Of a DNA stretch of 64,000 nt, positions 1 through 64,000 are shown one piece after another. The stretch is from Candidatus Latescibacterota bacterium. Its GTDB lineage: Bacteria; Latescibacterota; UBA2968; UBA8231. Position numbers and translations under genes: made by a program. The DNA is taken from NCBI GenBank assembly GCA_965221775.1, contig CBDCSU010000004.1, forward strand, positions 640,001-704,000, in the 5' to 3' direction. Position 1 is the stretch's first letter, and each line of letters opens with the position of its first letter. Below the pieces are notes generated by a model, which saw only the letters and a program-made list of their open reading frames with translations, made no database searches and had not been told where the DNA came from.

Positions 1-2
1 AC

Positions 3-587
3 CGCTCCCGGGCGATCCCTGCCCGGGCGGCGCTGCGGGCCTGGATCGGCGGCGTCACCGGGTTCCACCGGGCCCTGGTGATCCTGGTCCTCGCCTGGGC
101 CATCAAGGAAGCCTGCTCCGCGGTGGACACCAGCGGCTACCTCCTGGCCGCCCTCGGGGACTCCATGCCGGCGGAGCTGCTGCCCGTGCTCGTCTTCCTG
201 CTGGCGGCGGCCGTCGCCTTCTCCATCGGCACGTCGTGGACGACGATGGCGATCCTGCTGCCCACCACCCTGCCCCTGGCCCACGCCCTCGGCGGCCTGC
301 CGACGACGGTCCTCGTGGCCGCCGCGGTCCTCGACGGCGCCATCTTCGGGGACCACTGCTCACCGATCAGCGACACCACGGTGCTGTCCAGCGTCGCCGC
401 CGGGTGCGACCACCTCGATCACGTGAAGACCCAGGTCCCCTATGCCGTCGGCATCATGTCGGTGGCCGCCCTCTTCGGCTACGTGGGCACGGCCGCCGCC
501 TATCCGGCCTGGGTCGGCCTGGGGCTGGGAATCGTGGTCTCGTGGGGGGGGCTGTGGCTGCTGGGCGAGGACCCGGACGCCCCTTGA
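3..587 (+). CDS. Na+/H+ antiporter NhaC-family membrane protein (5' truncated by window edge)
   Basis: Hydrophobic helices, GTSWTT and GAIFGDHCSPISDTT motifs; frame is open to the window start. Confidence 0.85.
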   Translation, partial: RSRAIPARAALRAWIGGVTGFHRALVILVLAWAIKEACSAVDTSGYLLAALGDSMPAELLPVLVFLLAAAVAFSIGTSWTTMAILLPTTLPLAHALGGLPTTVLVAAAVLDGAIFGDHCSPISDTTVLSSVAAGCDHLDHVKTQVPYAVGIMSVAALFGYVGTAAAYPAWVGLGLGIVVSWGGLWLLGEDPDAP

Positions 588-591
588 GGGG

Positions 592-1110
592 CTACCAGGA
601 AGCCGTGGTGCGGTCCACGATCTCCTCGACGATCATGGCCATGGCCGCCTCGACGGCGGGGTCCCGCCCGTCCTCGTCGGGCAGGGCCGCGTCGTAGGTC
701 CCCCAGCCCACGAGAGATTCGATCTCGAGCAGCTCGCCCCCGTCGGAGGTGCGCTCGAGCAGGGCGCCGCCGAAGAGGCGGAAGCGGTACTGCTCCGTCA
801 CCTCCGCGGCCGTGTGGATGAGGGGCTGGTCCTCGAGCCGGTCGAGACGCAGCAGGAGCACGGCGTCGGCCGACCCCTCGTCGACCACCCGCAGGCGTCC
901 GTCCTCGATGAAGGCCTCGGTGAGGTGGTCCGTCAGCCTTTGGGCGATGTCGACCTCGGGGGTCCCGTTCTCCGCCGCGGGGATGGCCACGCTGCGGATG
1001 CCGCCGACGAGGCCGCCGCTCGTGGAGTAGTGGGAGCAGGCGCCGAGGAGCAGAGCGAGGACGAAGAGGATGCGCCGCGGGGCCGGCGATCCCGCCTCAG
1101 CCGGATGCAT
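592..1110 (-). CDS. LptE-like LPS-assembly lipoprotein
   Basis: Lipobox LLGAC followed by IRSVAIP..EN.T..(L)T..L.EAFIEDGRLRVV...ADAVL pattern; start 1110 or 1125. Confidence 0.7.
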   Translation of the reverse strand: MHPAEAGSPAPRRILFVLALLLGACSHYSTSGGLVGGIRSVAIPAAENGTPEVDIAQRLTDHLTEAFIEDGRLRVVDEGSADAVLLLRLDRLEDQPLIHTAAEVTEQYRFRLFGGALLERTSDGGELLEIESLVGWGTYDAALPDEDGRDPAVEAAMAMIVEEIVDRTTASW

Positions 1111-1120
1111 CCGGCTGAGG
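1095..1120. repeat. Perfect 26-bp palindrome CCTCAGCCGGATGCATCCGGCTGAGG
   Basis: Read directly; covers the stop of the upstream gene and the probable ATG of the LptE-like gene. Confidence 0.95.
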
Positions 1121-1666
1121 GCCATCCGGTCCGGAGGGATCCGGCTCCTCCGCCGCCGGACCGCCGTCGGCCGGTCCGGTCGATTCGTAGGTCTCGGAGG
1201 GCAGGTCGGGAACCACCTTCGAAGGGGCGGCCTCCATCTCGGCGATCCCCTCGAGGGAGATGGCGCGCGCCGTGTCGCCCACGCTGATGGGCTGGGCCTG
1301 GGGCCGCCCCGACAGATCGGAGGACCGCACCGCCAGGCCTTCGCGCTCGCTGCCGTGACTCCCGTAGAGACCGAAGGAGTGGCGCACCATCATGGCGCTC
1401 AGGGTGGCAGTGGCCGCGGGGGCTCCCTCGGCGAGGGGAGACCGGGCGGTGGCCATCCGTTCCTGCACATGGGTGACGGCCACCCGCCCCTTCACCGATT
1501 CCCAGCGTCCGAGACTCTCTCCGGAGTCGGGGTCCCGGATGTCGTCGTGCTCGGCGACGACGGCGAACAACATGCCCTCGTGGACCCCGTCGCGGGCGCC
1601 GACGTTCAGCACCAGGGTCGTATCGTCGACGATGGCGGCCACCTTGCCGGTGATCGGCTCGCTCAT
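1097..1666 (-). CDS. Hypothetical protein, FlgT C-terminal-like beta domain
   Basis: GKV...LVLNVGARDGVHEGMLF.V....IRDPDSGESLG pattern; native codon usage. Confidence 0.6.
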   Translation of the reverse strand: MSEPITGKVAAIVDDTTLVLNVGARDGVHEGMLFAVVAEHDDIRDPDSGESLGRWESVKGRVAVTHVQERMATARSPLAEGAPAATATLSAMMVRHSFGLYGSHGSEREGLAVRSSDLSGRPQAQPISVGDTARAISLEGIAEMEAAPSKVVPDLPSETYESTGPADGGPAAEEPDPSGPDGPQPDASG

Positions 1667-1762
1667 CTCAGCCTCTCCTGACTCTCGGGTACTGTTGAAG
1701 TCGCTGCCGTGGAAGATAGGGGTCCCGCGGCTCGGCGGCAGGCGGGCGGAAAGCGCCGGGGG

Positions 1763-2788
1763 TCAGTCCGGGAGCAGGGCGATCGATCCCATGGGCTGGT
1801 CGCCGGGCCTCCAGTCGACGAGGAAGTCCTGCGGGTCCCGGTAGCCGTTCAGCCCGCCGCGGCTGCGGACCTGGTAGCGCACGGCGTAGTGGAGGTGAGG
1901 CCCGGTGGAACGGCCGGTGCTGCCCATCGTCCCCAGCGTGTCCCCCCGCGCGACTCGCTGGCCCTTGCTGACGAGGATCTTGTGCAGGTGCCCGTACTCG
2001 GTGCGAAGCAGCCCCGGGCGCGAGGTCGCCGTCCCGTCCTCGGCGATCACCAGCGGGTCGTGGTTGACCACGACCACCTTGCCGAGGAACCGGTCGGCGT
2101 AGGCATAGGCCACCTCGCCGGCGGCGGTGGCGACGATGGGCAGGCCCCGGGGGCCCGCCAGATCGATGCCGAGGTGCTTCGACTTCAGTCCGGTGAAGGG
2201 GTCCTTCCGATCCCCGAAGCCGGAGGAGACCCGCACGCGGCGGACATCGGCCACCGGCCAGATCGTCGGTACGTAGCGGAGGTTCTCCTTGTTGGCCTCG
2301 AAGGCCTCGATCAGGCTCTGGGAGCTGGTCAGCTGGTAAAGGGCTTCCCGCTGAAGCTCCCGGATGCGCCGGGACAGATTGTCAACCCGCTCCACCGCCG
2401 GCCGGGCGGTGGAGTAGCGGGGCAGATCGTCCGGCAGCTGCCGCCCGCCGACGCCGGGGGCCTGGTCACCGGCGCCGACGGAGCCGACGGCCGGATCGTC
2501 GAGCCCTCTTTGGCCCGCCAGCTTGCCGACGACCGCCTCGAGCCGGCCCAGGTCGCGGCGGGCGGAATCAAGCCTGGCCTCGAGGAGGACGTTGTCGCCG
2601 TGGAGGCCGGCCAGGCCCGCCTCCGAACCGGCGCGAGTGTGGAACTGGAAGGCGTAGTAGGCGAAGAGGCCGGCCAGCAGTGAGAGGGTGATGCCGCCGC
2701 TCCAGAGGAGACGGGTGGAGAGCCCGAATTCGCGGACCCTGCCGTCGTTCTGGGGGATGACGATGAAGTTGATTCGTTTGCCGCGCAT
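1763..2788 (-). CDS. M23 family metallopeptidase
   Basis: N-terminal TM and coiled coil; HLGID, YGHL, GSTGRSTGPHLHY motifs. Confidence 0.92.
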   Translation of the reverse strand: MRGKRINFIVIPQNDGRVREFGLSTRLLWSGGITLSLLAGLFAYYAFQFHTRAGSEAGLAGLHGDNVLLEARLDSARRDLGRLEAVVGKLAGQRGLDDPAVGSVGAGDQAPGVGGRQLPDDLPRYSTARPAVERVDNLSRRIRELQREALYQLTSSQSLIEAFEANKENLRYVPTIWPVADVRRVRVSSGFGDRKDPFTGLKSKHLGIDLAGPRGLPIVATAAGEVAYAYADRFLGKVVVVNHDPLVIAEDGTATSRPGLLRTEYGHLHKILVSKGQRVARGDTLGTMGSTGRSTGPHLHYAVRYQVRSRGGLNGYRDPQDFLVDWRPGDQPMGSIALLPD

Positions 2789-2960
2789 GCTGGTCCGTCG
2801 GGGGAGGAGGCGGATCAGACGGGAAAAATAGGTCGAACCCCCCGGATCGCCAACTGCCGCCGATGGTTGCGACCTCTCCGCGCGATTCGTAACTTCATTC
2901 GTTTACGTACTTGCCCTTCAGAAGCGCTCATCGGCCTCCCCCCTTCCGCTCCGGAGTACC

Positions 2961-4877
2961 TTGATGATCCACGGCCCCCGCCGTATCGCCGCTCTGGTGC
3001 TGCTCGCGGCCTCGGCGGCCGCAGGGGAGGCGGCCCCCCGGCCGACGATCCAGGACGAGCTGAAGAACTCCTTCTTCCCCATCGTTCGCTACATCAACTC
3101 CTACTACATGTACGAGATCTCCCCCGACACGCTGATGCAGGCCGGGCTGAGGGGGACTTTCCAGGCCCTCGATCCGTCCTCCGACTACTCCATCAGCGGC
3201 CCCGAGGAGGACTGGCAGAGGAACTTCTCCACCTTCGAGCGCGCCGTCCGCGTCGTCGACAGGAAGGCGTTCTACACCGTGGGTGCCGACACCCTGATCC
3301 GCTACGGGATCGCCGGCATGATGTCCGTCCTCGATCCGGACACGGTGTTCATGGAGAAGCAGAGCCTCGACAACTTCCACATCAACACCCGCGGCGAATA
3401 CGGCGGCCTGGGGTTCCGCATCCAGGTCGTCTACCCCGACAGCGCCATCGCCGTGTGGGCGCTGCTGCACGAGGACACCCCGGCGGCGCGGGCGGGGGTG
3501 AAGTCGGGCGACCTGATCCTGGCCATCGACGGCGAGTCGACGCGGTCGATGAACGCCAGCGAGGCCGCCACCCTGATGCGCGGCACCGTCGACACCGACG
3601 TGACCCTGACCCTGAGCCGGGCGGGGGTGGAGGAGCCTTTCGACATCACCGTCACCCGCGAGGTGGTGCACATCAACTCCGTGCCCTCCCACGTGCTGTT
3701 CCCCGACTCCACGGGCTACATCAAGCTCACCGGCTTTCAGCACAAGTCCAGCCAGGAGGTGCGCGCCTCCCTGGCCGATCTCCTCGACCGGGGCATGAAG
3801 CGGCTGATCTTCGACCTCCGCGGCAACGGCGGCGGCTACCTGACCGAGGCCGTGCAGGTGGCGGACCTGTTCCTGCCGCGCGGCCGTCTCGTTGTCTACA
3901 CCGCCGGCCGCGCCTTCGAGGACACGACGCGCTACATCACCACCGAGGAGCCCATGTTCGGCGAAGGGCCGCTGGTCATCCTCGTCGACGGCGCCTCGGC
4001 GAGCGCCTCCGAGATCGTCTCCGGGGCGGTCCAGGACTGGGACCGGGGACTCGTCCTCGGGACCCCGACGGTCGGCAAGGGCTCGGTTCAGCAGACCGTC
4101 AGCATCGGCGAGCGCGCCGAGCTCAAGCTCACCATGGCCGCCTATTTCATCCCCAGCGGCCGCTCCATCGACAAGCGGATGCGCAAGGACTCCACCCTCG
4201 TGGCCATGGCCGACCAGGAGTACCGCACCCGAACCCTCGGCCGCCAGGTGCGCGGAGCCGGCGGCATCACCCCCGACATCGACATGGAGCGCCGGCGTTC
4301 CTCGCGGCTCTACTCCCAGCTCTCCGGCTGGGGCCGGAGGGGCACGGCGTTCTTCAACAACAGCCGGTTCTTCCGTTTCTCCCGGCAGTACCCCGCCCGC
4401 CACCCGGACCTCTCCCCCGACTTCGTCGCCGACGAGGGCACCCTGCAGGCCTTCCGCGACTTCGTCGAGGCCGACGGCTTCGAGTACACGAGCGCCCTGG
4501 AGACCAGGCTCGACGAGCTTCGGGAGGAGGTGGACGGCGAGGGAGACCGGGCCAGGGAGGCGATGGACGGCTCGCTGAAGCAGGTGGAGGGCGAGATCGA
4601 CCAGATCGAGGAATTCCACTGGAGGGACAACGCCGAACTGCTCACCTGGAAGCTGACCTTCGACATCCGCGAGAAGGCGTTCGGGATCGAGCAGGCCTAC
4701 GCCTACGACGTCACCGTCGACCCGCAGATCCAGCGCGCCCGGGAGATCCTCGGATCCGAGGCCGAGTACCAGGCCTGGTTCGAGAGGCCCGAGATCGGCG
4801 GCGTGCCGGCCATCGCGGCGGCCACCGACACCGGGTCCGTCGAGGCCGACGGACTGGTGCGGCTCGGCGGAGACTGA
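2961..4877 (+). CDS. S41 family carboxy-terminal processing protease with PDZ domain
   Basis: Signal peptide; GLG PDZ loop, DLRGNGGG, SASASEI, GKGSVQ motifs. Confidence 0.92.
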   Translation: MMIHGPRRIAALVLLAASAAAGEAAPRPTIQDELKNSFFPIVRYINSYYMYEISPDTLMQAGLRGTFQALDPSSDYSISGPEEDWQRNFSTFERAVRVVDRKAFYTVGADTLIRYGIAGMMSVLDPDTVFMEKQSLDNFHINTRGEYGGLGFRIQVVYPDSAIAVWALLHEDTPAARAGVKSGDLILAIDGESTRSMNASEAATLMRGTVDTDVTLTLSRAGVEEPFDITVTREVVHINSVPSHVLFPDSTGYIKLTGFQHKSSQEVRASLADLLDRGMKRLIFDLRGNGGGYLTEAVQVADLFLPRGRLVVYTAGRAFEDTTRYITTEEPMFGEGPLVILVDGASASASEIVSGAVQDWDRGLVLGTPTVGKGSVQQTVSIGERAELKLTMAAYFIPSGRSIDKRMRKDSTLVAMADQEYRTRTLGRQVRGAGGITPDIDMERRRSSRLYSQLSGWGRRGTAFFNNSRFFRFSRQYPARHPDLSPDFVADEGTLQAFRDFVEADGFEYTSALETRLDELREEVDGEGDRAREAMDGSLKQVEGEIDQIEEFHWRDNAELLTWKLTFDIREKAFGIEQAYAYDVTVDPQIQRAREILGSEAEYQAWFERPEIGGVPAIAAATDTGSVEADGLVRLGGD

Positions 4878-4882
4878 GGGGC

Positions 4883-5797
4883 ATGGCCGAATCCGGCAGC
4901 CGGCGCCGCCTGCCGGCCTGGTTGAAGGCGAAGGCGCCCGGCAGCCCCGGCTACCTGAGGCTGAAGCGCCTGGTCAAGGGGCTGGACCTGAACACCGTCT
5001 GCGAGAGCGCTCACTGCCCCAACATCGGCGAGTGCTGGTCCGCCGGCACCGCCACCTTCATGATCCTCGGAGACGTGTGCACCCGCAGTTGCGGCTTCTG
5101 CGCGATCAGGACCGGGCGCCCCACCCACGTGGACCACGAGGAGCCCGAACGCGTGGCCGAGGCGATTGCGCGGCTGCACCTGCGCCACGCCGTCATCACC
5201 TCCGTCAACCGGGACGAGCTGCCCGACGGCGGCGCCTCGATCTTCGCCCGCACCATCCGCGCCGTTCACGAGCGCTGCCCCGGGACCTCGGTGGAGGTGC
5301 TGATCCCCGACTTCCAGGGCAACTGGGACGCCCTCGCCGAGGTCCTCGACGCCGGGCCGGAGATCCTCAACCACAACCTCGAGACCGTACCGCGGCTCTA
5401 CCGCCGCATGCGGCCCCAGGCGCGCTACGAGCGCTCGCTGGAGCTCCTCGACCGGGCCCGGTCCCTCGGGCCGGCGCCGACCAAGTCGGGCATGATGCTG
5501 GGCGCCGGCGAGACCCGAGGGGAGGTGGACCTGTCGATCCGCGACCTGGCCGCCGTCGGCTGCGGCATCCTGACCCTCGGCCAGTACCTGTCCCCTTCGG
5601 AGCAGCACGTGCCGGTGGACCGCTTCGTCCCGCCCGAGGAGTTCGATGCCCTCGGAGAGTTCGCCCGGGCCCTCGGCTTCGGCCACGTCGAGTCGGGACC
5701 GCTGGTGCGCAGTTCCTATCACGCCGAGCGCCAGGCAGGCGACCTGGCGGCTGTCGGCGGAAGCTCTCCCATGGAGATTGCCAGAGGAGGTCCATGA
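4883..5797 (+). CDS. lipA: Lipoyl synthase
   Basis: CESAHCPNIGEC, CTRSCGFC and RSSY motifs; ATG at 4883. Confidence 0.97.
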   Translation: MAESGSRRRLPAWLKAKAPGSPGYLRLKRLVKGLDLNTVCESAHCPNIGECWSAGTATFMILGDVCTRSCGFCAIRTGRPTHVDHEEPERVAEAIARLHLRHAVITSVNRDELPDGGASIFARTIRAVHERCPGTSVEVLIPDFQGNWDALAEVLDAGPEILNHNLETVPRLYRRMRPQARYERSLELLDRARSLGPAPTKSGMMLGAGETRGEVDLSIRDLAAVGCGILTLGQYLSPSEQHVPVDRFVPPEEFDALGEFARALGFGHVESGPLVRSSYHAERQAGDLAAVGGSSPMEIARGGP

Positions 5798-6801
5798 CCC
5801 TCGACGAGAAGTCCCTGGCGGGCTACCTCAAGCGAAAGAAGCTGACCGGCGAGGGCGAGGGCGTACTCGATGTGCGCCAGGTCGGCGACGGACTGAAGAA
5901 CCTGGTCTACGTCGTGGTCACCACCGAGCAGCGGCTGGTGGTCAAGCAGGCCCACTGGCGGGTGCAGGTGAAGCAGCGCTGGTGGACGGACCGCAAGCGG
6001 CTCTTTGCCGAGAAGTGCTGCATCGAGACCCTGGCCAACATCCTGCCCCCCCAGGTGCTCCCCGAGGTTCGGCTGGAGGACCGGACCAACTTCGTTCTGG
6101 TGACCACCGCTCCGCCCCGCGACGCCACGGCCTGGGCCGACGAGCTGGACATGGGCCGCATCGATCTGCAGGTCGCCTCCCAGGTCGGGGAGCTGCTGGC
6201 GGCGGTGCACAACCAGACCTCCGAGATGGGCGATCTGGAGACGCTCTTCAAGGAGACCAAGCCCTTCGAGCAGCTGCGGGTGGAACCCCTCTATGGGCGT
6301 GTGGCCGCCGCCTTCCCCGAGATCCGGACGGCGGTCACGGCGCAGGCCCGGGCCCTGATGGAGAGCGGCCGCTGTCTGGTTCTCGGAGACCTGCGGCCGC
6401 GCAACATCCTCATCGACAACGGCGAGCTGTACCTGGTCGACTTTGCCACCGCCCACTTCGGGCAGCCATCCTTCGACCTCGGCTTCTACGCCGGCGACAT
6501 GTGTCTGAAGGCGATGCTCAACCACCCGCAGAAAGCCGCCTACCTCGAGGCGATCAACGTGTTCTGGGGAGCCTACACCCGCACCGCCGAGTACGAGGGA
6601 GCGGCGGAGGTGGGCAAGTCCGCGGTGCGGGACTTCGGCTGCCTGCTCCTGGCCCTGGTCTGCGGCCGGATGCCCGTGTACGAGGGCGACGAAGCCTTCC
6701 GCGACCTCACCTTCCGCATCTCGCAGAACCTCCTGTCCACCGAGGCGGAGAAGATCGAGGACATCACCGAGTCCATCAATCGAACTCTGATCGATGGATG
6801 A
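5794..6801 (+). CDS. APH/methylthioribose kinase-like phosphotransferase
   Basis: VGDGLKNLVY, VVKQA, GDLRPRNIL, LVDF; ATGA overlap with lipA and GAGGAGG SD. Confidence 0.75.
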   Translation: MTLDEKSLAGYLKRKKLTGEGEGVLDVRQVGDGLKNLVYVVVTTEQRLVVKQAHWRVQVKQRWWTDRKRLFAEKCCIETLANILPPQVLPEVRLEDRTNFVLVTTAPPRDATAWADELDMGRIDLQVASQVGELLAAVHNQTSEMGDLETLFKETKPFEQLRVEPLYGRVAAAFPEIRTAVTAQARALMESGRCLVLGDLRPRNILIDNGELYLVDFATAHFGQPSFDLGFYAGDMCLKAMLNHPQKAAYLEAINVFWGAYTRTAEYEGAAEVGKSAVRDFGCLLLALVCGRMPVYEGDEAFRDLTFRISQNLLSTEAEKIEDITESINRTLIDG

Positions 6802-8339
6802 GGCGCGCCCCCGCCGCCATCCTGCTCGCCCTCTCGGCGTGCGCCCCCGGCCCCGCCTCCGACCCCGGTGACCCGCGGGCCGGTGTGCCGCCGCCGGCGC
6901 GCGAGTTCCGCGCCGTCTGGGTGGCCACGGTCGACAACATCGACTGGCCCTCGCGGCCCGGGCTCACGTCCGGACGCCAACGGCTCGAGGCGCGGGAGAT
7001 CCTGGACCGGAGCCGCGACCTCGGGCTCAACGCCGTCGTCCTCCAGATCCGCCCTCACTGCGACGCCCTCTACGCCTCTCCCCTGGAGCCTTGGTCCTAC
7101 TACCTGAGCGGCCGTCCGGGAGAGCCGCCGGAGCCGCCGTACGACCCCCTGGAGTTCTGGGTGGAAGAGGCCCACGCCCGCGGCCTCGAGCTGCACGCCT
7201 GGCTCAACCCCTACCGCGCCGACCATCCCGCCAACCGGGAAGGCCTGGCGCCGGAGTCGATCGCCAGCCGCCGCCCCGACCTCGTGCGCACCCTCGGCGA
7301 CAGCGGCTACCTGTGGCTCGACCCCGGCTCCGAGGAGGTGCGGGAAGCGACCCTGTCCGTGTTCCTCGACGTGGCCGGACGCTACGACGTGGACGGCGTG
7401 CACCTGGACGACTACTTCTACCCCTACCCTTCTTACAGCGGCGGCGCCGACTTCCCCGACGAGCCCACCTGGCAGGCCTACCTCGAGGATGGCGGCGACC
7501 TCGAGAGGGCGGACTGGCGGCGGCAGAACGTCGACCGCTTCGTCGAGAGCCTCTACACCCGCCTGCGGGACCTGCCGCGGCCGGTGAAGCTCGGCATCAG
7601 CCCCTTCGGGGTCTGGCGCCCGGGGCACCCGCCCTCGATCCGGGCCGGGATCGACCAGTACGGCACGCTGTTCGCCGACCCCCGGCGGTGGCTGCACGAG
7701 GGCTGGCTCGACTACTGCGCCCCCCAGCTCTACTGGCCGATCTCCAAGGTGCCCCAGAGCTTCCCGGTCCTGCTCGCCTGGTGGACCCGAAACAACCCTC
7801 ACGGACGGCACGTGTGGCCGGGGCTGTTCACCTCCTCCGTGGCCGCCCGGGGGTGGGCGTCCCGGGAGATCGTCGACCAGATCATGGTGACCCGCGGCCT
7901 GCTGGACCCCCGCCCGGGGCACATCCACTTCAGCGCCCGCGCCGTTCTCGACTCCGGCCGCGTCGGCGCCCGGGGGGACCGGCTCAACGCGGCCCTGGCC
8001 AAGGGGCCGTACCGCGGACCGGCGCTGGCCCCGGCCACCCCCTGGCTGGACGACGAGCCTCCCGAGGCTCCGGCCGTGAAGGCCCGCCTCGGCGACGGCG
8101 AGTTGCTGCTGGACTGGTCCCGGCCGGAGGGCGAGGCTCCTTTCCTCTACGTGGTCTACACCAGGGCTTGGGAGACCGGATGGCGCCACCGCATCGTTCC
8201 CGCGGCGCGGACGGAGCTGCTGCTGCCCCACGGAGAAGCCGGGGAGAGAGGCGCGGTGGAGTCGGTGGCGGTCACCTCCGTGGACCGCATGGGCAACGAG
8301 AGCGAGGTGCGCGTCCATACCCTCGAGAGCCTGCTCTGA
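6798..8339 (+). CDS. Glycoside hydrolase-like family 10 (YddW/DigH-like) lipoprotein
   Basis: Lipobox LSAC; EFRAVWVATVDNIDWPS, HAWLNPYR, DGVHLDDYFYPYP, PQLYW; FN3-like tail. Confidence 0.9.
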   Translation: MRRAPAAILLALSACAPGPASDPGDPRAGVPPPAREFRAVWVATVDNIDWPSRPGLTSGRQRLEAREILDRSRDLGLNAVVLQIRPHCDALYASPLEPWSYYLSGRPGEPPEPPYDPLEFWVEEAHARGLELHAWLNPYRADHPANREGLAPESIASRRPDLVRTLGDSGYLWLDPGSEEVREATLSVFLDVAGRYDVDGVHLDDYFYPYPSYSGGADFPDEPTWQAYLEDGGDLERADWRRQNVDRFVESLYTRLRDLPRPVKLGISPFGVWRPGHPPSIRAGIDQYGTLFADPRRWLHEGWLDYCAPQLYWPISKVPQSFPVLLAWWTRNNPHGRHVWPGLFTSSVAARGWASREIVDQIMVTRGLLDPRPGHIHFSARAVLDSGRVGARGDRLNAALAKGPYRGPALAPATPWLDDEPPEAPAVKARLGDGELLLDWSRPEGEAPFLYVVYTRAWETGWRHRIVPAARTELLLPHGEAGERGAVESVAVTSVDRMGNESEVRVHTLESLL

Positions 8340-8389
8340 GACCGCCGCCGTTGCCCCCGTCCGAGGCATCGGGCATATTTGCTGGATTC

Positions 8390-9046
8390 ATGCCAGTCAT
8401 CGCCGACATCGGAACGCGGATCGAGCTGGTGCCCATGGACGGGCACTTCCACGACATCACGGTGGCCCTGTACCGCCAGTCCACGGCGGCGGGCCCCGCC
8501 TTTCTGGTGCACAGCTACAGCGCTCTCGACGGAGCCGAGGAGCGCCTCGAGGAGATCGGCTCCCTCATGACGATCCTGGGCGGCCTGCAGCCGTCGTTGG
8601 AGGCTCCCGGCCTGCTGGCCTTTCCCTGCGGAGAGGAGCACGGCCTGGCCGTGCGCCGTCTCTTCCTCGAGGCGTGCAAGATCGGCTCCCTCGACGATGC
8701 GGCCCCTCTTCCCCTGTCCACGGTGGACCGCAAGTCGGGCCTGACCATCGTCGTCGAGCCCCTGGGAGAGGGCCAGTACCGGGTGGAGGCGTTGGGAGAG
8801 GCCGACGAGTCCGACCGCTCCCGCCGCGTCCGGGTGATCGTCAACGGCCTCATGAAGCTGGGTGAGATGCGGCCCGTGGAAGGCGCCGGCGACTGCGTCG
8901 GCTTCGACTGCCGCCACTCCCACGACGAGCTCGTGGGGCTGCTCCTGGTGCGCGCGCCGAACGTGCGCGCCATCGTCCGCGAACAGCAGGCTCTGGCCGC
9001 CCGCGGCGTGCTGGCGGCGCCGAGCCAGCAGGGGAACGAGTCATGA
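8390..9046 (+). CDS. Hypothetical protein with two internal LG-x13-F-x-C-x3-H repeats
   Basis: ATG at 8390, ATGA overlap with the next gene, native codon usage. Confidence 0.75.
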   Translation: MPVIADIGTRIELVPMDGHFHDITVALYRQSTAAGPAFLVHSYSALDGAEERLEEIGSLMTILGGLQPSLEAPGLLAFPCGEEHGLAVRRLFLEACKIGSLDDAAPLPLSTVDRKSGLTIVVEPLGEGQYRVEALGEADESDRSRRVRVIVNGLMKLGEMRPVEGAGDCVGFDCRHSHDELVGLLLVRAPNVRAIVREQQALAARGVLAAPSQQGNES

Positions 9047-10068
9047 TCTCCATGAACGGCAGGCAACGGGTCCTCGCCGCCCTGCAGCGGCAGCCGGTGG
9101 ACCGTACGCCGGTCTGCAATCCCACCTCGGTGGCCACGGTGGAGCTGATGGACCTGGTGGACGCCCCCTTCCCCGCCGCCAACCGCGAGCCCGAGCTGAT
9201 GGCCCGGCTGGCGGCCACGGGGTACACCGAGCTCGGCTTCGACAGCATCATGCCCGTGTTCTCCATCATCCAGGAGTCCTCCGCCCTGGGCTGCAAGATC
9301 CAGTGGGAGCAGAAGGACAACTGGCCCACGGTGAAGATGCGCGAGCCGATCTGGACCTCCGTCGACGACATCGAGATCACTCCCGGCCTGCTCACCCACC
9401 CGGACACGAAGTGCGTCCTCGACGCCCTCACCATCCTCTGCCGGGAGTACGGCGACGAGGCCGCCATCATCGGCAAGACCATGGGGCCCTGGTCCCTCGC
9501 CTACCACTGCCTCGGCGTCGAGCCCTTCCTGCTCATGTCCCTCGACGACCCTGACGAGACGAAGAAGATCCTCGACATCCTCAAGGAGGTCACCGTCGAT
9601 TTCGGCATCGCCCAGGTCGAGGCCGGCGCCGACGCCCTGACCCTCCCCGACCACGCCACCGGCGACCTGGTGAGCGGCTCCTACTACGAGCGCTACCTGC
9701 GCGACCTGCACATCGAGTTCGCCGAGCGCATCCCCTGCCCCATCATCCTGCACATCTGCGGCCGCACCGTGGACCGCATGGAGTTCATCGCCCAGACCGG
9801 CATGGCCGCCTTCCACTACGACTCCAAGAACAAGCCCGGGGAGTCGAGGGAGATCGTCGGCGAGCGCATCAGCCTCGTGGGCAACATCAACAACCCCGAG
9901 ACGCTGTTCTCCAAGGAGCCGGAGGATGTGGCCGCCGAGGTGGTGAAGAACCTGGAGGCGGGCGTGCAACTCGTCGGACCGGAGTGCGCCATCCCTCTGC
10001 AGACCTCCATCGAGAACCTGCGCGCCATCCCGTCAGCGGTGCAGGAATGGCATGCGCTGAACAACTGA
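9043..10068 (+). CDS. MtaA/CmuA family methyltransferase (uroporphyrinogen decarboxylase fold)
   Basis: GRQRVLAAL..QPVDR.PV start, Zn ligands LHICG and GPEC, GNI motif. Confidence 0.9.
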   Translation: MISMNGRQRVLAALQRQPVDRTPVCNPTSVATVELMDLVDAPFPAANREPELMARLAATGYTELGFDSIMPVFSIIQESSALGCKIQWEQKDNWPTVKMREPIWTSVDDIEITPGLLTHPDTKCVLDALTILCREYGDEAAIIGKTMGPWSLAYHCLGVEPFLLMSLDDPDETKKILDILKEVTVDFGIAQVEAGADALTLPDHATGDLVSGSYYERYLRDLHIEFAERIPCPIILHICGRTVDRMEFIAQTGMAAFHYDSKNKPGESREIVGERISLVGNINNPETLFSKEPEDVAAEVVKNLEAGVQLVGPECAIPLQTSIENLRAIPSAVQEWHALNN

Positions 10069-10154
10069 CGATGCCTGGATCCCGCGACAGCCAACAGTGC
10101 AGATGGCGCGCCATCCCCGAGGCCGTGCGCCAGTGGCACGGGCAGGCGAACTGA
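10021..10154 (+). repeat. Diverged direct repeat of the methyltransferase 3' end (10021-10068 vs 10107-10154)
   Basis: 33/48 nt identical, no indels; RAIPSAVQEWHALNN* vs RAIPEAVRQWHGQAN*. Confidence 0.9.
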
Positions 10155-10904
10155 GTGCCCGAGCTCTCGGACATCCACAACGAGACCCTCCGCTTCGAGA
10201 TCGAGGAGTACCTCGAGAGGCCGGAGGAGATCGAGCGCTTCGTGGGGATCTTCTCCGCGGCGCGGCCGATCAACCAGGACATGGCGGCGGCCCTGATCGA
10301 GGGCGACCATCACACCGTCGACGCCCTCGCCGCCCAGGCCCTGGAGGAGGGCCTCGAGGCGCTGGAGGTGATGGACGACGGACTGATCGCCGGCATGGGC
10401 ATCGTGGGGGTCAAGTTCCGGGAGAACTTCATCTTCGTGCCCGAGGTCCTCGCCTGCGCGCGCGCCATGAAAGCGGGCATGGCCCACATCGAGCCGATCC
10501 TGTCGGCCTCGGGCGCCGAGAAGGCGGGCACGGTGGTGATGGGGACGGTGAAGGGCGACCTCCACGACATCGGCAAGAACCTGTGCATCATGATGCTCAA
10601 CGGCGCCGGCTTCGACGTCATCGACCTCGGCGTCGACACCTCGGAGGACGAGTTCATCGACGCGGTGGAGGAGTCGGGGGCGCGGGTCATGGGGATGTCG
10701 GCCCTGCTGACGACGACCATGCCCAACATGGGCAAGACGATCGAGGCCTTCATCGACGCCGACCTGCGCGACGACGTGCAGATCATGGTGGGCGGGGCGC
10801 CCGTGACCCAGGAGTTCGCCGAGGACATGGGCGCCGACGGCTACGGCAAGGACGCCCTGGCCTGCGTGGAGCTGGCCAAGCAGCTGGCTCGGAACGGAAG
10901 CTGA
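10155..10904 (+). CDS. Corrinoid (cobalamin-binding) methyltransferase protein
   Basis: Cap domain GM..VG.KF....FVPEVL; DLHDIGKN, MSALLTTT, MVGGAP motifs. Confidence 0.95.
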   Translation: MPELSDIHNETLRFEIEEYLERPEEIERFVGIFSAARPINQDMAAALIEGDHHTVDALAAQALEEGLEALEVMDDGLIAGMGIVGVKFRENFIFVPEVLACARAMKAGMAHIEPILSASGAEKAGTVVMGTVKGDLHDIGKNLCIMMLNGAGFDVIDLGVDTSEDEFIDAVEESGARVMGMSALLTTTMPNMGKTIEAFIDADLRDDVQIMVGGAPVTQEFAEDMGADGYGKDALACVELAKQLARNGS

Positions 10905-11239
10905 TGGCGGGGATCCGGCCCGAAGAGGTGAAGAAGCGCTTCGACCGCCTCACCGAGATCTTCGGCGGCATCGTCGAGCACGCCGACCTCCAGGCTTCGC
11001 TGCGGTGCCCGTACCGCGACCGGCACGACCTGTGCACGGCCAAGTTCCACTGCAAGAACCAGACCCCCGCCGGGGACGCCGCCGACGGCGACCTGTCGTG
11101 CTCCCACGACGGCCGCTTCGACTACCGCAGCGCCTGGGAATCCGACCCGCGCACCGGCGAGCGCGCCCGCCGCCGCATCGAGACCATCCGCGAGCGCGCC
11201 GCCGAAGACCGCCAGGGGCGCCGCGGCCCCCGGCGCTGA
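10904..11239 (+). CDS. Small Cys-rich hypothetical protein
   Basis: TGATG overlap; RCPY-x5-CTAKFHC-x15-C. Confidence 0.7.
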   Translation: MAGIRPEEVKKRFDRLTEIFGGIVEHADLQASLRCPYRDRHDLCTAKFHCKNQTPAGDAADGDLSCSHDGRFDYRSAWESDPRTGERARRRIETIRERAAEDRQGRRGPRR

Positions 11240-11256
11240 CGGCCGGCCCCCCGGCC

Positions 11257-12915
11257 ATGGCCGTCGTCCGCGCCCCCGGCCTCGAGCCTCGGAGGCTGAC
11301 CCCGGGGCGCACCCTCTTCGACTACGCCGACGACCTGCGGCTGCGGGTCCCCACCTCGTGCCTGCGCAACGGCTACTGCCACGAGTGCGTGGTCGAGGTC
11401 CACTCGGGCATGGAGGCCCTGCGCCCCCGCTCGGAGGCGGAACGGTTCCTGCGCGACCCCTACCGCCTCGCCTGTCAGGCCCTCGTCGTCGAGGATCTCG
11501 ACGTCGACTTCGAGCCCCTCCGGCGGTCGCCGCAGATCCTCTCCGGCACCCGCCCCCGCCGCATCGAGCTTGACCCCGTGGTCGGCCGCCGCGGCGACGA
11601 GGTCCTCTACGACGGCGAGCCCGTCGACCGCTACCGGGGGCACCTCTACGGCCTGGCCATCGATCTCGGGACGACGACGGTCGCCATGGACCTCGTCGAC
11701 CTGGAGACGGGCGACTCGGTCTGCGTCACCTCCTTCGAGAACCCCCAGCGCTTCGGCGGCTCCGACGTGATGCACCGCATCACCTACGACGGCGGCCCCC
11801 ACCACGGCGAGCTGCAGAAGGCGGTGGCCACCGCCCTCAACCACCACATCGCCGGCATGTGCGACCGCCTCGGCTTCGTCCGCCAGGAGATCTACGAGAT
11901 CACCCTCGCCGGCAACCCGACCATGCGCGACCTGCTCTTCCGGCTGGACGTGCAGCCCATCGGCACCCGCCCCTACAAGTCGACGGTGGAGCGCGCCTTC
12001 CTCGACGGCGAACGGTCGACCACCGCCTGGGTGGAGAAGTCGCGGCGCCTGGGCATCCGCGCCAACATCCACACCCGCGTCTACGGCCTGCCGCTGATCG
12101 CCAGCCACGTGGGCGCCGACACCGCCGCCGCTCTCGTAGCCTGCGACCTGCTGAGCGCCGAGGGCGACGGGGTGAGCCTCCTCGTCGACGTGGGCACCAA
12201 CACCGAGGTGGTCATCGCCGGACGGGGGCGGATGGTGGCCGCCTCCTCGCCGGCGGGGCCGGCCTTCGAAGGCGGCCTCGTGGGCTGCGGCATGCCCGGC
12301 TACGAGGGCGCCATCGAGTCGGTGCGCATCGACGACCACGGGGCCTTCGTCTGCTCCACCATCGGCGGCGCCGAGCCCCTGGGCCTCTGCGGCTCCGGCC
12401 TGGTGGACCTGCTCGCCGAGCTGCGGCGCACCAACCGCATGTCGGAGAAGGGCGTCCTCGGAGACGGCCGGCAGCGCAACCCGCGGGTGATGGTGGCGCC
12501 GGAGCAGGGCCTCGCCTTCTCCGCCGAGGACGCCAGCCACCTGGCCCAGGCGAAAGCGGCCAACTACTGCGGCCAGTATCTTCTGCTGCGCGAGTTCGGC
12601 ATCGATCCGGCCGACGTGTCGCGGCTCTACCTGGCCGGGGGCTTCGCCAACTACGTCGACGCCGCCAATGCGGTGGCCATCGGCTTCCTGGCGCCGGTGC
12701 CGGCGGAGCGCGTCGTCAAGGTCGGCAACGCCGCCCTCCAGGGCGCCCGCGAGGTGCTGCTCAGCCGCGGCCGGCGCCAGCGGCTGGAGGCGGCGGTGGC
12801 CGGCATCGAGCATGTGGAGCTGGAGACGGTGCCCGAGTTCTTCGACGCCTTCGTCGACGGCTGCATGTTCCGGCCCATGCCCTCCCGCGTCCTCAACCGA
12901 CAGGATCCCCGTTGA
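11257..12915 (+). CDS. RACo/RamA-type ASKHA ATPase, reductive activator of corrinoid proteins, with N-terminal 2Fe-2S domain
   Basis: CLRNGYCHEC...RLAC; DLGTTT, NPQ.FG.DV, DVGTNTE, AGPAFEG, GLCGSG, LAGGF, GNAAL.GA. Confidence 0.92.
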   Translation: MAVVRAPGLEPRRLTPGRTLFDYADDLRLRVPTSCLRNGYCHECVVEVHSGMEALRPRSEAERFLRDPYRLACQALVVEDLDVDFEPLRRSPQILSGTRPRRIELDPVVGRRGDEVLYDGEPVDRYRGHLYGLAIDLGTTTVAMDLVDLETGDSVCVTSFENPQRFGGSDVMHRITYDGGPHHGELQKAVATALNHHIAGMCDRLGFVRQEIYEITLAGNPTMRDLLFRLDVQPIGTRPYKSTVERAFLDGERSTTAWVEKSRRLGIRANIHTRVYGLPLIASHVGADTAAALVACDLLSAEGDGVSLLVDVGTNTEVVIAGRGRMVAASSPAGPAFEGGLVGCGMPGYEGAIESVRIDDHGAFVCSTIGGAEPLGLCGSGLVDLLAELRRTNRMSEKGVLGDGRQRNPRVMVAPEQGLAFSAEDASHLAQAKAANYCGQYLLLREFGIDPADVSRLYLAGGFANYVDAANAVAIGFLAPVPAERVVKVGNAALQGAREVLLSRGRRQRLEAAVAGIEHVELETVPEFFDAFVDGCMFRPMPSRVLNRQDPR

Positions 12916-13922
12916 AGAGCTTCCGCCAACGACTGGACGACCCGGAGCCCGTCCTCTTCGACGGCGGCTTCGGCACCCAGCTCTTCGCCCGCGGGGTGGA
13001 GCTGCCCAACAGCGCCCTGGCCAACGCCCACCACCCCGAGGCCGTCGTCGACGTCCACCGGGCCTACATCGCCGCCGGCTCGGAGATGATCGAGACGAAC
13101 ACCTTCGTCGCCTCAGCCCTGCACCTGGAGATGGCCGATGCCGGCGACCTCACCGCCGGCGAGCTGGCCAGGCTCGCAGCCGCCCACGCCCGGCGGGCGG
13201 TGGAGGAGAGCGGAGACCCGGTCTACGTGGCCGGCTGCCTGGGGCCCTCTCCCGGGGCGATCGAGGCCGACGCCGGAGACACCGACTTCGGCATCGCCGA
13301 CGACAAGGTCCGCGCCGCCCACCAGGAGGTGGCCGAGGGCCTGGCTTCCGCCGGCGTCGACCTGTTCCTGGTGGAGACCATGTTCTCGGCCCGCGAGGCG
13401 GCCATCGCCGTCGACGTGGCCCGGGGCTTCGGTCTGCCCTTGGCCGTCTGTCTGACCTACAAGTACACCCGGGACCGGCGGACGAAGCAGGTCGTCTACC
13501 GCACCGACTGGGGCCATTCCCCCGCCGACGCCGTCGAGATCCTCGGCTCCGGGGAGCACTCCGGCGGTGACGACCTGCTGCCCTCGATCGACCTCTTCGG
13601 CCTCAACTGCGGCGCCGAGTCCCGGCGCGAGGAGCACTCCGGCATGGCCTACGCCATCGAGGGCACGAGACAGACCGCCGCGGCCCTCGCCGCGCGCGGC
13701 CTGAACGGCCTCCGCCTGGCCGCCTACCCGAACGCGGGTCTGCCGAAGCTGGACCGCGAGACCCGCCAGACCTACTACCTGCAGGGTCCGGATGTGATGA
13801 TCGCGAGCCTCGACGCGCTGCAACAGGCGGGCGCCTGGCTCATCGGCGGCTGCTGCGGCACCACCCCCGACCACATCCGCGCCTTCCGCGACGGCCTCGA
13901 CGCCGGCGCCGACGATGGCTGA
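12912..13922 (+). CDS. Homocysteine S-methyltransferase domain protein (stand-alone MetH N-terminal module)
   Basis: DGGFGTQL, ETNTF, ETM, GLNC, YPNAGLP, IGGCCGTTPDHI; TTG start overlapping the upstream TGA. Confidence 0.9.
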   Translation: MKSFRQRLDDPEPVLFDGGFGTQLFARGVELPNSALANAHHPEAVVDVHRAYIAAGSEMIETNTFVASALHLEMADAGDLTAGELARLAAAHARRAVEESGDPVYVAGCLGPSPGAIEADAGDTDFGIADDKVRAAHQEVAEGLASAGVDLFLVETMFSAREAAIAVDVARGFGLPLAVCLTYKYTRDRRTKQVVYRTDWGHSPADAVEILGSGEHSGGDDLLPSIDLFGLNCGAESRREEHSGMAYAIEGTRQTAAALAARGLNGLRLAAYPNAGLPKLDRETRQTYYLQGPDVMIASLDALQQAGAWLIGGCCGTTPDHIRAFRDGLDAGADDG

Positions 13923-14184
13923 GTACCAGGTCCTCTACTGGCGGGACATCCCCGCCCAGGTCCGCGTCTTCGGCGGCCGGCGGCCCCTCTCCCGGCCCCT
14001 GCCCGACCGCTTCCAGCAGGCGATCGACCGCGTCGCCATGCGCGACGGTCTCGCCGGCACCGACGACTACCTGGCCCAGTGGCAGTGGACCGAGAAGCGC
14101 ACCGGCGACGGCGAGCCGGAGGAGTTGCTCGGCCGCCTCATCGAGGAGCTGGCAGCCGAGTACGACGCCGCCAACCCCGGCTGA
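13915..14184 (+). CDS. Virulence_fact (PF13769)-like small protein
   Basis: YWRDIPAQV...L..RFQQAIDR.AM..G...DDYL..W signature. Confidence 0.8.
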   Translation: MAEYQVLYWRDIPAQVRVFGGRRPLSRPLPDRFQQAIDRVAMRDGLAGTDDYLAQWQWTEKRTGDGEPEELLGRLIEELAAEYDAANPG

Positions 14185-14187
14185 GCC

Positions 14188-16134
14188 GTGGCCTCCACCT
14201 ACCCCAAGAGCTACGAGACGATCGTCGTCGGCGGCGGCCACGCCGGCACCGAGGCGGCCCTGGCGGCGGCGCGCATGGGCGCCGAGACGCTGCTGGTGAC
14301 GATGAACCTCGACACCATCGGCCAGATGTCGTGCAACCCCGCCATCGGCGGCATCGGCAAGGGCCACATGGTCAAGGAGATCGACGCCCTCGGCGGCCAG
14401 ATGGGCGTCAACACCGACCTCGCCGGCATCCAGTTCCGGCGCCTCAACACGCGCCGGGGCCCGGCGGTGCGCGCCACCCGCGCCCAGTGCGACAAGAAGG
14501 CCTACCAGCTCGAGCTGAAATACGCCTGCGAGGCCCAGCCCCGCCTCGACGTACGCCAGGGCATGATGGAGAGCCTGCGGGTGGAGGACGGCGCCATGCG
14601 CGGCATCGGCGTCAAGGGGGGGATCGTCTACTCCGGGCGCACCGTCATCCTGACGACGGGGACCTTCCTGCGCGGCAAGATCCACGTGGGCGACTTCCGG
14701 TACGCCGCCGGCCGCGCCGGCGAGGGCTCGGCCGACCGCGCCGCCGAGGGGCTCGCGGGTCTGGGGTTCCGGATCGGCCGCCTGAAGACGGGCACGCCGC
14801 CGCGCGTCAACGGCAGGACCATCGACTTCTCCGCCCTGGAGCCGCAGCCGGGGGACGAGCCGCCGCCCACCTTCTCCTGCCGCACCGAGGGCCCCGTCCT
14901 GCGCCAGATCCCCTGCTGGATCACGTACACCCACGCCGGGACCCACCAGCTGATCCGCGACAATCTCGAGCGCTCGGCGATGTACTCGGGCCGCATCGAG
15001 GGGGTCGGTCCGCGTTACTGCCCTTCCATCGAGGACAAGGTGGTGCGCTTCGCCGACCGCGACCGGCACCAGATCTTCGTCGAGCCCGAGGGCCTGCGCA
15101 CTCACGAGCACTACATCAACGGCCTCTCCATGAGCCTGCCCGAGGAGGTGCAGCTGCCCGTCCTGCGCTCCCTGCCCGGCCTCGAGCGGGCCGAGATGAT
15201 GCGCCCCGCCTACGCCGTCGAGTACGACTACGCGGAGCCCACCCAGCTCTACCCCACCCTGGAGACCAAGCGGGTGCGGGGGCTGTTCTTCGCCGGGCAG
15301 ATCAACGGCACCACCGGCTACGAGGAGGCCGGCGCCCAGGGGCTGATGGCGGGGATCAACGCCGTCCTCAAGTCCCGCGGCGAGGACGGCTTCGTCCTCG
15401 ACCGTTCCCAGGCGTACATCGGCGTGCTCATCGACGACCTGGTGACCAAGGGGACGACGGAGCCCTACCGCATCTTCACGTCGCGGGCGGAGTACCGCCT
15501 GCTGCTGCGCGAGGACAACGCCGACGAACGCCTCACGGAGCACGGCCGCCGCTTCGGCATCGTCGACGACGAGAGCTGGCGGAAGTACGAGATCAAGCGC
15601 GACAGCATCGCCGCCGAGATGGAGCGCCTGGAGTCGCAGCGCCTGCCCCTGGGGGAGGGCCTCGACGAGCTGCTGCGGCAGCGGCAGACGGCGCCGGTGC
15701 GCCAGCCTCCCCTGCTGCGCGACCTGCTGCGGCGGCCGGAGCTGCGCTATGCCGACATCGCCGCCCTGGCGCCCCCCCGGCGGCCGCTGACGCCGGAGGC
15801 GGGGGAGTGCGTGGAGGCGCGGGTCAAGTACGCGGGCTACGTCGACCGTCAGGCCGAGGAGGTGGAGCGGCTGCGGCGCATGGAGACGCTGCGCATCCCG
15901 GAGGACTTCGACTACGACGAGGAGGCGCGCCAGCTCTCCTCGGAGGCGCGCCAGAAGCTCGGGCGCGTGCGGCCCCGCTCCCTGGGGCAGGCGTCGCGCA
16001 TCTCGGGCGTCTCCCCCGCCGACGTGTCGTCGCTGATGGTGCTCCTCAAGGCGCGGCGGGGGCGGCGGGCGGCGGCGGCTCCGGCCTCTTCACCTTCCGA
16101 ACCCGCGAGTCCTCGGTCAGCAGCCAGCGGTTGA
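14188..16134 (+). CDS. mnmG: tRNA uridine 5-carboxymethylaminomethyl modification enzyme
   Basis: [48 protein letters not shown]. Confidence 0.98.
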
Positions 16135-17200
16135 TGGCGCCGTCGCCGTGCAGGTCGGCGGCCTCCTCGACCCAGGCCTCGTACCCGTGCTCCGCCGCCG
16201 CGATCCCCGGCGGCCAGTGGAAGCCGTCCATCGTCCGGGGCGCGAGTCCGAGGCTCTCGGGCACGGCGGCATAGGCCAGCCCCTTGCGGGCGCGGACCCG
16301 CTGCCGCCAGTAGATCTCCCGCAGCAGGCGGATCGCCGCGTCCTCGGGCGGCAGCTCGAAGTCGCCGCCGGCGGCCCCGGGGCCGACCACCTCGTGGGCG
16401 AAACGCACGTAGCCCCACTGCTCCGGGAAGTGCATGTTGATCAGGCCCTGGGGCGACCACACCCAGTTGTCCTCGCGCTCGCCGGGGACCTTCACGTAGC
16501 CCTGCCCGTCCTCGGCGGCCACGACCCGCCACTGCACGCGGGAGAAGTTGATCCGCCAGATGTGGCCGTCCTCGGGGGGCACGGCGGTGCGGCTGGGACG
16601 GCGCAGCCCCTCCCAGGGGAAGGCGATCTCCACCGACCAGCCCTCGTCCTCGTCGCCGGGGTCGTTGATCGTGCCGTAGACCCGGACCCCCGTGCGCAGG
16701 CCGGGAATGTCCCAGGCGTGGACCGGGGGCCCGCCGTCGCGGTAGGGCCGCACCAGCAGCAGGTCCCACTCGGTGCCGAAGGCGTTGACCTCGTACTCGT
16801 AGTAGTTGTGGGTGTCCCAGTCGGGGTCGACGAAGACCTCGAAGTCGTTGTCGTGGAAGATGACGGCGTCGCGCTGGGTGAGGGTGGCCCAGACATGGGG
16901 CTCCTCGAGGAAGGCGGCGACGTAGAAGTGCTCGTCGTCCCACAGCATCCTGGCCCGGGTCTGCAGCCGCGGCGCCGCCTTGAGGTCGCCCTCGATGTCG
17001 ACGAAGAGCTGCGTCCAGGGGGCGTGCTGCCAGGAGGGCTCGTCGAGGGAGCCGTCGACGACGACCGCCCCGGAGGCGCGGAAGGCGGTATAGCGCCGCG
17101 GCTCGATACCCGCCAGGTGCTCCGGGTCCCACGGCGCCCCGAGGGCCGCCGCAGCCACGGCCGGAGCGATCAGCAGAGCGCGAAAACCACCGATGGCCAC
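16046..17200 (-). CDS. Secreted carbohydrate-binding family 9-like protein
   Basis: Signal peptide; [42 protein letters not shown]. Confidence 0.85.
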
Positions 17201-17245
17201 CTCGTCTATCTCCAGTCTGCGCCGTCACTTGGCCCCGATCTTCAC

Positions 17246-17275
17246 TTGCGGGGAACGGGCGCCGCCCCCTATACT
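17246..17275 (+). promoter_or_regulatory. Putative sigma70 promoter of the adk operon
   Basis: TTGCGG-N18-TATACT in the divergent intergenic region. Confidence 0.45.
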
Positions 17276-17342
17276 ACGCGTTTTCGCCTACCCCCCTCAA
17301 CGAAGGCGCCCACGCGTCTCACGCCACCCCAGGGCAGACCGC

Positions 17343-17990
17343 GTGCAGTTGATCCTCCTCGGGGCCCCCGGCTCCGGCAAGGGCACCCAGGCCCGCCGGC
17401 TGGAGCAAGCCTACGGGGTCGTCCACATCTCCACCGGCGACATGCTGCGCGACGCCGTGGCCGAGGGCACCGAGCTCGGCGGCCTGATCGAGGACCGCCT
17501 GCGGCGCGGCCACCTGGTCCCCGATGCCCACGTCCTGGCGCTGGTGGCGGCACGTCTCGGCCGGGGCGACCTGCACCGCGGCTTCGCCATCGACGGCTAT
17601 CCCCGCACGCGGCGGCAGGTGGACGACTTCGAGAAGCTGATGCAGGGCCTCGGACTCGGCACCGACGCCGCTCTGAACATCGCCGTGCCCGACGAGATCG
17701 TCGTCGAGCGCCTCTCCAGCCGCCGCATCGACCCCGAGACCGGCCGCGTCTACAACCTCGCCCTCGAGGCCCAGCCGCCGCCCGAGATCGCCGGCCGCCT
17801 GGCCCGCCGCAACGACGACCGCCCCGAGATCATCCGCCAGCGCCTCGCCACCTACCACGCCGAGACCCGGCCCGTCATCGAGCACTACCGGCGCACCGGG
17901 CAGCTCATCGAGGTCGAAGGCGCCCGCCCCCCCTCCGAGGTCTTCGGCGACATCCGCCAGGGGCTGGAGGCGGCCGTGCAGAGCCGCTGA
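17343..17990 (+). CDS. adk: Adenylate kinase
   Basis: LLGAPGSGKGTQ, HISTGDMLR, DGYPRT, RNDD; GTG start chosen. Confidence 0.95.
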   Translation: MQLILLGAPGSGKGTQARRLEQAYGVVHISTGDMLRDAVAEGTELGGLIEDRLRRGHLVPDAHVLALVAARLGRGDLHRGFAIDGYPRTRRQVDDFEKLMQGLGLGTDAALNIAVPDEIVVERLSSRRIDPETGRVYNLALEAQPPPEIAGRLARRNDDRPEIIRQRLATYHAETRPVIEHYRRTGQLIEVEGARPPSEVFGDIRQGLEAAVQSR

Positions 17991-17992
17991 TC

Positions 17993-18325
17993 TTGTCCGG
18001 CACCGACCGCATCTCCCTCTACAAGAGCGGCCTGGCCAAGTACGCCGGCCAGGACTTCGCCGGCGCCCGGGCCGACTTCGAGCAGGCCCTCCGGCTCGAC
18101 CCGGAGTTCGCCGACGTCCACCACTCCCTGGCCCACGTCCTCGAGAAGCTGGGAGACCTGGACGGCGCCCTGGCCAGCGCCCTGCGGGCGGTGGAGCTGT
18201 CCCCGGACGAGGTTCTGGCCCACACGTCGCTCTCCATCATCTACATGCGCAAGGGCATGATCCCGGAAGCCGAAGCCGAGAAGGCCCTGGCCGACGAGCT
18301 GCAGCGCCGCCAGGACGGGGCCTGA
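17993..18325 (+). CDS. Small TPR-repeat protein
   Basis: Helical repeats A...FEQALRLDP, A.....RAVELSP; probable TTG start. Confidence 0.75.
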   Translation: MSGTDRISLYKSGLAKYAGQDFAGARADFEQALRLDPEFADVHHSLAHVLEKLGDLDGALASALRAVELSPDEVLAHTSLSIIYMRKGMIPEAEAEKALADELQRRQDGA

Positions 18326-18347
18326 GCCTCCTCCTCCCCGCGCTGCC

Positions 18348-19454
18348 ATGGCCACGGCCGCCGGCCCGAAGGCCCCCGCCCCAGCCGCCGCACCCGAGCC
18401 AGAGCCCGCCTTCCACATCGGCCCCTACCCCCTGCGCCCCCTGCGTCCGGGCATGCCGGTGCTGGCCCTGGCGCCGCTGGCCGGCGTCGGCAACTGGGTC
18501 TTTCGGCTGATCTGCGCCCGTCTCGGGGCGCGCCTGGTGGGCGTGGAGTTCATCAACTGCCGCATCGTGCACCAGTCCGGCATCCGCGTGCAGCGCCTCC
18601 TCGACTTCTCCGACGCCGACGTGTACCGGCGCACGGGGATCAGCCTGCTGGCGGCGCAGATCTACGGCAACGACATCGGCCTCATGGCCGACGGCGCCCG
18701 CCAGCTGGAGCGGCGCGGCGCCCAGGTGGTGGACATCAACTTCGGCTGCTCGGTGCCGCAGATCGTGCGCAAGGGCAGCTGCGCCGCCTTCCTGCGCGAC
18801 CTGCCCCGGTTCTACGAGGCGGTGGCGGCCACGGTGGAGGCGGTGAGCGTGCCGGTCATGGTCAAGACCCGCATCGGCTGGGACGACGACACCATCAACG
18901 TCGTCGAGATCGTCCGCCAGGCCCAGGCCGCCGGGGCCCGGGCGATCGCCATCCACGCCCGCACGGTGATGCAGAAGTACGACGGCCAGGCCCGCTGGGA
19001 GTGGCTGGGGCGCGCATGCGAGGAGGCCGAGGTGCCCGTTTTCGGCAACGGCGACGTGCGCAGCTACGAGGACGCCCTGGCCATGGTCGAGCGCACCGGC
19101 TGCGACGCGGTCATGATCGGCCGGGCGGCGATGGCCAACCCGTGGATCTTCTCGGCCCGGCGCGGCGCCAACCTGGCGGAGCGGATCGAGCTGGCCGCCG
19201 ACCAGGTGCGCTGGATGGCGCAGTACAAGGGCGAGCACGTGGGCGTCAAGGAGACGAGAAAGCACCTCGCCCTCTACTTCCGCGACCTGCACCGGGACTC
19301 CCCCGAGCGCCTGCGCCTGCTGACCACCGAGTCCCTCGGCGAGCTGCTGGACTTCCTGGAGAGCTGGAGCCAGGCCCTCGACGGGGACCCGGAGCGGGAC
19401 CTCGCCCTCAGCGCCTCCGAGGCGAACCGCCTGGCCTGGAGCGGCACCGGATGA
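18348..19454 (+). CDS. dusB: tRNA-dihydrouridine synthase
   Basis: LAPLAG, DINFGC, VKTRIGW, HAR, GNGDV, VMIGRAA..NPW. Confidence 0.9.
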   Translation: MATAAGPKAPAPAAAPEPEPAFHIGPYPLRPLRPGMPVLALAPLAGVGNWVFRLICARLGARLVGVEFINCRIVHQSGIRVQRLLDFSDADVYRRTGISLLAAQIYGNDIGLMADGARQLERRGAQVVDINFGCSVPQIVRKGSCAAFLRDLPRFYEAVAATVEAVSVPVMVKTRIGWDDDTINVVEIVRQAQAAGARAIAIHARTVMQKYDGQARWEWLGRACEEAEVPVFGNGDVRSYEDALAMVERTGCDAVMIGRAAMANPWIFSARRGANLAERIELAADQVRWMAQYKGEHVGVKETRKHLALYFRDLHRDSPERLRLLTTESLGELLDFLESWSQALDGDPERDLALSASEANRLAWSGTG

Positions 19455-19500
19455 GGCCGGAGGCAGCAACACCCCCACCGAACCAAGGAGAGAGCAGACC

Positions 19501-20400
19501 ATGACCGACAAGCTGGCACGCGGGATCCTGCCCGCCCTGTGCACCGCCTTCGACGACGACGGCGCCCACCCCGACGACGACCGCCAGCGGGTCCTGCTGC
19601 GCGCCCTCCTCGAGGCCGGCTCGCAGGGCTTCTTCGTATGCGGCGGCACCGGCGAGGGCCGCGCCATGTCGGTGCCGGAACGCAGGCAGGTGGCCGAGGT
19701 GGTGGCCGCCGAGGTCGCCGGCCAGGTGCCCCTGATCCTGCAGGTCGGCGCCTGTCCCACGGCGGACGCCGTCGAGCTGGCCCGCCACGCGGCCGGGGTG
19801 CCGGGCATCGACGCCGTCGCCTCGGTGGCGCCCGTGGACCGCCCGAACGACCTCGCCGCCGCCGAGGAGCACTACGCCGCCATCGGCGCCGCCACCGACC
19901 TGCCCTTCTACGTCTACTGGCTGGCCCGCGAAGCCGACCAGGCGGCCACGGCGGACCGCTTCCTGGAGGCCATGGAGCGGGTGCCCCGTTTCGCCGGGAT
20001 CAAGTTCACCGACTACAACCTCTTCCTCTTCGGCCAGCTCATCGAGCTCACCGGGGGGCGCATCAACGCCATCAGCGGCCCCGACGAGATGTGCCTGCCC
20101 GCCATGTGCATGGGCGCCGACGCGGCGATCGGCACGACCTACAACGTCATGCCGCGGATCTTCCTGGAGATGCGCCGCGCCTTCGACGCCGGCGACCTCG
20201 ACACCGCCCGCCGCTGCCAGCGCCACGCCAACCGGGTCATCCGCATCCTCATGGGAGCCGAGGTCATGGCGGCGGTGAAGGCGGTCCTCGGATGGCGGGG
20301 CACGTCCGCGGGCCCGCCCCGGGTGGTGGATCCCCTCGACGCGGAAGGAGAGGCGCGGCTGCGGCGGCAGCTGGAGGCGCTGGACTTCGAGGTGGCTTGA
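19501..20400 (+). CDS. Dihydrodipicolinate synthase/N-acetylneuraminate lyase family aldolase
   Basis: CGGTGEG, catalytic Y and GIKFT, G.DE, IGTTYN; AAGGAG SD. Confidence 0.88.
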   Translation: MTDKLARGILPALCTAFDDDGAHPDDDRQRVLLRALLEAGSQGFFVCGGTGEGRAMSVPERRQVAEVVAAEVAGQVPLILQVGACPTADAVELARHAAGVPGIDAVASVAPVDRPNDLAAAEEHYAAIGAATDLPFYVYWLAREADQAATADRFLEAMERVPRFAGIKFTDYNLFLFGQLIELTGGRINAISGPDEMCLPAMCMGADAAIGTTYNVMPRIFLEMRRAFDAGDLDTARRCQRHANRVIRILMGAEVMAAVKAVLGWRGTSAGPPRVVDPLDAEGEARLRRQLEALDFEVA

Positions 20401-20432
20401 GGGTTCTGGGGCCCGGTGCCTGAAGCCCCGGG

Positions 20433-21518
20433 CTACCGGCGGCGCTCGCGAGCCGGCCGTCTTCGCCGCGGAGGGCCGCCGTCTCCCAGCTCTCCCCGGC
20501 GCCAGGCGGCGATGTAGGCGGCGCAGTGCTCGTCCCGGCCCATCAGTACGTCATCGGCCAGCCGGTAGGGGCGCGAGCCGCGGTCGAGGGCGAAGACCTT
20601 GTCGGGGCGGCTGGTCACCGGATCGATGATGCCGCTGTCGGCGCCGGCCTCGACTGCCAGGACCATGAAGACGTCGTTGATCCACTTGCGGCTCGGGATG
20701 CCGAAGGAGACGTTGCTCATCCCCCCGGTGATGTGAATCTCGGGGCCGTACTTGTGGCGCAGAGCGGCGATCGCCTCGAAGCTGTGCCGTCCGAAGCGGC
20801 CGTCCACCGAGATCGGGAAGATCAGCGGGTCGATGTAGATGTCGCCGGCGGCGATCCCCTTCTCGAAGGCGGCGTCGACCATGCGGGAGGCATTGGCGAT
20901 GCGCTCTTCGGCGCTCTCGGGCATCCCGGACTCGCCGGCGGCGGTGACGATGACGTGGGCGTCGTGCTCGACGGCCAGATCGAGGGCATCGAGGCGTTCG
21001 AGTGAGGCCGAGTTGAGCATCGGCCGCCCCTTCGACCCGTCCCACGCCCGCAGGCCGACGGAGATCGTCTCCGCATTGGAGGAATCGACGGAGACCGGGA
21101 TGTCGGTCAGGCCCTGCACCGTCGTCACGAGCCAGGCCATGGCCTGCTTCTGCTCCTCGAGCTTCAGCGAGATCTCATCGACGTTGAGATCGAGGAAGTC
21201 GGCGCCCGCCTGTTCCTGGCGCTGAACCATCCGTCTCAGGTAATGCATGCCCTCGGCGGCGGACTCCCGGTCGCCGCCCATCGCCGCCTGCACGGCGATC
21301 TTGACGTGCTTGACGCGGCCTTCCTCGAAGTCCTGGGTGCCCTCCACCGCTTCCGGAATGACCAGCTGGCGCCCCTCGCCGTCGACCGAGCGGTAGCGCA
21401 CCGCCTGGCGGCCGTCGGCGGTGGTCGTGACGAGCTTGCCGCGGCGCATCACCACCCGCGTGGTGTGGATGTTCTCGCCGATGATGACGAAATCGAGATC
21501 GGGGTTCTTCAGCTTCAT
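20433..21518 (-). CDS. Pterin-binding methyltetrahydrofolate:corrinoid methyltransferase (AcsE/MetH pterin module)
   Basis: IIGENIHTT, GADFLDLN, SVDSS, MLNS, IDPL, GMSNVSFG.P, GADSGIIDP. Confidence 0.9.
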   Translation of the reverse strand: MKLKNPDLDFVIIGENIHTTRVVMRRGKLVTTTADGRQAVRYRSVDGEGRQLVIPEAVEGTQDFEEGRVKHVKIAVQAAMGGDRESAAEGMHYLRRMVQRQEQAGADFLDLNVDEISLKLEEQKQAMAWLVTTVQGLTDIPVSVDSSNAETISVGLRAWDGSKGRPMLNSASLERLDALDLAVEHDAHVIVTAAGESGMPESAEERIANASRMVDAAFEKGIAAGDIYIDPLIFPISVDGRFGRHSFEAIAALRHKYGPEIHITGGMSNVSFGIPSRKWINDVFMVLAVEAGADSGIIDPVTSRPDKVFALDRGSRPYRLADDVLMGRDEHCAAYIAAWRRGELGDGGPPRRRRPARERRR

Positions 21519-21665
21519 GGCAGGTGCTCTCTCCCAGCCTGTCGAATCTAAGCTGGAAACCACCTGCGCGCCTGCCGATGGCTGGCCCTGGAGGCCTGCA
21601 GCGCGTGCTGGAGCAGCAGGTGACCGGAGCCCCGAGGCGCAGGCGCCATGGGCGCCAACCTGCTG

Positions 21666-22712
21666 TCACCCCACCCGGTAGCGCTCCACCACCTCCAGGT
21701 CCAGCTTCACCCCCAGGCCGGGCCCGCCGGGCACCGTGAAGTGGCCCTCGGCCAGCTCCAGGCTGCCGCCGAGGACGTCCGCCTCGCGCACGAAGGGCAG
21801 CTCGTCGCAGGGCAGGGTGGCGTTGGGGATCGTCGCCTGCACGTGCACCGAGTAGGCGGCGAGCACGCCGAGACAGACGCCGCCCATCTGCACCCACACG
21901 GGAACGTTGCCGGCGGCGGCCACGGCGGCGGCGGCCCTCACCTCCCGGGCCCGCCCGCCGAGGGTGAGGTAGTCGACGCACTCGGCCTTGAGAGCCGCCA
22001 GCACGTCGGCGCCGCGGCAGGGGCGGCGGCCCTGGGGCACGCCGATGTGCATGGCCACGGGGATGTGGGTCTTCTTCCGCAGCAGGCGCCAGGAATCGAG
22101 GTTCTCCTTGGGGATGGGGTCCTCGAAGTTGGCCACCGTGCCGAAGGGCTCCAGCTCCGCCGCGAGACGGGCGGCCGTGTGCACGTGGCCGAAGCTTGTG
22201 TTGGGGTCGACGCCGACGGTGTACCCGGGACCCGCCGCCGCCTTCATGAGGCGGACGGTCTCGACGATGTTGTGAGTCCTCGCCTTGAGCTTGTGGTTGG
22301 TGAACCCCAGGCGGCGGCCAGCCTCGGCCTCGGCGGCGGTATCGGCGGCCGGCATGGCCGAGGACCAGTAGGAGACCGGCACCCGGTCCCGCACCCGGGG
22401 GCCGAAGAACCGCCACACGGGCCAACCGAGGGCCTGGCCCTGCAGGTCGAGGAAGGCGCACTCGAAGAGATCCTCCTGGGTGAAGGGGTCCACGGCCAGG
22501 GGGTCCTGCCCGACGAAGGCGGCGGCCTGCGCCTCCAGGCGGGCGCGGGCCTCCTGCGACAGGGTGTAGACCGCTGACTCGCCGATCCCCTCCAGGCCCT
22601 CGTCGGTGCGCACCCGGCAGAGCGTGATGTCGTAGATCTTCGGGTTGAGCCGGGCGATCGCCGCGATGGGCGGGATCTCCACGTGGTACAGGTCGACGCC
22701 GGTCACTCTCAT
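21666..22712 (-). CDS. Mandelate racemase/muconate lactonizing enzyme family protein
   Basis: TDEGLEGIGE, KLK, DPN, EDP, GPGLG. Confidence 0.88.
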   Translation of the reverse strand: MRVTGVDLYHVEIPPIAAIARLNPKIYDITLCRVRTDEGLEGIGESAVYTLSQEARARLEAQAAAFVGQDPLAVDPFTQEDLFECAFLDLQGQALGWPVWRFFGPRVRDRVPVSYWSSAMPAADTAAEAEAGRRLGFTNHKLKARTHNIVETVRLMKAAAGPGYTVGVDPNTSFGHVHTAARLAAELEPFGTVANFEDPIPKENLDSWRLLRKKTHIPVAMHIGVPQGRRPCRGADVLAALKAECVDYLTLGGRAREVRAAAAVAAAGNVPVWVQMGGVCLGVLAAYSVHVQATIPNATLPCDELPFVREADVLGGSLELAEGHFTVPGGPGLGVKLDLEVVERYRVG

Positions 22713-22833
22713 CCGCTTGCCCTCCTGCCGGCCAAGTTACCGCCTCTCCTTGCGTGCCGCGAGACGCCGGGCTTGAATCAGCCTCCCTCGCCGGCCCGCC
22801 GACGGCGCCGGCCGAATCCCGGGAAGCCCGCCC

Positions 22834-24039
22834 ATGTCCCTGCGCGTCGGCGTCGTCGGCTGCGGCGCCTTCTCCCCCGGCTTCATCATCCTCTTCAAGG
22901 CCCATCCCCTCGTGGAGTCGGTGGTCCTCTGCGACCTCGACGCCGACAAGCTCGCCGCCGCCGCCGAACGCCACGGCATCGCCGACACCCGCTCCAGCCT
23001 GGAGGAGCTGTGCGCCGACGCCAGCGTCGACGCGGTGGCCCTCTTCACCCAGAACTGGCTCCACGGCCCCCAGGCGGCGGCCGCCCTGCGCGCCGGCAAG
23101 CACGTGTACAGCGCCGTGCCCACGGGGATCACCGCCGAGGAGGTGACCGATCTCGTCGACGCCGCCGCCGGCACGGACCGCCTCTACATGCTCGGCGAGA
23201 CCAGCTACTACTACCCGGGCGTGATCTACTGCCGCGGGCGCTTCCGGGCCGGCGACTTCGGGCGCCCGGTCCACGCCGAGGCCGAGTACCTCCACGACTT
23301 CAGCCACGGCCTCTACGCGGTGATGGAGTCGCGCGGAGGCCGCGACTGGAAGCGCTTCGCCGGCGGCCCCCCCATGCAGTACCCCACCCACTCCACGAGC
23401 CAGATCCTCTCGGTCACCGGGGCGCGCATGACCCACGTCTCCGGCCACGGGTTCGTCGACGACCACGAGGACGGCCTGTTCCGCGCCGGCTCGAACCAGT
23501 GGGCCAACGAGTTCAGCAACGAGACCGCCTTCTTCCGGCTCTCCGACGGCAGCGCCTGCCGCATCGCCGAGATGCGCCGCGTCGGCCACCCGGGGGGCGT
23601 GCGCATGTCCCTCTACGGCACCGCCGGCAGCTACGAGCAGCACGTCTCCGGCGTCCGCTGGCTCACCGCCCGGCGCGCCGAGACCGAGTCCCTCGAAGAC
23701 CTGCTCACCGGCACGGGGGTCCCCGGGCCGCGGCCCGGAGACGGCCTCTTCGAGGCGGTGGCGCCGGTGCACCCGGTGCAGCGCCTGCCGCGGCAGTTCC
23801 TGGGCCTGCCCAACGGCCACCGAGGCTCGCACCAGTTCCTGGTGGACGACTTCGTGCGCGCCGCCGTGGACGGGGTGCTGCCGCCCAACAACGCCTGGGC
23901 GGCGGCGCGCTACATGCTGCCCGGCCTGGTGGCCCACGAGTCCGCCCGCCGCGGCGGCGAGCTGCTGGAGATCCCGGATCTCGGCGATCCGCCTTCGACG
24001 CCGGTGGAGTACGACGAGCCGGTCGCCGGGGGCGCCTGA
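22834..24039 (+). CDS. Gfo/Idh/MocA family oxidoreductase
   Basis: VGVVGCG, GKHVYSAVP, YPTHS, HRGSH. Confidence 0.88.
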   Translation: MSLRVGVVGCGAFSPGFIILFKAHPLVESVVLCDLDADKLAAAAERHGIADTRSSLEELCADASVDAVALFTQNWLHGPQAAAALRAGKHVYSAVPTGITAEEVTDLVDAAAGTDRLYMLGETSYYYPGVIYCRGRFRAGDFGRPVHAEAEYLHDFSHGLYAVMESRGGRDWKRFAGGPPMQYPTHSTSQILSVTGARMTHVSGHGFVDDHEDGLFRAGSNQWANEFSNETAFFRLSDGSACRIAEMRRVGHPGGVRMSLYGTAGSYEQHVSGVRWLTARRAETESLEDLLTGTGVPGPRPGDGLFEAVAPVHPVQRLPRQFLGLPNGHRGSHQFLVDDFVRAAVDGVLPPNNAWAAARYMLPGLVAHESARRGGELLEIPDLGDPPSTPVEYDEPVAGGA

Positions 24040-25277
24040 TGGACCCCACCCTCAACCGCACCCGCTCCGCGCCGGGCCGGCTGGAGCTGAGCGTCGGCCC
24101 CGGCGGCGACCTGGAGGGCCGCGGCGACAAGGTGCTGCAGGCCGGCGCCGACTACCTGGCGCGCCTCGGCGGCGGGACCCTGCGCGTCCTGCCCGCCACC
24201 TACCGCATGACCAACGCCCTCTACCTGCATCCGGGGCTGACCCTGCGCGGCGCCGGCGAGGCCACGGTCCTGCGCAAGACGGCGAGCGGCTCCACGCCGC
24301 TGGTCCGGGACTCCGACTGGTACGAGAACCGGGTCACGGTGGAGGACCCCTCCCCCTTCCGGCCCGGGTGCGGCATCATGCTGCGCTCGTACGCCGACGG
24401 GGGCGGCCTGCGCGAGGTGGTGCGCGACACCGTGGTCGACGTGGACGGGTCCGAGCTGACCCTCTCCCGGCGGCTGCTGAAGAACTTCTGGCTCGAGCAC
24501 CGGGCCACGGCGGCCACCCTCTTCCCGCTGGTCACCGCCGAGGAGGGCGTCTGCGACGTCACCGTGGAGGAACTGGTCCTCGACGGCAACCTCGACGAGA
24601 ACGAGGAGATCAACGGCAACTACGCAGGGGCCGTCTTCATCCAGCAGTGCCACCGCTGGAGCTTCCGCGGCGTCACCGCCCGCGGCTATCACGGCGACGG
24701 CTTCAGCTTCCAGGTCTGCGACGACGTGAGCTTCGAGGACTGCCGCTCCCTGGACAACGCCAGCCTCGGCTTCCACCCGGGCTCGGGATCGCAGCGCCCC
24801 CTCTTCCGCCGCTGCGAGGCCCGCGGCAACGCCCAGGGGATCTTCTTCTGCTGGGGGGTCACCGACGGCCGGGTCGAGGACTGCACCTGCGTCGGCAACC
24901 GCGACTACGGCATCAGCATCGGCCACCGCGACACCGACAACCGGCTCACGGGTACCCTCTTCGAGGGCAACCACCGCGTCGGTCTGCTCTTCCGCGAGGC
25001 CGACTCCGGGTACCGCGGCGGCCACCGCAACGTGGTGGAGGGCTGCCGGTTCGTCGACAATGGCTTCGCCGACGAGGGGGTGGCCGTGGACATCCGCGGC
25101 GACACCCGCGGAACGGAGATCCGCGACTGCCACTTCGAGGCGGGCGCCGCGGGACGGCAGCGCGTCGGCATCCGCATCGGCGACGAAGCGCTGGGCACCC
25201 GCCTCTCGGGGAACGCCTTCGAGGGGCTGGTCGAGGACGTGGCCGGAGGCGCGGCGGAGACCGGGCCGGGCGGCTGA
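24039..25277 (+). CDS. Right-handed parallel beta-helix protein (pectin lyase fold)
   Basis: GGGTLRVLPATY, LDGN, repeated N...G(I/F) rungs; TGATG overlap. Confidence 0.8.
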   Translation: MDPTLNRTRSAPGRLELSVGPGGDLEGRGDKVLQAGADYLARLGGGTLRVLPATYRMTNALYLHPGLTLRGAGEATVLRKTASGSTPLVRDSDWYENRVTVEDPSPFRPGCGIMLRSYADGGGLREVVRDTVVDVDGSELTLSRRLLKNFWLEHRATAATLFPLVTAEEGVCDVTVEELVLDGNLDENEEINGNYAGAVFIQQCHRWSFRGVTARGYHGDGFSFQVCDDVSFEDCRSLDNASLGFHPGSGSQRPLFRRCEARGNAQGIFFCWGVTDGRVEDCTCVGNRDYGISIGHRDTDNRLTGTLFEGNHRVGLLFREADSGYRGGHRNVVEGCRFVDNGFADEGVAVDIRGDTRGTEIRDCHFEAGAAGRQRVGIRIGDEALGTRLSGNAFEGLVEDVAGGAAETGPGG

Positions 25278-25280
25278 CCG

Positions 25281-26696
25281 GTGGACCGCTTCCTCCTCGT
25301 CGACTTCGGCACGACGAGCACCAAGTCGGCCCTCCTGCAGCTCGACGGCGGACGCTTCGAGCACCTGCGCCGGCACCCGGCCCTGCCCGCCCTCCCCGGG
25401 CCGGCGGGCCGTCACGAGGTCCCGCTGGCCGCCATCCGCGAGCGCTTCCACGACCTGTGCGCCGACGCCTGGGCCGCCTCGGGGAGCGGCTTCGACGGAA
25501 TCGTCCTGTGCAGCGAGATGCACGGCTTCGCCCTGCTGGACCCCCGGACCCGCGAGCCCCTCACCCAGTACGTCTCCTGGCTCGACGGACGCTCCCTGGA
25601 GAGGGTGGACGGGCGCAGCTCCTTCGACTTGGTGGCCGCCCACCTCGGGGACGGTTTCCGTCGCCTCTCCGGCATGCGGCCTCGGTCCGGGTTCCCGCTG
25701 ATCAACCTCGTCCACTGCGGGCGCACCATGGACCTGCCGGCCGAGGTGGAGATCGTCTCCCTGCCCGGCTGGCTCTGCCGCGCCGAGGATGGAGGCCCGC
25801 CGCCCGAGCACCCCACCATCCTGGCGGGCATGGCCCTCTACGACGTGTCCCGCAAGGAGGTCGCACCGGACCTGCTGGAGACGGCGCGGGAGCTGGGCGG
25901 CGTGTCGCCGATCCCGGGGGAGCCCTGCTCCGAGGAGACCGCCGCCGGATACTGGGCCGGGCCCCGGGGTCCCGTGCCGGTCTACGCCGGCGTCGGCGAC
26001 CACCAGTGCTCGGTGCTGGGCGCCGGCGTCGTCGAGGGGACCACGGCCTCCGTCAACCTCGGCACCGGCAGCCAGGTCGCCGTCCCGCGGGCCCCGCGGG
26101 ACCAGGCCTTCGAGCACCGTCCTTACTTCGACGGGCTGGACCTGACCGCGGTCACCCACATCCCGGCAGGCCGCGCCCTCGGCGAGTTCGTCGGCTTCCT
26201 GCAGCAGATCTCCGAGCGCACCCCGGCGGCCGCCGGCGGGCCTCCGCGGCCGGACTGGTGGGCGGAGCTGGCCGCCCTCGGCCCCCCGGAGGTGGACGCC
26301 GCCACCCTGGAGGTGGACCTGGCCGTCTTCGAGGGAGCCCGCGGGTTCCGGTCGGGGGGCGGCATCGGCGGCCTGCTGGAGGGCGGCCTGACCCCGGGGA
26401 ACTACCTCGCCTCGGTGCTGCGCGCCTTCGTGACCCAGTACGCCGAGGTCCTCGACGAGCTGGACCCCGGCCGCCGCCTGGAGAGGGTGGCCCTCGGCGG
26501 GGGAATCGCCCGCAACCTGCCGCACCTGGCCGAGCTGCTGGCCCGCGCCTCGGGGCGGACCGTGCGCGGGGCCTGCGCCCTCGACGAGTCCCTCCTCGGC
26601 CTGCGGGCCCTCGCCCTGCGCTGCGCCGGACGGGCGTCCACGGCCGCGGAGGCTTGGCGCCTCCACGGGCGAGCGTGCGAGATCGTCGATGGGTGA
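25281..26696 (+). CDS. FGGY family carbohydrate kinase (sedoheptulokinase-like)
   Basis: DFGTTSTK, EMHG, SWLD.R, GDHQCS, NLGTGSQ, LGGG. Confidence 0.85.
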   Translation: MDRFLLVDFGTTSTKSALLQLDGGRFEHLRRHPALPALPGPAGRHEVPLAAIRERFHDLCADAWAASGSGFDGIVLCSEMHGFALLDPRTREPLTQYVSWLDGRSLERVDGRSSFDLVAAHLGDGFRRLSGMRPRSGFPLINLVHCGRTMDLPAEVEIVSLPGWLCRAEDGGPPPEHPTILAGMALYDVSRKEVAPDLLETARELGGVSPIPGEPCSEETAAGYWAGPRGPVPVYAGVGDHQCSVLGAGVVEGTTASVNLGTGSQVAVPRAPRDQAFEHRPYFDGLDLTAVTHIPAGRALGEFVGFLQQISERTPAAAGGPPRPDWWAELAALGPPEVDAATLEVDLAVFEGARGFRSGGGIGGLLEGGLTPGNYLASVLRAFVTQYAEVLDELDPGRRLERVALGGGIARNLPHLAELLARASGRTVRGACALDESLLGLRALALRCAGRASTAAEAWRLHGRACEIVDG

Positions 26697-26732
26697 GGTG
26701 GGCAGGACCCGGCGGGAGGAGAGAGGGGGTCC

Positions 26733-27107
26733 ATGCCTCTGATCGAGGTGGAGGTCGTCGCCGACGACGAGCTGAGCCCGACCCTGGCCCCGAGGCTGGC
26801 CGAAGCCGCCGGCGCTGCGCTGGACGCACCCGCGGGGCAGACGTGGGTGCGCCTGCGCCGGTTGACGACCGCGTCCTACGCCGAGAGCGGCGGGGGCCCG
26901 CCCCCCGGCCTGCGGCCGGTGTTCGTCCAGGTCCTGCAGGCCCGGCTGCCCGACGAGGCGACCCTGGCTCGACAGGCGGCTTCCCTGAGCGCGGCGATTG
27001 CCGAGGTCTGCGGGCGCCCCGCCGACCATGTGCACGTGGTGTTCTGCCCCGCGGGGGAGGGCCGCATCGCCTTCGGCGGCCGGCTCCTGCGCGGGGAGGG
27101 ACAGTAA
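26733..27107 (+). CDS. Tautomerase superfamily protein
   Basis: N-terminal MP (catalytic Pro1), two beta-alpha-beta units, IAFGG tail. Confidence 0.7.
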   Translation: MPLIEVEVVADDELSPTLAPRLAEAAGAALDAPAGQTWVRLRRLTTASYAESGGGPPPGLRPVFVQVLQARLPDEATLARQAASLSAAIAEVCGRPADHVHVVFCPAGEGRIAFGGRLLRGEGQ

Positions 27108-27235
27108 CCCTCGCTGGCGGCCCCCCCGGGTCCGGGCCGGTCAGACCTCCTCCGGGCCCGGGAGTTGTCAAGGCCCGGCCCCATGTGCTTAGCTGACTCC
27201 CGACTCGGACCCCACGCGAACCGGAGGAGCAACCG

Positions 27236-28459
27236 ATGAAGATCACGGATATCGAGGTCATCCCCGTCGCCATGCCCCTGGCCGCCCGCTACGACGACGC
27301 CGCCGGCCGGGTGCGCATGGGGGGCATCGACGACCACGTCGTCGTCAAGATCCACACCGACAACGGCCTGACCGGGTACGGCGACTACGAGGACGTGCCC
27401 CGCATCGACGAGTCGGTGATCCAGTCCCTCATCGGGCGCAGCCCTTTCGACTACATCAACAACGATCTCAACCTCGCCCTCGGCATGGCCCTCTACGACG
27501 TGATGGGCAAGTACCTCGAGGTGCCGGCGTACAAGCTCATGGGCCAGAAGCTGCGCGACGCCGTGCCCTGCGCCGCCTGGACGCGGCCCTGTTCCCCCGA
27601 GGTCTTCGCCGGCGAGGTCCGGCGCTCGGCGGAGCAGGGCTACCGCGTCTTCAAGATGCACTCCAACGCCCGTTACGACGTGATCGAGCAGACCCGGGCC
27701 GCCGCCGACGCGGTGCCGGCGGGCTTCAAGCTGCACTGGGACTTCAACCACAACCGCAGCCCGGGGGTGGTGCTGCCCATCCTCGCCGAGATGGAACGGG
27801 ACCACTCCCACATCGTCGGCTTCGTCGAGGACCCCCTCCCCTGGCAGGACGTCGACGGTTGGGCGAGACTGCGCGCCAAGTCGAAGATCCCCCTGATCAT
27901 GCACGTGCCCCAGCTCGGCGGCATCCAGGAGGTCATGGCCGGGGCCGCCGACATCTACATGACCGGCGGCGCCATCGGCCGCACCCTGCGCGCCGGCTTC
28001 GCCTACGCCCAGGCCAACGTGCAGACCCTGATCCAGCAGTCCGGGGGGGCGCTGATGAAGGCCCTCACCCTGCACCAGGCGGCGGTGCTGCCCACGGCGA
28101 CGGCCCACGTCATCACCCTGGACGACCAGTACGAGCGCGACATCGCCACACCGGTGGCCGTGGACGAAGGCTTCTCCCGCGTCCCCGAGGCGCCGGGACT
28201 CGGCCTGGAGGTGGACGACGACGCCATCGCCGAGTTCGCCCGCGGCGAGCGCCTGGGGCGGGTGGAGTACATCGGCGTCCTGACCCTGCCCGGCGGCAAG
28301 CGGCTGTACACGAAGGGATCGCCGGGCGTGCAGCAACTCACCGGCTTCGAGGAGGGCGCCCTGCCCGGCATCGGCTTCGAGTACTGGGAGGACGACGGCA
28401 GCGAGGAGTACCGCAAGGCCCGCGCCCGTCTCGACGCCGAGGGGACCTACATGGTCTGA
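27236..28459 (+). CDS. Mandelate racemase/muconate lactonizing enzyme family protein
   Basis: MKITDIE, TDNGLTGYG, FKMH, WDFNH, EDP, PGLG; GGAGGAG SD. Confidence 0.88.
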   Translation: MKITDIEVIPVAMPLAARYDDAAGRVRMGGIDDHVVVKIHTDNGLTGYGDYEDVPRIDESVIQSLIGRSPFDYINNDLNLALGMALYDVMGKYLEVPAYKLMGQKLRDAVPCAAWTRPCSPEVFAGEVRRSAEQGYRVFKMHSNARYDVIEQTRAAADAVPAGFKLHWDFNHNRSPGVVLPILAEMERDHSHIVGFVEDPLPWQDVDGWARLRAKSKIPLIMHVPQLGGIQEVMAGAADIYMTGGAIGRTLRAGFAYAQANVQTLIQQSGGALMKALTLHQAAVLPTATAHVITLDDQYERDIATPVAVDEGFSRVPEAPGLGLEVDDDAIAEFARGERLGRVEYIGVLTLPGGKRLYTKGSPGVQQLTGFEEGALPGIGFEYWEDDGSEEYRKARARLDAEGTYMV

Positions 28460-28473
28460 GGAGAAGGCGGGTT

Positions 28474-28610
28474 GGTCAGCGGCGCCGGGCCTGGCGCCGA
28501 CGCCCGGGAGGACCGTCAGCGGCGGTGAGCCAGGCCCGCACCGGCTCGAGGCCTCCCGCCGGAGGCCCGGGCCACCGTCAGCGGCGGTGGGTCAGCCAGG
28601 CCTTCACCCG
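28474..28610. repeat. Degenerate tandem copies of the dehydrogenase stop-codon region
   Basis: ACCGTCAGCGGCGGTG at 28512 and 28574; GTCAGCGGCG at 28475. Confidence 0.8.
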
Positions 28611-29573
28611 CCGGTGGTCGAGGACCTCCGGCCGCAGCACGTCCTCCGGCTCGCGGCCGTGGATGACATCGGTCACCTGCTCGAAGGTCCGGGTGTCCAG
28701 CCGCTGCACCGACTCGACGGTGATGCCGCCGTTGTGGTTGGTGCAGATGATGCGCGGGTGGTCCTTGTGCACGGCGCGGGTGTCGTTCACCGGGTCGTCG
28801 ACGACGTAGTAGGTCAGGCACCCCTCCTCCACCGCGCGCAGGGCGTCGTCGTCGCATACGAGGTTGCCCCGCGACGGGTTGATCAGCGACGCGTGGGGCC
28901 GCATCGCCTTCAGCTGCTCGTAGTGGACGAGGGTGTCGTCCCCGGAGACGTGGAGGCTGACGGTGTCGCTCTCCTCGAAGAGGCGCATGGGATCGTCCAC
29001 GGCCTCGGCGCCGTGGCGGGCGGCGACGTCGGCGATGTCGGGGCGCACGTCGTGGACCAGGAGGCGGCCCGAGTCGCCCAGGAGGGGCTTTGCGCGCAGG
29101 GCCACCTCCTGGCCGATGCGGCCGAAGCCGTAGAGGCCGAGGGTGGAGCCCCGGGCCTCGTACGTGGGGATGATGGTGAAGTCGCCGGCGTGGGACATGC
29201 GGTTGAGGGTGTAGGTCCGCTTCAGCGTCGCCATCCACTGGGCGATGGTGTACTCGGCGACGGTGTCCATGTGCACGGGGGTGATCGTCACCGGCACGCC
29301 CAACTCGGTGGCCACCTCGATCTGGACCTTGTCGTAGCCGACCCCCCAGCGGGCGACGAGGCGCAGGTCGGCGCCGCGCTCGTAGAACTCGCGGTGCACG
29401 AGGTTGGAGTTGGCGATGACGGCGACGACGCCGCCGGCCATGTCGCCGGTGAGCTCGGAGTCGTACTCGACGAGTTCGGCGATCTCCCCCAGCTTCGCCA
29501 GGCCGGCGCGCCTGTGATCGGAGGCGAAGGCCTCGTTGCGGAAGATCGTCGCCAGCAGGACCTTCGGTTTCAT
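28578..29573 (-). CDS. D-isomer-specific 2-hydroxyacid dehydrogenase
   Basis: RWGVGYD, VAEY, GLYGFGRIG, LINPSRG, NHNGG; start after AAGGAG. Confidence 0.88.
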   Translation of the reverse strand: MKPKVLLATIFRNEAFASDHRRAGLAKLGEIAELVEYDSELTGDMAGGVVAVIANSNLVHREFYERGADLRLVARWGVGYDKVQIEVATELGVPVTITPVHMDTVAEYTIAQWMATLKRTYTLNRMSHAGDFTIIPTYEARGSTLGLYGFGRIGQEVALRAKPLLGDSGRLLVHDVRPDIADVAARHGAEAVDDPMRLFEESDTVSLHVSGDDTLVHYEQLKAMRPHASLINPSRGNLVCDDDALRAVEEGCLTYYVVDDPVNDTRAVHKDHPRIICTNHNGGITVESVQRLDTRTFEQVTDVIHGREPEDVLRPEVLDHRRVKAWLTHRR

Positions 29574-29661
29574 GCTCTCTCCTTTTCGCGCCGATAGTAT
29601 AGGGAGCCCTCCCGAAGGCGGCTTGTGAGTCTCAGCCGGCCTTCGCACCTTTGCCGGACCG

Positions 29662-30828
29662 ATGAGCCTCTATACCCACCTCCTGCGTCCCCTCCTCTTC
29701 CGCTTCGACGCCGAGAGCGCCCACGAGGCGGCCCTGGCCGCGGCTTCCGCCGCCGGCGCCCGCGCCCCCGGCCGGGCCGTCCTGCGGTCGATCTACGGCT
29801 TCGCGGACGACAGGCTGGCCACCGAGGTCGCCGGCCTGCGGTTCCCGAACCCCCTGGGGCTGGCAGCCGGCTTCGACAAGAACGGCCGCGCCGCGCAGGC
29901 CCTCTCCTGCCTGGGGCTGGGGCACCTGGAGATCGGCTCGGTCTCTGCCCGTCCGTCGCGCGGCAACCCCCGCCCGCGCCTCTTCCGCCTGCCCGCCGAC
30001 GAGGCGATCGTCGTCAACTACGGAGTCCCCAACGACGGCGCCGACACCGTCGCCCGCCGCCTCTCCGCACGGCCCGTGCCCGTGCCCCTGGGGGTGAACC
30101 TCGTGGAGACGAACACCGGCCGCCCGGCGCCGCCCGACCACGTCATCGCCGAGCTCGTCGAGGCCGCCGGCGTCTTCGCCGGGTGCGCCGACTACCTCAC
30201 CCTCAACCTCAACTGTCCGAACACCACCGGCGGCGCCAGCCCCTTCGACGACCCCGCGGCCGTGGCCGCCCTGCTGGCGCAACTGGCCGCCGTCGACGGC
30301 CTGCCGCCGGTCTTCCTCAAGCTCACGGCGCGCACCGACCCGCCCTTCATCGAGGCCCTCCTCGAGGCCGTCGACCCCTTCCCCCGGGTGGCCGGCTTCG
30401 TCTTCAACCTGCCGCCGGGCAAGGAGTACGCCCTGCGCACGCCGGCCGCCGTGGTCGACCCCCTTCCCGGGACCCTGTGCGGCCCCCCCGCCCGGGGCCT
30501 GCTCGACGACGCGGTCCGGGCCTGGTACGGCCGCATCGACCGCCGCCGGCACCGCATCATCGGCTCGGGGGGCATCGCCTCGGCGGAGGACGCCTGGCGC
30601 AAGATCCGCCTCGGCGCCTCGCTGCTGCAGCTCTACACGGGGCTGGTCTACCACGGCCCCGGCCTGGTGCGGCGCATCAACCGCGGCCTGGTGCGGCTGC
30701 TGGAGGCCGACGGCCTCTCCCACGTGAGCGAGGCCGTGGGGCTGGACAGCGCTTCGGCCGGGGGACGCCGGGACTCGCCCTCCGGAGAGCCGAGGTCCAC
30801 GCGCCGCCTCGCTCCGGCCCGCCCATGA
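29662..30828 (+). CDS. pyrD: Dihydroorotate dehydrogenase (quinone), class 2
   Basis: NPLGLAAGFDKN, GNPRPRLFRL, NLNCPNT, FLKL, SGGI, QLYTG. Confidence 0.9.
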   Translation: MSLYTHLLRPLLFRFDAESAHEAALAAASAAGARAPGRAVLRSIYGFADDRLATEVAGLRFPNPLGLAAGFDKNGRAAQALSCLGLGHLEIGSVSARPSRGNPRPRLFRLPADEAIVVNYGVPNDGADTVARRLSARPVPVPLGVNLVETNTGRPAPPDHVIAELVEAAGVFAGCADYLTLNLNCPNTTGGASPFDDPAAVAALLAQLAAVDGLPPVFLKLTARTDPPFIEALLEAVDPFPRVAGFVFNLPPGKEYALRTPAAVVDPLPGTLCGPPARGLLDDAVRAWYGRIDRRRHRIIGSGGIASAEDAWRKIRLGASLLQLYTGLVYHGPGLVRRINRGLVRLLEADGLSHVSEAVGLDSASAGGRRDSPSGEPRSTRRLAPARP

Positions 30829-31080
30829 CCCCTGCCCGACCCGTCCCGCGCCTCGAGGCCGCGCCCGACCTGGCCAGCGGCCGGGCTGCGACCTCGGCCG
30901 AAGGGTGGTCCGTGCACGGCGCCGGCCCGGCCCGCCGATGACCGCCGCCCGCCACGCTCCGGGCCTGGAGGCCGCTCCCGGCATGGCCGGCCGCCAGCCC
31001 ACGGTCCCGGGGCCGTCCAGCCCATGACGGCTGCCCGCCCCGCCCTGCGCCTAAAGGCCGCCGCCGACCTGGCCGGCCGC
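30825..31080 (+). repeat. Three diverged in-register copies of the dioxygenase 5' end (30825, 30938, 31024)
   Basis: MTPARPVPRLEAAPDLASG / MTAARHAPGLEAAPGMAGR / MTAARPALRLKAAADLAGR; no indels over 57 nt. Confidence 0.9.
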
Positions 31081-31833
31081 GAGCGCGCCGTGCGCGAGCA
31101 GGGGTTCGCCTACCTGCCGGCGCTGCTCGACGCCGGCCGGATCGCCGCCCTGCGCGAGGCCATGGACCGCGCCGAGCCGCTGGCCGAGAGCTTCGACCGG
31201 GTGGAGGAACCGCCCGGGCATCCCTTCTACCACAAGATCATCAACAACGCCTTCAACCGGGACCTCCTCTTCCTCTCCTGCCTGGACTTCCCGGGGGTGA
31301 TCGAGCTGGCCGAGGCCCTCCACGGGGAGGACTGCCACGTCATCGGCATGACCGCCTGGCTCACCGGTCCCGGCCGCCCGGACCAGGGCCTGCACGCCGA
31401 CTGGCAGCCCCTGACCCTGCCCGAGGACGTCATGGACGATCCCCGCGTGCAGATCCCCGTCTTCATCACCACCGCCCACTTCTACCTCGACGACGTGACC
31501 GAGGAGCTGGGGCCGACGGTCTTCGTGCCGGGCAGCCACCGCGCCGGCCGGCCGCCCGATGGCGACCATGGCTGGCGCGGGACGGGCGAGCACAGCCTGC
31601 TGTGCGGCGCCGGCGACGTGGTCGTCTTCCGCTCCGAGGTCTGGCACCGGGGCACGGCCAACCGCGGCGACCGCGTCCGCTACCTGCTGCAGGTGCACTA
31701 CGCCCAGCGCATGATCACCCAGAAATACCCTCCCTACCTCAACCGCTTCCGCTTCGACCCCGCCATTCTCGAGCAGGCCACCCCCCGCCAGCGCCGGCTG
31801 ATGGGCGACCACCGCCCGAGCAACTACGACTGA
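31024..31833 (+). CDS. Phytanoyl-CoA dioxygenase (PhyH) family Fe/2OG oxygenase
   Basis: LHAD, GPT..VPGSH, AGDV, WHRG..N. Confidence 0.9.
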   Translation: MTAARPALRLKAAADLAGRERAVREQGFAYLPALLDAGRIAALREAMDRAEPLAESFDRVEEPPGHPFYHKIINNAFNRDLLFLSCLDFPGVIELAEALHGEDCHVIGMTAWLTGPGRPDQGLHADWQPLTLPEDVMDDPRVQIPVFITTAHFYLDDVTEELGPTVFVPGSHRAGRPPDGDHGWRGTGEHSLLCGAGDVVVFRSEVWHRGTANRGDRVRYLLQVHYAQRMITQKYPPYLNRFRFDPAILEQATPRQRRLMGDHRPSNYD

Positions 31834-31849
31834 ATCGACGGAGCTCTCC

Positions 31850-32500
31850 ATGCATTCCTCCACCCTCCGCGGCACCGACTTCGCCCTCACCCTCGAGGGG
31901 GCCCCCGTGTCCCACGCCGAGTTCTTCGAGGGCTTCGTGCGCACCCGGCGCCTCGGCGTGGTCTGCCCCTCTCCGCTCGACGGGCTCGGCGCCGCGGCCC
32001 TGATCATGGCCCACGTGACCGCCTTCTACGACGACTACCGCGCCGCGGGCGGCGAGTTCTTCGCCTACCCCGACTTCTTCACCTTCCAGCGCTCCCCCGG
32101 GACCGCCAACTACTCGATGCTCGACATCTGGCCGAATCACAAGAACGTCTCCATCGGCCCCGCGCCCGGCGACTGCGTCGACGCCGTGACCGACCGCGCC
32201 GTCGACGTGCTCCTCGTGCCCGAGGGCGGGACCGGCGAGCCGGAGCTGCAGCCGGTACAGGAAGCCGCCCTGCGCCGCCTGGTGCGCGACTGCTACCTCT
32301 ACGGCCCCGGCGGCGGCGTCGACGACGCGGACCTGACCGTCTCCTGTCCGCGGGACCCGGTGGCCGGATGGATGGAGAGCGTGCGCTCCAGCCTCGACGG
32401 CGGGAACGGCGGCGGGAGTCCGGCCGAGGAGGACGGGTCCGAGGTCATCAGCCAGTCCTACCGCCGTCTCACTCTCGACCAGGCGCTGGCCCGCCTGTAG
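31850..32500 (+). CDS. Hypothetical protein
   Basis: GGAG SD, native codon usage; no family recognised. Confidence 0.7.
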   Translation: MHSSTLRGTDFALTLEGAPVSHAEFFEGFVRTRRLGVVCPSPLDGLGAAALIMAHVTAFYDDYRAAGGEFFAYPDFFTFQRSPGTANYSMLDIWPNHKNVSIGPAPGDCVDAVTDRAVDVLLVPEGGTGEPELQPVQEAALRRLVRDCYLYGPGGGVDDADLTVSCPRDPVAGWMESVRSSLDGGNGGGSPAEEDGSEVISQSYRRLTLDQALARL

Positions 32501-32505
32501 CCCCG

Positions 32506-34989
32506 GTGGCCTCCGTCCTCCACCCGCCCGGGCTGCTCAAGCGCTTGCGCGCCGACGACGGGGTCCGCGCCCGCGCCGAGGAGCGCGCCCGGCCCTGGGG
32601 CGGATACTCCCTCGACGATCTGTGGTCGATGGTCTTCGGCCCCCGGATCACGCGCTCGTGGATGGTGTGGTCCGACGGCGACTGCCCGGCCTGCCGCCGG
32701 CCGGTGAACATGTACGCCTGGCAGATCGACCCCTTCGCCGAGCCGTGGAAGCTGCGCTGCCCCCACTGCGGAGAGCGGTTCCCGAAGAACGACTTCGCCG
32801 CCTTCCACGAGTCCGGCCTCGACGAGGCGGGTCTCTTCGATCCGGACCGCGCCGACCGCGGACTGCTGTTCAACGCCGACCACCCGGACCCGGGGGACCC
32901 GCTGCGGAGCTTAGGCGTCGACGATGGCGGCGGCTTCCCCGGCGACGGCGGGCGCTGGCGGTTCATCGGCACCTGGCTGGTCTACGGCCAGTGGAAGGGG
33001 CTCATCGTCGACGGCGTCGAGCGGCTGGCGGCGGCGTACGCGGCCACCGGCGATCCGGGGTACGCCCGCAAGGCGGGAGTGCTCCTCGACCGCGTGGCCG
33101 ACGTCTATCCCGCCTTCGACTTCGGCGAGCAGGCCATCCTCTACGAGAAGAAGGCCGACCGCGGCTACGTGTCGACCTGGCACGACGCCTGCGAGGAGGC
33201 GCAGCGGCTGGTCCTGGGGTACGACCAGGTGCGGCCGGCGCTGCTCGACGACGAGGAGTTCGCCGCCTTCGTGAGGGAGAAGGCCGGGCGCTGGCAGGTC
33301 CCCTCGCCGAAGGACTCGGGCGTGGAGATCTGCGCCCACATCGAGTCCCGCATCCTGCGCGACACCCTGGAGAACACGCCGAAGATCCAGTCGAACTTCC
33401 CCACCACCGACGTGGCCGGCCTCCTGATCCGCACGGTGCTGGGGGGGCGCGGCGGCCTGGAGGAGGTGTACGCTCTGCTCGACGAGGTGATCGAGAAGGC
33501 CACCCGCGTCGACGGCCTGACCGGCGAGAAGGGGATGGCCGGGTACGCGGCGATCTCCCCGCGAACGCTGGCCCGGTGCCTGTCGCTCTTCGCCCGCGCC
33601 GACGGCGCCTTCCTGCCCCGCCTGCTGGAGCGCCACCCGTCCCTCGGCCGCCACTGGCGGTTCCACGTGGACGCGTGGGTGGGGCAGCGGTTCTACCCCA
33701 ACATCGGCGACAGCGGCGCCGCCGGGGGCGGCCACCCCGCCTACTGCGGCGCCGTCTTCGACCGCGGCGGCGGCGATCCCCTGGCGCCCTCGGCCTTCAC
33801 CTTCTTCCAGCAGCTGCACGAGGCCACCGGCGACGCCGCCTTCTCCCAGGTCCTGCACCACGCCAACGGCGGCACCGTGGAGGGCCTCCCCCACGACCCG
33901 GGACACCCGGACCCGGCCGGGTTCCGCCGCGCCGTGGAGCAGGTCCTAGACGACCACGGCCCGCGGCCGGAGACGGGCTCCTTCAACCGGCCCCACTGGG
34001 GGCTGGCGGTGCTGCGCTCGGGGGACGACCGCCGCGCGCCGACGGTCTGGCTCGACACCGACTCCGGCGCCCCGGACAGCATCTACGGCCCGGCGAACCC
34101 CTCCGTGAGGGGACGCGGCGCCCACGGCCACGCCGACGGCATGAACCTCGGCCTCTACTACCGCGGCGTCGACCTGATGGTCGATCTCGGCTATCCCCCC
34201 GTGAACTACGGCGGCTGGGACTCCGCCCAGGCCGAGTGGTACCGGCGCACGGCGAGCCACAACACGGTCTGCGTCGACGGCCTCGACCAGGCGACGGCGG
34301 CCAGCGACACCCTCTGGTGGCTCGACGGGGACGAGGTGCGGGGGATCTGCGCCTCCTCGCCCGGCATGGTCGACGGCGGCCGCTTCGAGCGCACCCTGGT
34401 CCTGGTCAACACCGGCGCGGAGGACGCCTACCTCGTGGACGTGCACCGGGTGCGCGGCGGCGGCGACCACGCCCGCTTCCTGCACGCCGCCTTCGGGAGC
34501 CTGACCACCGACGGCCTGCGGACGGTGCCCGCGGAGGACTACGGCCACGGCACCCTGATGCGGGACTTCCGCGTCGACCCGGGCCCGGCCGAGGGCTGGA
34601 CCGCCGAGTGGCGGGTCGACGACGTGTACGGCCTGGCCCCGCCCGGGGCCGACCTGCGCCTGCGCTACACCGACGTGAGCCGCGGGCCGGCGGCGGGCAC
34701 CTGCGAGGGCTTCGCCCTCGTCGGCGACTACGGCGACCGCAACGAGCGCTGGCTCCCCCGCCTCGTGCAGCGGCACCGGGGCGAGGCGCCCCTGACCTCG
34801 GTCTTCGCCGGCGTCCTGGAGCCCTGCGACGGGCCGCCCGCCGTGCGCGGCGTGCGCCGCCTCGACAGCGGCGGCGGCGCCGACGTGGACGAGCCCGTGG
34901 AGCTGGAGATTGCCCTCGCCGGCGGCGGGGTCGACCGGATCACCGTCGGCGTCGGGGACCGCGTGCGGGTCCGGAGGAGCCCGCCGTGA
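32506..34989 (+). CDS. Heparinase II/III family (polysaccharide lyase-like) protein
   Basis: HGHAD.MN, DLGYP, TASHNTV.VDG..Q; N-terminal CPAC...CPHC; start uncertain. Confidence 0.8.
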   Translation: MASVLHPPGLLKRLRADDGVRARAEERARPWGGYSLDDLWSMVFGPRITRSWMVWSDGDCPACRRPVNMYAWQIDPFAEPWKLRCPHCGERFPKNDFAAFHESGLDEAGLFDPDRADRGLLFNADHPDPGDPLRSLGVDDGGGFPGDGGRWRFIGTWLVYGQWKGLIVDGVERLAAAYAATGDPGYARKAGVLLDRVADVYPAFDFGEQAILYEKKADRGYVSTWHDACEEAQRLVLGYDQVRPALLDDEEFAAFVREKAGRWQVPSPKDSGVEICAHIESRILRDTLENTPKIQSNFPTTDVAGLLIRTVLGGRGGLEEVYALLDEVIEKATRVDGLTGEKGMAGYAAISPRTLARCLSLFARADGAFLPRLLERHPSLGRHWRFHVDAWVGQRFYPNIGDSGAAGGGHPAYCGAVFDRGGGDPLAPSAFTFFQQLHEATGDAAFSQVLHHANGGTVEGLPHDPGHPDPAGFRRAVEQVLDDHGPRPETGSFNRPHWGLAVLRSGDDRRAPTVWLDTDSGAPDSIYGPANPSVRGRGAHGHADGMNLGLYYRGVDLMVDLGYPPVNYGGWDSAQAEWYRRTASHNTVCVDGLDQATAASDTLWWLDGDEVRGICASSPGMVDGGRFERTLVLVNTGAEDAYLVDVHRVRGGGDHARFLHAAFGSLTTDGLRTVPAEDYGHGTLMRDFRVDPGPAEGWTAEWRVDDVYGLAPPGADLRLRYTDVSRGPAAGTCEGFALVGDYGDRNERWLPRLVQRHRGEAPLTSVFAGVLEPCDGPPAVRGVRRLDSGGGADVDEPVELEIALAGGGVDRITVGVGDRVRVRRSPP

Positions 34990-36794
34990 GCGCGGCCCCC
35001 GGCAGCACCGCCCGCGAGGCGGCCGAGCGCCTGGCCGACGGCCTCTACCCGCACCAGGTGGAGGGCCTCGCCTTCCTCCTCGGCCGGCGGCGGTCGATCC
35101 TGGCCGACGACATGGGCCTGGGCAAGACCCGCCAGTCGGTCCTCGCCCTGGTCCACGCCGAGCCGCGGGGCCCCTGGCTGGTGGTCTGCCCCGCCTCGGT
35201 CAAGCGCAACTGGGAGCGCGAGATCCGCCTCGTCCTGCCGGACGCGGCCACCCGCGTCGCCGGGCCGGCGCCGGTGCCGGAGCCCGGCTTCCGCGGCTGG
35301 GTGATCATCAACTACGACATCCTCAAGCGGACCTTCGACGACCTGCTGCGCCACGAGTGGCGGGGGCTGGTCTTCGACGAGGCCCACTACCTGAAGAACC
35401 ACACCTCCCAGCGCTCGAAGCTGTCGACGCGGCTCGTCGACCGCACCGCCGGCGACCCCATGGTCCACGCCCTCACGGGCACGCCGCTGACCAACCGGCC
35501 CCGGGACCTGTTCCCGCTGCTGCAGCTCGTCGACCACTCCCTGGGGCGCTCGTTCTTCGGCTTCGCCAAACGCTACTGCGCCGCCGAGAAGAACGACTAC
35601 GGCCACTGGATCACCTCCGGCGCCAGCAACGTCGAGGAGCTGGCCGTGCAGCTCCACGGCATCATGCTGCGGCGCAACAAGGACGAGGTCCTCGACCTGC
35701 CCCCCAAGGTGCGCTCCTGGATCGACGTCGACATACCCGAGAAGGCCCGGGAGGCCCTCGACGAGGCGGTGCGCGCCTTCCTCGGCGAGAATGGGGAGGC
35801 GCCCCAACGCGACACCCGGGGCCGGCGCATGGGGATCGGCATGCTCGCCTCGGCGCGCAAGCACATGGCCATCGCCAAGAGCCGCCACACCCTGGAGTAC
35901 GTGCAGGGCGCCGTCGACCAGGGCGAGAAGGTCCTCGTCTTCACCGGCTTCACCAACCCGGGCCGGCGGTTCATGCGCCACTTCGGGGACCAGGCCGTGG
36001 CGGTCACCGGCAAGACCCCGGTCAACCAGCGCCAGGAGCAGATCGACCGCTTCCAGGAGGACGAGTCGGTGCGCGTCTACGTGGGCCAGATCCACGCCGG
36101 CGGCACCGGCGTCAACCTGACGGCGGCGCGCCAGGTGGTGTTCAACGACCTCGACTGGGTGCCCGCCAACCACTGGCAGGCCGAGGACCGCGCCCACCGC
36201 ATCGGCCAAGGGGGCACGGTGAACGTGACCTACATGGTCGCACGCGGCACGATCGAGGAGTTCGTGCGCACCGTGCTGGAGAACAAGGCGCGCATCGTCG
36301 ACGAGCTGGTGGAGGGCCGCTCCCTCGGCGACCTCGACGCCGACGTGATGGGCGAGCTGCAGCGCATGCTCAGGAGGCTGGACGTGAGCGCCGACAGCCT
36401 GCGCGCCGGCGAGCACGGCCGCGAGCACCTGGCCGAGGTGCTGAGGGATGCCGGCGAGGAGTACATCCGCGAGCAGGGGGAACGCCTCGGGCCGGAGACG
36501 AAGGCCGCCCTCGTGCCGGTCTCGGAGGGGGCGATCCAGGCCCTGGCGGCGGTCCTGGCCGGCCCCCGGGAGCGGGTCTACCGCATCGCCAGCTCCCGCG
36601 ACCCGGGGGTGCGCTACACCCTCGAGGTGATCGGCGCCGACGTCACCTGCGACTGCCGCGGCTTCCACTACCGCGGCGCCTGCAGCCACGCCCGGACCCT
36701 GAAGGAGAGCCTGGTGGCCGGCGGTCCCGTGCCGCCGGCCTACGAACCGGTGGAGGCGGCCGCGGCCCCGGCGGAAGCCGCCTCCCCCTCATGA
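34986..36794 (+). CDS. SNF2-family (SMARCAL1/HARP-like) helicase with C-terminal SWIM zinc finger
   Basis: LADDMGLGKT, DEAHYLKN, LTGTP, G.NLT.A, QAEDRAHRIGQ; CDC-x7-CSH. Confidence 0.92.
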   Translation: MSAAPGSTAREAAERLADGLYPHQVEGLAFLLGRRRSILADDMGLGKTRQSVLALVHAEPRGPWLVVCPASVKRNWEREIRLVLPDAATRVAGPAPVPEPGFRGWVIINYDILKRTFDDLLRHEWRGLVFDEAHYLKNHTSQRSKLSTRLVDRTAGDPMVHALTGTPLTNRPRDLFPLLQLVDHSLGRSFFGFAKRYCAAEKNDYGHWITSGASNVEELAVQLHGIMLRRNKDEVLDLPPKVRSWIDVDIPEKAREALDEAVRAFLGENGEAPQRDTRGRRMGIGMLASARKHMAIAKSRHTLEYVQGAVDQGEKVLVFTGFTNPGRRFMRHFGDQAVAVTGKTPVNQRQEQIDRFQEDESVRVYVGQIHAGGTGVNLTAARQVVFNDLDWVPANHWQAEDRAHRIGQGGTVNVTYMVARGTIEEFVRTVLENKARIVDELVEGRSLGDLDADVMGELQRMLRRLDVSADSLRAGEHGREHLAEVLRDAGEEYIREQGERLGPETKAALVPVSEGAIQALAAVLAGPRERVYRIASSRDPGVRYTLEVIGADVTCDCRGFHYRGACSHARTLKESLVAGGPVPPAYEPVEAAAAPAEAASPS

Positions 36795-36840
36795 TCCCGC
36801 CATCCCCCAGCCGCCGGCGCCGCCGGCGCACGGAGATCCC

Positions 36841-38196
36841 ATGACGACACTCGACGCCGCCGAGCTGAGACAGCTCGACGGAGACCACTGCTGGCATCCG
36901 CTGTTTCAGCACGGACCGCGAGGCTCCGACAACCCGCTCCTCGTCTTCGAGCGCGGCGAGGGCAGCACCCTCTACGACGCCGAGGGACGGGCCTATCTCG
37001 ACGCCGGCGGCGGGTTGTGGAACGTCAACGTCGGCTACGGCCGAGCGGAGATCTCCGAGGCCGCCTTCGAGCAGCTGCAGCGCCTGCCGTTCTACCCGCA
37101 CTCGCAGATCAACGAGCCGGCGGCGCGGCTGGCGGCGCGGCTGGCGGAGCGGCTGCCCGGAGGGCTGTCCCGCACCTTCTACACCAACAGCGGCTCCGAG
37201 GCCAACGAGACCGCCTTCAAGATCGCCCGCCAGTGCCAGCGCCAGCGCCACCCCGGGCAGAACCGCTACAAGATCCTGGCCCGCTACCAGGGCTACCACG
37301 GCTTCACCTTCGGGGCCCTGTCGGCCACCGGGCAGGTCGGACGCCGCCAGCCCTACGAGCCCCTGGTGCCCGGCTTCCTCCACGTCGATCCGCCCTACTG
37401 CTACCGCTGCCCCCTGAACCTGCGCTACCCGGAGTGCGGCCTCGCCTGCGTCGACGAGTTCGACGAGCTGATCCGCCGCGAGGGGCCGGAGACGGTGGCC
37501 GCCGTGGTCGTCGAGCCCGTCATCGGCGGCGGCGGCGTCATCGTGCCGCCCGACGACTACCTGCCCCGGCTGCGCCGGATCTGCGACCGCTACGAGGTGC
37601 TGCTGATCACCGACGAGGTGATCACCGGCTGGGGGCGCACGGGGCGGCTCTTCGCCTGCGAGCACTGGGGGGTGGTCCCCGACATCATGGTGCTGGCCAA
37701 GGGCATCACCTCCGGGTACCTGCCCCTGGGGGCGACGGTGGTGACCGAGGAGATCTTCGACGCCTTCCGCGGCGAGGCCGGCGACGGCCGCGAGTTCGCC
37801 CAGGTCTGCACCTACGGCGGCCACCCCGCCTGCTGCGCCGCGGCCCTGGCCAACATCGACATCCTCACCGGCGAGCGGCTGTGGGAGAGGTCCGCCGAGG
37901 TCGGGGCGAGTCTGCTGGAGGGCCTGAAGGGGCTCTCGTCGCCGGTGATCGGCGAGGTCCGCGGCCTCGGCCTGATGCTCGCCGTGGAGCTGGTGGACGA
38001 AAGCGGCGCCCTGCTCGACGCCGGGCGCACGGCGGCGGTGAAGGGGGCCCTGCGCGACGAGGGGGTGCTGGTGGGGCAGATGAGCCACGCCGTGCGCGGG
38101 CCCAACAGCGTCCTGACCCTGTCGCCGCCGCTGGTCCTGGGCCGGGACGAGGCGGACCGCATCGTCGAGGCCTTCGAGCGGGCCCTGCCCGGCTGA
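36841..38196 (+). CDS. Class III PLP aminotransferase
   Basis: SGSEANE, YHG, DEVITGWGRTG, AKGITSGY.P, TYGGHP. Confidence 0.93.
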   Translation: MTTLDAAELRQLDGDHCWHPLFQHGPRGSDNPLLVFERGEGSTLYDAEGRAYLDAGGGLWNVNVGYGRAEISEAAFEQLQRLPFYPHSQINEPAARLAARLAERLPGGLSRTFYTNSGSEANETAFKIARQCQRQRHPGQNRYKILARYQGYHGFTFGALSATGQVGRRQPYEPLVPGFLHVDPPYCYRCPLNLRYPECGLACVDEFDELIRREGPETVAAVVVEPVIGGGGVIVPPDDYLPRLRRICDRYEVLLITDEVITGWGRTGRLFACEHWGVVPDIMVLAKGITSGYLPLGATVVTEEIFDAFRGEAGDGREFAQVCTYGGHPACCAAALANIDILTGERLWERSAEVGASLLEGLKGLSSPVIGEVRGLGLMLAVELVDESGALLDAGRTAAVKGALRDEGVLVGQMSHAVRGPNSVLTLSPPLVLGRDEADRIVEAFERALPG

Positions 38197-38212
38197 AGGC
38201 GGGACCCCCGAC

Positions 38213-38581
38213 TCAGGCGTAGCCCAGGGCCTCCAGCTGCTCCTCGTCGAAGCCCATGTAGTGGGCGATCTCGTGGACGAGGGTGATCTCCAGCTCCTCC
38301 TCCAGGTCGGCGAGGTCGGGGAAGTCATACTCCAGGGCGGCCTGGTAGATGCGGATCACGGCGGGCAGGTCGCCGGAGTCCTCCACCCGGCGCTCGGGCA
38401 GCGGCGTGCCGGAGAACAGGCCGTACACGTAGGTCTCCGGGTCGCCGTACATCTCGTCCATCAGCTCCCGTTCGGGCCAGTCCTCGACGATGACGGCGAG
38501 GTTGTCCATCGCCTCCCGGAAGGGCTCGGGGATGCGGGCCAGGGCGGCCTCCACCAGCGCCTCGAAGCGCTTGCGGTTCAC
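38213..38581 (-). CDS. Zinicin-like metallopeptidase
   Basis: YGLFSG.P, TLVHEIAHYMG. Confidence 0.85.
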   Translation of the reverse strand: MNRKRFEALVEAALARIPEPFREAMDNLAVIVEDWPERELMDEMYGDPETYVYGLFSGTPLPERRVEDSGDLPAVIRIYQAALEYDFPDLADLEEELEITLVHEIAHYMGFDEEQLEALGYA

Positions 38582-38594
38582 GGCTTGTCCGGTC

Positions 38595-41333
38595 CTATCG
38601 CAGCAGGAGCATCCGCCGGCGCAGGTAGAGACCGCCGACGAAGAGCTCGCAGTAGTAGTAGCCGCTGGCCGCCCGCAGGCCGCGCTCGTCGCGGCCGTCC
38701 CACTCGATCTGGAACACCCCCGGCGCCGCCTCCTGGTCGAGCAGGCGGCGCACCAGGCCGCCGAGGAGGGTGCGCACCTCCAGGGTCATGGGGCCGCTGC
38801 CGCCGAGGGAGGCCGGCAGGGGGGGCACACTGAACTCGATCACCGTGGTCTCGATGAAGGGGTTCGGGTAGTTCTGGGCCAGCTCGAAGCCGACGGGCCG
38901 CCGCGGGTCGGAGTTGAGGAAGGGGTTCCAGTCCACCGGGCCCGCCATGCGGGTCTCGATCTCCCCGGCCTCGGCCGTTCCCCACCAGTTGCGCCGCGCG
39001 TCGATACGGTGGGGCGTGGTGTTGACCACCAGGACCCCGGCCTCGACGACGGTGTTGAGCTGCAGGCGCAGGGGCACCGGGAAGCCCTCGGCCACGACCA
39101 CCGTGTCGACCTGGGCGAAGCGGTTGCGCAGGATCCGGGGCGCCGCGTGGGTGGACCGCAGGGCCAGCCGGTAGCCGGCCAGGTCGTTGCCCTCCAGCAG
39201 CACGGCCTCGGTGCGGCGCAGGTGCAGACCCAGCCCGGACCCGGAGAAGCGGTTGCCGTTGATGGTTCCCCGGGCCCCGTTCGCCATCACCAGGTCGGGG
39301 CCGGCCGAACCGGGGCCGTTCTCCCGCAGGTCCGAACCGGAGAGAAGCAGGAAGCCGCCCTCGCAGACGAGCCCCTGTCCACAGTGGCGCACCGAGAGGT
39401 CGTCGGCCTCGACGGGGGCGCCGCCGCGGAGGGCGATCCCCGCGCCGCCGGCGCCGGTCACCTCGACGCCGTGGAGGCGGACCGGACCGTCGACGGACTC
39501 CAGGAGCAGACCCGTGGCCGCCGGGTGCCGGATCTCCACCCTCGACAGGTTCTGGTGGCGCCCCGCCCCCTGGATGGTCAGGCCGTCGGTGGCGTGCTCG
39601 ATGGCGACCTCGTGCAGGTCCAGGACGCCGCTGGCCGAGACCTGGATGCCTCCCCAGTCCCCGGGGGCCGGCTGCGCCGCGGCGGAGGCGAAGAGCACGG
39701 GGCCGGTGGTGGTCAGGACGCCGTCGACGACGATCTGCCCCCGGTCGGGGTCGGTGCCGGCGCCGAGGCCGTCGGGCCCGACGAGGACGACGGTGCCGGC
39801 CTCCATGTGCAGGGCGGAGCCCGCGGGGACGCGCACGTCGCCGACGATCTCCACCGTGTCCCGCCACACCAGGTCGCGGACCCGCCCCGCCCGCCTCGGG
39901 TCCTCCACGGTCAGGTCGGCGGCGAAGCCGTCGGCGGTGCGCCGGATGCGGTTGACGTTCACCCGGTTGAAGGCCGGATTGGTCAGCGGCGACAGCTCGG
40001 TGAAGCGGACCCCGTCGTAGGGGTCGGTGGCGTCGCCCAGGTTGCCGGCGTGGGTCTCGTTGTACCCGGCGTCGAGGGACCAGAAGTCGAGGTTGTCCCC
40101 GCCCAGGGACGCCGAGGGGCCGGTGCCGAGGGGAAAGCCGGCGTCGGTGTAGCGTCCGTCGGCGCAGACCAGGTCGACGAGCTTGCGCCGCTCCAGGTCG
40201 TTGCTGCCGGCGGCCTCCTGGACGTGCCAGATGAGCACCCCGCTGGCGGGCAGGTCGCGGTCGTAGTGGCTGCCCCCGGCGCCGCGGTGCTCCACCAGCA
40301 GGTACTCGCCGTCTTCCACCGGCAGCTCGTAGACCCTGCCGCCGCGGTTCACGTCGGCCAGCGGCGCCCCCTCCATGGAGCCGGTCACCCGCACGAGACG
40401 CTCGTTGTCCTGGCCCAGCCATCCGAGCTGCCTGAGGCTCCAGGCGCAGAACGGGTTGGGACCGCGGTTGCTGTCGTTCCATCCCCGGAGGCCGTGGGCC
40501 ATCAGCCCCCAGTAGCCGATGCCGCCGGAGTGGCGGTCCAGCTCCGAGGCCGGATCGTAGCGCCGCACGTCGAGATCGTAGAGGTCGGGCAGGCCGAGGA
40601 GGTGGCCGATCTCGTGGGCGATGATGCCGGCCGCCTCGCCGAAGCTGCGGCCCCGCTGCAGGGTCCCGCCGCCGTCGGCGTCGGCGCGGACGCGGATGGG
40701 GTGCCCCCCCCGGCCCGTGTCCGAGGTACGGAAGGCGGTGGCGAGCCCCAGGCTGGCGACGCCGTTGGCGTCTCCGCGGATGAACCCCGTCGGCGTGGAC
40801 TGCACCACGAGGAGCACGAGGTCCACGTAGCCGTCGTCGTCGCCGGAGTCCGGCACGAGGTCCGGACCGTCGTCGTCGAAACGGCGGAAGTCGACGCCGG
40901 GGTCGGCATCGGCGGCGGCGAGGATCTGGCGGCTGAAGTTGCCGAAGAGGCCCGAGTCCCCCGCCAGGTAGTCCGAGGCGGGACCGGTGGAGGTGTAGAC
41001 CTTCGGCAGAACCTCCCCCTGCAGCCGGAACTGGCCGTGGGACATCTCGTGGAAGAAGTGGGAGAGGCTGCCCGGCAGGCCGGGGTCGAAGAGATCGCCG
41101 GCCCAGGAGGGCGCCTCCGAGGGCCCTTCCTCGCCGCGGAAGCGGGCGAAGACGACCAGCGCCCGCAGGCGGCCCTTGGAGGGCAGGGAGGCCGCCGCCG
41201 GGCGCAGGGCGGGGTCGAGGGCGTGACCGGAGAGACCGGCCGGGGCCGGCGCCGGGGCCAGGAGGCCGCACCCCGGCAGGAGCAGGGCGAGACGGACGAA
41301 GGTGATCCTGCAGCGTTGCCGGCCGGGGCCCAT
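38595..41333 (-). CDS. Secreted M6 (immune inhibitor A-like) metalloprotease with beta-helix and FlgD-Ig/T9SS-like C-terminal domain
   Basis: HEIGHLLGLPDLYD, GYWGLM, G.LIWHV; C-terminal QNYPNPF...WDGRD..G...ASGYY; start uncertain. Confidence 0.85.
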   Translation of the reverse strand: MGPGRQRCRITFVRLALLLPGCGLLAPAPAPAGLSGHALDPALRPAAASLPSKGRLRALVVFARFRGEEGPSEAPSWAGDLFDPGLPGSLSHFFHEMSHGQFRLQGEVLPKVYTSTGPASDYLAGDSGLFGNFSRQILAAADADPGVDFRRFDDDGPDLVPDSGDDDGYVDLVLLVVQSTPTGFIRGDANGVASLGLATAFRTSDTGRGGHPIRVRADADGGGTLQRGRSFGEAAGIIAHEIGHLLGLPDLYDLDVRRYDPASELDRHSGGIGYWGLMAHGLRGWNDSNRGPNPFCAWSLRQLGWLGQDNERLVRVTGSMEGAPLADVNRGGRVYELPVEDGEYLLVEHRGAGGSHYDRDLPASGVLIWHVQEAAGSNDLERRKLVDLVCADGRYTDAGFPLGTGPSASLGGDNLDFWSLDAGYNETHAGNLGDATDPYDGVRFTELSPLTNPAFNRVNVNRIRRTADGFAADLTVEDPRRAGRVRDLVWRDTVEIVGDVRVPAGSALHMEAGTVVLVGPDGLGAGTDPDRGQIVVDGVLTTTGPVLFASAAAQPAPGDWGGIQVSASGVLDLHEVAIEHATDGLTIQGAGRHQNLSRVEIRHPAATGLLLESVDGPVRLHGVEVTGAGGAGIALRGGAPVEADDLSVRHCGQGLVCEGGFLLLSGSDLRENGPGSAGPDLVMANGARGTINGNRFSGSGLGLHLRRTEAVLLEGNDLAGYRLALRSTHAAPRILRNRFAQVDTVVVAEGFPVPLRLQLNTVVEAGVLVVNTTPHRIDARRNWWGTAEAGEIETRMAGPVDWNPFLNSDPRRPVGFELAQNYPNPFIETTVIEFSVPPLPASLGGSGPMTLEVRTLLGGLVRRLLDQEAAPGVFQIEWDGRDERGLRAASGYYYCELFVGGLYLRRRMLLLR

Positions 41334-41570
41334 GGGCCTTAGACGAGCTGGGTCGAAGCGTGGTTCCGGGGGGCCTTGCCGAGCATGGGCAGCAACCCGA
41401 GGGCGACGGATCCGGCGAGCGGCGGGAGAGACGGGGAGTCGTCCCAATAAAGCCGGCCTCGCACTCGGCCGCGAGGGTTCCGCGGACTTTGACACGGGGA
41501 CGGTCCCCGGCTTCCTTCGGCGATGTCTGCAAACCCCATCATCTCCCGATTCTCACGGAAAGCAGGGATC

Positions 41571-42980
41571 ATGGCCGACGTCGACACCGTGCTCAAGATG
41601 ATCACCGATGGCAACCTGGAGTTCGTGGATCTCCGCTTCACCGATCCGAGGGGGCGCTGGCACCACGTGACCATGACCGCCGACGCCTTCGACGAGGACG
41701 CCTTCGAGGACGGCGTCATGTTCGACGGCTCCTCCATCAACGGCTGGAAGAGCATCGACCAGTCCGACATGGCCCTGCTCCCGGACCCGGACACCGCGAG
41801 CCTCGATCCCTTCATGACCGACCCGACCCTGTACCTCATCTGCAACGTCCACGAGCCGACCACGGGCGAGCGCTACTCGCGCTGCCCCCGGTGCACCGCC
41901 CGCGACGCCGAGGCCCACCTGCAGTTCTCCGGCATCGGCGACACCGCCTACTTCGGCCCCGAGCCGGAGTTCTTCCTCTTCGACGACGTGCGCTTCGGCG
42001 TCGAGGCGGACCACACCTTCTATTCCCTGGACGACGCCGAGGGGCCCTACAACCGGGGCCGCGAGGTCGAAGGCGGCAACAAGGGGCACCGGCCGCGCAC
42101 CAAGGGCGGCTACTTCCCGCTGCCGCCGGTCGACTCCGCCCAGGACATCCGCGCCGACATGCTCAAGGCCCTGCGCAGCGCCGGCGTCCCCGTCGAGAAG
42201 CACCACCACGAGGTCGCCGCCAGCCAGCACGAGCTGGGCATCGAGTTCGCGCCCCTGACGGTCATGGGCGACAAGCTCCAGGTCTACCGCTACGTCGTCC
42301 TCAACGTGGCCGGACAGCACGGCAAGTCGGCCACCTTCATGCCCAAGCCCGTGGTCGGCGACAACGGCTCCGGCATGCACATCAACCAGTCGCTGTGGAA
42401 GGACGGCGAGACCCTGTTCTCCGGGTCGGGGTACGCCGACCTCTCCGAGACCGCCCTCCACTACATCGCCGGCATCATGAAGCACGCCCGCGCCATCAAC
42501 GCCTTCGCCAATCCCAGCACCAACAGCTACAAGCGCCTGGTGCCCGGCTTCGAGGCCCCCGTGCTGCTGGCCTACTCCGCCCAGAACCGCTCGGCCTCGT
42601 GCCGCATTCCGCACTCGGCCTCGCCGCGGGCCAAGCGCGTCGAGATCCGCTTCCCCGACGCCACCGCCAACCCCTACCTGGCGTTCTCGGCCATGCTCAT
42701 GGCGGGCCTCGACGGCATCGAGAACCGCATCGATCCCGGCCCTCCCATGGACAAGGACCTGTACGCGCTCCCCCCCGAGGAGCTGAAGGACATCCCCACG
42801 GTGGCCGACTCCCTGCGCGGCGCCCTGGAGGCCCTCGACGCCGACCACGAGTTCCTGACGCGGGGCGACGTGTTCACCAGGGACCAGATCGACGCCTACA
42901 TCGAGCTCAAGGAGGAGGAGGTGGTGCGCTTCGAGCAGGCCCCCCACCCCGTCGAGTTCGACATGTACTACTCGATCTGA
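41571..42980 (+). CDS. glnA: Glutamine synthetase type I (GSI-beta)
   Basis: [40 protein letters not shown] adenylylation site. Confidence 0.98.
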
Positions 42981-42998
42981 AGCGCCGCCGGAGGCGAG

Positions 42999-45956
42999 AT
43001 GACGGGCGCGCCGCCGTCGAGCGTTCTGGCCGTTGCCGCCGGGACCCCGGGGTTCCAAGACCTGCGGGGTCACCGGCCGGACCAGGCCGCGGCCGGGATC
43101 GACCGGCTGGCGGAGGCGGCCGGCCGCGCCGGTCGCGAGACCCTCGCCGCAGCCCTGGAGTCCCCCGAGGGCCGGGTCTTCTTCTCCTTCCTCTGCGGCA
43201 ACAGCCCCTACCTGAGCCGCCTCCTGCTGCGGGACCTGGAGTTCACCCAGTCGCTGGTGGAAGAAGCCCCCGAGGCGGTCACCCGGCGGTTCCTCGCCGA
43301 GCTCGCCGCGGCCGACCCGGCCATGGACCGCGACCGGCTGATGAAGTTCCTGCGGCGCCAGCGCGGCCGCGCGGCCGTCGTCGCCGCGGTCTACGACTGC
43401 TTCGGTCTCCGCGGCGTCATGGAGTGCGCCGGGCTGCTGTCCGACATGGCCGATCACGCCGTGCGCCTCGCCGTGGCCCATCTCCTGCTGGGCCGGGTGC
43501 GGCGCGGCGACCTGGAGGCGCCCGCGGAAGAGGGCGGGTGGGGATACTTCGTCCTCGCCATGGGCAAGCACGGCTCCCGCGAGCTGAACTACTCCTCCGA
43601 CATCGATCTCATCGTCCTCTACGACCCGTCCCGCGTGCGCTACACCGGCCGCAAGAGCCCGGGCGACTGCTTCGCGCGGGTCACGCGCGACCTGACGGGC
43701 ATCCTGCAGTCCCGCACCGGCGACGGCTACGTCTTCCGCACCGACCTGCGCCTGCGCCCCGACCCCTCCTCGACGCCCCCGGCCGTCACCGTCGACTTCG
43801 CCCTCGACTACTACCTCCGCTTCGGCCGCACCTGGGAGCGCACCGCCCTGATCAAGGCCCGCCCCGTGGCCGGGGACCTGGCCGCGGGCGAGGCCTTCCT
43901 GGAGGAGCTGGCGCCGTTCATCTGGGACGAGGGGCTCGACTTCGCCTCGGTCGACGAGATCCGCTCCATGAGCCAGCAGATCCACGACTTCCACGGCCAC
44001 GGAGCCGTGACCGCCGCCGGCCACGACGTCAAGCTGGGGCGGGGCGGCATCCGCGAGATCGAGTTCTTCGTGCACATGCACCAGCTCGCCTTCGGGAGCC
44101 GCAACCGCCGCCTGAGGGGCCCCCGGCTGCTGGCGATGCTGGAGGTCCTCGACGGCGAGCACCACATCCTGCCGGCGGAGGCGGCCACCCTGCGCCGGGC
44201 CTACCTGCTGCTGCGGCGCGTCGAGCACCGCCTGCAGATGATCAACGACGACCAGACGCAGAAGCTGCCGGAGTCGACCGACGGCCTGGAGCACGTGGCC
44301 GCCCTAATGGGCCTGGCCTCGGCGCAGGAGCTGGAGGGCCTCGTCGAGCAGGCCTGCCTGGAGGTCCACGACCTCTACCGCACCCGCTTCGACGTCCCCG
44401 AGAGCGAGCAGGACATCACCGCGGTGATCCTCGACGGGCCGGAGGGCGGCAACCCCGACGCCGTGGAGCGGCTCGAGGCCGCCGGCTTCGCGCGGGCCCC
44501 CACGGCCGTCGAGATCCTCCGCGGATGGGCCGCGGGCCACCATCCCTCGACCGCCCCGGAGCGCTCCCGCGCCATCCTCCGCGAGATCCTCCACGAGATC
44601 ATCGAGGCCCTGGCGCGGACCCCCGACCCGGACCGCGCCCTGGCGCGCATGGACCGGTTCCTGGAGGCCCTCCCGGAGGAGATCTCGCTGTTCCCCATGC
44701 TCCGGGCCAACACCTGGCTCCTCCGTCTCGTGGCCATGGTGATGGGCAGCGCCCCCCGCATCGCCGACACCCTCGGCGGCCATCCCGGGCTCCTGAGGGC
44801 CGTCCTCGAGCCCGGCTTCTTCCTGCCGATCCCGGGCCGCGAGCAGCTGGCCGGCGAGCTGGGGGAACGCCTGGAGGGGCCGGAGGAGCCCGGGGAGCGC
44901 ATCGCGCAGGTGGCGGGCTGGGCCGGGGACCGCCGTTTCCAGGTGGGCGTGCAGTCCCTGGAGAACCTGATCACCGTGGACGAGGCCTCGGCCTCCCTCT
45001 CGCACGTGGCCGAGGTGGTCGTCGAGGTCCTCTTCCGGGACGTGCTCGCCGAGCTGGAGGCCCATCACGGCAGGCCCGGCGGGGGCTGCGCCGTGGTCGC
45101 CATGGGCAAGCTCGGGGCCGGGGAGATGACCTTCGAGTCCGACCTCGACCTGATGCTGGTGGCCGACGCCCCGGACGACGGGGAGACCACCGCCGGCCCC
45201 GCCCCCATCGAGGCGCGGCGCTTCTACGGGCGCGCCGCCCAGCGCCTCATCGCCGCTCTCGGGAGCCGCTCGGCCTCGGGCCCGCTCTACGAGGTCGACA
45301 TGCGCCTGCGGCCCTCGGGCGAGAGCGGGCCCCTGGTGACCACCCTGGAGGCTTTCCGCGAGTACCAGGCCGGCGCGGCGTGGACCTGGGAGCACATGTC
45401 GCTGACGCGGGCCCGCGTCCTCTGCGGCGACGCGGCCACGGCCGAGGCCGCGGGCCGGGAGATCCGGCAGGTCCTGACCCGCCCCCGCGACCCCGCGGCG
45501 CTGCTGCGGGACGTGGCCCGCATGCGCGACCGCATCGCCGCCGAGTACCCGCCGGGCGACCCCTTCGAGCTGAAGTACGCCCGCGGCGGCCTCGTCGACC
45601 TGGAGTTCACCGCCCAGTACCTGCAGCTGCTGCACGCCCACGACCGTCCCGAAGTCCTGGCCGGAGGCACCGCGGCCTGCTTCGAGGCCCTCGCCGACGC
45701 CGGCCTCGTCGAGGCGGAGGAAGCGCGTTTCCTCGCCGACGCCGTGCGCATGCAGCGCACCCTTCAGGCCCTGGTGCGGCTCACCTGGAACCAGGAGACC
45801 CCGGTGCGCGAGGCCCCCGAACCCTTGCGCCGGAAGCTGGCGGCGGCCCTGGCATGCACGGGATTCGACGAGCTGGAAGCCCGGCTCCGCGCCGCCCAGG
45901 AGAGGGCCTTCGGCCTCTACCAGGAGCGCATCGGCGGGCCGGCGGAGAGGGGGTAG
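42999..45956 (+). CDS. glnE: Bifunctional GS adenylyltransferase/adenylyl-removing enzyme
   Basis: Two NT domains: MGK.G..ELNYSSDIDL/DLRLRP and MGKLG..EM...SDLDL/DMRLRPSG. Confidence 0.95.
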   Translation: MTGAPPSSVLAVAAGTPGFQDLRGHRPDQAAAGIDRLAEAAGRAGRETLAAALESPEGRVFFSFLCGNSPYLSRLLLRDLEFTQSLVEEAPEAVTRRFLAELAAADPAMDRDRLMKFLRRQRGRAAVVAAVYDCFGLRGVMECAGLLSDMADHAVRLAVAHLLLGRVRRGDLEAPAEEGGWGYFVLAMGKHGSRELNYSSDIDLIVLYDPSRVRYTGRKSPGDCFARVTRDLTGILQSRTGDGYVFRTDLRLRPDPSSTPPAVTVDFALDYYLRFGRTWERTALIKARPVAGDLAAGEAFLEELAPFIWDEGLDFASVDEIRSMSQQIHDFHGHGAVTAAGHDVKLGRGGIREIEFFVHMHQLAFGSRNRRLRGPRLLAMLEVLDGEHHILPAEAATLRRAYLLLRRVEHRLQMINDDQTQKLPESTDGLEHVAALMGLASAQELEGLVEQACLEVHDLYRTRFDVPESEQDITAVILDGPEGGNPDAVERLEAAGFARAPTAVEILRGWAAGHHPSTAPERSRAILREILHEIIEALARTPDPDRALARMDRFLEALPEEISLFPMLRANTWLLRLVAMVMGSAPRIADTLGGHPGLLRAVLEPGFFLPIPGREQLAGELGERLEGPEEPGERIAQVAGWAGDRRFQVGVQSLENLITVDEASASLSHVAEVVVEVLFRDVLAELEAHHGRPGGGCAVVAMGKLGAGEMTFESDLDLMLVADAPDDGETTAGPAPIEARRFYGRAAQRLIAALGSRSASGPLYEVDMRLRPSGESGPLVTTLEAFREYQAGAAWTWEHMSLTRARVLCGDAATAEAAGREIRQVLTRPRDPAALLRDVARMRDRIAAEYPPGDPFELKYARGGLVDLEFTAQYLQLLHAHDRPEVLAGGTAACFEALADAGLVEAEEARFLADAVRMQRTLQALVRLTWNQETPVREAPEPLRRKLAAALACTGFDELEARLRAAQERAFGLYQERIGGPAERG

Positions 45957-45975
45957 CGGGAAGGGCGGTGCACAC

Positions 45976-46018
45976 AAAAAAACCGGTACCGGCCTGGAGC
46001 GAATCCGGCCGGTACCGG
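45976..46018 (-). terminator. Rho-independent terminator between convergent genes
   Basis: 12-bp stem CCGGTACCGGCC/GGCCGGTACCGG followed by T7 on the minus strand. Confidence 0.8.
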
Positions 46019-46056
46019 CGAAAATGGGTACTTCCGAACCCGCTTGAGGGCCCGGC

Positions 46057-46698
46057 CTAACGGCGCGAGTTCGCCTTCAGGGCGCCCCAGCTCATCTCGC
46101 TCACAGCGGTCCCGGCGTCGGCGACTCGCTGGTACTGCATCGTCTCCTCTCCCCCTTCCTCGGTGGCAGCGGTGATGGAGAGGGTATCGCCTTCGACGGC
46201 CCAGGTCACTTCCTCGCCGGAGAACTCGGCGAGGAAGTCCTGCTCACTCATCTCGCCGAGGAAGTCGTTGACGAAGGCCGCCTCGAAGGCCGGGTAGTCC
46301 TCCTCGGAGACGCCGGCGAACCCCGCGGCAATGGCGGCCAGGGCCCTGGCCACCTCGGTGAGGACTTCCATCATGGGGCGGCCGTCGACGAGCAACACCA
46401 ACTCGGTGACTTCGACCTGCATCTTGTCGCCGTCGATCTGGTAGGTGCCGGTGGCGTCCACGGTAATCGCCTCCACGGCAATGTCAGTGGAAGCGACCAC
46501 GCCCTGGAAGGCGGGGCCGAGCATGACCTTCTGGCTCATCTGGAATCCCCCGTCGGCGGTGAAGGTCAGGGTCACATCGACGTTGTTGCCCTCCTCGTCG
46601 ACGTGGCTCCCCTCCCAGGAGCCGTGGAGGGCCTCCTCGCCATGGAGCGGAAGGGCGAGCAGAGAGAGAAGCGGGACGGTGAACAGAATGCGGCGCAT
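46057..46698 (-). CDS. Secreted hypothetical protein with C-terminal AV...SWGALK motif
   Basis: Signal peptide, LHGSW lipocalin-like start, AGGAGG SD. Confidence 0.8.
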   Translation of the reverse strand: MRRILFTVPLLSLLALPLHGEEALHGSWEGSHVDEEGNNVDVTLTFTADGGFQMSQKVMLGPAFQGVVASTDIAVEAITVDATGTYQIDGDKMQVEVTELVLLVDGRPMMEVLTEVARALAAIAAGFAGVSEEDYPAFEAAFVNDFLGEMSEQDFLAEFSGEEVTWAVEGDTLSITAATEEGGEETMQYQRVADAGTAVSEMSWGALKANSRR

Positions 46699-46734
46699 GG
46701 GCCACCTCCTAATTGGGGTTTCTCGATGCGGGTG

Positions 46735-47034
46735 CTACATCTCCTTCACTTCCGCGACCTCCACCGGGGCGATGACGAGGAAGGGGCAGGATCTGGCGAT
46801 CTCCACGGCGGCCTCCAGGCTGTCGGCGCGGACGATGGAGAACCCCTGCAGGTTGACTCCCCCCTCCTCCGACACGCCCTCGGAGGTGACCACCTTGGAC
46901 GGACCGAGAGGGGTGCCGGGGTTGACCACGGCGTCGCCGAGGCCGCCGAGCCAGGCCATGAACTGAGCCCGGTGTCCCTCGGGGTCTTCCGGCATCTCGC
47001 CGCCGCCGTGATAGGCGATGATGTACTCGGCCAT
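46735..47034 (-). CDS. YCII-related protein
   Basis: YIIAYHGG...AWLGGLGDAVVNPG.PL...GFSIV.A.SLEAA..IA.SCP. Confidence 0.75.
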   Translation of the reverse strand: MAEYIIAYHGGGEMPEDPEGHRAQFMAWLGGLGDAVVNPGTPLGPSKVVTSEGVSEEGGVNLQGFSIVRADSLEAAVEIARSCPFLVIAPVEVAEVKEM

Positions 47035-47291
47035 GGGAGGATCCTTCTTCCTGTCAAATGGCAGACCCTTCAGACCAGGATGGGTTTCCTGGCAAGGGCG
47101 CCGAAGATGAGTTGCAAGGCGTCGCCACGGCGCCAGCCGGAGCGTGATTCCGTGCTCGCGCACCACGCCGGCTGCCGGAGGAAGCCATCAATCGATCTGA
47201 CAAAGGGGATGTGCCAAAAGAACGGGGTTTCCCGTAGATTGTCAAAGCGATGGGCCGCCGCCGCGGTCCACCCGGAACGAGGAGAGATCCG

Positions 47292-48155
47292 ATGCCCGCC
47301 CAGCTTCTCGAAGGAGCCCCCGTCGCCGACAGGATTCTCGCCGAGGTCGCCGAGAGGGTTGCGCGCCTGAAGGAGCGGGGGCACTCCGTCGGCCTCGGCA
47401 CGATCCTGGTGGGAGAGGACGCGCCGAGCGCCGGGTACGTGCGCAAGAAACACGAGACGGCGCGGCAGGTGGGCATCGAGTCATACCACCGCGAGCTGTC
47501 CTCGACCGCGTCCCCGGACGACCTGATCTACGCGGTGCGGGAGTACAACGACGACGACGGCGTCGACGCCTACCTGATCCAGTATCCCGTGCCCCCGGGG
47601 TTCGACTATGCCGCCGCCGTGGCCGCCATGGCGCCGGAAAAGGACGGCGACGGACTGCACCCCGAGAACCTCGGCCGCCTGGTGCTGCAGGAGCCGGGGC
47701 CGGTCCCGGCGACACCGGCGGGCATCCGCGAGATGCTCCTCCACTACGGGATCCCCGTCGAGGGGCGGGAGGTGGTGATCGTCGGCCGCGGGCCCACCCT
47801 CGGCCGCCCCCTGGCCCTGCTGCTGTCGCAGAAGGCGCCGGGGGCCAACGCCGCGGTCACCGTGGTTCACACCGGCGTCCGCCACATGGCCGCCTACACC
47901 CGGCGGGCCGACGTCCTCATCGCCGCCGCGGGCGTCCCCGGCATCGTCACCCGCGGGATGGTCCGCGAGGGAGCGGCGGTGGTCAGCGGCGGCATCACCT
48001 GGAAGGGGAAGCGCCTGATCCCCGACGTGGACGAGGACGTGGGCGAGGTCGCCTCGTGGATCACCCCGCGCCTGGGCGGCGTGGGACCGACGACGGTGGC
48101 CATGCTTCTGCGCAACGCCGTGACCTGCGCCGAGCGGCGCCGGGGACTCGCCTGA
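47292..48155 (+). CDS. folD: Methylenetetrahydrofolate dehydrogenase/cyclohydrolase
   Basis: ILVGED..S..YV.KK, KD.DGLHP.N.G.L, GR...GRPL, PRLGGVGPTT. Confidence 0.93.
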   Translation: MPAQLLEGAPVADRILAEVAERVARLKERGHSVGLGTILVGEDAPSAGYVRKKHETARQVGIESYHRELSSTASPDDLIYAVREYNDDDGVDAYLIQYPVPPGFDYAAAVAAMAPEKDGDGLHPENLGRLVLQEPGPVPATPAGIREMLLHYGIPVEGREVVIVGRGPTLGRPLALLLSQKAPGANAAVTVVHTGVRHMAAYTRRADVLIAAAGVPGIVTRGMVREGAAVVSGGITWKGKRLIPDVDEDVGEVASWITPRLGGVGPTTVAMLLRNAVTCAERRRGLA

Positions 48156-48161
48156 AGCCGG

Positions 48162-49526
48162 CTACCCGGTCCAGGGCCCGGTGATGGCCAGGGTGATCCC
48201 GGGCGACTGGATGTTGGCGTACAGGGTGCGGCCGTCGGGCGAGAACGTGGCGCCGGCGAACTCGGACCCGTTGAAGGCGTTGCGGCCGAGCTTGAAGATC
48301 CCCCCCTCGGGGGTGACCCCCACCAGGTGGTTGTCGCCGCCGCCGTCCTCGCAGAGCACGAGGTCCCCCCAGGGCGCCACCGTCAGGTTGTCGCAGTTCT
48401 CCACCAGCTCGGCGTCGTCGGGCTCGATGAACAGCTCCAGGGTGCCGGGCGCGGCCGCTTCCTCGGCGGTCCCCTCGTGGGGGCTCGGCTCGTAGCGCCA
48501 GACCTGCCCCTTCTTCTTCTTGCCGCCGCTGGTGCAGGCGAAGTAGATCGCCTCGCGGCCGTACCACATGCCCTCGCCCCGGGCGAAGCGGGCGGCGCCC
48601 TTGTCGAAGCCCTGGTCGCGCAGGTCGTCGGCCGGGGACTCCACGTCCTCCATGTCGACCCAGGCCGCGGCCAAGCGGTCGCCGGGAGCCACGTCCCGCG
48701 ACTTCCAGTTGCGCGTGTCCAGGCCCGGCCGGTCGAGGACCCTGAGCGCCTGCAGCCGCCCCCCCGCCGCCAGTCGGCCCGGCTCGTCGGGCAGGTAGCG
48801 GTAGATCAGCCCGTCGCCGGCGTCCTCGGTCTCGTAGACGATGCCGGAGGCCGGGTGCACGGCCACCGCCTCGTGGTTGAAGCGGCCCATCGCCTTCAGG
48901 GCCACCGGCTCCACCGGCCCCGCGGCGGCGGCGGCGACCTCGAAGTTGTAGCCGTGGTCCTTCTCGTGGTTGTCGTCGGCGCGCTGCGTCGTCTCCTCGC
49001 AGGTGATCCAGCTGCCCCACGGGGTGAGGCCGCCGGCGCAGTTGCGCACGGTGCCGGCGAGGCTGAGGTAGTGCCTCTCCACCTCGCCGCCGGAGCCGAT
49101 GACGAAGGTCGACGTCCCTCCCTGGGGCGGGTCGCCGTGGCCCCAGTCGTAGAACCGCTCCCGCGGCAGCTTGCCGAGACGCTCGTTCTCCTCGCCGAAG
49201 GCGCCGACCTTGCGGGCCCCCGCGGTCAGCTCGTGGTTGCAGACGAGCAGGGTGCGCCCCTCCGCCCCCGGGAAGGCGGCCATGGCGTCGGGCAGCCCCG
49301 GCACGAGCAGGCCGTCGTCCATCTCGTCGCCGGTGCGGGAAAGGACCCCGTAGGTGAAGCCGGCGGGCAGGTCGACGATCTCCCCCGGATCCGGCCTCAG
49401 GGGGCCGTAACCGGCGGCGATCCCCTCGTCGGAGGTTTCGCCCCGGACCACGTGGGCCTGCAGGCCCTGGAAGCCGAGGCTCACGGCGGCGGCGGACTTC
49501 AGGAACTCACGTCGGGTAACCGGCAT
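48162..49526 (-). CDS. PhoX-like alkaline phosphatase (DUF839), Tat-exported
   Basis: TRREFLK, CNHE, NCAGG.TPWGSWITCEE, GRFNHEA, DN, EFAG..FSPDG. Confidence 0.9.
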   Translation of the reverse strand: MPVTRREFLKSAAAVSLGFQGLQAHVVRGETSDEGIAAGYGPLRPDPGEIVDLPAGFTYGVLSRTGDEMDDGLLVPGLPDAMAAFPGAEGRTLLVCNHELTAGARKVGAFGEENERLGKLPRERFYDWGHGDPPQGGTSTFVIGSGGEVERHYLSLAGTVRNCAGGLTPWGSWITCEETTQRADDNHEKDHGYNFEVAAAAAGPVEPVALKAMGRFNHEAVAVHPASGIVYETEDAGDGLIYRYLPDEPGRLAAGGRLQALRVLDRPGLDTRNWKSRDVAPGDRLAAAWVDMEDVESPADDLRDQGFDKGAARFARGEGMWYGREAIYFACTSGGKKKKGQVWRYEPSPHEGTAEEAAAPGTLELFIEPDDAELVENCDNLTVAPWGDLVLCEDGGGDNHLVGVTPEGGIFKLGRNAFNGSEFAGATFSPDGRTLYANIQSPGITLAITGPWTG

Positions 49527-49581
49527 CGGGTCGATCCTTTCTTCGCGTTGCGGGAGGGGTGAGTAAACTACCCGTTCCCGG

Positions 49582-50472
49582 TTACGGTGGCGAGACGAGG
49601 CGCAGGGCGTTGCCCGAGAACAGCTTGCGCAGCAGCGCCGGCGCCAGCTCCTGACCGAGGAGCCAGGAGCGCAGCTCGTCGCCGGGGGCGTCGCGGCCGA
49701 AGAGCAGGCGGTCCTGGTAGCGATCGAGGAACCCCCGCGCGTGGGCCGGGTCGCGGCGCATCGCCCCGAGGCCGGAGCCGGCGGACAGATCCGCCCACAG
49801 GTTGTCGAAGGTGTCGAGCAGGCGGATCAGCTCGCCCCCCGGCTGCACGGGACCGGTGGGGTACACCGCCGTCTCGGCGGCCTCGTCGCCTGAGATGTAG
49901 CGCCAGAACCCGGGGGCGTGGCCGATGAACACCGTCTCCGGGCAGGCCCGCAGGGTGCGCTCCAGGGGCCCGGCGCCGCCGCCGTACCAGCGCGGCTGGT
50001 ACCGCGGCCGGCCGCCTTCCGGGTCGGGCAGGAAGGGCACATCGAGGTGCAGCACCACGGGCATGCCGAGGTCCCCCGCCGTCCGGAAGACCTCCCACGC
50101 CCGCGGGTCGTCGAGGAGCATGCGGTAGCTCCACTCGCCGCAGACGCGGAAGCCGTGGACCTCGTGGGCCCGCCGCAGCTGCTCCGGCGCCGAGTCCTCC
50201 CTCGGACAGGGACAGAACCCGCCCACGAAGCGGTCCGGGAACGCCTGGCACGCCTCGATCACGTCGGGCAGGGGACACCCGGCGTGGGTGCCGTCGGGGC
50301 GCAGGTTCCTCGGGTGGAAGCCGCCCTGCCATCCGGGCGCGTGCTCGTCGGGGGGCAGGTACCAGGTGAGGGCCCAGCAGCGCTCGATGCCGAAGGCGTC
50401 CATCTCGCCGACCACCTCCGCCGGCCCGAGGCCGTGGTACCAGACGTGGTTGTGGGCGTCGATAATCCGCAT
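49582..50472 (-). CDS. Amidohydrolase family 2 protein
   Basis: IDAHNH, VVLH, FIGH, DLSAGSG, LFGRD. Confidence 0.85.
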   Translation of the reverse strand: MRIIDAHNHVWYHGLGPAEVVGEMDAFGIERCWALTWYLPPDEHAPGWQGGFHPRNLRPDGTHAGCPLPDVIEACQAFPDRFVGGFCPCPREDSAPEQLRRAHEVHGFRVCGEWSYRMLLDDPRAWEVFRTAGDLGMPVVLHLDVPFLPDPEGGRPRYQPRWYGGGAGPLERTLRACPETVFIGHAPGFWRYISGDEAAETAVYPTGPVQPGGELIRLLDTFDNLWADLSAGSGLGAMRRDPAHARGFLDRYQDRLLFGRDAPGDELRSWLLGQELAPALLRKLFSGNALRLVSPP

Positions 50473-50473
50473 C

Positions 50474-51664
50474 TCAGGCCGCTTTCCGGCGCAGGGTCTC
50501 CGGCACCAGGGTGGCCAGCAGCACCGCGCCGAGGACTCCCACCGCGGCGATCACCAGGGGCGCCGTGTGCAGATCGGCCGCCTCGGCCACCCCGCCCACC
50601 ACCACGGGGCCGGCCGCCGAGCCGCTGTCGCCGACGAAGCGCCACAGGCCGAGGAACTCGCCTCGGCCCCGGTCCGGCGACAGGTCCGCCCCCAGGGTCA
50701 GCATCGTCCCGGAGCCGAGGCCGTTGGCGGCCCCCAGGGCCATGGTGGTCAGGGCCAGGGTCCAGAACGTCTCCGTCACGGGGATCAGGGCCATGGCCGC
50801 TGACTGGAGGAGGAAGGAGGGCACATAGGCGTACTTGCGTCCGCGGCGGTCCATGATCTGCCCGGCGGGGACGAACATGAGCATGTCCACGCCGTACGAC
50901 AGGCTGAGCATGAGCCCCACGGCGGCCGTCTCCAGCCCCAGGACCTCGGCGGCGTAGAGGGGGATCACGGCCGTGCGGGCGCCGCGGATCATCTGGCCGC
51001 AGAGCTGCCCCGAGCCGGCGGCGGCCAGCACCTTCCATTGGGCGCGCAGGACCTGGGCCACCGAGGACCGCCCGCTCCGCTGCCCGGCCCTCTCCTGGAC
51101 CCACAGCAACGCCGCGGCCACCCCCGCCAGCCTCACGAGGGCCACCAGCAGGAAGGGCACGCGCAGCCCGAAAGCCTCGGCCGCCAGGCCCCCGAGGGCC
51201 GGCCCCACGAAGGAGGTGATGCGGCCGATGCCCCCGAAGGTCGAGTAGATGCGGCCCCGCTGGGCCACCGGGACGACATCGGTCATGTAGGTGTGGCGGG
51301 CGATGTTCCAGAGGGCCATGAAGGCCCCGGCCAGAAGCCCGTAGGCGAGCAACTCCACCAGGCTCCGGGCCTGGAACATGGCCGCGGACATGGCCGCCAT
51401 GCCCAGGCCGCCCACCATCATGGTGCGCTTCTGCCCGAAGCGGCTGGTGGCCATGCCCGCGGGCACGTTCAGGAGCAGGTTGCCCAGCCCCTCGGCGGCC
51501 AGCACGACGCCCACGAGGCTGTAGCCGGCCTCGAAGGAGAGGGCGAAGAAGGGCAGCACGGGCAGCATGAGCCCGCGGCTGAGGGCGATGCAGGCCGAGG
51601 GCAGCCAGATGGAGAGCACCACCCGCCGGTTGACCATCCGCGCCCTGGGCGGCGGGGAGGTCAC
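50474..51664 (-). CDS. MFS transporter
   Basis: About 12 TM helices; G...SRFGQK and G..MDRRGRK loops. Confidence 0.9.
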   Translation of the reverse strand: MTSPPPRARMVNRRVVLSIWLPSACIALSRGLMLPVLPFFALSFEAGYSLVGVVLAAEGLGNLLLNVPAGMATSRFGQKRTMMVGGLGMAAMSAAMFQARSLVELLAYGLLAGAFMALWNIARHTYMTDVVPVAQRGRIYSTFGGIGRITSFVGPALGGLAAEAFGLRVPFLLVALVRLAGVAAALLWVQERAGQRSGRSSVAQVLRAQWKVLAAAGSGQLCGQMIRGARTAVIPLYAAEVLGLETAAVGLMLSLSYGVDMLMFVPAGQIMDRRGRKYAYVPSFLLQSAAMALIPVTETFWTLALTTMALGAANGLGSGTMLTLGADLSPDRGRGEFLGLWRFVGDSGSAAGPVVVGGVAEAADLHTAPLVIAAVGVLGAVLLATLVPETLRRKAA

Positions 51665-53043
51665 GGGCGGCTGGACGGCGCGTTGTGCTCGTTGTTGCGG
51701 AAGGCCTCCGACTCGTAGCAGGCGGAATCGCGCCCGCCGGTCTCACGCCACCAGGCGTCGGCCTGCTCCGCGAGGCGGCTCTCGACCCCGGCGTGGTCCG
51801 GGCGGCCGGAGAGGTTGGTCAGCTCGTGGGGATCCGCCGCCAGGTGGTAAAGCTCGGTGGCCCCCTCCTCCCCTTCCCCGAAGTATCGGACGTACTTCCA
51901 GTCGCGGGTGCGCACCCCGTAGAAGGGGTGCACGCCCCAGTAGGCGGCGTAGTGCTCGAAGAACACGGCCTCCTGCGCGGGATGGCCCCCGGCCGCCAGC
52001 GCCGCGCACAGGTCCCCGTGAGGGAAGCCGGCTTCCACCCCGGCGAGGGCGGCCAGCGTGCCGGCCACCTGCACGGAGGAAACCAGATCGTCCACCTGCC
52101 GCCGGCGCGGGACCTCGCCCCGGGGCGGCTTCAGCAGAAAGGGGACGCGGTACAGCTCGTCATAGGGCAGGGTCCCCTTCAGCCGCATGCGGTGGCCGGC
52201 CATCATGTCTCCGTGATCGCTGATGACGGCCACCATCGTGTCGTCCCACGGGCCGAGGCGGCGGAACTCGGCGGCCACCTCGCCGAAGTGGGCGTCGGCC
52301 TGGGCGATCATCGAGTAGTACTGCGCCAGCATCTCCCGCGCCTCCTCCCCGGAGCCGGCGCCGTGGCGGCCGTCGGCGGCGTGGGCGGCCTGGAAGGCGG
52401 GCTTGCCCTCGAAGCTCTCGGCCTCGTAGCTGGCCGGCAGCTCGAGCGAGGCGGCGTCGAAGCGGTCCCGGAAGGCGGGCTCGTGGAAGAAGGGCGGATG
52501 CGGCAGGTTGGTTGAGAAGGTGAGGAACAGCGGCCGGCCGTCGGGCTCGTACCCGCGCAGCCACTGCACCGTGTCCCGCGCCGCCACGTAGTCCCGGCGC
52601 AGCCCGGCGGGCACGTGAGCGATGCCGGTGCGCTCCGCCTCGCCGTCGTCGACGCGCACCCCGTCGTGGTCGATCCCCTCGTCGTAGCCAAGTTCCGCCA
52701 GAGGCACGCCGAAGTGGCACTTGCCGAAGTACGCGGTGCGGTAGCCGGCCTCGCGGAAGACCTGCCCCAGGGTGGGGAACCTCGTCGGGGAGAGGCGGCC
52801 CTGGTGGCCGTGGAAGCCGTAGTTGACGATCACCCCGCACTCGTGGGGATAGCGGCCGGTGACCAAGGACGCGCGCGACGGCACGCACTGGCCGTGGGCG
52901 CTGATCATGTGGGTGAAGTGGACCCCCTCCGCGGCCAGGGAATCGAGGAAGGGGGTGTGCGCCACCGGATCGCCGGCGCAGCCCATGCGCGGCGCCTGCA
53001 TCTGGTCGCACAGGAGGAGCAGGACGTGCGGGCGGCCGCCCAC
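51661..53043 (-). CDS. Formylglycine-dependent sulfatase (Cys-type), no signal peptide
   Basis: DQ, CVPSRASLVTG, GK.H, PH.P, SDHG. Confidence 0.92.
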   Translation of the reverse strand: MGGRPHVLLLLCDQMQAPRMGCAGDPVAHTPFLDSLAAEGVHFTHMISAHGQCVPSRASLVTGRYPHECGVIVNYGFHGHQGRLSPTRFPTLGQVFREAGYRTAYFGKCHFGVPLAELGYDEGIDHDGVRVDDGEAERTGIAHVPAGLRRDYVAARDTVQWLRGYEPDGRPLFLTFSTNLPHPPFFHEPAFRDRFDAASLELPASYEAESFEGKPAFQAAHAADGRHGAGSGEEAREMLAQYYSMIAQADAHFGEVAAEFRRLGPWDDTMVAVISDHGDMMAGHRMRLKGTLPYDELYRVPFLLKPPRGEVPRRRQVDDLVSSVQVAGTLAALAGVEAGFPHGDLCAALAAGGHPAQEAVFFEHYAAYWGVHPFYGVRTRDWKYVRYFGEGEEGATELYHLAADPHELTNLSGRPDHAGVESRLAEQADAWWRETGGRDSACYESEAFRNNEHNAPSSRP

Positions 53044-53044
53044 C

Positions 53045-53962
53045 TCAGACCCGCAGCCGCTCGAGCTCGTCCTCGGAGAGCTCGTCGTCGCCGGCGGCGG
53101 CGTTCATGGCGGCCTGCTCCGGCGACTTGGCGCCGGGGATGGCCACCGGGTTCACCGGGTGGGAGATGACGTAGCCCAGGGCGGTGGAGATCATGTCCTG
53201 CGGCTCCACGCGCTCGCGCAGGAGGTCGACCTGCCGCAGCTGCTCCAGGTACTGCTCGCGGCCGGCTCCCCCCTCGTTGTACCCGGAGCGGATGTCGTCG
53301 GTGAAGACCGACTCCGGGGTGTAGCGCCCCGACAGCAGGCCCTTGGCCAGCGGCCCCCGCACCATGACGGCGATCTCCTGGGCCCGGCAGTAGGGCAGCA
53401 GCTCGGCCTCGCAGCGGCGCTGGATGATCGACCAGTCGACCTGCACCACCTTGCAGCCGCCGTCGTGGTTGAAGCGCCGCAGCACCTCCAGGCTGTTGGT
53501 GGAGATGCCGAAGCAGCGCAGCCGGCCCTCCTCCTGCAGGGCGCGGAAGCCGTCGAGATAGACCGACGGGTCCTCGATCTCGCCGTCGTGGCAGAGGAGG
53601 ACATCGTGGTAGTCGGTGCGCAGGCGGTGGAGGGAGGCGTGGGCGCAGAGGCGGATCATGTCGACCGAGGTCTTGGGAACCCCCTGGCCGGTGCGCTTGC
53701 CCCAGTTGCCGATCTTGCTGACCACGTGGACCTCGTGGCGGATGCCGGCCAGGGCCCGGCCCAGGCGCTCCTCGGAGAGGCCGTTGGGGAGGCCGTACGA
53801 CTCGGCCGTGTCGAAGAGGTTCATGCCGTGGTCGAAGGCGGCGCGCACGGTGGCGAAGGCCGTGGGGTCGTCCACCGGCCCCCACTGGTTGCCGATGTTC
53901 CAGGTCCCGAGGCCGATGGCCGAGACCTTCCACCCGGTGCGTCCGAAGTCCCGGTACAGCAT
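53045..53962 (-). CDS. Aldo/keto reductase
   Basis: IGLGTW, FDTAESYG, SLHRLRTDY, PLAKGLL, IPGA. Confidence 0.92.
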   Translation of the reverse strand: MLYRDFGRTGWKVSAIGLGTWNIGNQWGPVDDPTAFATVRAAFDHGMNLFDTAESYGLPNGLSEERLGRALAGIRHEVHVVSKIGNWGKRTGQGVPKTSVDMIRLCAHASLHRLRTDYHDVLLCHDGEIEDPSVYLDGFRALQEEGRLRCFGISTNSLEVLRRFNHDGGCKVVQVDWSIIQRRCEAELLPYCRAQEIAVMVRGPLAKGLLSGRYTPESVFTDDIRSGYNEGGAGREQYLEQLRQVDLLRERVEPQDMISTALGYVISHPVNPVAIPGAKSPEQAAMNAAAGDDELSEDELERLRV

Positions 53963-54084
53963 CAGAGCCTCTCCCCCGAGGTATATTCCCTGGTCATGGA
54001 AGCGCCATCCGAAGGCCGCGGCGCCGCGCGCGGCTCGAATCTAACGCCGCCCCCGGGCCGGCACCACGACGGCGGCTCCCGCCC

Positions 54085-55143
54085 GTGAACGTCGCCCTGC
54101 TGCTCTCCGGCGGCGTCGACAGCTCCGTCGCCCTGCACCTGCTCCAGGAGTCGGGGGAGCACGAGATCACCGCCTTCTACCTGAAGGTCTGGCTCGAGGA
54201 CGAGGTCCACACCTTCGGCGGCGGCTGCCCCTGGGAGGAGGACCTGCGCTACGTGCGAGCCACCTGCGAGGCCGCCGGGGTCCCGCTGCGCATCGTGCCC
54301 CTCCAGGCGGAGTACCGCGAGCGCGTCGTCGAGCAGGTCCTGGCCGAGCTGCGCCGCGGCGGCACCCCGAGCCCGGACATCCTCTGCAACCGGCGGGTCA
54401 AGTTCGGCGCCTTCCTCGACCACCTGGACGGCGGCGCCGACCGGATCGCCTCCGGTCACTACGCCCGCGTCGAGCGCGGCCCCGGCGGCCGCTGCCGCCT
54501 GCTGCGCGGCGCCGACCCGGTGAAGGACCAGACCTACTTCCTCTCCCACGTCACCCAGGACCAGCTCTCGCGCCTGGTCTTCCCCGTGGGCCACCTGGCC
54601 AAGAGCGAGGTCCGCCGCCTGGCCCGAGGCTTCGGCCTGCCGGCGCGCCGGCGCCCCGACAGCCAGGGGATCTGCTTCCTCGGCAAGATCGATTACCGGG
54701 AGTTCGTCGAGTTTCACCTCGGGCGGCGGCCGGGAGCGATCGTCGACGCCGACACCGGGCGGCGCCTGGGCGAGCACCGGGGCTACTGGTTCCACACCAT
54801 CGGCCAGCGCTTCGGCCTCGGCCTGAGCGGCGGCCCTTGGTACGTGGTGGACAAGGAGGTGGAGGAGAACCTGATCCGCGTCGTCCACGGCGACCGCCGG
54901 CGGGAGCGCAGCCGCCGCGTCCTCGAGGTGGCGGACGCCAACTGGATCGACGGGCCGCCCGCCGCCGAGAGGCTGCAGGTCCGGCTGCGGCACGGGCCCG
55001 GGAGCATCGGCTGCCTCCTGGAGCCGGCCGCCCCCGGCCGCTGGCGCATCACCCTCGACGAGGCGGATTCGGGCGTGGCCCCCGGCCAGCACGCCGTGCT
55101 CTACGACGGCGAGACCTGCCTCGGCGGCGCCGTCATCCGCTGA
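54085..55143 (+). CDS. mnmA: tRNA 2-thiouridylase
   Basis: SGGVDS, TPSPDILCN, SGHYA, KDQTYFL, DSQGICF, TIGQR, PGQ. Confidence 0.95.
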   Translation: MNVALLLSGGVDSSVALHLLQESGEHEITAFYLKVWLEDEVHTFGGGCPWEEDLRYVRATCEAAGVPLRIVPLQAEYRERVVEQVLAELRRGGTPSPDILCNRRVKFGAFLDHLDGGADRIASGHYARVERGPGGRCRLLRGADPVKDQTYFLSHVTQDQLSRLVFPVGHLAKSEVRRLARGFGLPARRRPDSQGICFLGKIDYREFVEFHLGRRPGAIVDADTGRRLGEHRGYWFHTIGQRFGLGLSGGPWYVVDKEVEENLIRVVHGDRRRERSRRVLEVADANWIDGPPAAERLQVRLRHGPGSIGCLLEPAAPGRWRITLDEADSGVAPGQHAVLYDGETCLGGAVIR

Positions 55144-55144
55144 C

Positions 55145-55924
55145 ATGGAGGCCGCGGGCAGGACCGGTCCCGAGGAGCTGACGGCGCTCCTGCGCGAGGC
55201 CTCGCGGATCTTCCTGTTCACCGGCGCCGGCATCTCCACCGGCAGCGGCATCCCCGACTTCCGCGGCCCCCGGGGCGTCTGGAGGACGCGGCGCCCCGTG
55301 TACTACCAGGACTTCCTGCGCTCCGAGGAGGCCCGCGTCGAGCACTGGGACTTCAAGCTCGAGGGCTGGCCCCTCTTCCGCGACGCCGCGCCGACCCCCG
55401 CCCACGAGGCGGTCGCCGCCCTGGAACGGGCCGGCAAGGTCGGCCTGGTGGTCACCCAGAACGTGGACGGCCTCCACGCCCGCGCCGGCACCTCCCCGGA
55501 GAGGCTGGTGGAGATCCACGGCACCAACGACGCCGTCGAGTGCCTGACCTGCGGGAGCCGCTCCGACCCGGAGCCGCACCTGGAGGCCTTCGAGCGCACC
55601 CGGGTGCCGCCCCGCTGCGCCTGTGGCGGCCTGCTGAAGTCGGCCACCATCAGCTTCGGACAGGACTTGGTGGCCGCCGACCTCGAGCGCGCCGCCGCCG
55701 GCGCCCGGAGCGCGGACCTGGCCGTCTCCCTCGGCTCGACCCTGTCGGTGTACCCGGCCGCCTCCCTGCCCCTGGCGGCGGCCGCCGGCGGCGCCCCCTA
55801 CGCCATCATCAACCGCGGCGAGACCGAGCACGACGGCCGTCCCGAGGTCAGCCTGCGCCTGGAGGGCGACGTGCAGGAGCTGTTCCCGCCGGCGGTGGAG
55901 GCGGCCCTGGCCGGCGGCGGCTGA
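55145..55924 (+). CDS. cobB: Sir2 family NAD-dependent deacylase
   Basis: TGAGIST.SGIPDFR, TQNVDGLH, IHG, CxxC...CxC zinc site. Confidence 0.9.
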   Translation: MEAAGRTGPEELTALLREASRIFLFTGAGISTGSGIPDFRGPRGVWRTRRPVYYQDFLRSEEARVEHWDFKLEGWPLFRDAAPTPAHEAVAALERAGKVGLVVTQNVDGLHARAGTSPERLVEIHGTNDAVECLTCGSRSDPEPHLEAFERTRVPPRCACGGLLKSATISFGQDLVAADLERAAAGARSADLAVSLGSTLSVYPAASLPLAAAAGGAPYAIINRGETEHDGRPEVSLRLEGDVQELFPPAVEAALAGGG

Positions 55925-56194
55925 TCCGGGGGCCACGGGTCCGGCAACTCCGGGCACCAGCCCCTCCGCGGGGAGCGGGTTGCGCAGATTGGCGCCCGCC
56001 CGGGGGGACCACCTGGCGCCGGGGAGGCTTCCCGGCACCGTCCGGCCTCCCGGGGCCCCGGCCTCTGCGCCGGGAGCGGGTCACGCCGGCGGCCGGCCCC
56101 CGAGGGGCCTGGATGCCCCGCCAGACTCGAACTCGAGCCCGTCCGCCGGCGGTGGCGGCAGCCCTTACCGACGGCACCTGATCCGGCGGGGGCC
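55886..56194 (+). repeat. Diverged direct repeat of the cobB 3' end (55886-55924 vs 56143-56181)
   Basis: 32/39 nt identical; PPAVEAALAGGG* vs PPAVAAALTDGT*; both followed by TCCGG(CGG)GGGCC. Confidence 0.9.
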
Positions 56195-56243
56195 CTGAAG
56201 ACCCCCGGGACAGGCGTCCCCGGCTTCCCTATCTTCGGCCGCC

Positions 56244-56993
56244 ATGGAGCCATCCGACACCGACGGCAGCCCCTACCGAGCCCTCTCGGCCGACCAGATC
56301 GAGACCTTCCGCCGGCAGGGGTTCGTGGTCCCCGGGATCCGGCTGGAGGCGGAGGAGGTGGAGTCCCTCGGCCGCGAGTACGACCGCGTCTTCGCCGAGG
56401 CCCGCGGCTCCGAGCGCCTGCGCAATCTCTCCGGCGAGGACGCCGACGAGGAGATGCTGCAGATCACCCAGGTCTGCGAGCGCAGCCTGGAGTTCCGCCG
56501 GCTCCTGTACCACCCGCGCATCCTCGACGCGGTGGAGGACCTGCTCGGCCCCAACATCCAGCTCTTCCACGACCAGGCCCTCTACAAGCCCGCCCACCAC
56601 GGCGGCCCCATCCACTGGCACCAGGACAACGCCTACTGGCAGTGCCTGCCCGCGGACCTGGTGAGCTGCTGGCTCACCTTCGACGAGGTCAACGCCGACA
56701 ACGGCGCCATGCACCTGATCCCGGGCTCGCACGTGGCCCCCGTCGAGCACCAACGCGGCGACGTCCTCCTGGACGCCGGCACCGACGGCGCCGACTCCGC
56801 CTTCGTCGCCGACCTGCCGGCGGGGGGTTTCATGTTCCACCACTGCCAGACCCTGCACCACACCCGGCCGAACCGCACCGGCCGCAGACGCCGCGCCTTC
56901 GCCATCCACTACATGCGGCCGGGGACCCGTTCCTCCCGTGTGGGAGAGATGCCGATCAGCTTCTCCTGCCCTCTGTTGCGCTGCCGTATCTAA
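56244..56993 (+). CDS. Phytanoyl-CoA dioxygenase (PhyH) family Fe/2OG oxygenase
   Basis: WHQD, NG.M..IPGSH, LHHT..N. Confidence 0.9.
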   Translation: MEPSDTDGSPYRALSADQIETFRRQGFVVPGIRLEAEEVESLGREYDRVFAEARGSERLRNLSGEDADEEMLQITQVCERSLEFRRLLYHPRILDAVEDLLGPNIQLFHDQALYKPAHHGGPIHWHQDNAYWQCLPADLVSCWLTFDEVNADNGAMHLIPGSHVAPVEHQRGDVLLDAGTDGADSAFVADLPAGGFMFHHCQTLHHTRPNRTGRRRRAFAIHYMRPGTRSSRVGEMPISFSCPLLRCRI

Positions 56994-57001
56994 CTGCTTC
57001 T

Positions 57002-58456
57002 GTGAAGTCCCGCCCCACGCTTTCCGGCCCTCTCCTCGACGATCTCCGGTCGATCCTCGGGGACCGCCTGAGCACCTCCGCCGCCGACCGCGAGGCCCGC
57101 GCCCGGGACGCCTCCCACCACCGCCCGGAGCCGCCCGACGCCGTCGCCTTCCCCACCTCCACCGGCGAGATCGCCCGGCTCCTGGCCGCCTGCTCCCGCC
57201 ACCGCTTCCCCGTCATCCCCCACGGGGCCGGCACCGCCGTGGAGGGCGGGATCGTCGCCGTCCACGGCGGCCTCTGCCTGGACCTGCGGCGCATGGACCG
57301 CATCCTCGAGGTGAACGCCGCCGACATGGATGTCCGCGTCGAGGCCGGCGTGCGCCGCAAGCAGCTCAACCGCCACCTCGAGGAGACCGGCACGGGGCTG
57401 CACTTCCCCGTCGATCCCGGCGCCGACGCCACCCTCGGCGGCATGGCCGCCACCCGCGCCTCCGGCACCGAGGCCGTGGGCTACGGCACCATGCGCGAGA
57501 ACGTCCTCGGCCTCACGGCGGTGCTCGCCGACGGCCGCGTGGTGCGCACCGGCACCCGGGCCCGCAAGTCCGCCGCCGGCTACGACCTGACCCGCCTCCT
57601 CGTCGGCTCCGAGGGCACCCTGGCGGTGATCACCGAGGTCGGCCTGCGCCTGGCGCCGGTGCCGCCGGCGACGGCGGCCGCCGTCTGCCCCTTCCCCGCG
57701 GTGGCGGCGGCCGTGGACTGCGTCCTCGAGCTGCTCCCCGGTCCGGCGCCGGCCCGCTGCGAGCTGCTCGACGAGGTGCAGATGGAGGCGACCCGCCGCT
57801 ACGCCGGCCTCGACCACGATCCGCGGCCGACCCTGTTCCTGGAGTTCCACGGCACCGCCGAGCGCGTCGAGGAGGCCGCCCGGGCCGCGGACGGGATCGC
57901 CTCCCGCTTCGGCGGCGGGCCCTTCCGCTGGGCCACCGAGCCGGCCGAGCGCGAGCGCCTGTGGCAGGCGCGGCACGACGGCTACTACGCCAGCCTCGCC
58001 CTGCGGCCGGGGTCGGTGGGGTACGTGACCGACGTCTGCGTCCCCGTGTCGAGCCTGGCCGAGTGCATCGACCGCACCCGGCGCGAGATCGACGCCTGCG
58101 GCCTGACGGCACCCCTCTACGGCCACGTGGGGGACGGCAACTTCCACGTGGTCGTCCTCATCGATCCGGACGACCCCGGGGAGCTGGACACGGCCCGCCG
58201 CCTCGGCGAGCGGATCGTCGATCACGCCCTCGACCTGGGGGGCACGTGCAGCGGCGAGCACGGCATCGGCCTCGGCAAGGTCGACGCCCTGGAGCGCGAG
58301 TGCGGCGACGCCGTGGAGGTCATGGCCGCCATCAAGGCGGCCCTCGATCCGGCGGGCCTCCTCAACCCCGGCAAGGTGCTGCGGCCCCGGGGGGATTGTG
58401 CTATCGTAGGCCGCCCCGAACCGCCCCCGAACCCCATGAAGGCCACGAACCCATGA
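57002..58456 (+). CDS. FAD-linked oxidase, D-lactate dehydrogenase/GlcD-like
   Basis: P.GAGT..EG, DPGA.ATLGGM, SEGTL, GHVGDGNFH, GEHGIG, NPGK; GTG start. Confidence 0.9.
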   Translation: MKSRPTLSGPLLDDLRSILGDRLSTSAADREARARDASHHRPEPPDAVAFPTSTGEIARLLAACSRHRFPVIPHGAGTAVEGGIVAVHGGLCLDLRRMDRILEVNAADMDVRVEAGVRRKQLNRHLEETGTGLHFPVDPGADATLGGMAATRASGTEAVGYGTMRENVLGLTAVLADGRVVRTGTRARKSAAGYDLTRLLVGSEGTLAVITEVGLRLAPVPPATAAAVCPFPAVAAAVDCVLELLPGPAPARCELLDEVQMEATRRYAGLDHDPRPTLFLEFHGTAERVEEAARAADGIASRFGGGPFRWATEPAERERLWQARHDGYYASLALRPGSVGYVTDVCVPVSSLAECIDRTRREIDACGLTAPLYGHVGDGNFHVVVLIDPDDPGELDTARRLGERIVDHALDLGGTCSGEHGIGLGKVDALERECGDAVEVMAAIKAALDPAGLLNPGKVLRPRGDCAIVGRPEPPPNPMKATNP

Positions 58457-59670
58457 AGATCACCGACGTCGAGACGATCCTCATCAACCTGAAGCTGGCG
58501 GCGCGCAACGCCGGCCAGAAGCCCCGCTTCAGCGGCATCGACACGCAGACGATCTACAAGGTCGTCCTCGACAACGGCGTCGTCGGCTGGGGGGACACGC
58601 GCGGCCACGCCGCCATGTCCGACGACGGCAAGGCCGCCCTCGTGGGCACGAACCCGGTCCTGCACCTCTCCGCCGACCATCCCACGGGGCTCCACGGCGC
58701 CCTCTACGACGCCGTCGGCAAGAGCCTGGAGGTGCCGGCCTGGGCGCTGATGGGGCGCAAGCACCGGGACCGCGTCCCCGTCGCCGCCTGGACCCGCCCC
58801 GCCTCCCCGGAGGACCTGGCCGCCGAGGTGCAGCGCTCGGTGGACGAGGGCTACATGTACTTCAAGGTCCACACCTGCGACTACTACTGCGTCATCGAGC
58901 AGACCCGCGCCGTGGAGGACGTGGCGCCCGCCGGCTTCAAGATGCACTACGACTTCAACCACAACCGCACCTCGACCTCGGTCATGCGCCTCGTCGACGA
59001 GATCGAGAAGTCGTGGGTCGTGGGCGTGCTGGAGGACCCCCTCGTGTGGCGCGACGTCGACGGCTGGCGGCGGCTCCGGGAGAAGACCTCCCTGCCCCTG
59101 CTCATGCACGTGCCCGCCCTCGGCGCCGGCCCCGAGATCATCAATGGCTGCGCCGACCTCTACATGATCGGCGAGCACGGCATCCCCCTCTCCATCCGCC
59201 GCGGCCACGCCTGCGCCGAGGCCAACGTCTCCACCGTCATCCAGCTCACCGGGGGCACCCTGAGCAAGGCGATGGGCCTGCACCTGGCCGCGGTCCTGCC
59301 CAACGTGAGCCACATGACCAACCTCGACGACCAGTACGACGAGGACGTCACCGGGGGCCGCATCGAGGTCGCCGAGGGCAGCTCCCCCATCCCCGACGGC
59401 CCCGGACTCGGCGTCGAGGTGGACGAGAGCGAACTCGAGCGCATCCGCAGAAACCCCAAGACCGTGATCCCCCAGCACATCTGCGTCCTCCACATGCCGC
59501 GGGGAGGCCGCTACTACACGCGGGGCTACCCCGGCGTCGAGAGGATGACCGGCTTCCCCGAGGGCAATGTCCGGGGGATCCGCCTGGAAGTGTGGGAGGA
59601 GGACGGCTCCGAGGCCTGGCGGCAGCGATGGGAGAGCCTGGCCGGCGGCTGGGTGCTGGAGACGAGCTGA
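58453..59670 (+). CDS. Mandelate racemase/muconate lactonizing enzyme family protein (paralog of 27236-28459)
   Basis: MKITDVE, FKVH, YDFNHNR, EDP, LDDQY, GPGLG. Confidence 0.88.
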   Translation: MKITDVETILINLKLAARNAGQKPRFSGIDTQTIYKVVLDNGVVGWGDTRGHAAMSDDGKAALVGTNPVLHLSADHPTGLHGALYDAVGKSLEVPAWALMGRKHRDRVPVAAWTRPASPEDLAAEVQRSVDEGYMYFKVHTCDYYCVIEQTRAVEDVAPAGFKMHYDFNHNRTSTSVMRLVDEIEKSWVVGVLEDPLVWRDVDGWRRLREKTSLPLLMHVPALGAGPEIINGCADLYMIGEHGIPLSIRRGHACAEANVSTVIQLTGGTLSKAMGLHLAAVLPNVSHMTNLDDQYDEDVTGGRIEVAEGSSPIPDGPGLGVEVDESELERIRRNPKTVIPQHICVLHMPRGGRYYTRGYPGVERMTGFPEGNVRGIRLEVWEEDGSEAWRQRWESLAGGWVLETS

Positions 59671-59690
59671 CGGCGCCCGGCGCCGACCTC

Positions 59691-60527
59691 GTGACTCACG
59701 GGCCCCGCTTCGAGCCGGAGGTCTTCCCGCCGGCGGGCGACCTCGGCCGGTGCCTGTTCTTCGCCTTCCGCGGCGACCTGCTGCTCTACCGCGCCGAGTC
59801 GGCCCACGGCGACGGTCTGCTGCCGAAGGCGGCCTCCTTCGAGGAGATCGCCCCCGCCTTCGGGGACCCCCACTATCTCGGCCGCAGCGGCGGCCTCCAC
59901 TGCTTCGCCGTCGATCTCGGCGACGACGCCGAGCCCCCGGCGGGGATGGATCTGCAGGGCCTGCGCAGCCTCTACGGCGCCCTCGACGAGGAGACCTTCC
60001 AGCTCGCCGGGCGCGCCTTCCAGATCCTCGACTGGGACCGCACCCACCGGTTCTGCGGCCGCTGCGGCGCCGCCACCCGGCCCCACGACAGCGACCGCGC
60101 CCGCCAGTGCCCGGCCTGCGGCCTGCTCTGCTTCCCGCGGGTGGCGCCGGCGGTGATCACCCTGATCCACAAGGGGGCGGAGTTCCTGCTGGCGCGCAAC
60201 GCCCGTTTCCCCCGGGGCCGCTACTCGATCATCGCCGGCTTCGTCGAGCCCGGCGAGACCCTGGAGGAGGCCGTGGCCCGCGAGATCCGCGAGGAGGTGG
60301 GCCTGGAGGTCACCGAGATCGCGTACCAGTCCAGCCAGCCCTGGCCCTTCCCGCACTCCCTCATGGTCGGGTTCCGGGCGCGCTGGGCCGGCGGCGAGAT
60401 CGCCGTCGACGACGACGAGATCGTCGACGCCGGCTGGTACAGCGCCCGCCGGCTGCCGCCATCGCTGCCCGACCCGATCAGCATCTCCCGGCGCCTGATC
60501 GACGCCTTTCTCGCCGAGCACCCGTGA
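59691..60527 (+). CDS. nudC: NAD(+)/NADH diphosphatase
   Basis: FCGRCG...CPAC zinc ribbon, Nudix box GFVEPGETLEEAVAREIREEVG, SQPWPFP. Confidence 0.92.
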   Translation: MTHGPRFEPEVFPPAGDLGRCLFFAFRGDLLLYRAESAHGDGLLPKAASFEEIAPAFGDPHYLGRSGGLHCFAVDLGDDAEPPAGMDLQGLRSLYGALDEETFQLAGRAFQILDWDRTHRFCGRCGAATRPHDSDRARQCPACGLLCFPRVAPAVITLIHKGAEFLLARNARFPRGRYSIIAGFVEPGETLEEAVAREIREEVGLEVTEIAYQSSQPWPFPHSLMVGFRARWAGGEIAVDDDEIVDAGWYSARRLPPSLPDPISISRRLIDAFLAEHP

Positions 60528-61180
60528 TGGCCGCGGCCCGGGCGCTGACCAAGGCCGAGAAGGCGGCCTTCATCCTGGAGACCCTCGACGGCCTCTACCC
60601 GATGCCGCCGATCCCGCTGTCCCACCGCAGCCCCTACGAGCTGCTCATCGCCGTGCTGCTCTCGGCGCAGACCACGGACGTCAAGGTCAACGAGGTGACC
60701 CCCGCCCTCTTCGCCCGCGCCGACACGCCCGAGAAGATGGTGAAGCTGGAGGTGGAGGAGATCCTGGAGATCGTGCGCACCGTGGGGCTGGCCCCGGGCA
60801 AGTCGAGGAACATCCACCGCCTCTCGGAGCTGCTCCTGGAGCGCCACGACGGCCGGGTGCCGGAGAGCCTGGAGGAGCTGGAGGCCCTGCCCGGCGTCGG
60901 CCACAAGACCGCCTCCGTCGTCGTCGCCCAGGCCTTCGGGAAGCCCGCCTTCCCCGTGGACACCCACATCCACCGCCTCGCCTTTCGCTGGGGACTGTCG
61001 AGCGGCCGCAACGTCGAGCAGACCGAGAAGGACCTGAAGCGCGTCTTCCCCGAGGAGACCTGGAACCGCCTCCACCTGCAGATCATCTACTTCGGCCGCG
61101 AGCACTGCCCGGCCCGCGGCCACGACCTCGCCTCCTGCCCCCTGTGCAGCGTCGTGGGGCGGCGGAGCCTGCTGAAGTAG
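60527..61180 (+). CDS. nth: Endonuclease III
   Basis: LLIAVLLSAQTTD, LPGVGHKTA, VDTH, GREHCPAR. Confidence 0.93.
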   Translation: MAAARALTKAEKAAFILETLDGLYPMPPIPLSHRSPYELLIAVLLSAQTTDVKVNEVTPALFARADTPEKMVKLEVEEILEIVRTVGLAPGKSRNIHRLSELLLERHDGRVPESLEELEALPGVGHKTASVVVAQAFGKPAFPVDTHIHRLAFRWGLSSGRNVEQTEKDLKRVFPEETWNRLHLQIIYFGREHCPARGHDLASCPLCSVVGRRSLLK

Positions 61181-61183
61181 CTC

Positions 61184-61396
61184 GTGGCAAGCCAATCCGA
61201 GACGAGACAGGGAGGGTCTCGACAACTTCGCGCGGAGCGCAGTCGTCGGATAGCCGAGGTGGAGGACCCCGACGCCGGCTTGGAGATACGCGTAGTATTC
61301 GCCGGCCAGTTGAGGGAGGCACTGAAGACTGCAGCTCGGGGCGGCGCAACTCTTTCGGCCGCTCAGGCAGCCAGGAGACAGGGCCTGTCCTGGTGA
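61184..61396 (+). CDS. Putative antitoxin or antitoxin remnant
   Basis: DPDAGLE...L........GG......AARR.GL.W resembles small antitoxins found before RelE genes; atypical codon usage. Confidence 0.4.
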   Translation: MASQSETRQGGSRQLRAERSRRIAEVEDPDAGLEIRVVFAGQLREALKTAARGGATLSAAQAARRQGLSW

Positions 61397-61470
61397 CCCG
61401 AGAGCGCGTCTTCCCTACGTCGGCCGAGAGCACTGCCTGGCGGGCTTGCCCTCTATGGAGTGGTGATTGA
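61393..61470 (+). pseudogene. Possible RelE/ParE toxin N-terminal remnant
   Basis: GTGA overlap; MTRERVFPTSAE then, in a shifted frame, LAGLP. Confidence 0.25.
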
Positions 61471-61477
61471 CAATCAC
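61463..61477. promoter_or_regulatory. Palindrome GTGATTG-A-CAATCAC containing TTGACA, putative operator
   Basis: 7-1-7 inverted repeat just upstream of the nucleotidyltransferase gene. Confidence 0.5.
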
Positions 61478-61484
61478 TATCGCC

Positions 61485-62146
61485 ATGGAAACCCGGGGGA
61501 TGGAGGATGTCTTCGTGGCCGCGGCGCGGCTGTGGAGTTGGTGCCCGACGCCGTTCTGGTCGGTGGTTCCGCGGCCGTTCACCACGCCGGACACCGGGTA
61601 TCGCTCGACGACGGCCATGTCCTCCAGAACCTGCGCGATCGCTTCGACGATGTTCTGGCCGATCTCGAGGCAACCGAGGGTTGGATCACGGCGCGAGTGC
61701 AGCGGCCGGTGCTGATCCTGGGACGTCTCGACGGTGTGGAAACGGGGATCCGGAACCTCGTCCGCCGGCGGCCCCTGGAGGTCGAAGAGGCGGCGGTCGG
61801 AGAACGCAGCTTGCGGGTGCCGACCCTGTCCGAGATCGCCCGCATCAAGGCGTGGCTCTGCCTGATGCGGAATGCAACCCGCGACTATCTCGATTTCGCC
61901 GCCCTTGGCGACCGACTTGGCGACCGGGAGGCGGTTGGCGTGATCGTGGAGATGGACCGCTACTACGCCGATCAACTCGGGCCCGGCGGCCGCCGTGTCG
62001 CCACCCAGGTGGCCAGGCAACTGGCCGAACCCCGTCCCGACGACCTGTCGGAAGTGGATCGATGGCGCGACTGGCGGACCGTGGCCGACGCCTGCCGCCG
62101 GATCGCCGTCGGAGCCCTCGATCGGCTCGCGGGGGATTCGCCGTGA
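61485..62146 (+). pseudogene. Frameshifted AbiEii-like nucleotidyltransferase (type IV TA toxin-like)
   Basis: MEDVFVAAARL in one frame joins ELVPDAVLVGGSA...HRVSLDDGH...K....RN..RDYLD in another; shift near 61533. Confidence 0.65.
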
Positions 62147-62466
62147 ACCACCGTCACCTGGAGGTCGTCTCCGGCACTCCGGCCGAAGCGCTGCCGCTGG
62201 CGGCCATCGTCGATATTCTGCAACGAGGCGATCTCGATGACTGGCGGCCGATAGCCAGGGCCATCCGCCGGGATCCGATGGGTGAGCTCGCCGGCAAGGT
62301 GCTGCGCCTGGTGGACGCCTACCCGATGTACGGGACCTCGTCTCTCTGGCGGTCTTGGATCGACCGTTGCCGGGCGCGCGCCGAGGGCGCCGCGCCGTCG
62401 AAGGAGGTGTTCTCGGGCGACGGCAGGACGGCCATCCGGCTGGACAGCGAGGAGCCCAATCCATGA
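62143..62466 (+). CDS. Putative antitoxin partner of the nucleotidyltransferase (probably truncated, no HTH seen)
   Basis: GTGA overlap; LQRGDLDDWR.IARAIRRDP.G...YG pattern. Confidence 0.55.
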   Translation: MNHRHLEVVSGTPAEALPLAAIVDILQRGDLDDWRPIARAIRRDPMGELAGKVLRLVDAYPMYGTSSLWRSWIDRCRARAEGAAPSKEVFSGDGRTAIRLDSEEPNP

Positions 62467-63845
62467 ACCGCGAATCCGAGAACCTCGTCTTCCGGGACAG
62501 CCGCCTGCCCGAGAATCCGTCCCCGGCCGACCTGCGGGCGGCGGCGGCCGACTACGAGGCGATCTGCCTGGCCAACATCCAGGCCGTGGTCGAGCGCTGG
62601 GAGCGCCACGGCGGCGCCTACCCCTTCGTCGATACCAAGCTCGACCTGCGCACCGGGCGCGACCACCCGGCCGGGGACTTGGTCCGGGGGCGGGACACGA
62701 TCTACGGCTGGATCCAGGGCCGCGGGCTGGAGGCCGTGGCCGGTCACGCCCTCTGGGCCGAGGCCGACCCCCGCCCCCCGCTGCGGGAGCTGGCCCCGCG
62801 GCTGCGCGCCATGGCCGCCGCCGTCCTCGGCTCGGTGCGCCGGCTGCGGGACCGCAACGAGGGCCACCTGTTCTTCTTCATGTCCCCCGACGGCTCGCCC
62901 TTCGCCCTCGGCCCCGGGGACCGCCGCGAGCCGGTGGAGATCACCGCCGCCACGCCGAGCGGCTTCAGCGACCTCTTCGGCGCCAGGGGCCTCTTCGCCG
63001 GCGCCCGCCTCCTCGGGGATTCCGCCGCCGAGGCCGAGGCCGTGGAGTGGATGGAGCGGGTCTCGGCCGACATCTGGTCGCGGCGTTTCGCCAGCGACCA
63101 GCAGCCCCTCGACCCGACGAACCCGATCGAGACCCTGCCCGGCCGCCACGGCCACGGGCCGTACATGATCCAGCTCGGGGCCGCCGCCCTGGGCGCCCGG
63201 GCCGGGCTTCCCGGCGCCGCCGACGACGGGCTGCGCATGGTCCGCCACGTCCTCGACAACCACGCCAACCTGGAGGGCCGCCCGGGGTTCCAGGAGGGCG
63301 ACTTCTGGGAGTTCGTCGACGACGAGGGACAGCCCCTGCTCGACGAGGGCTGCATCCTCTCCGACCCGGGCCACGCCCTGGAGTTCGTCGGACTCGCCTT
63401 CAAGCTCCTGGGTGAGGCGGGGAGCCGGCCCGAGGACGCCGGCCCGACCGCTGATCTCTTCCGGGTGATGGACCAGGTCTTCGGCTACGGCTTCCAGCCG
63501 GGGCCCGGCGGCATCTGCAAGGCGTATGACCTGGTGGCCCGACGCCCGATCCACACCGACATGCCCTGGTGGAGCCTGCCCGAGACGATCCGCACCGCGG
63601 CCCTCGGCTGGCGGGCCCTGGACGACGCCGGGGCGAAGCGCCGCTGCCTGCGCATCTGGGCCGCCTGCCACAACGCCTTCTTCGAGCACTTCCTGCGGCC
63701 CGAGGTCCACCTCATGGCGGTGCAGATGCGCGCCGCCGACGGCTCCGTCTCCCCGGCGATCCCGGGCACGGCCGACGCCGACCCGGGTTACCACACGGGG
63801 CTGAGCCTCCTCGATGTGGTCGAAGCGGTGAGGACGGCCCCGTGA
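62463..63845 (+). CDS. AGE (N-acylglucosamine 2-epimerase) family-like protein
   Basis: WIQGR, FSDLF, H.PYMI, DPGHALE, PWWSLPE, DPGYH. Confidence 0.7.
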   Translation: MNRESENLVFRDSRLPENPSPADLRAAAADYEAICLANIQAVVERWERHGGAYPFVDTKLDLRTGRDHPAGDLVRGRDTIYGWIQGRGLEAVAGHALWAEADPRPPLRELAPRLRAMAAAVLGSVRRLRDRNEGHLFFFMSPDGSPFALGPGDRREPVEITAATPSGFSDLFGARGLFAGARLLGDSAAEAEAVEWMERVSADIWSRRFASDQQPLDPTNPIETLPGRHGHGPYMIQLGAAALGARAGLPGAADDGLRMVRHVLDNHANLEGRPGFQEGDFWEFVDDEGQPLLDEGCILSDPGHALEFVGLAFKLLGEAGSRPEDAGPTADLFRVMDQVFGYGFQPGPGGICKAYDLVARRPIHTDMPWWSLPETIRTAALGWRALDDAGAKRRCLRIWAACHNAFFEHFLRPEVHLMAVQMRAADGSVSPAIPGTADADPGYHTGLSLLDVVEAVRTAP

Positions 63846-64000
63846 GCTGGGACACCGTCCTCGTCGGCGCCGGCGCCGCCGGCTGCGTGCTCGCCGCGCG
63901 CCTCTCCGCGGCCGGCCGGCGGGTGCTGCTGCTGGAGGCGGGCCCCGACTTCCCCGACCCGGAGGACCTGCCCGCGGAGGTGCGGCGGGCCTACGGCGAG
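63842..64000 (+). CDS. GMC family oxidoreductase (3' truncated by window edge)
   Basis: VGAGAAGCVLAARLS...RVLLLEAGPD. Confidence 0.85.
   Translation, partial: MSWDTVLVGAGAAGCVLAARLSAAGRRVLLLEAGPDFPDPEDLPAEVRRAYGE

Follow-up and report, generated by a model that had tools for sequence, protein, structure and literature searches.

In bacterial chloromethane utilisation, CmuA and CmuB constitute a three-part methyl relay, in which an MtaA-like and a corrinoid domain work with a pterin-type methylcobalamin:tetrahydrofolate (THF) methyltransferase; CmuA is a fusion protein. In Phaeobacter inhibens, a split methionine synthase working with a RamA-like activase has been described (Price et al. 2018, PMC5764234). 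In the MtgBCDE hub of Ruegeria pomeroyi, demethylase and MetH functions use a common corrinoid protein (Mausz et al. 2025, PMC12478193). An earlier note on the DNA studied here had pointed to a three-way divided hub with a shared corrinoid protein; as described in these two papers, the Phaeobacter and Ruegeria systems had already provided both features. Members of the MtaA family that act as the entry methyltransferase (MT1) on methylsulfides are MtsA, MtsD/F/H and MtpA (bioRxiv 10.1101/548461). According to Kountz and Balskus (PMC10418091), a His-Cys-Cys site is the mark of S- and Se-methyltransferases within the MtaA superfamily, 87% of the type 1 mlp clusters co-occur with selenocysteine machinery, and ClMlp2 methylates selenide; the Methanococcus voltae sdm genes are also cited there. 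Here, these systems are compared with a locus in a 64,000-nucleotide stretch of DNA (the window) from a Candidatus Latescibacterota bacterium. We propose that the proteins of this locus together make up a hub for cobalamin-dependent methyl transfer, of the split-MetH/MtgCDE type, with an entry arm formed by an MtaA-like enzyme and the protein unk218. Taken as a whole, this explanation has about an even chance of being correct.

Gene content of the locus and its genome

The GC3 frame plot and the Pfam and NCBIfam scans delimit one tight operon of seven genes at 8390-14184, and reproduce every gene that had been listed for this region before (Table 1). The genes follow in the order unk218, MtaA-like methyltransferase, corrinoid protein, small111, RACo, homocysteine S-methyltransferase and PF13769 protein, with junctions of -4, +86, -1, +17, -4 and -8 nt; the first of these is the overlap of the unk218 stop with the mtaA start. 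The gene for the pterin-binding module is located outside the operon, 6.2 kb away and on the opposite strand. The module had been recognized correctly but ended at 21518, which is an internal ATG of a frame that reaches 21563. The folD gene, previously noted near 47 kb, was also found.

Table 1. Features of the locus, with their positions in the window
Feature	Position	Strand	Description
unk218	8390..9046	+	218 aa, unannotated family
MtaA/CmuA-family (URO-D fold) zinc methyltransferase	9043..10068	+	341 aa; PF01208, TIGR01463
Stand-alone corrinoid carrier protein	10155..10904	+	249 aa; PF02310 + PF02607
small111	10904..11239	+	111 aa, 4-Cys, unannotated family
RACo/RamA-like activase	11257..12915	+	Fer2 + Raco_middle + RACo_C_ter
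Homocysteine S-methyltransferase module (MtgE / MetH N-terminal type)	12912..13922	+	336 aa; PF02574
PF13769 ("Virulence factor") small accessory protein	13915..14184	+	89 aa
Pterin-binding methyl-THF:corrinoid methyltransferase module (MtgD / MeTr type)	20433..21563	-	PF00809
folD	47238-48155		

The MtaA-like protein matches PF01208 (1.4e-63) and passes the cut-off of the "MtaA/CmuA family" model TIGR01463 (250.4 bits against 235.4); it scores under the NCBIfam equivalog cut-offs for MtaA and MtbA. In the closest PDB structure comparison, with MtaA (4ay7, 6e-52), both the HxC motif and the second Cys align. Across 79 sequences, the zinc ligands His237, Cys239 and Cys315 show 99-100% conservation; the proteins from different phyla are 76-95% identical. 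The product of unk218 has no match in Pfam, NCBIfam or PDB. Its 811 homologues are called "hypothetical" where they bear a name, and an exhaustive HMMER search yielded 277 representatives, almost all of them stand-alone proteins of about 210 aa. Within the core orthologous group, neither Asp17, His19, Cys80, His84, Cys174 and His178 nor a C-terminal RAPNVR...RG.L.APS segment varies. The Cys and His residues are missing in two of 17 divergent family members, and a metal site in unk218 is thus putative.

The corrinoid protein carries PF02310 (4e-27), PF02607 (2.5e-21) and a DxHxxG motif and matches PDB entry 1y80 (1.4e-58). An N-terminal extension of about 40 aa is specific to the system: orthologues of at least 70% identity track the system, and the relatives in other classes, at 50-56% identity, align only from about residue 41. 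The following small111 protein has no Pfam or NCBIfam match, and those of its 41 homologues that are named are hypothetical proteins. Four cysteines, C35, C44, C50 and C66, are invariant in 45 sequences. The gene occupies the position of DUF1638 in proteobacterial clusters; hhalign gives a probability of 0.5% for a match between small111 and DUF1638. RACo contains PF14574 (1.7e-63), PF17651 (3.6e-39) and PF00111 (3.5e-07) and matches the NCBIfam AcsV and RamA models under their cut-offs. The homocysteine methyltransferase module matches PF02574 (5.4e-53), the PF13769 protein its family (7.6e-22; 77.9 bits, with a cut-off of 25 bits), and the pterin module PF00809 (3.2e-24), together with a match to NF005719 of 209 bits, under the cut-off of 259.

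The source genome comprises 5.36 Mb and is 96.8% complete. Searches with tblastn found a single gene each for the corrinoid protein, the MtaA-like enzyme, RACo and the pterin module, in keeping with the earlier idea that one corrinoid protein is shared by three transferases. The claim that the window contains no MttB- or MtaB-type MT1 also held, and it extends to the whole genome, in which neither protein was found as a partner encoded elsewhere. MttB was likewise not found in five of five other system-bearing genomes tested. Neither PF02965, the MetH reactivation domain, nor DUF1638 was found in the source genome. We infer that the hub is its sole B12-type methionine synthase; however, it need not be the sole methionine synthase, since the genome contains three short MetE-like ORFs. 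A ComA homologue is also present. It is flanked by genes for a GHMP kinase and an aldo-keto reductase, and these two neighbours, the only ones examined, give no sign of a CoM pathway.

Conservation of the system across genomes

The system was found in genomes labelled as Latescibacterota, Poribacteria, Acidobacteriota and Opitutales. In 79 of 80 loci, mtaA is the next gene 3' of unk218 and has the same orientation, and the order unk218-mtaA-corr-small111-raco is kept in 44 of them. Synteny, which a gene-neighbourhood survey was to establish, is therefore conserved far beyond chance, the order recurring in 44-79 of the 80 loci from several phyla. In 33 loci the unk218/mtaA pair is separate from the remaining genes. 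In the phylum survey, unk218 was present in 125 genomes, of which 124 have an MtaA orthologue of at least 67% identity; none of the 43 genomes that lack unk218 has one. To judge from these sequences, the MtaA-like methyltransferase has an obligate partner in unk218, which bears out the description of this protein as a dedicated, undescribed component.

The small111 gene is present in 45 of the 80 loci, each time between corr and raco. The homocysteine methyltransferase gene is found in 22, and 18 have an orthologue of the pterin module, at 59-67% identity, no more than 10 kb from the core. The PF13769 gene occurs in 27 loci and always adjoins the homocysteine methyltransferase or the pterin gene. 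It is not specific to this system: the replicons pAZKH of Azoarcus and pSymB of Sinorhizobium meliloti share an accessory set of corrinoid protein, PF13769, MTHFR_C, MTHFR, pterin methyltransferase and ASKHA genes, and these clusters are of the betaine type, adjoining betaine ABC-transporter genes in Azoarcus and an MttB-family gene in S. meliloti. A gene that combines MTHFR with PF12225 is located 3' of raco in 24 loci, and a divergent GntR/FCD regulator gene lies upstream of unk218 in 29, in each case spanning four phyla. No recurring gene for a transporter or for the handling of a thiol product was seen in the locus neighbourhoods. Near-identical contigs from RNA libraries (two runs of one study, DNA carry-over being possible) run from unk218 through mtaA, corr and small111 into the first part of raco.

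PF02965 is encoded in 54 of the 125 system-bearing genomes. In genus g13, the system occurs in all 31 genomes and PF02965 in none. In each of the five Poribacteria chromosomes examined, the homocysteine methyltransferase gene is clustered with corr-small111-raco, and a B12-domain match is found in a frame of 1229-1254 aa; the two frames inspected have the Hcy-pterin-B12 order of a full-length MetH. As the system is kept beside canonical MetH, it is more than a substitute for it.

Proposed function and alternatives

The domain families suggest the following route. The methyl group would be carried on the cobalt of the corrinoid protein, and RACo would reduce Co(II) to Co(I) at the expense of ATP, replacing the absent AdoMet reactivation domain. 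The pterin module would exchange the methyl group with THF, and the PF02574 module would transfer it to homocysteine to give methionine. The small111 protein probably serves in the reactivation or handling of the corrinoid, in place of DUF1638. We hold the hub and its methionine-synthase part to be very probable. The MtaA-like enzyme and unk218 would form a lineage-specific third arm, most likely an MT1, for which entry of methyl groups from methyl-sulfur or methyl-selenium compounds into the hub is the most likely role. A methyl-thioether or methyl-selenoether would be bound on the His-Cys-Cys zinc and would then methylate Co(I). Methyl groups of compounds of the MMPA, DMS or methanethiol type, or of methyl-selenium compounds, could thus reach methionine directly, and could also enter C1 metabolism through methyl-THF and MTHFR. 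If this reading is true, the cell takes methyl groups from sulfur or selenium compounds.

The invariant zinc site, read by the rule of PMC10418091, favours methyl-sulfur or methyl-selenium chemistry over methyl halides, and we lean towards such chemistry. The direction of the arm is evenly poised, although its role as an entry point is plausible and favoured. Thermodynamics disfavours the transfer of a thioether methyl group to Co(I), as described in 10.1101/548461, and entry would therefore need a downstream pull.

The reverse direction is the favourable one and the one in which MtpA was robustly assayed (10.1101/548461) and ClMlp2 methylated selenide. The MtaA-like/unk218 pair would then act as MT2: the pterin module would load the corrinoid protein from methyl-THF, for which the MTHFR encoded in the cluster is a possible source, and the pair would hand the methyl group on to an acceptor thiol or selenol different from homocysteine, in biosynthesis or detoxification; sulfide, methanethiol, mercaptopropionate, selenide and a thiol cofactor have been considered as acceptors. 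The top NCBIfam and PDB matches of the MtaA-like protein are methylcobalamin:CoM methyltransferases, and the ComA homologue, whose neighbours give no hint of a CoM pathway, would also fit. We nevertheless consider such an outlet unlikely. A dedicated homocysteine methyltransferase is retained where canonical MetH is already present, and it would be redundant there if the system were an outlet only; furthermore, the homologous set of genes in Proteobacteria functions in demethylation (PMC12478193).

It is rather improbable that the pair demethylates dimethylselenide or methylselenol to supply selenide for SelD, as has been proposed for sdm/mlp clusters, with unk218 possibly handling selenide and the hub acting as a mere methyl sink. 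Of the 125 unk218-bearing genomes, 122 encode SelD, in most cases with a TGA in the frame, compared with nine of the 43 that lack unk218, but this association is not independent evidence, because it is largely a class-level split among related genomes. In those genera of family f1 that are without the system (g2, g3 and g17), SelD is missing too, and SelD was found in five of five Poribacteria genomes and both Acidobacteriota genomes tested and, with a TGA, in the window's own genome. Such a role agrees with the reported presence of selenocysteine machinery alongside type 1 mlp clusters and with the methylation of selenide by Mlp2 (PMC10418091). On the other hand, the intact system occurs without SelD in G173, a complete Opitutales chromosome, and in G096, a genome that is 98% complete, and the pair heads an operon of B12 methionine synthase parts, which would be odd for trace-element salvage.

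A role of the MtaA-like enzyme on CH3Cl, CH3Br or CH3I, like that of the N-terminal domain of CmuA and with a CmuB-like pterin module, is very improbable. The layout of an MtaA-like protein, a corrinoid protein and a pterin methyltransferase presumably parallels CmuA/CmuB, and the TIGR01463 match points the same way; however, whereas CmuA is a fusion, the enzyme and the corrinoid protein are encoded here by two genes with an 86-nt gap between them. The roseobacter MtgC has been placed near the corrinoid domain of CmuA (PMC12478193), but the invariant His-Cys-Cys is a hallmark for S/Se substrates (PMC10418091), and CdmB, an anaerobic chloromethane enzyme that was characterised recently, is akin to the O-demethylases (PMC13222342). 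Finally, it is highly improbable that the whole set is a plain methionine synthase, in which the pair aids cofactor loading or priming: the seven-gene operon, the genome without MetH and the g13 counts would suit it, but the Phaeobacter split MetH functions without an MtaA-like protein (PMC5764234), the pair and the remaining system coexist with canonical MetH in many genomes, the pair is often separate from the other genes, and the catalytic zinc ligands are invariant.

Comparison with known systems

In contrast to CmuA/CmuB, the functions are encoded by separate genes here, the homocysteine methyltransferase, RACo, unk218 and small111 are additional, and halide substrates appear unsupported. 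The Methanosarcina systems MtsA/MtsB, MtsD/F/H and MtpA/MtpC, as described in 10.1101/548461, likewise combine an MtaA-family zinc methyltransferase with a small corrinoid protein; they take thioether methyl groups (DMS, MMPA) and need a RamA-type activase. Their acceptors are CoM or methanopterin, whereas homocysteine and THF are predicted here, and no unk218-like partner is described in that account. The type 1 mlp clusters (PMC10418091) resemble this locus in that bacterial MtaA-like His-Cys-Cys zinc proteins are encoded together with a RACE activase and a corrinoid protein, and in a strong co-occurrence with selenium utilisation genes. As reported there, they have two or three Mlp paralogues and no THF methyltransferase and are confined to obligate anaerobes, while this locus has one MtaA-like gene together with pterin and homocysteine methyltransferases, unk218, small111 and PF13769.

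The closest likeness is to the systems of Phaeobacter and Ruegeria. As far as these are described (PMC5764234, PMC12478193), they too have separate PF02574, PF00809 and B12-binding proteins, a DUF4445/RACo activase in place of PF02965, an associated MTHFR, and one corrinoid carrier common to methionine synthesis and a third methyltransferase. In Ruegeria the third transferase is the MttB-family MtgB, and here it is an MtaA/CmuA-family zinc enzyme with unk218. As further differences, DUF1638 is absent, a 4-Cys protein stands in its stead, an N-terminal extension sets the corrinoid protein apart, and the hosts carry the four labels given above. Thus, most of the locus is an already known split MetH/MtgCDE corrinoid hub (Price 2018; Mausz 2025), and the novelty is the arm, an MtaA-like enzyme with the unannotated unk218 family in place of MttB, along with small111 replacing DUF1638.

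Organization and conservation of the gene cluster

The reading frames of the window, whose GC content is about 72%, were chosen by third-position GC. Seven genes follow one another on the plus strand at 8390-14184, with junctions of -4, +86, -1, +17, -4 and -8 nt. The chosen frames and the Pfam and NCBIfam matches of their products agree gene by gene with the earlier note, which had described an unannotated protein (unk218), an MtaA/CmuA-type methyltransferase, a stand-alone corrinoid protein, a small four-cysteine protein (small111), a RACo activator, a homocysteine methyltransferase and a PF13769-like protein, with a pterin-binding module and folD at some distance.

Features of the window and recurrence of their homologues in the 80 loci that carry unk218
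Product	Position	Strand	Matches	Loci with homologue (of 80)
unk218	8390-9046	+	no match in Pfam, NCBIfam or PDB	
MtaA/CmuA-family URO-D protein	9043-10068	+	TIGR01463, 250.4 bits (cut-off 235.4)	at least 79
Corrinoid protein	10155-10904	+	PF02310, 94.9 bits; PF02607, 76.1 bits; DxHxxG in translation	at least 46
small111	10904-11239	+	member of no family	at least 45
RACo	11257-12915	+	Fer2, middle and ASKHA domains; PF14574, 214.5 bits	at least 44
Homocysteine methyltransferase	12912-13922	+	PF02574, 181.1 bits	at least 22
PF13769 (Virulence_fact) protein	13915-14184	+	77.9 bits (gathering cut-off 25)	at least 27
Pterin-binding protein	20433-21563	-	PF00809, 86.3 bits; 6.2 kb from core	at least 18, within 10 kb of core
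folD	47238-48155			

The gene for MnmG (GidA), a folate-dependent tRNA modifier, begins 3 nt past the PF13769 stop codon (14188-16134). This arrangement is seen in six loci including the window, all of them from its closest relatives. No Rfam riboswitch was matched at gathering thresholds in the window and four loci, and no sigma-70-like promoters were found. Four terminator-like hairpins were seen against 1.5 expected, none of them convincing. Four RNA runs were consulted as contigs, whose gaps and depth are not interpretable and whose libraries may contain DNA. Metatranscriptome contigs from two runs of one study match the cluster with 0-6 mismatches per 150-370 nt; the matches span unk218, the mtaA gene, the spacer between it and the corrinoid gene, the corrinoid gene, small111 and the start of the RACo gene, and one contig bridges small111 and the RACo gene. 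These matches are consistent with transcription.

A word-indexed search returned 811 homologues of unk218, all "hypothetical" where named, and 277 representatives, nearly all stand-alone and about 210 aa long, came from an exhaustive search with a profile against 1.84 billion proteins. The gene is encoded in 284 stretches of reference genomes. The record titles of the 80 loci that were kept name Poribacteria (most), Latescibacterota, Gemmatimonadota, Acidobacteriota and Opitutales. The counts in the table were obtained by tblastn of the window proteins with at least 50% query cover and are lower bounds, several loci stopping at contig edges. Wherever it was found, the mtaA gene follows unk218 in the same orientation; its start is at most 350 nt from unk218 in 74 loci and 0.8-8 kb away in five, and one locus has none within 10 kb. 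The neighbourhood survey that the earlier note had proposed found the synteny conserved, the order unk218-mtaA-corrinoid-small111-RACo showing no exception where these genes occur together. The cluster is real and strongly conserved. The PF13769 gene adjoins the homocysteine or the pterin methyltransferase gene in every locus that has it. The pair of unk218 and mtaA stands alone in 33 of the 80 loci, and five complete Poribacteria chromosomes of this kind carry the corrinoid, small111, RACo and homocysteine methyltransferase genes elsewhere as a separate cluster.

The MtaA-like protein is 76-95% identical across loci, and its identity of about 80% between genomes of 40% and 72% GC is unusual. 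Identity to the window proteins is about 55% for unk218, 60-72% for RACo and 38-93% for small111. A divergent GntR/FCD regulator gene is located upstream of unk218 in 29 loci from four phyla, and a methylenetetrahydrofolate reductase (MTHFR) fused to a PF12225 C-terminal domain is encoded downstream of the RACo gene in 24 loci, also from four phyla. No transporter or other substrate clue recurs in the neighbourhoods; the recurrent upstream genes of one Latescibacterota group encode sugar-type enzymes. Genes for PhyH-family Fe/2-oxoglutarate dioxygenases lie near the system in several lineages, in three separate clusters of 15, 7 and 5 loci (for example L012:14478-15299, L011:15502-16224 and L053:2704-3732). 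One Acidobacteriota contig bears two unk218-mtaA-corrinoid-small111-RACo cores about 60 kb apart (loci L064 and L065) with the same internal spacing and the same percent identities to the window proteins, which suggests that the core was either duplicated recently or repeated in the assembly.

Methionine synthesis and distribution in the phylum

The genome containing the window comprises 5.36 Mb in 6 contigs and is 96.8% complete. In tblastn searches with the cluster proteins, the corrinoid protein, RACo, the pterin module and the MtaA-like gene each proved to be single-copy; the other matches were a weak URO-D match (C4:966788, on the contig of the window) and three distant homocysteine methyltransferase paralogues. 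Since there is only one corrinoid protein in the genome, this single carrier must serve the homocysteine, pterin and MtaA-like transferases, as the earlier note had proposed from the window. The absence of an MttB- or MtaB-type methyltransferase, which the same note had remarked on for the window, extends to the whole genome: the MttB family (PF06253) has no match there or in five other system-bearing genomes, and no MtaB was found. The genome likewise has no match to the MetH reactivation domain PF02965 or to DUF1638 (PF07796).

The wider search for metH, metE, metF, mttB and coenzyme M genes, which the earlier note had suggested as a check, found MetE-like reading frames, a fused MTHFR and a ComA homologue. 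The sole MTHFR (C4:788931-790841; L004:502-2412) is a YitJ-like 636-aa fusion with a homocysteine S-methyltransferase domain of the PF02574 family. Three short MetE-like reading frames (C4:624931-625833, 15 kb upstream of the window in locus L002; C6:508018-508968; C6:1941955-1942917) carry the Meth_synt_2 catalytic domain only (about 333-420 aa) and are candidate "core-MetE" cobalamin-independent methionine synthases. The homologue of ComA (phosphosulfolactate synthase; C4:753863-754582; L106:9837-10622) was the only trace of coenzyme M biosynthesis found; its two neighbours, a GHMP kinase and an aldo-keto reductase gene, are uninformative. ComA homologues occur in the Bacillus and Corynebacterium controls too, and the one found here may have to do with the metabolism of sulfolactate or sulfonates instead of coenzyme M. 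The selD gene lies outside the window (C5:959676-960599; L103) and contains one in-frame TGA; it probably encodes a selenocysteine-containing selenophosphate synthetase. A SelD of this kind is present in most genomes of the system-carrying class. From this inventory, the hub set is the only predicted B12-type methionine synthase of the genome. Methionine synthesis without MetH would thereby be accounted for, which matters for the metabolic reconstruction of uncultured lineages.

Among 168 genomes of the phylum, 125 encode unk218 and 43 do not. The bearers are confined to four families (f1-f4), with a distant form in a fifth (f9). An MtaA-like orthologue of at least 67% identity is present in 124 of the 125, the sole miss being at a contig end, and in none of the 43; 14 of the latter have only a paralogue of 43-47% identity, and the contexts of such paralogues in three genomes are unrelated to the system. 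Corrinoid orthologues (at least 70% identity) follow the families of unk218. The corrinoid relatives of other classes are 50-56% identical, do not have the first ~40 residues, and several adjoin DUF1638. A DUF1638 fused to a hydantoinase/oxoprolinase-type ASKHA ATPase was observed at L100:1375-3564 (genome G016) and in frames of family f10, in reading frames of 936-957 aa, which hints that DUF1638 works with an ATPase. The PF02965 domain is present in 68 of the 168 genomes and in 54 of the 125 that bear the system. In genus g13 all 31 genomes have the system and none has PF02965; of the 31 genomes of family f4, 30 have the system and 29 have PF02965. This pattern implies that some genomes have the system as their only B12 methionine synthase and others have it beside a full MetH. 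Several MetH-like frames (genomes G043, G044, G047, G036, G038 and G039) have a single in-frame TGA or TAG in the reactivation domain; they may be pseudogenes, sequencing errors or cases of recoding.

The MtaA-like arm: family, partners and direction

The MtaA-like protein scores 262.5 bits against PRK06252 (cut-off 244), and its closest solved relative is MtaA 4ay7 (6e-52). Its scores are under the equivalog cut-offs (235.1 against 400 bits for NF040654, 196 against 600 bits for NF041608), which places it outside MtaA and MtbA proper. The HxC and the later cysteine align on the motif of 4ay7, and His237, Cys239 and Cys315 are 99-100% conserved in 79 sequences. A search for a CmuA comparator in a plasmid collection gave seven distant URO-D matches of 23-27% identity, none of them CmuA. 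According to Kountz & Balskus (PMC10418091), the S-methyltransferases of this superfamily coordinate zinc through His-Cys-Cys, one or both cysteines being replaced in O-demethylases; these authors assign their anaerobe-only clusters with several Mlp proteins to methyl-sulfur or methyl-selenium metabolism.

In the core group of unk218, Asp17, His19, Cys80, His84, Cys174 and His178 are invariant and a C-terminal segment is conserved. Relatives of 25-37% identity mostly keep the Cys-x3-His and the second cysteine, which are lost in 2 of 17. A metal site in unk218 is plausible from these residues. The small111 protein has four invariant cysteines. Neither protein is a divergent DUF1638 (hhalign probabilities of 0.1% for unk218 and 0.5% for small111), and kinship of the two to each other or to PF13769 was rejected as well (0.1-0.5%). 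Complex prediction from the MtaA-like and unk218 alignments gave a score of 0.01, the mark being 0.32, and so speaks neither for nor against binding. One database protein (P0201, 345 aa) combines 140 N-terminal residues of the unk218 family with the beginning (~96 positions) of a URO-D domain; this protein may be a genuine fusion of unk218 and MtaA or the result of a frameshift in the gene call.

The putative MtaA-like arm would transfer methyl groups either from a methyl-sulfur or methyl-selenium donor to the corrinoid (entry) or from the methyl-corrinoid to a thiol or selenol (outlet). We favour entry, to which we give an even chance. The homocysteine and pterin methyltransferases are kept beside canonical MetH, which fits a relay from donor to methionine or folate more closely than an additional outlet that methylates thiols. 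In proteobacteria, the shared set of MTHFR, PF13769, pterin and ASKHA proteins is part of a system that demethylates its substrate. The GntR/FCD regulator also argues for entry, regulators of this type being typical of inducible catabolic operons. Against entry, genes for a transporter or for handling the product do not recur in the vicinity, and the reaction is energetically uphill, as stated by Fu et al. (10.1101/548461).

If the arm does act on methyl-sulfur or methyl-selenium substrates, it would represent an unrecognised route in marine sulfur or selenium cycling, imply that these symbionts need more B12 than is now known, and give functions to two orphan families. A narrower proposal, which we consider unlikely, is that the unk218/MtaA-like pair is a bacterial demethylase of methyl-thioethers (MMPA, DMS or methanethiol type) that would pass DMSP-derived methyl groups through the common corrinoid protein to methionine and folate in Poribacteria, Latescibacterota and other marine or sponge-associated phyla, with unk218 as a metalloprotein subunit and small111 as a corrinoid-reactivation factor. 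An aerobic marine isolate reportedly demethylates MMPA to mercaptopropionate by a cobalamin-type reaction, and no paper on an aerobic MMPA demethylase was found in the literature searched; were the thioether reading true, the pair would supply a gene for this reaction outside methanogens.

A selenium role for the MtaA-like/unk218 system is a live alternative. Of the 125 genomes that encode unk218, 122 have SelD, usually with an in-frame TGA, as against 9 of the 43 that do not encode it; these counts overstate the association because the genomes are related. SelD is also present in five of five Poribacteria and both Acidobacteriota genomes tested. However, the system occurs without SelD in a complete Opitutales chromosome (G173) and in a 98%-complete genome (G096). 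Methyl halides are possible substrates without specific support.

Comparison with known methyl-transfer systems

Among cobalamin methyl relays outside methanogens and acetogens, the link of methionine synthesis to osmolyte demethylation in marine bacteria has been shown only recently. The present locus appears as that hub rebuilt on a different, putative entry enzyme, in phyla with many sponge-associated genomes, and it adds two protein families without annotation, unk218 and small111. CmuA is a single polypeptide that joins an MtaA-like domain to a corrinoid-binding domain, whereas here the two reading frames are separated by a stop codon and a gap of 86 nt. The type 1 mlp cluster contains at least the paralogues Mlp2 and Mlp3, according to PMC10418091, whereas only one MtaA-like gene is present in the genome here; unlike that cluster, which has no THF methyltransferase, the system has a pterin methyltransferase 6.2 kb away.

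The closest counterparts are the split MetH and MtgCDE hubs. Phaeobacter has a three-gene split MetH, for whose reactivation it uses DUF1638 and a RamA-like protein of the DUF4445 family (Price et al., PMC5764234). In Ruegeria, MtgC (corrinoid protein) and MtgD (pterin protein) have two roles: together with MtgE they serve methionine synthesis, and together with MtgB, a member of the MttB family, they demethylate glycine betaine. MetF2 oxidises the methyl-THF formed by that demethylation (Mausz et al., PMC12478193). A tblastn search with the PF13769 protein of the window found Azoarcus pAZKH and S. meliloti pSymB. Their annotation lists a corrinoid protein, DUF1638, a "virulence factor" (PF13769), an MTHFR C-terminal domain protein, MTHFR, a pterin methyltransferase and an ASKHA protein; the Sinorhizobium cluster adjoins an MttB-family gene and the Azoarcus cluster betaine ABC-transporter genes. 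Together with the published hubs, these clusters imply that the core of the system is homologous to the split MetH/MtgCDE hub. The idea of a shared corrinoid hub put forward in the earlier note was thus correct but not new, having been published in another form (PMC5764234 and PMC12478193). Its view of the two unannotated genes as undescribed stands: the unk218/MtaA-like arm and small111 have no description in the literature searched, the accessible part of PMC9999580 does not mention the system, and PF13769 by name returned nothing in that literature.

Like the split MetH and MtgCDE hubs, the system has a stand-alone corrinoid protein, separate PF02574 and PF00809 proteins and a RamA-like activase without PF02965. 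It differs from them in having the MtaA-like protein and unk218 instead of MttB, small111 instead of DUF1638, and the homocysteine methyltransferase within the cluster. The corrinoid hub core is therefore known, and what has no description in the literature searched is the MtaA-like/unk218 arm and small111.
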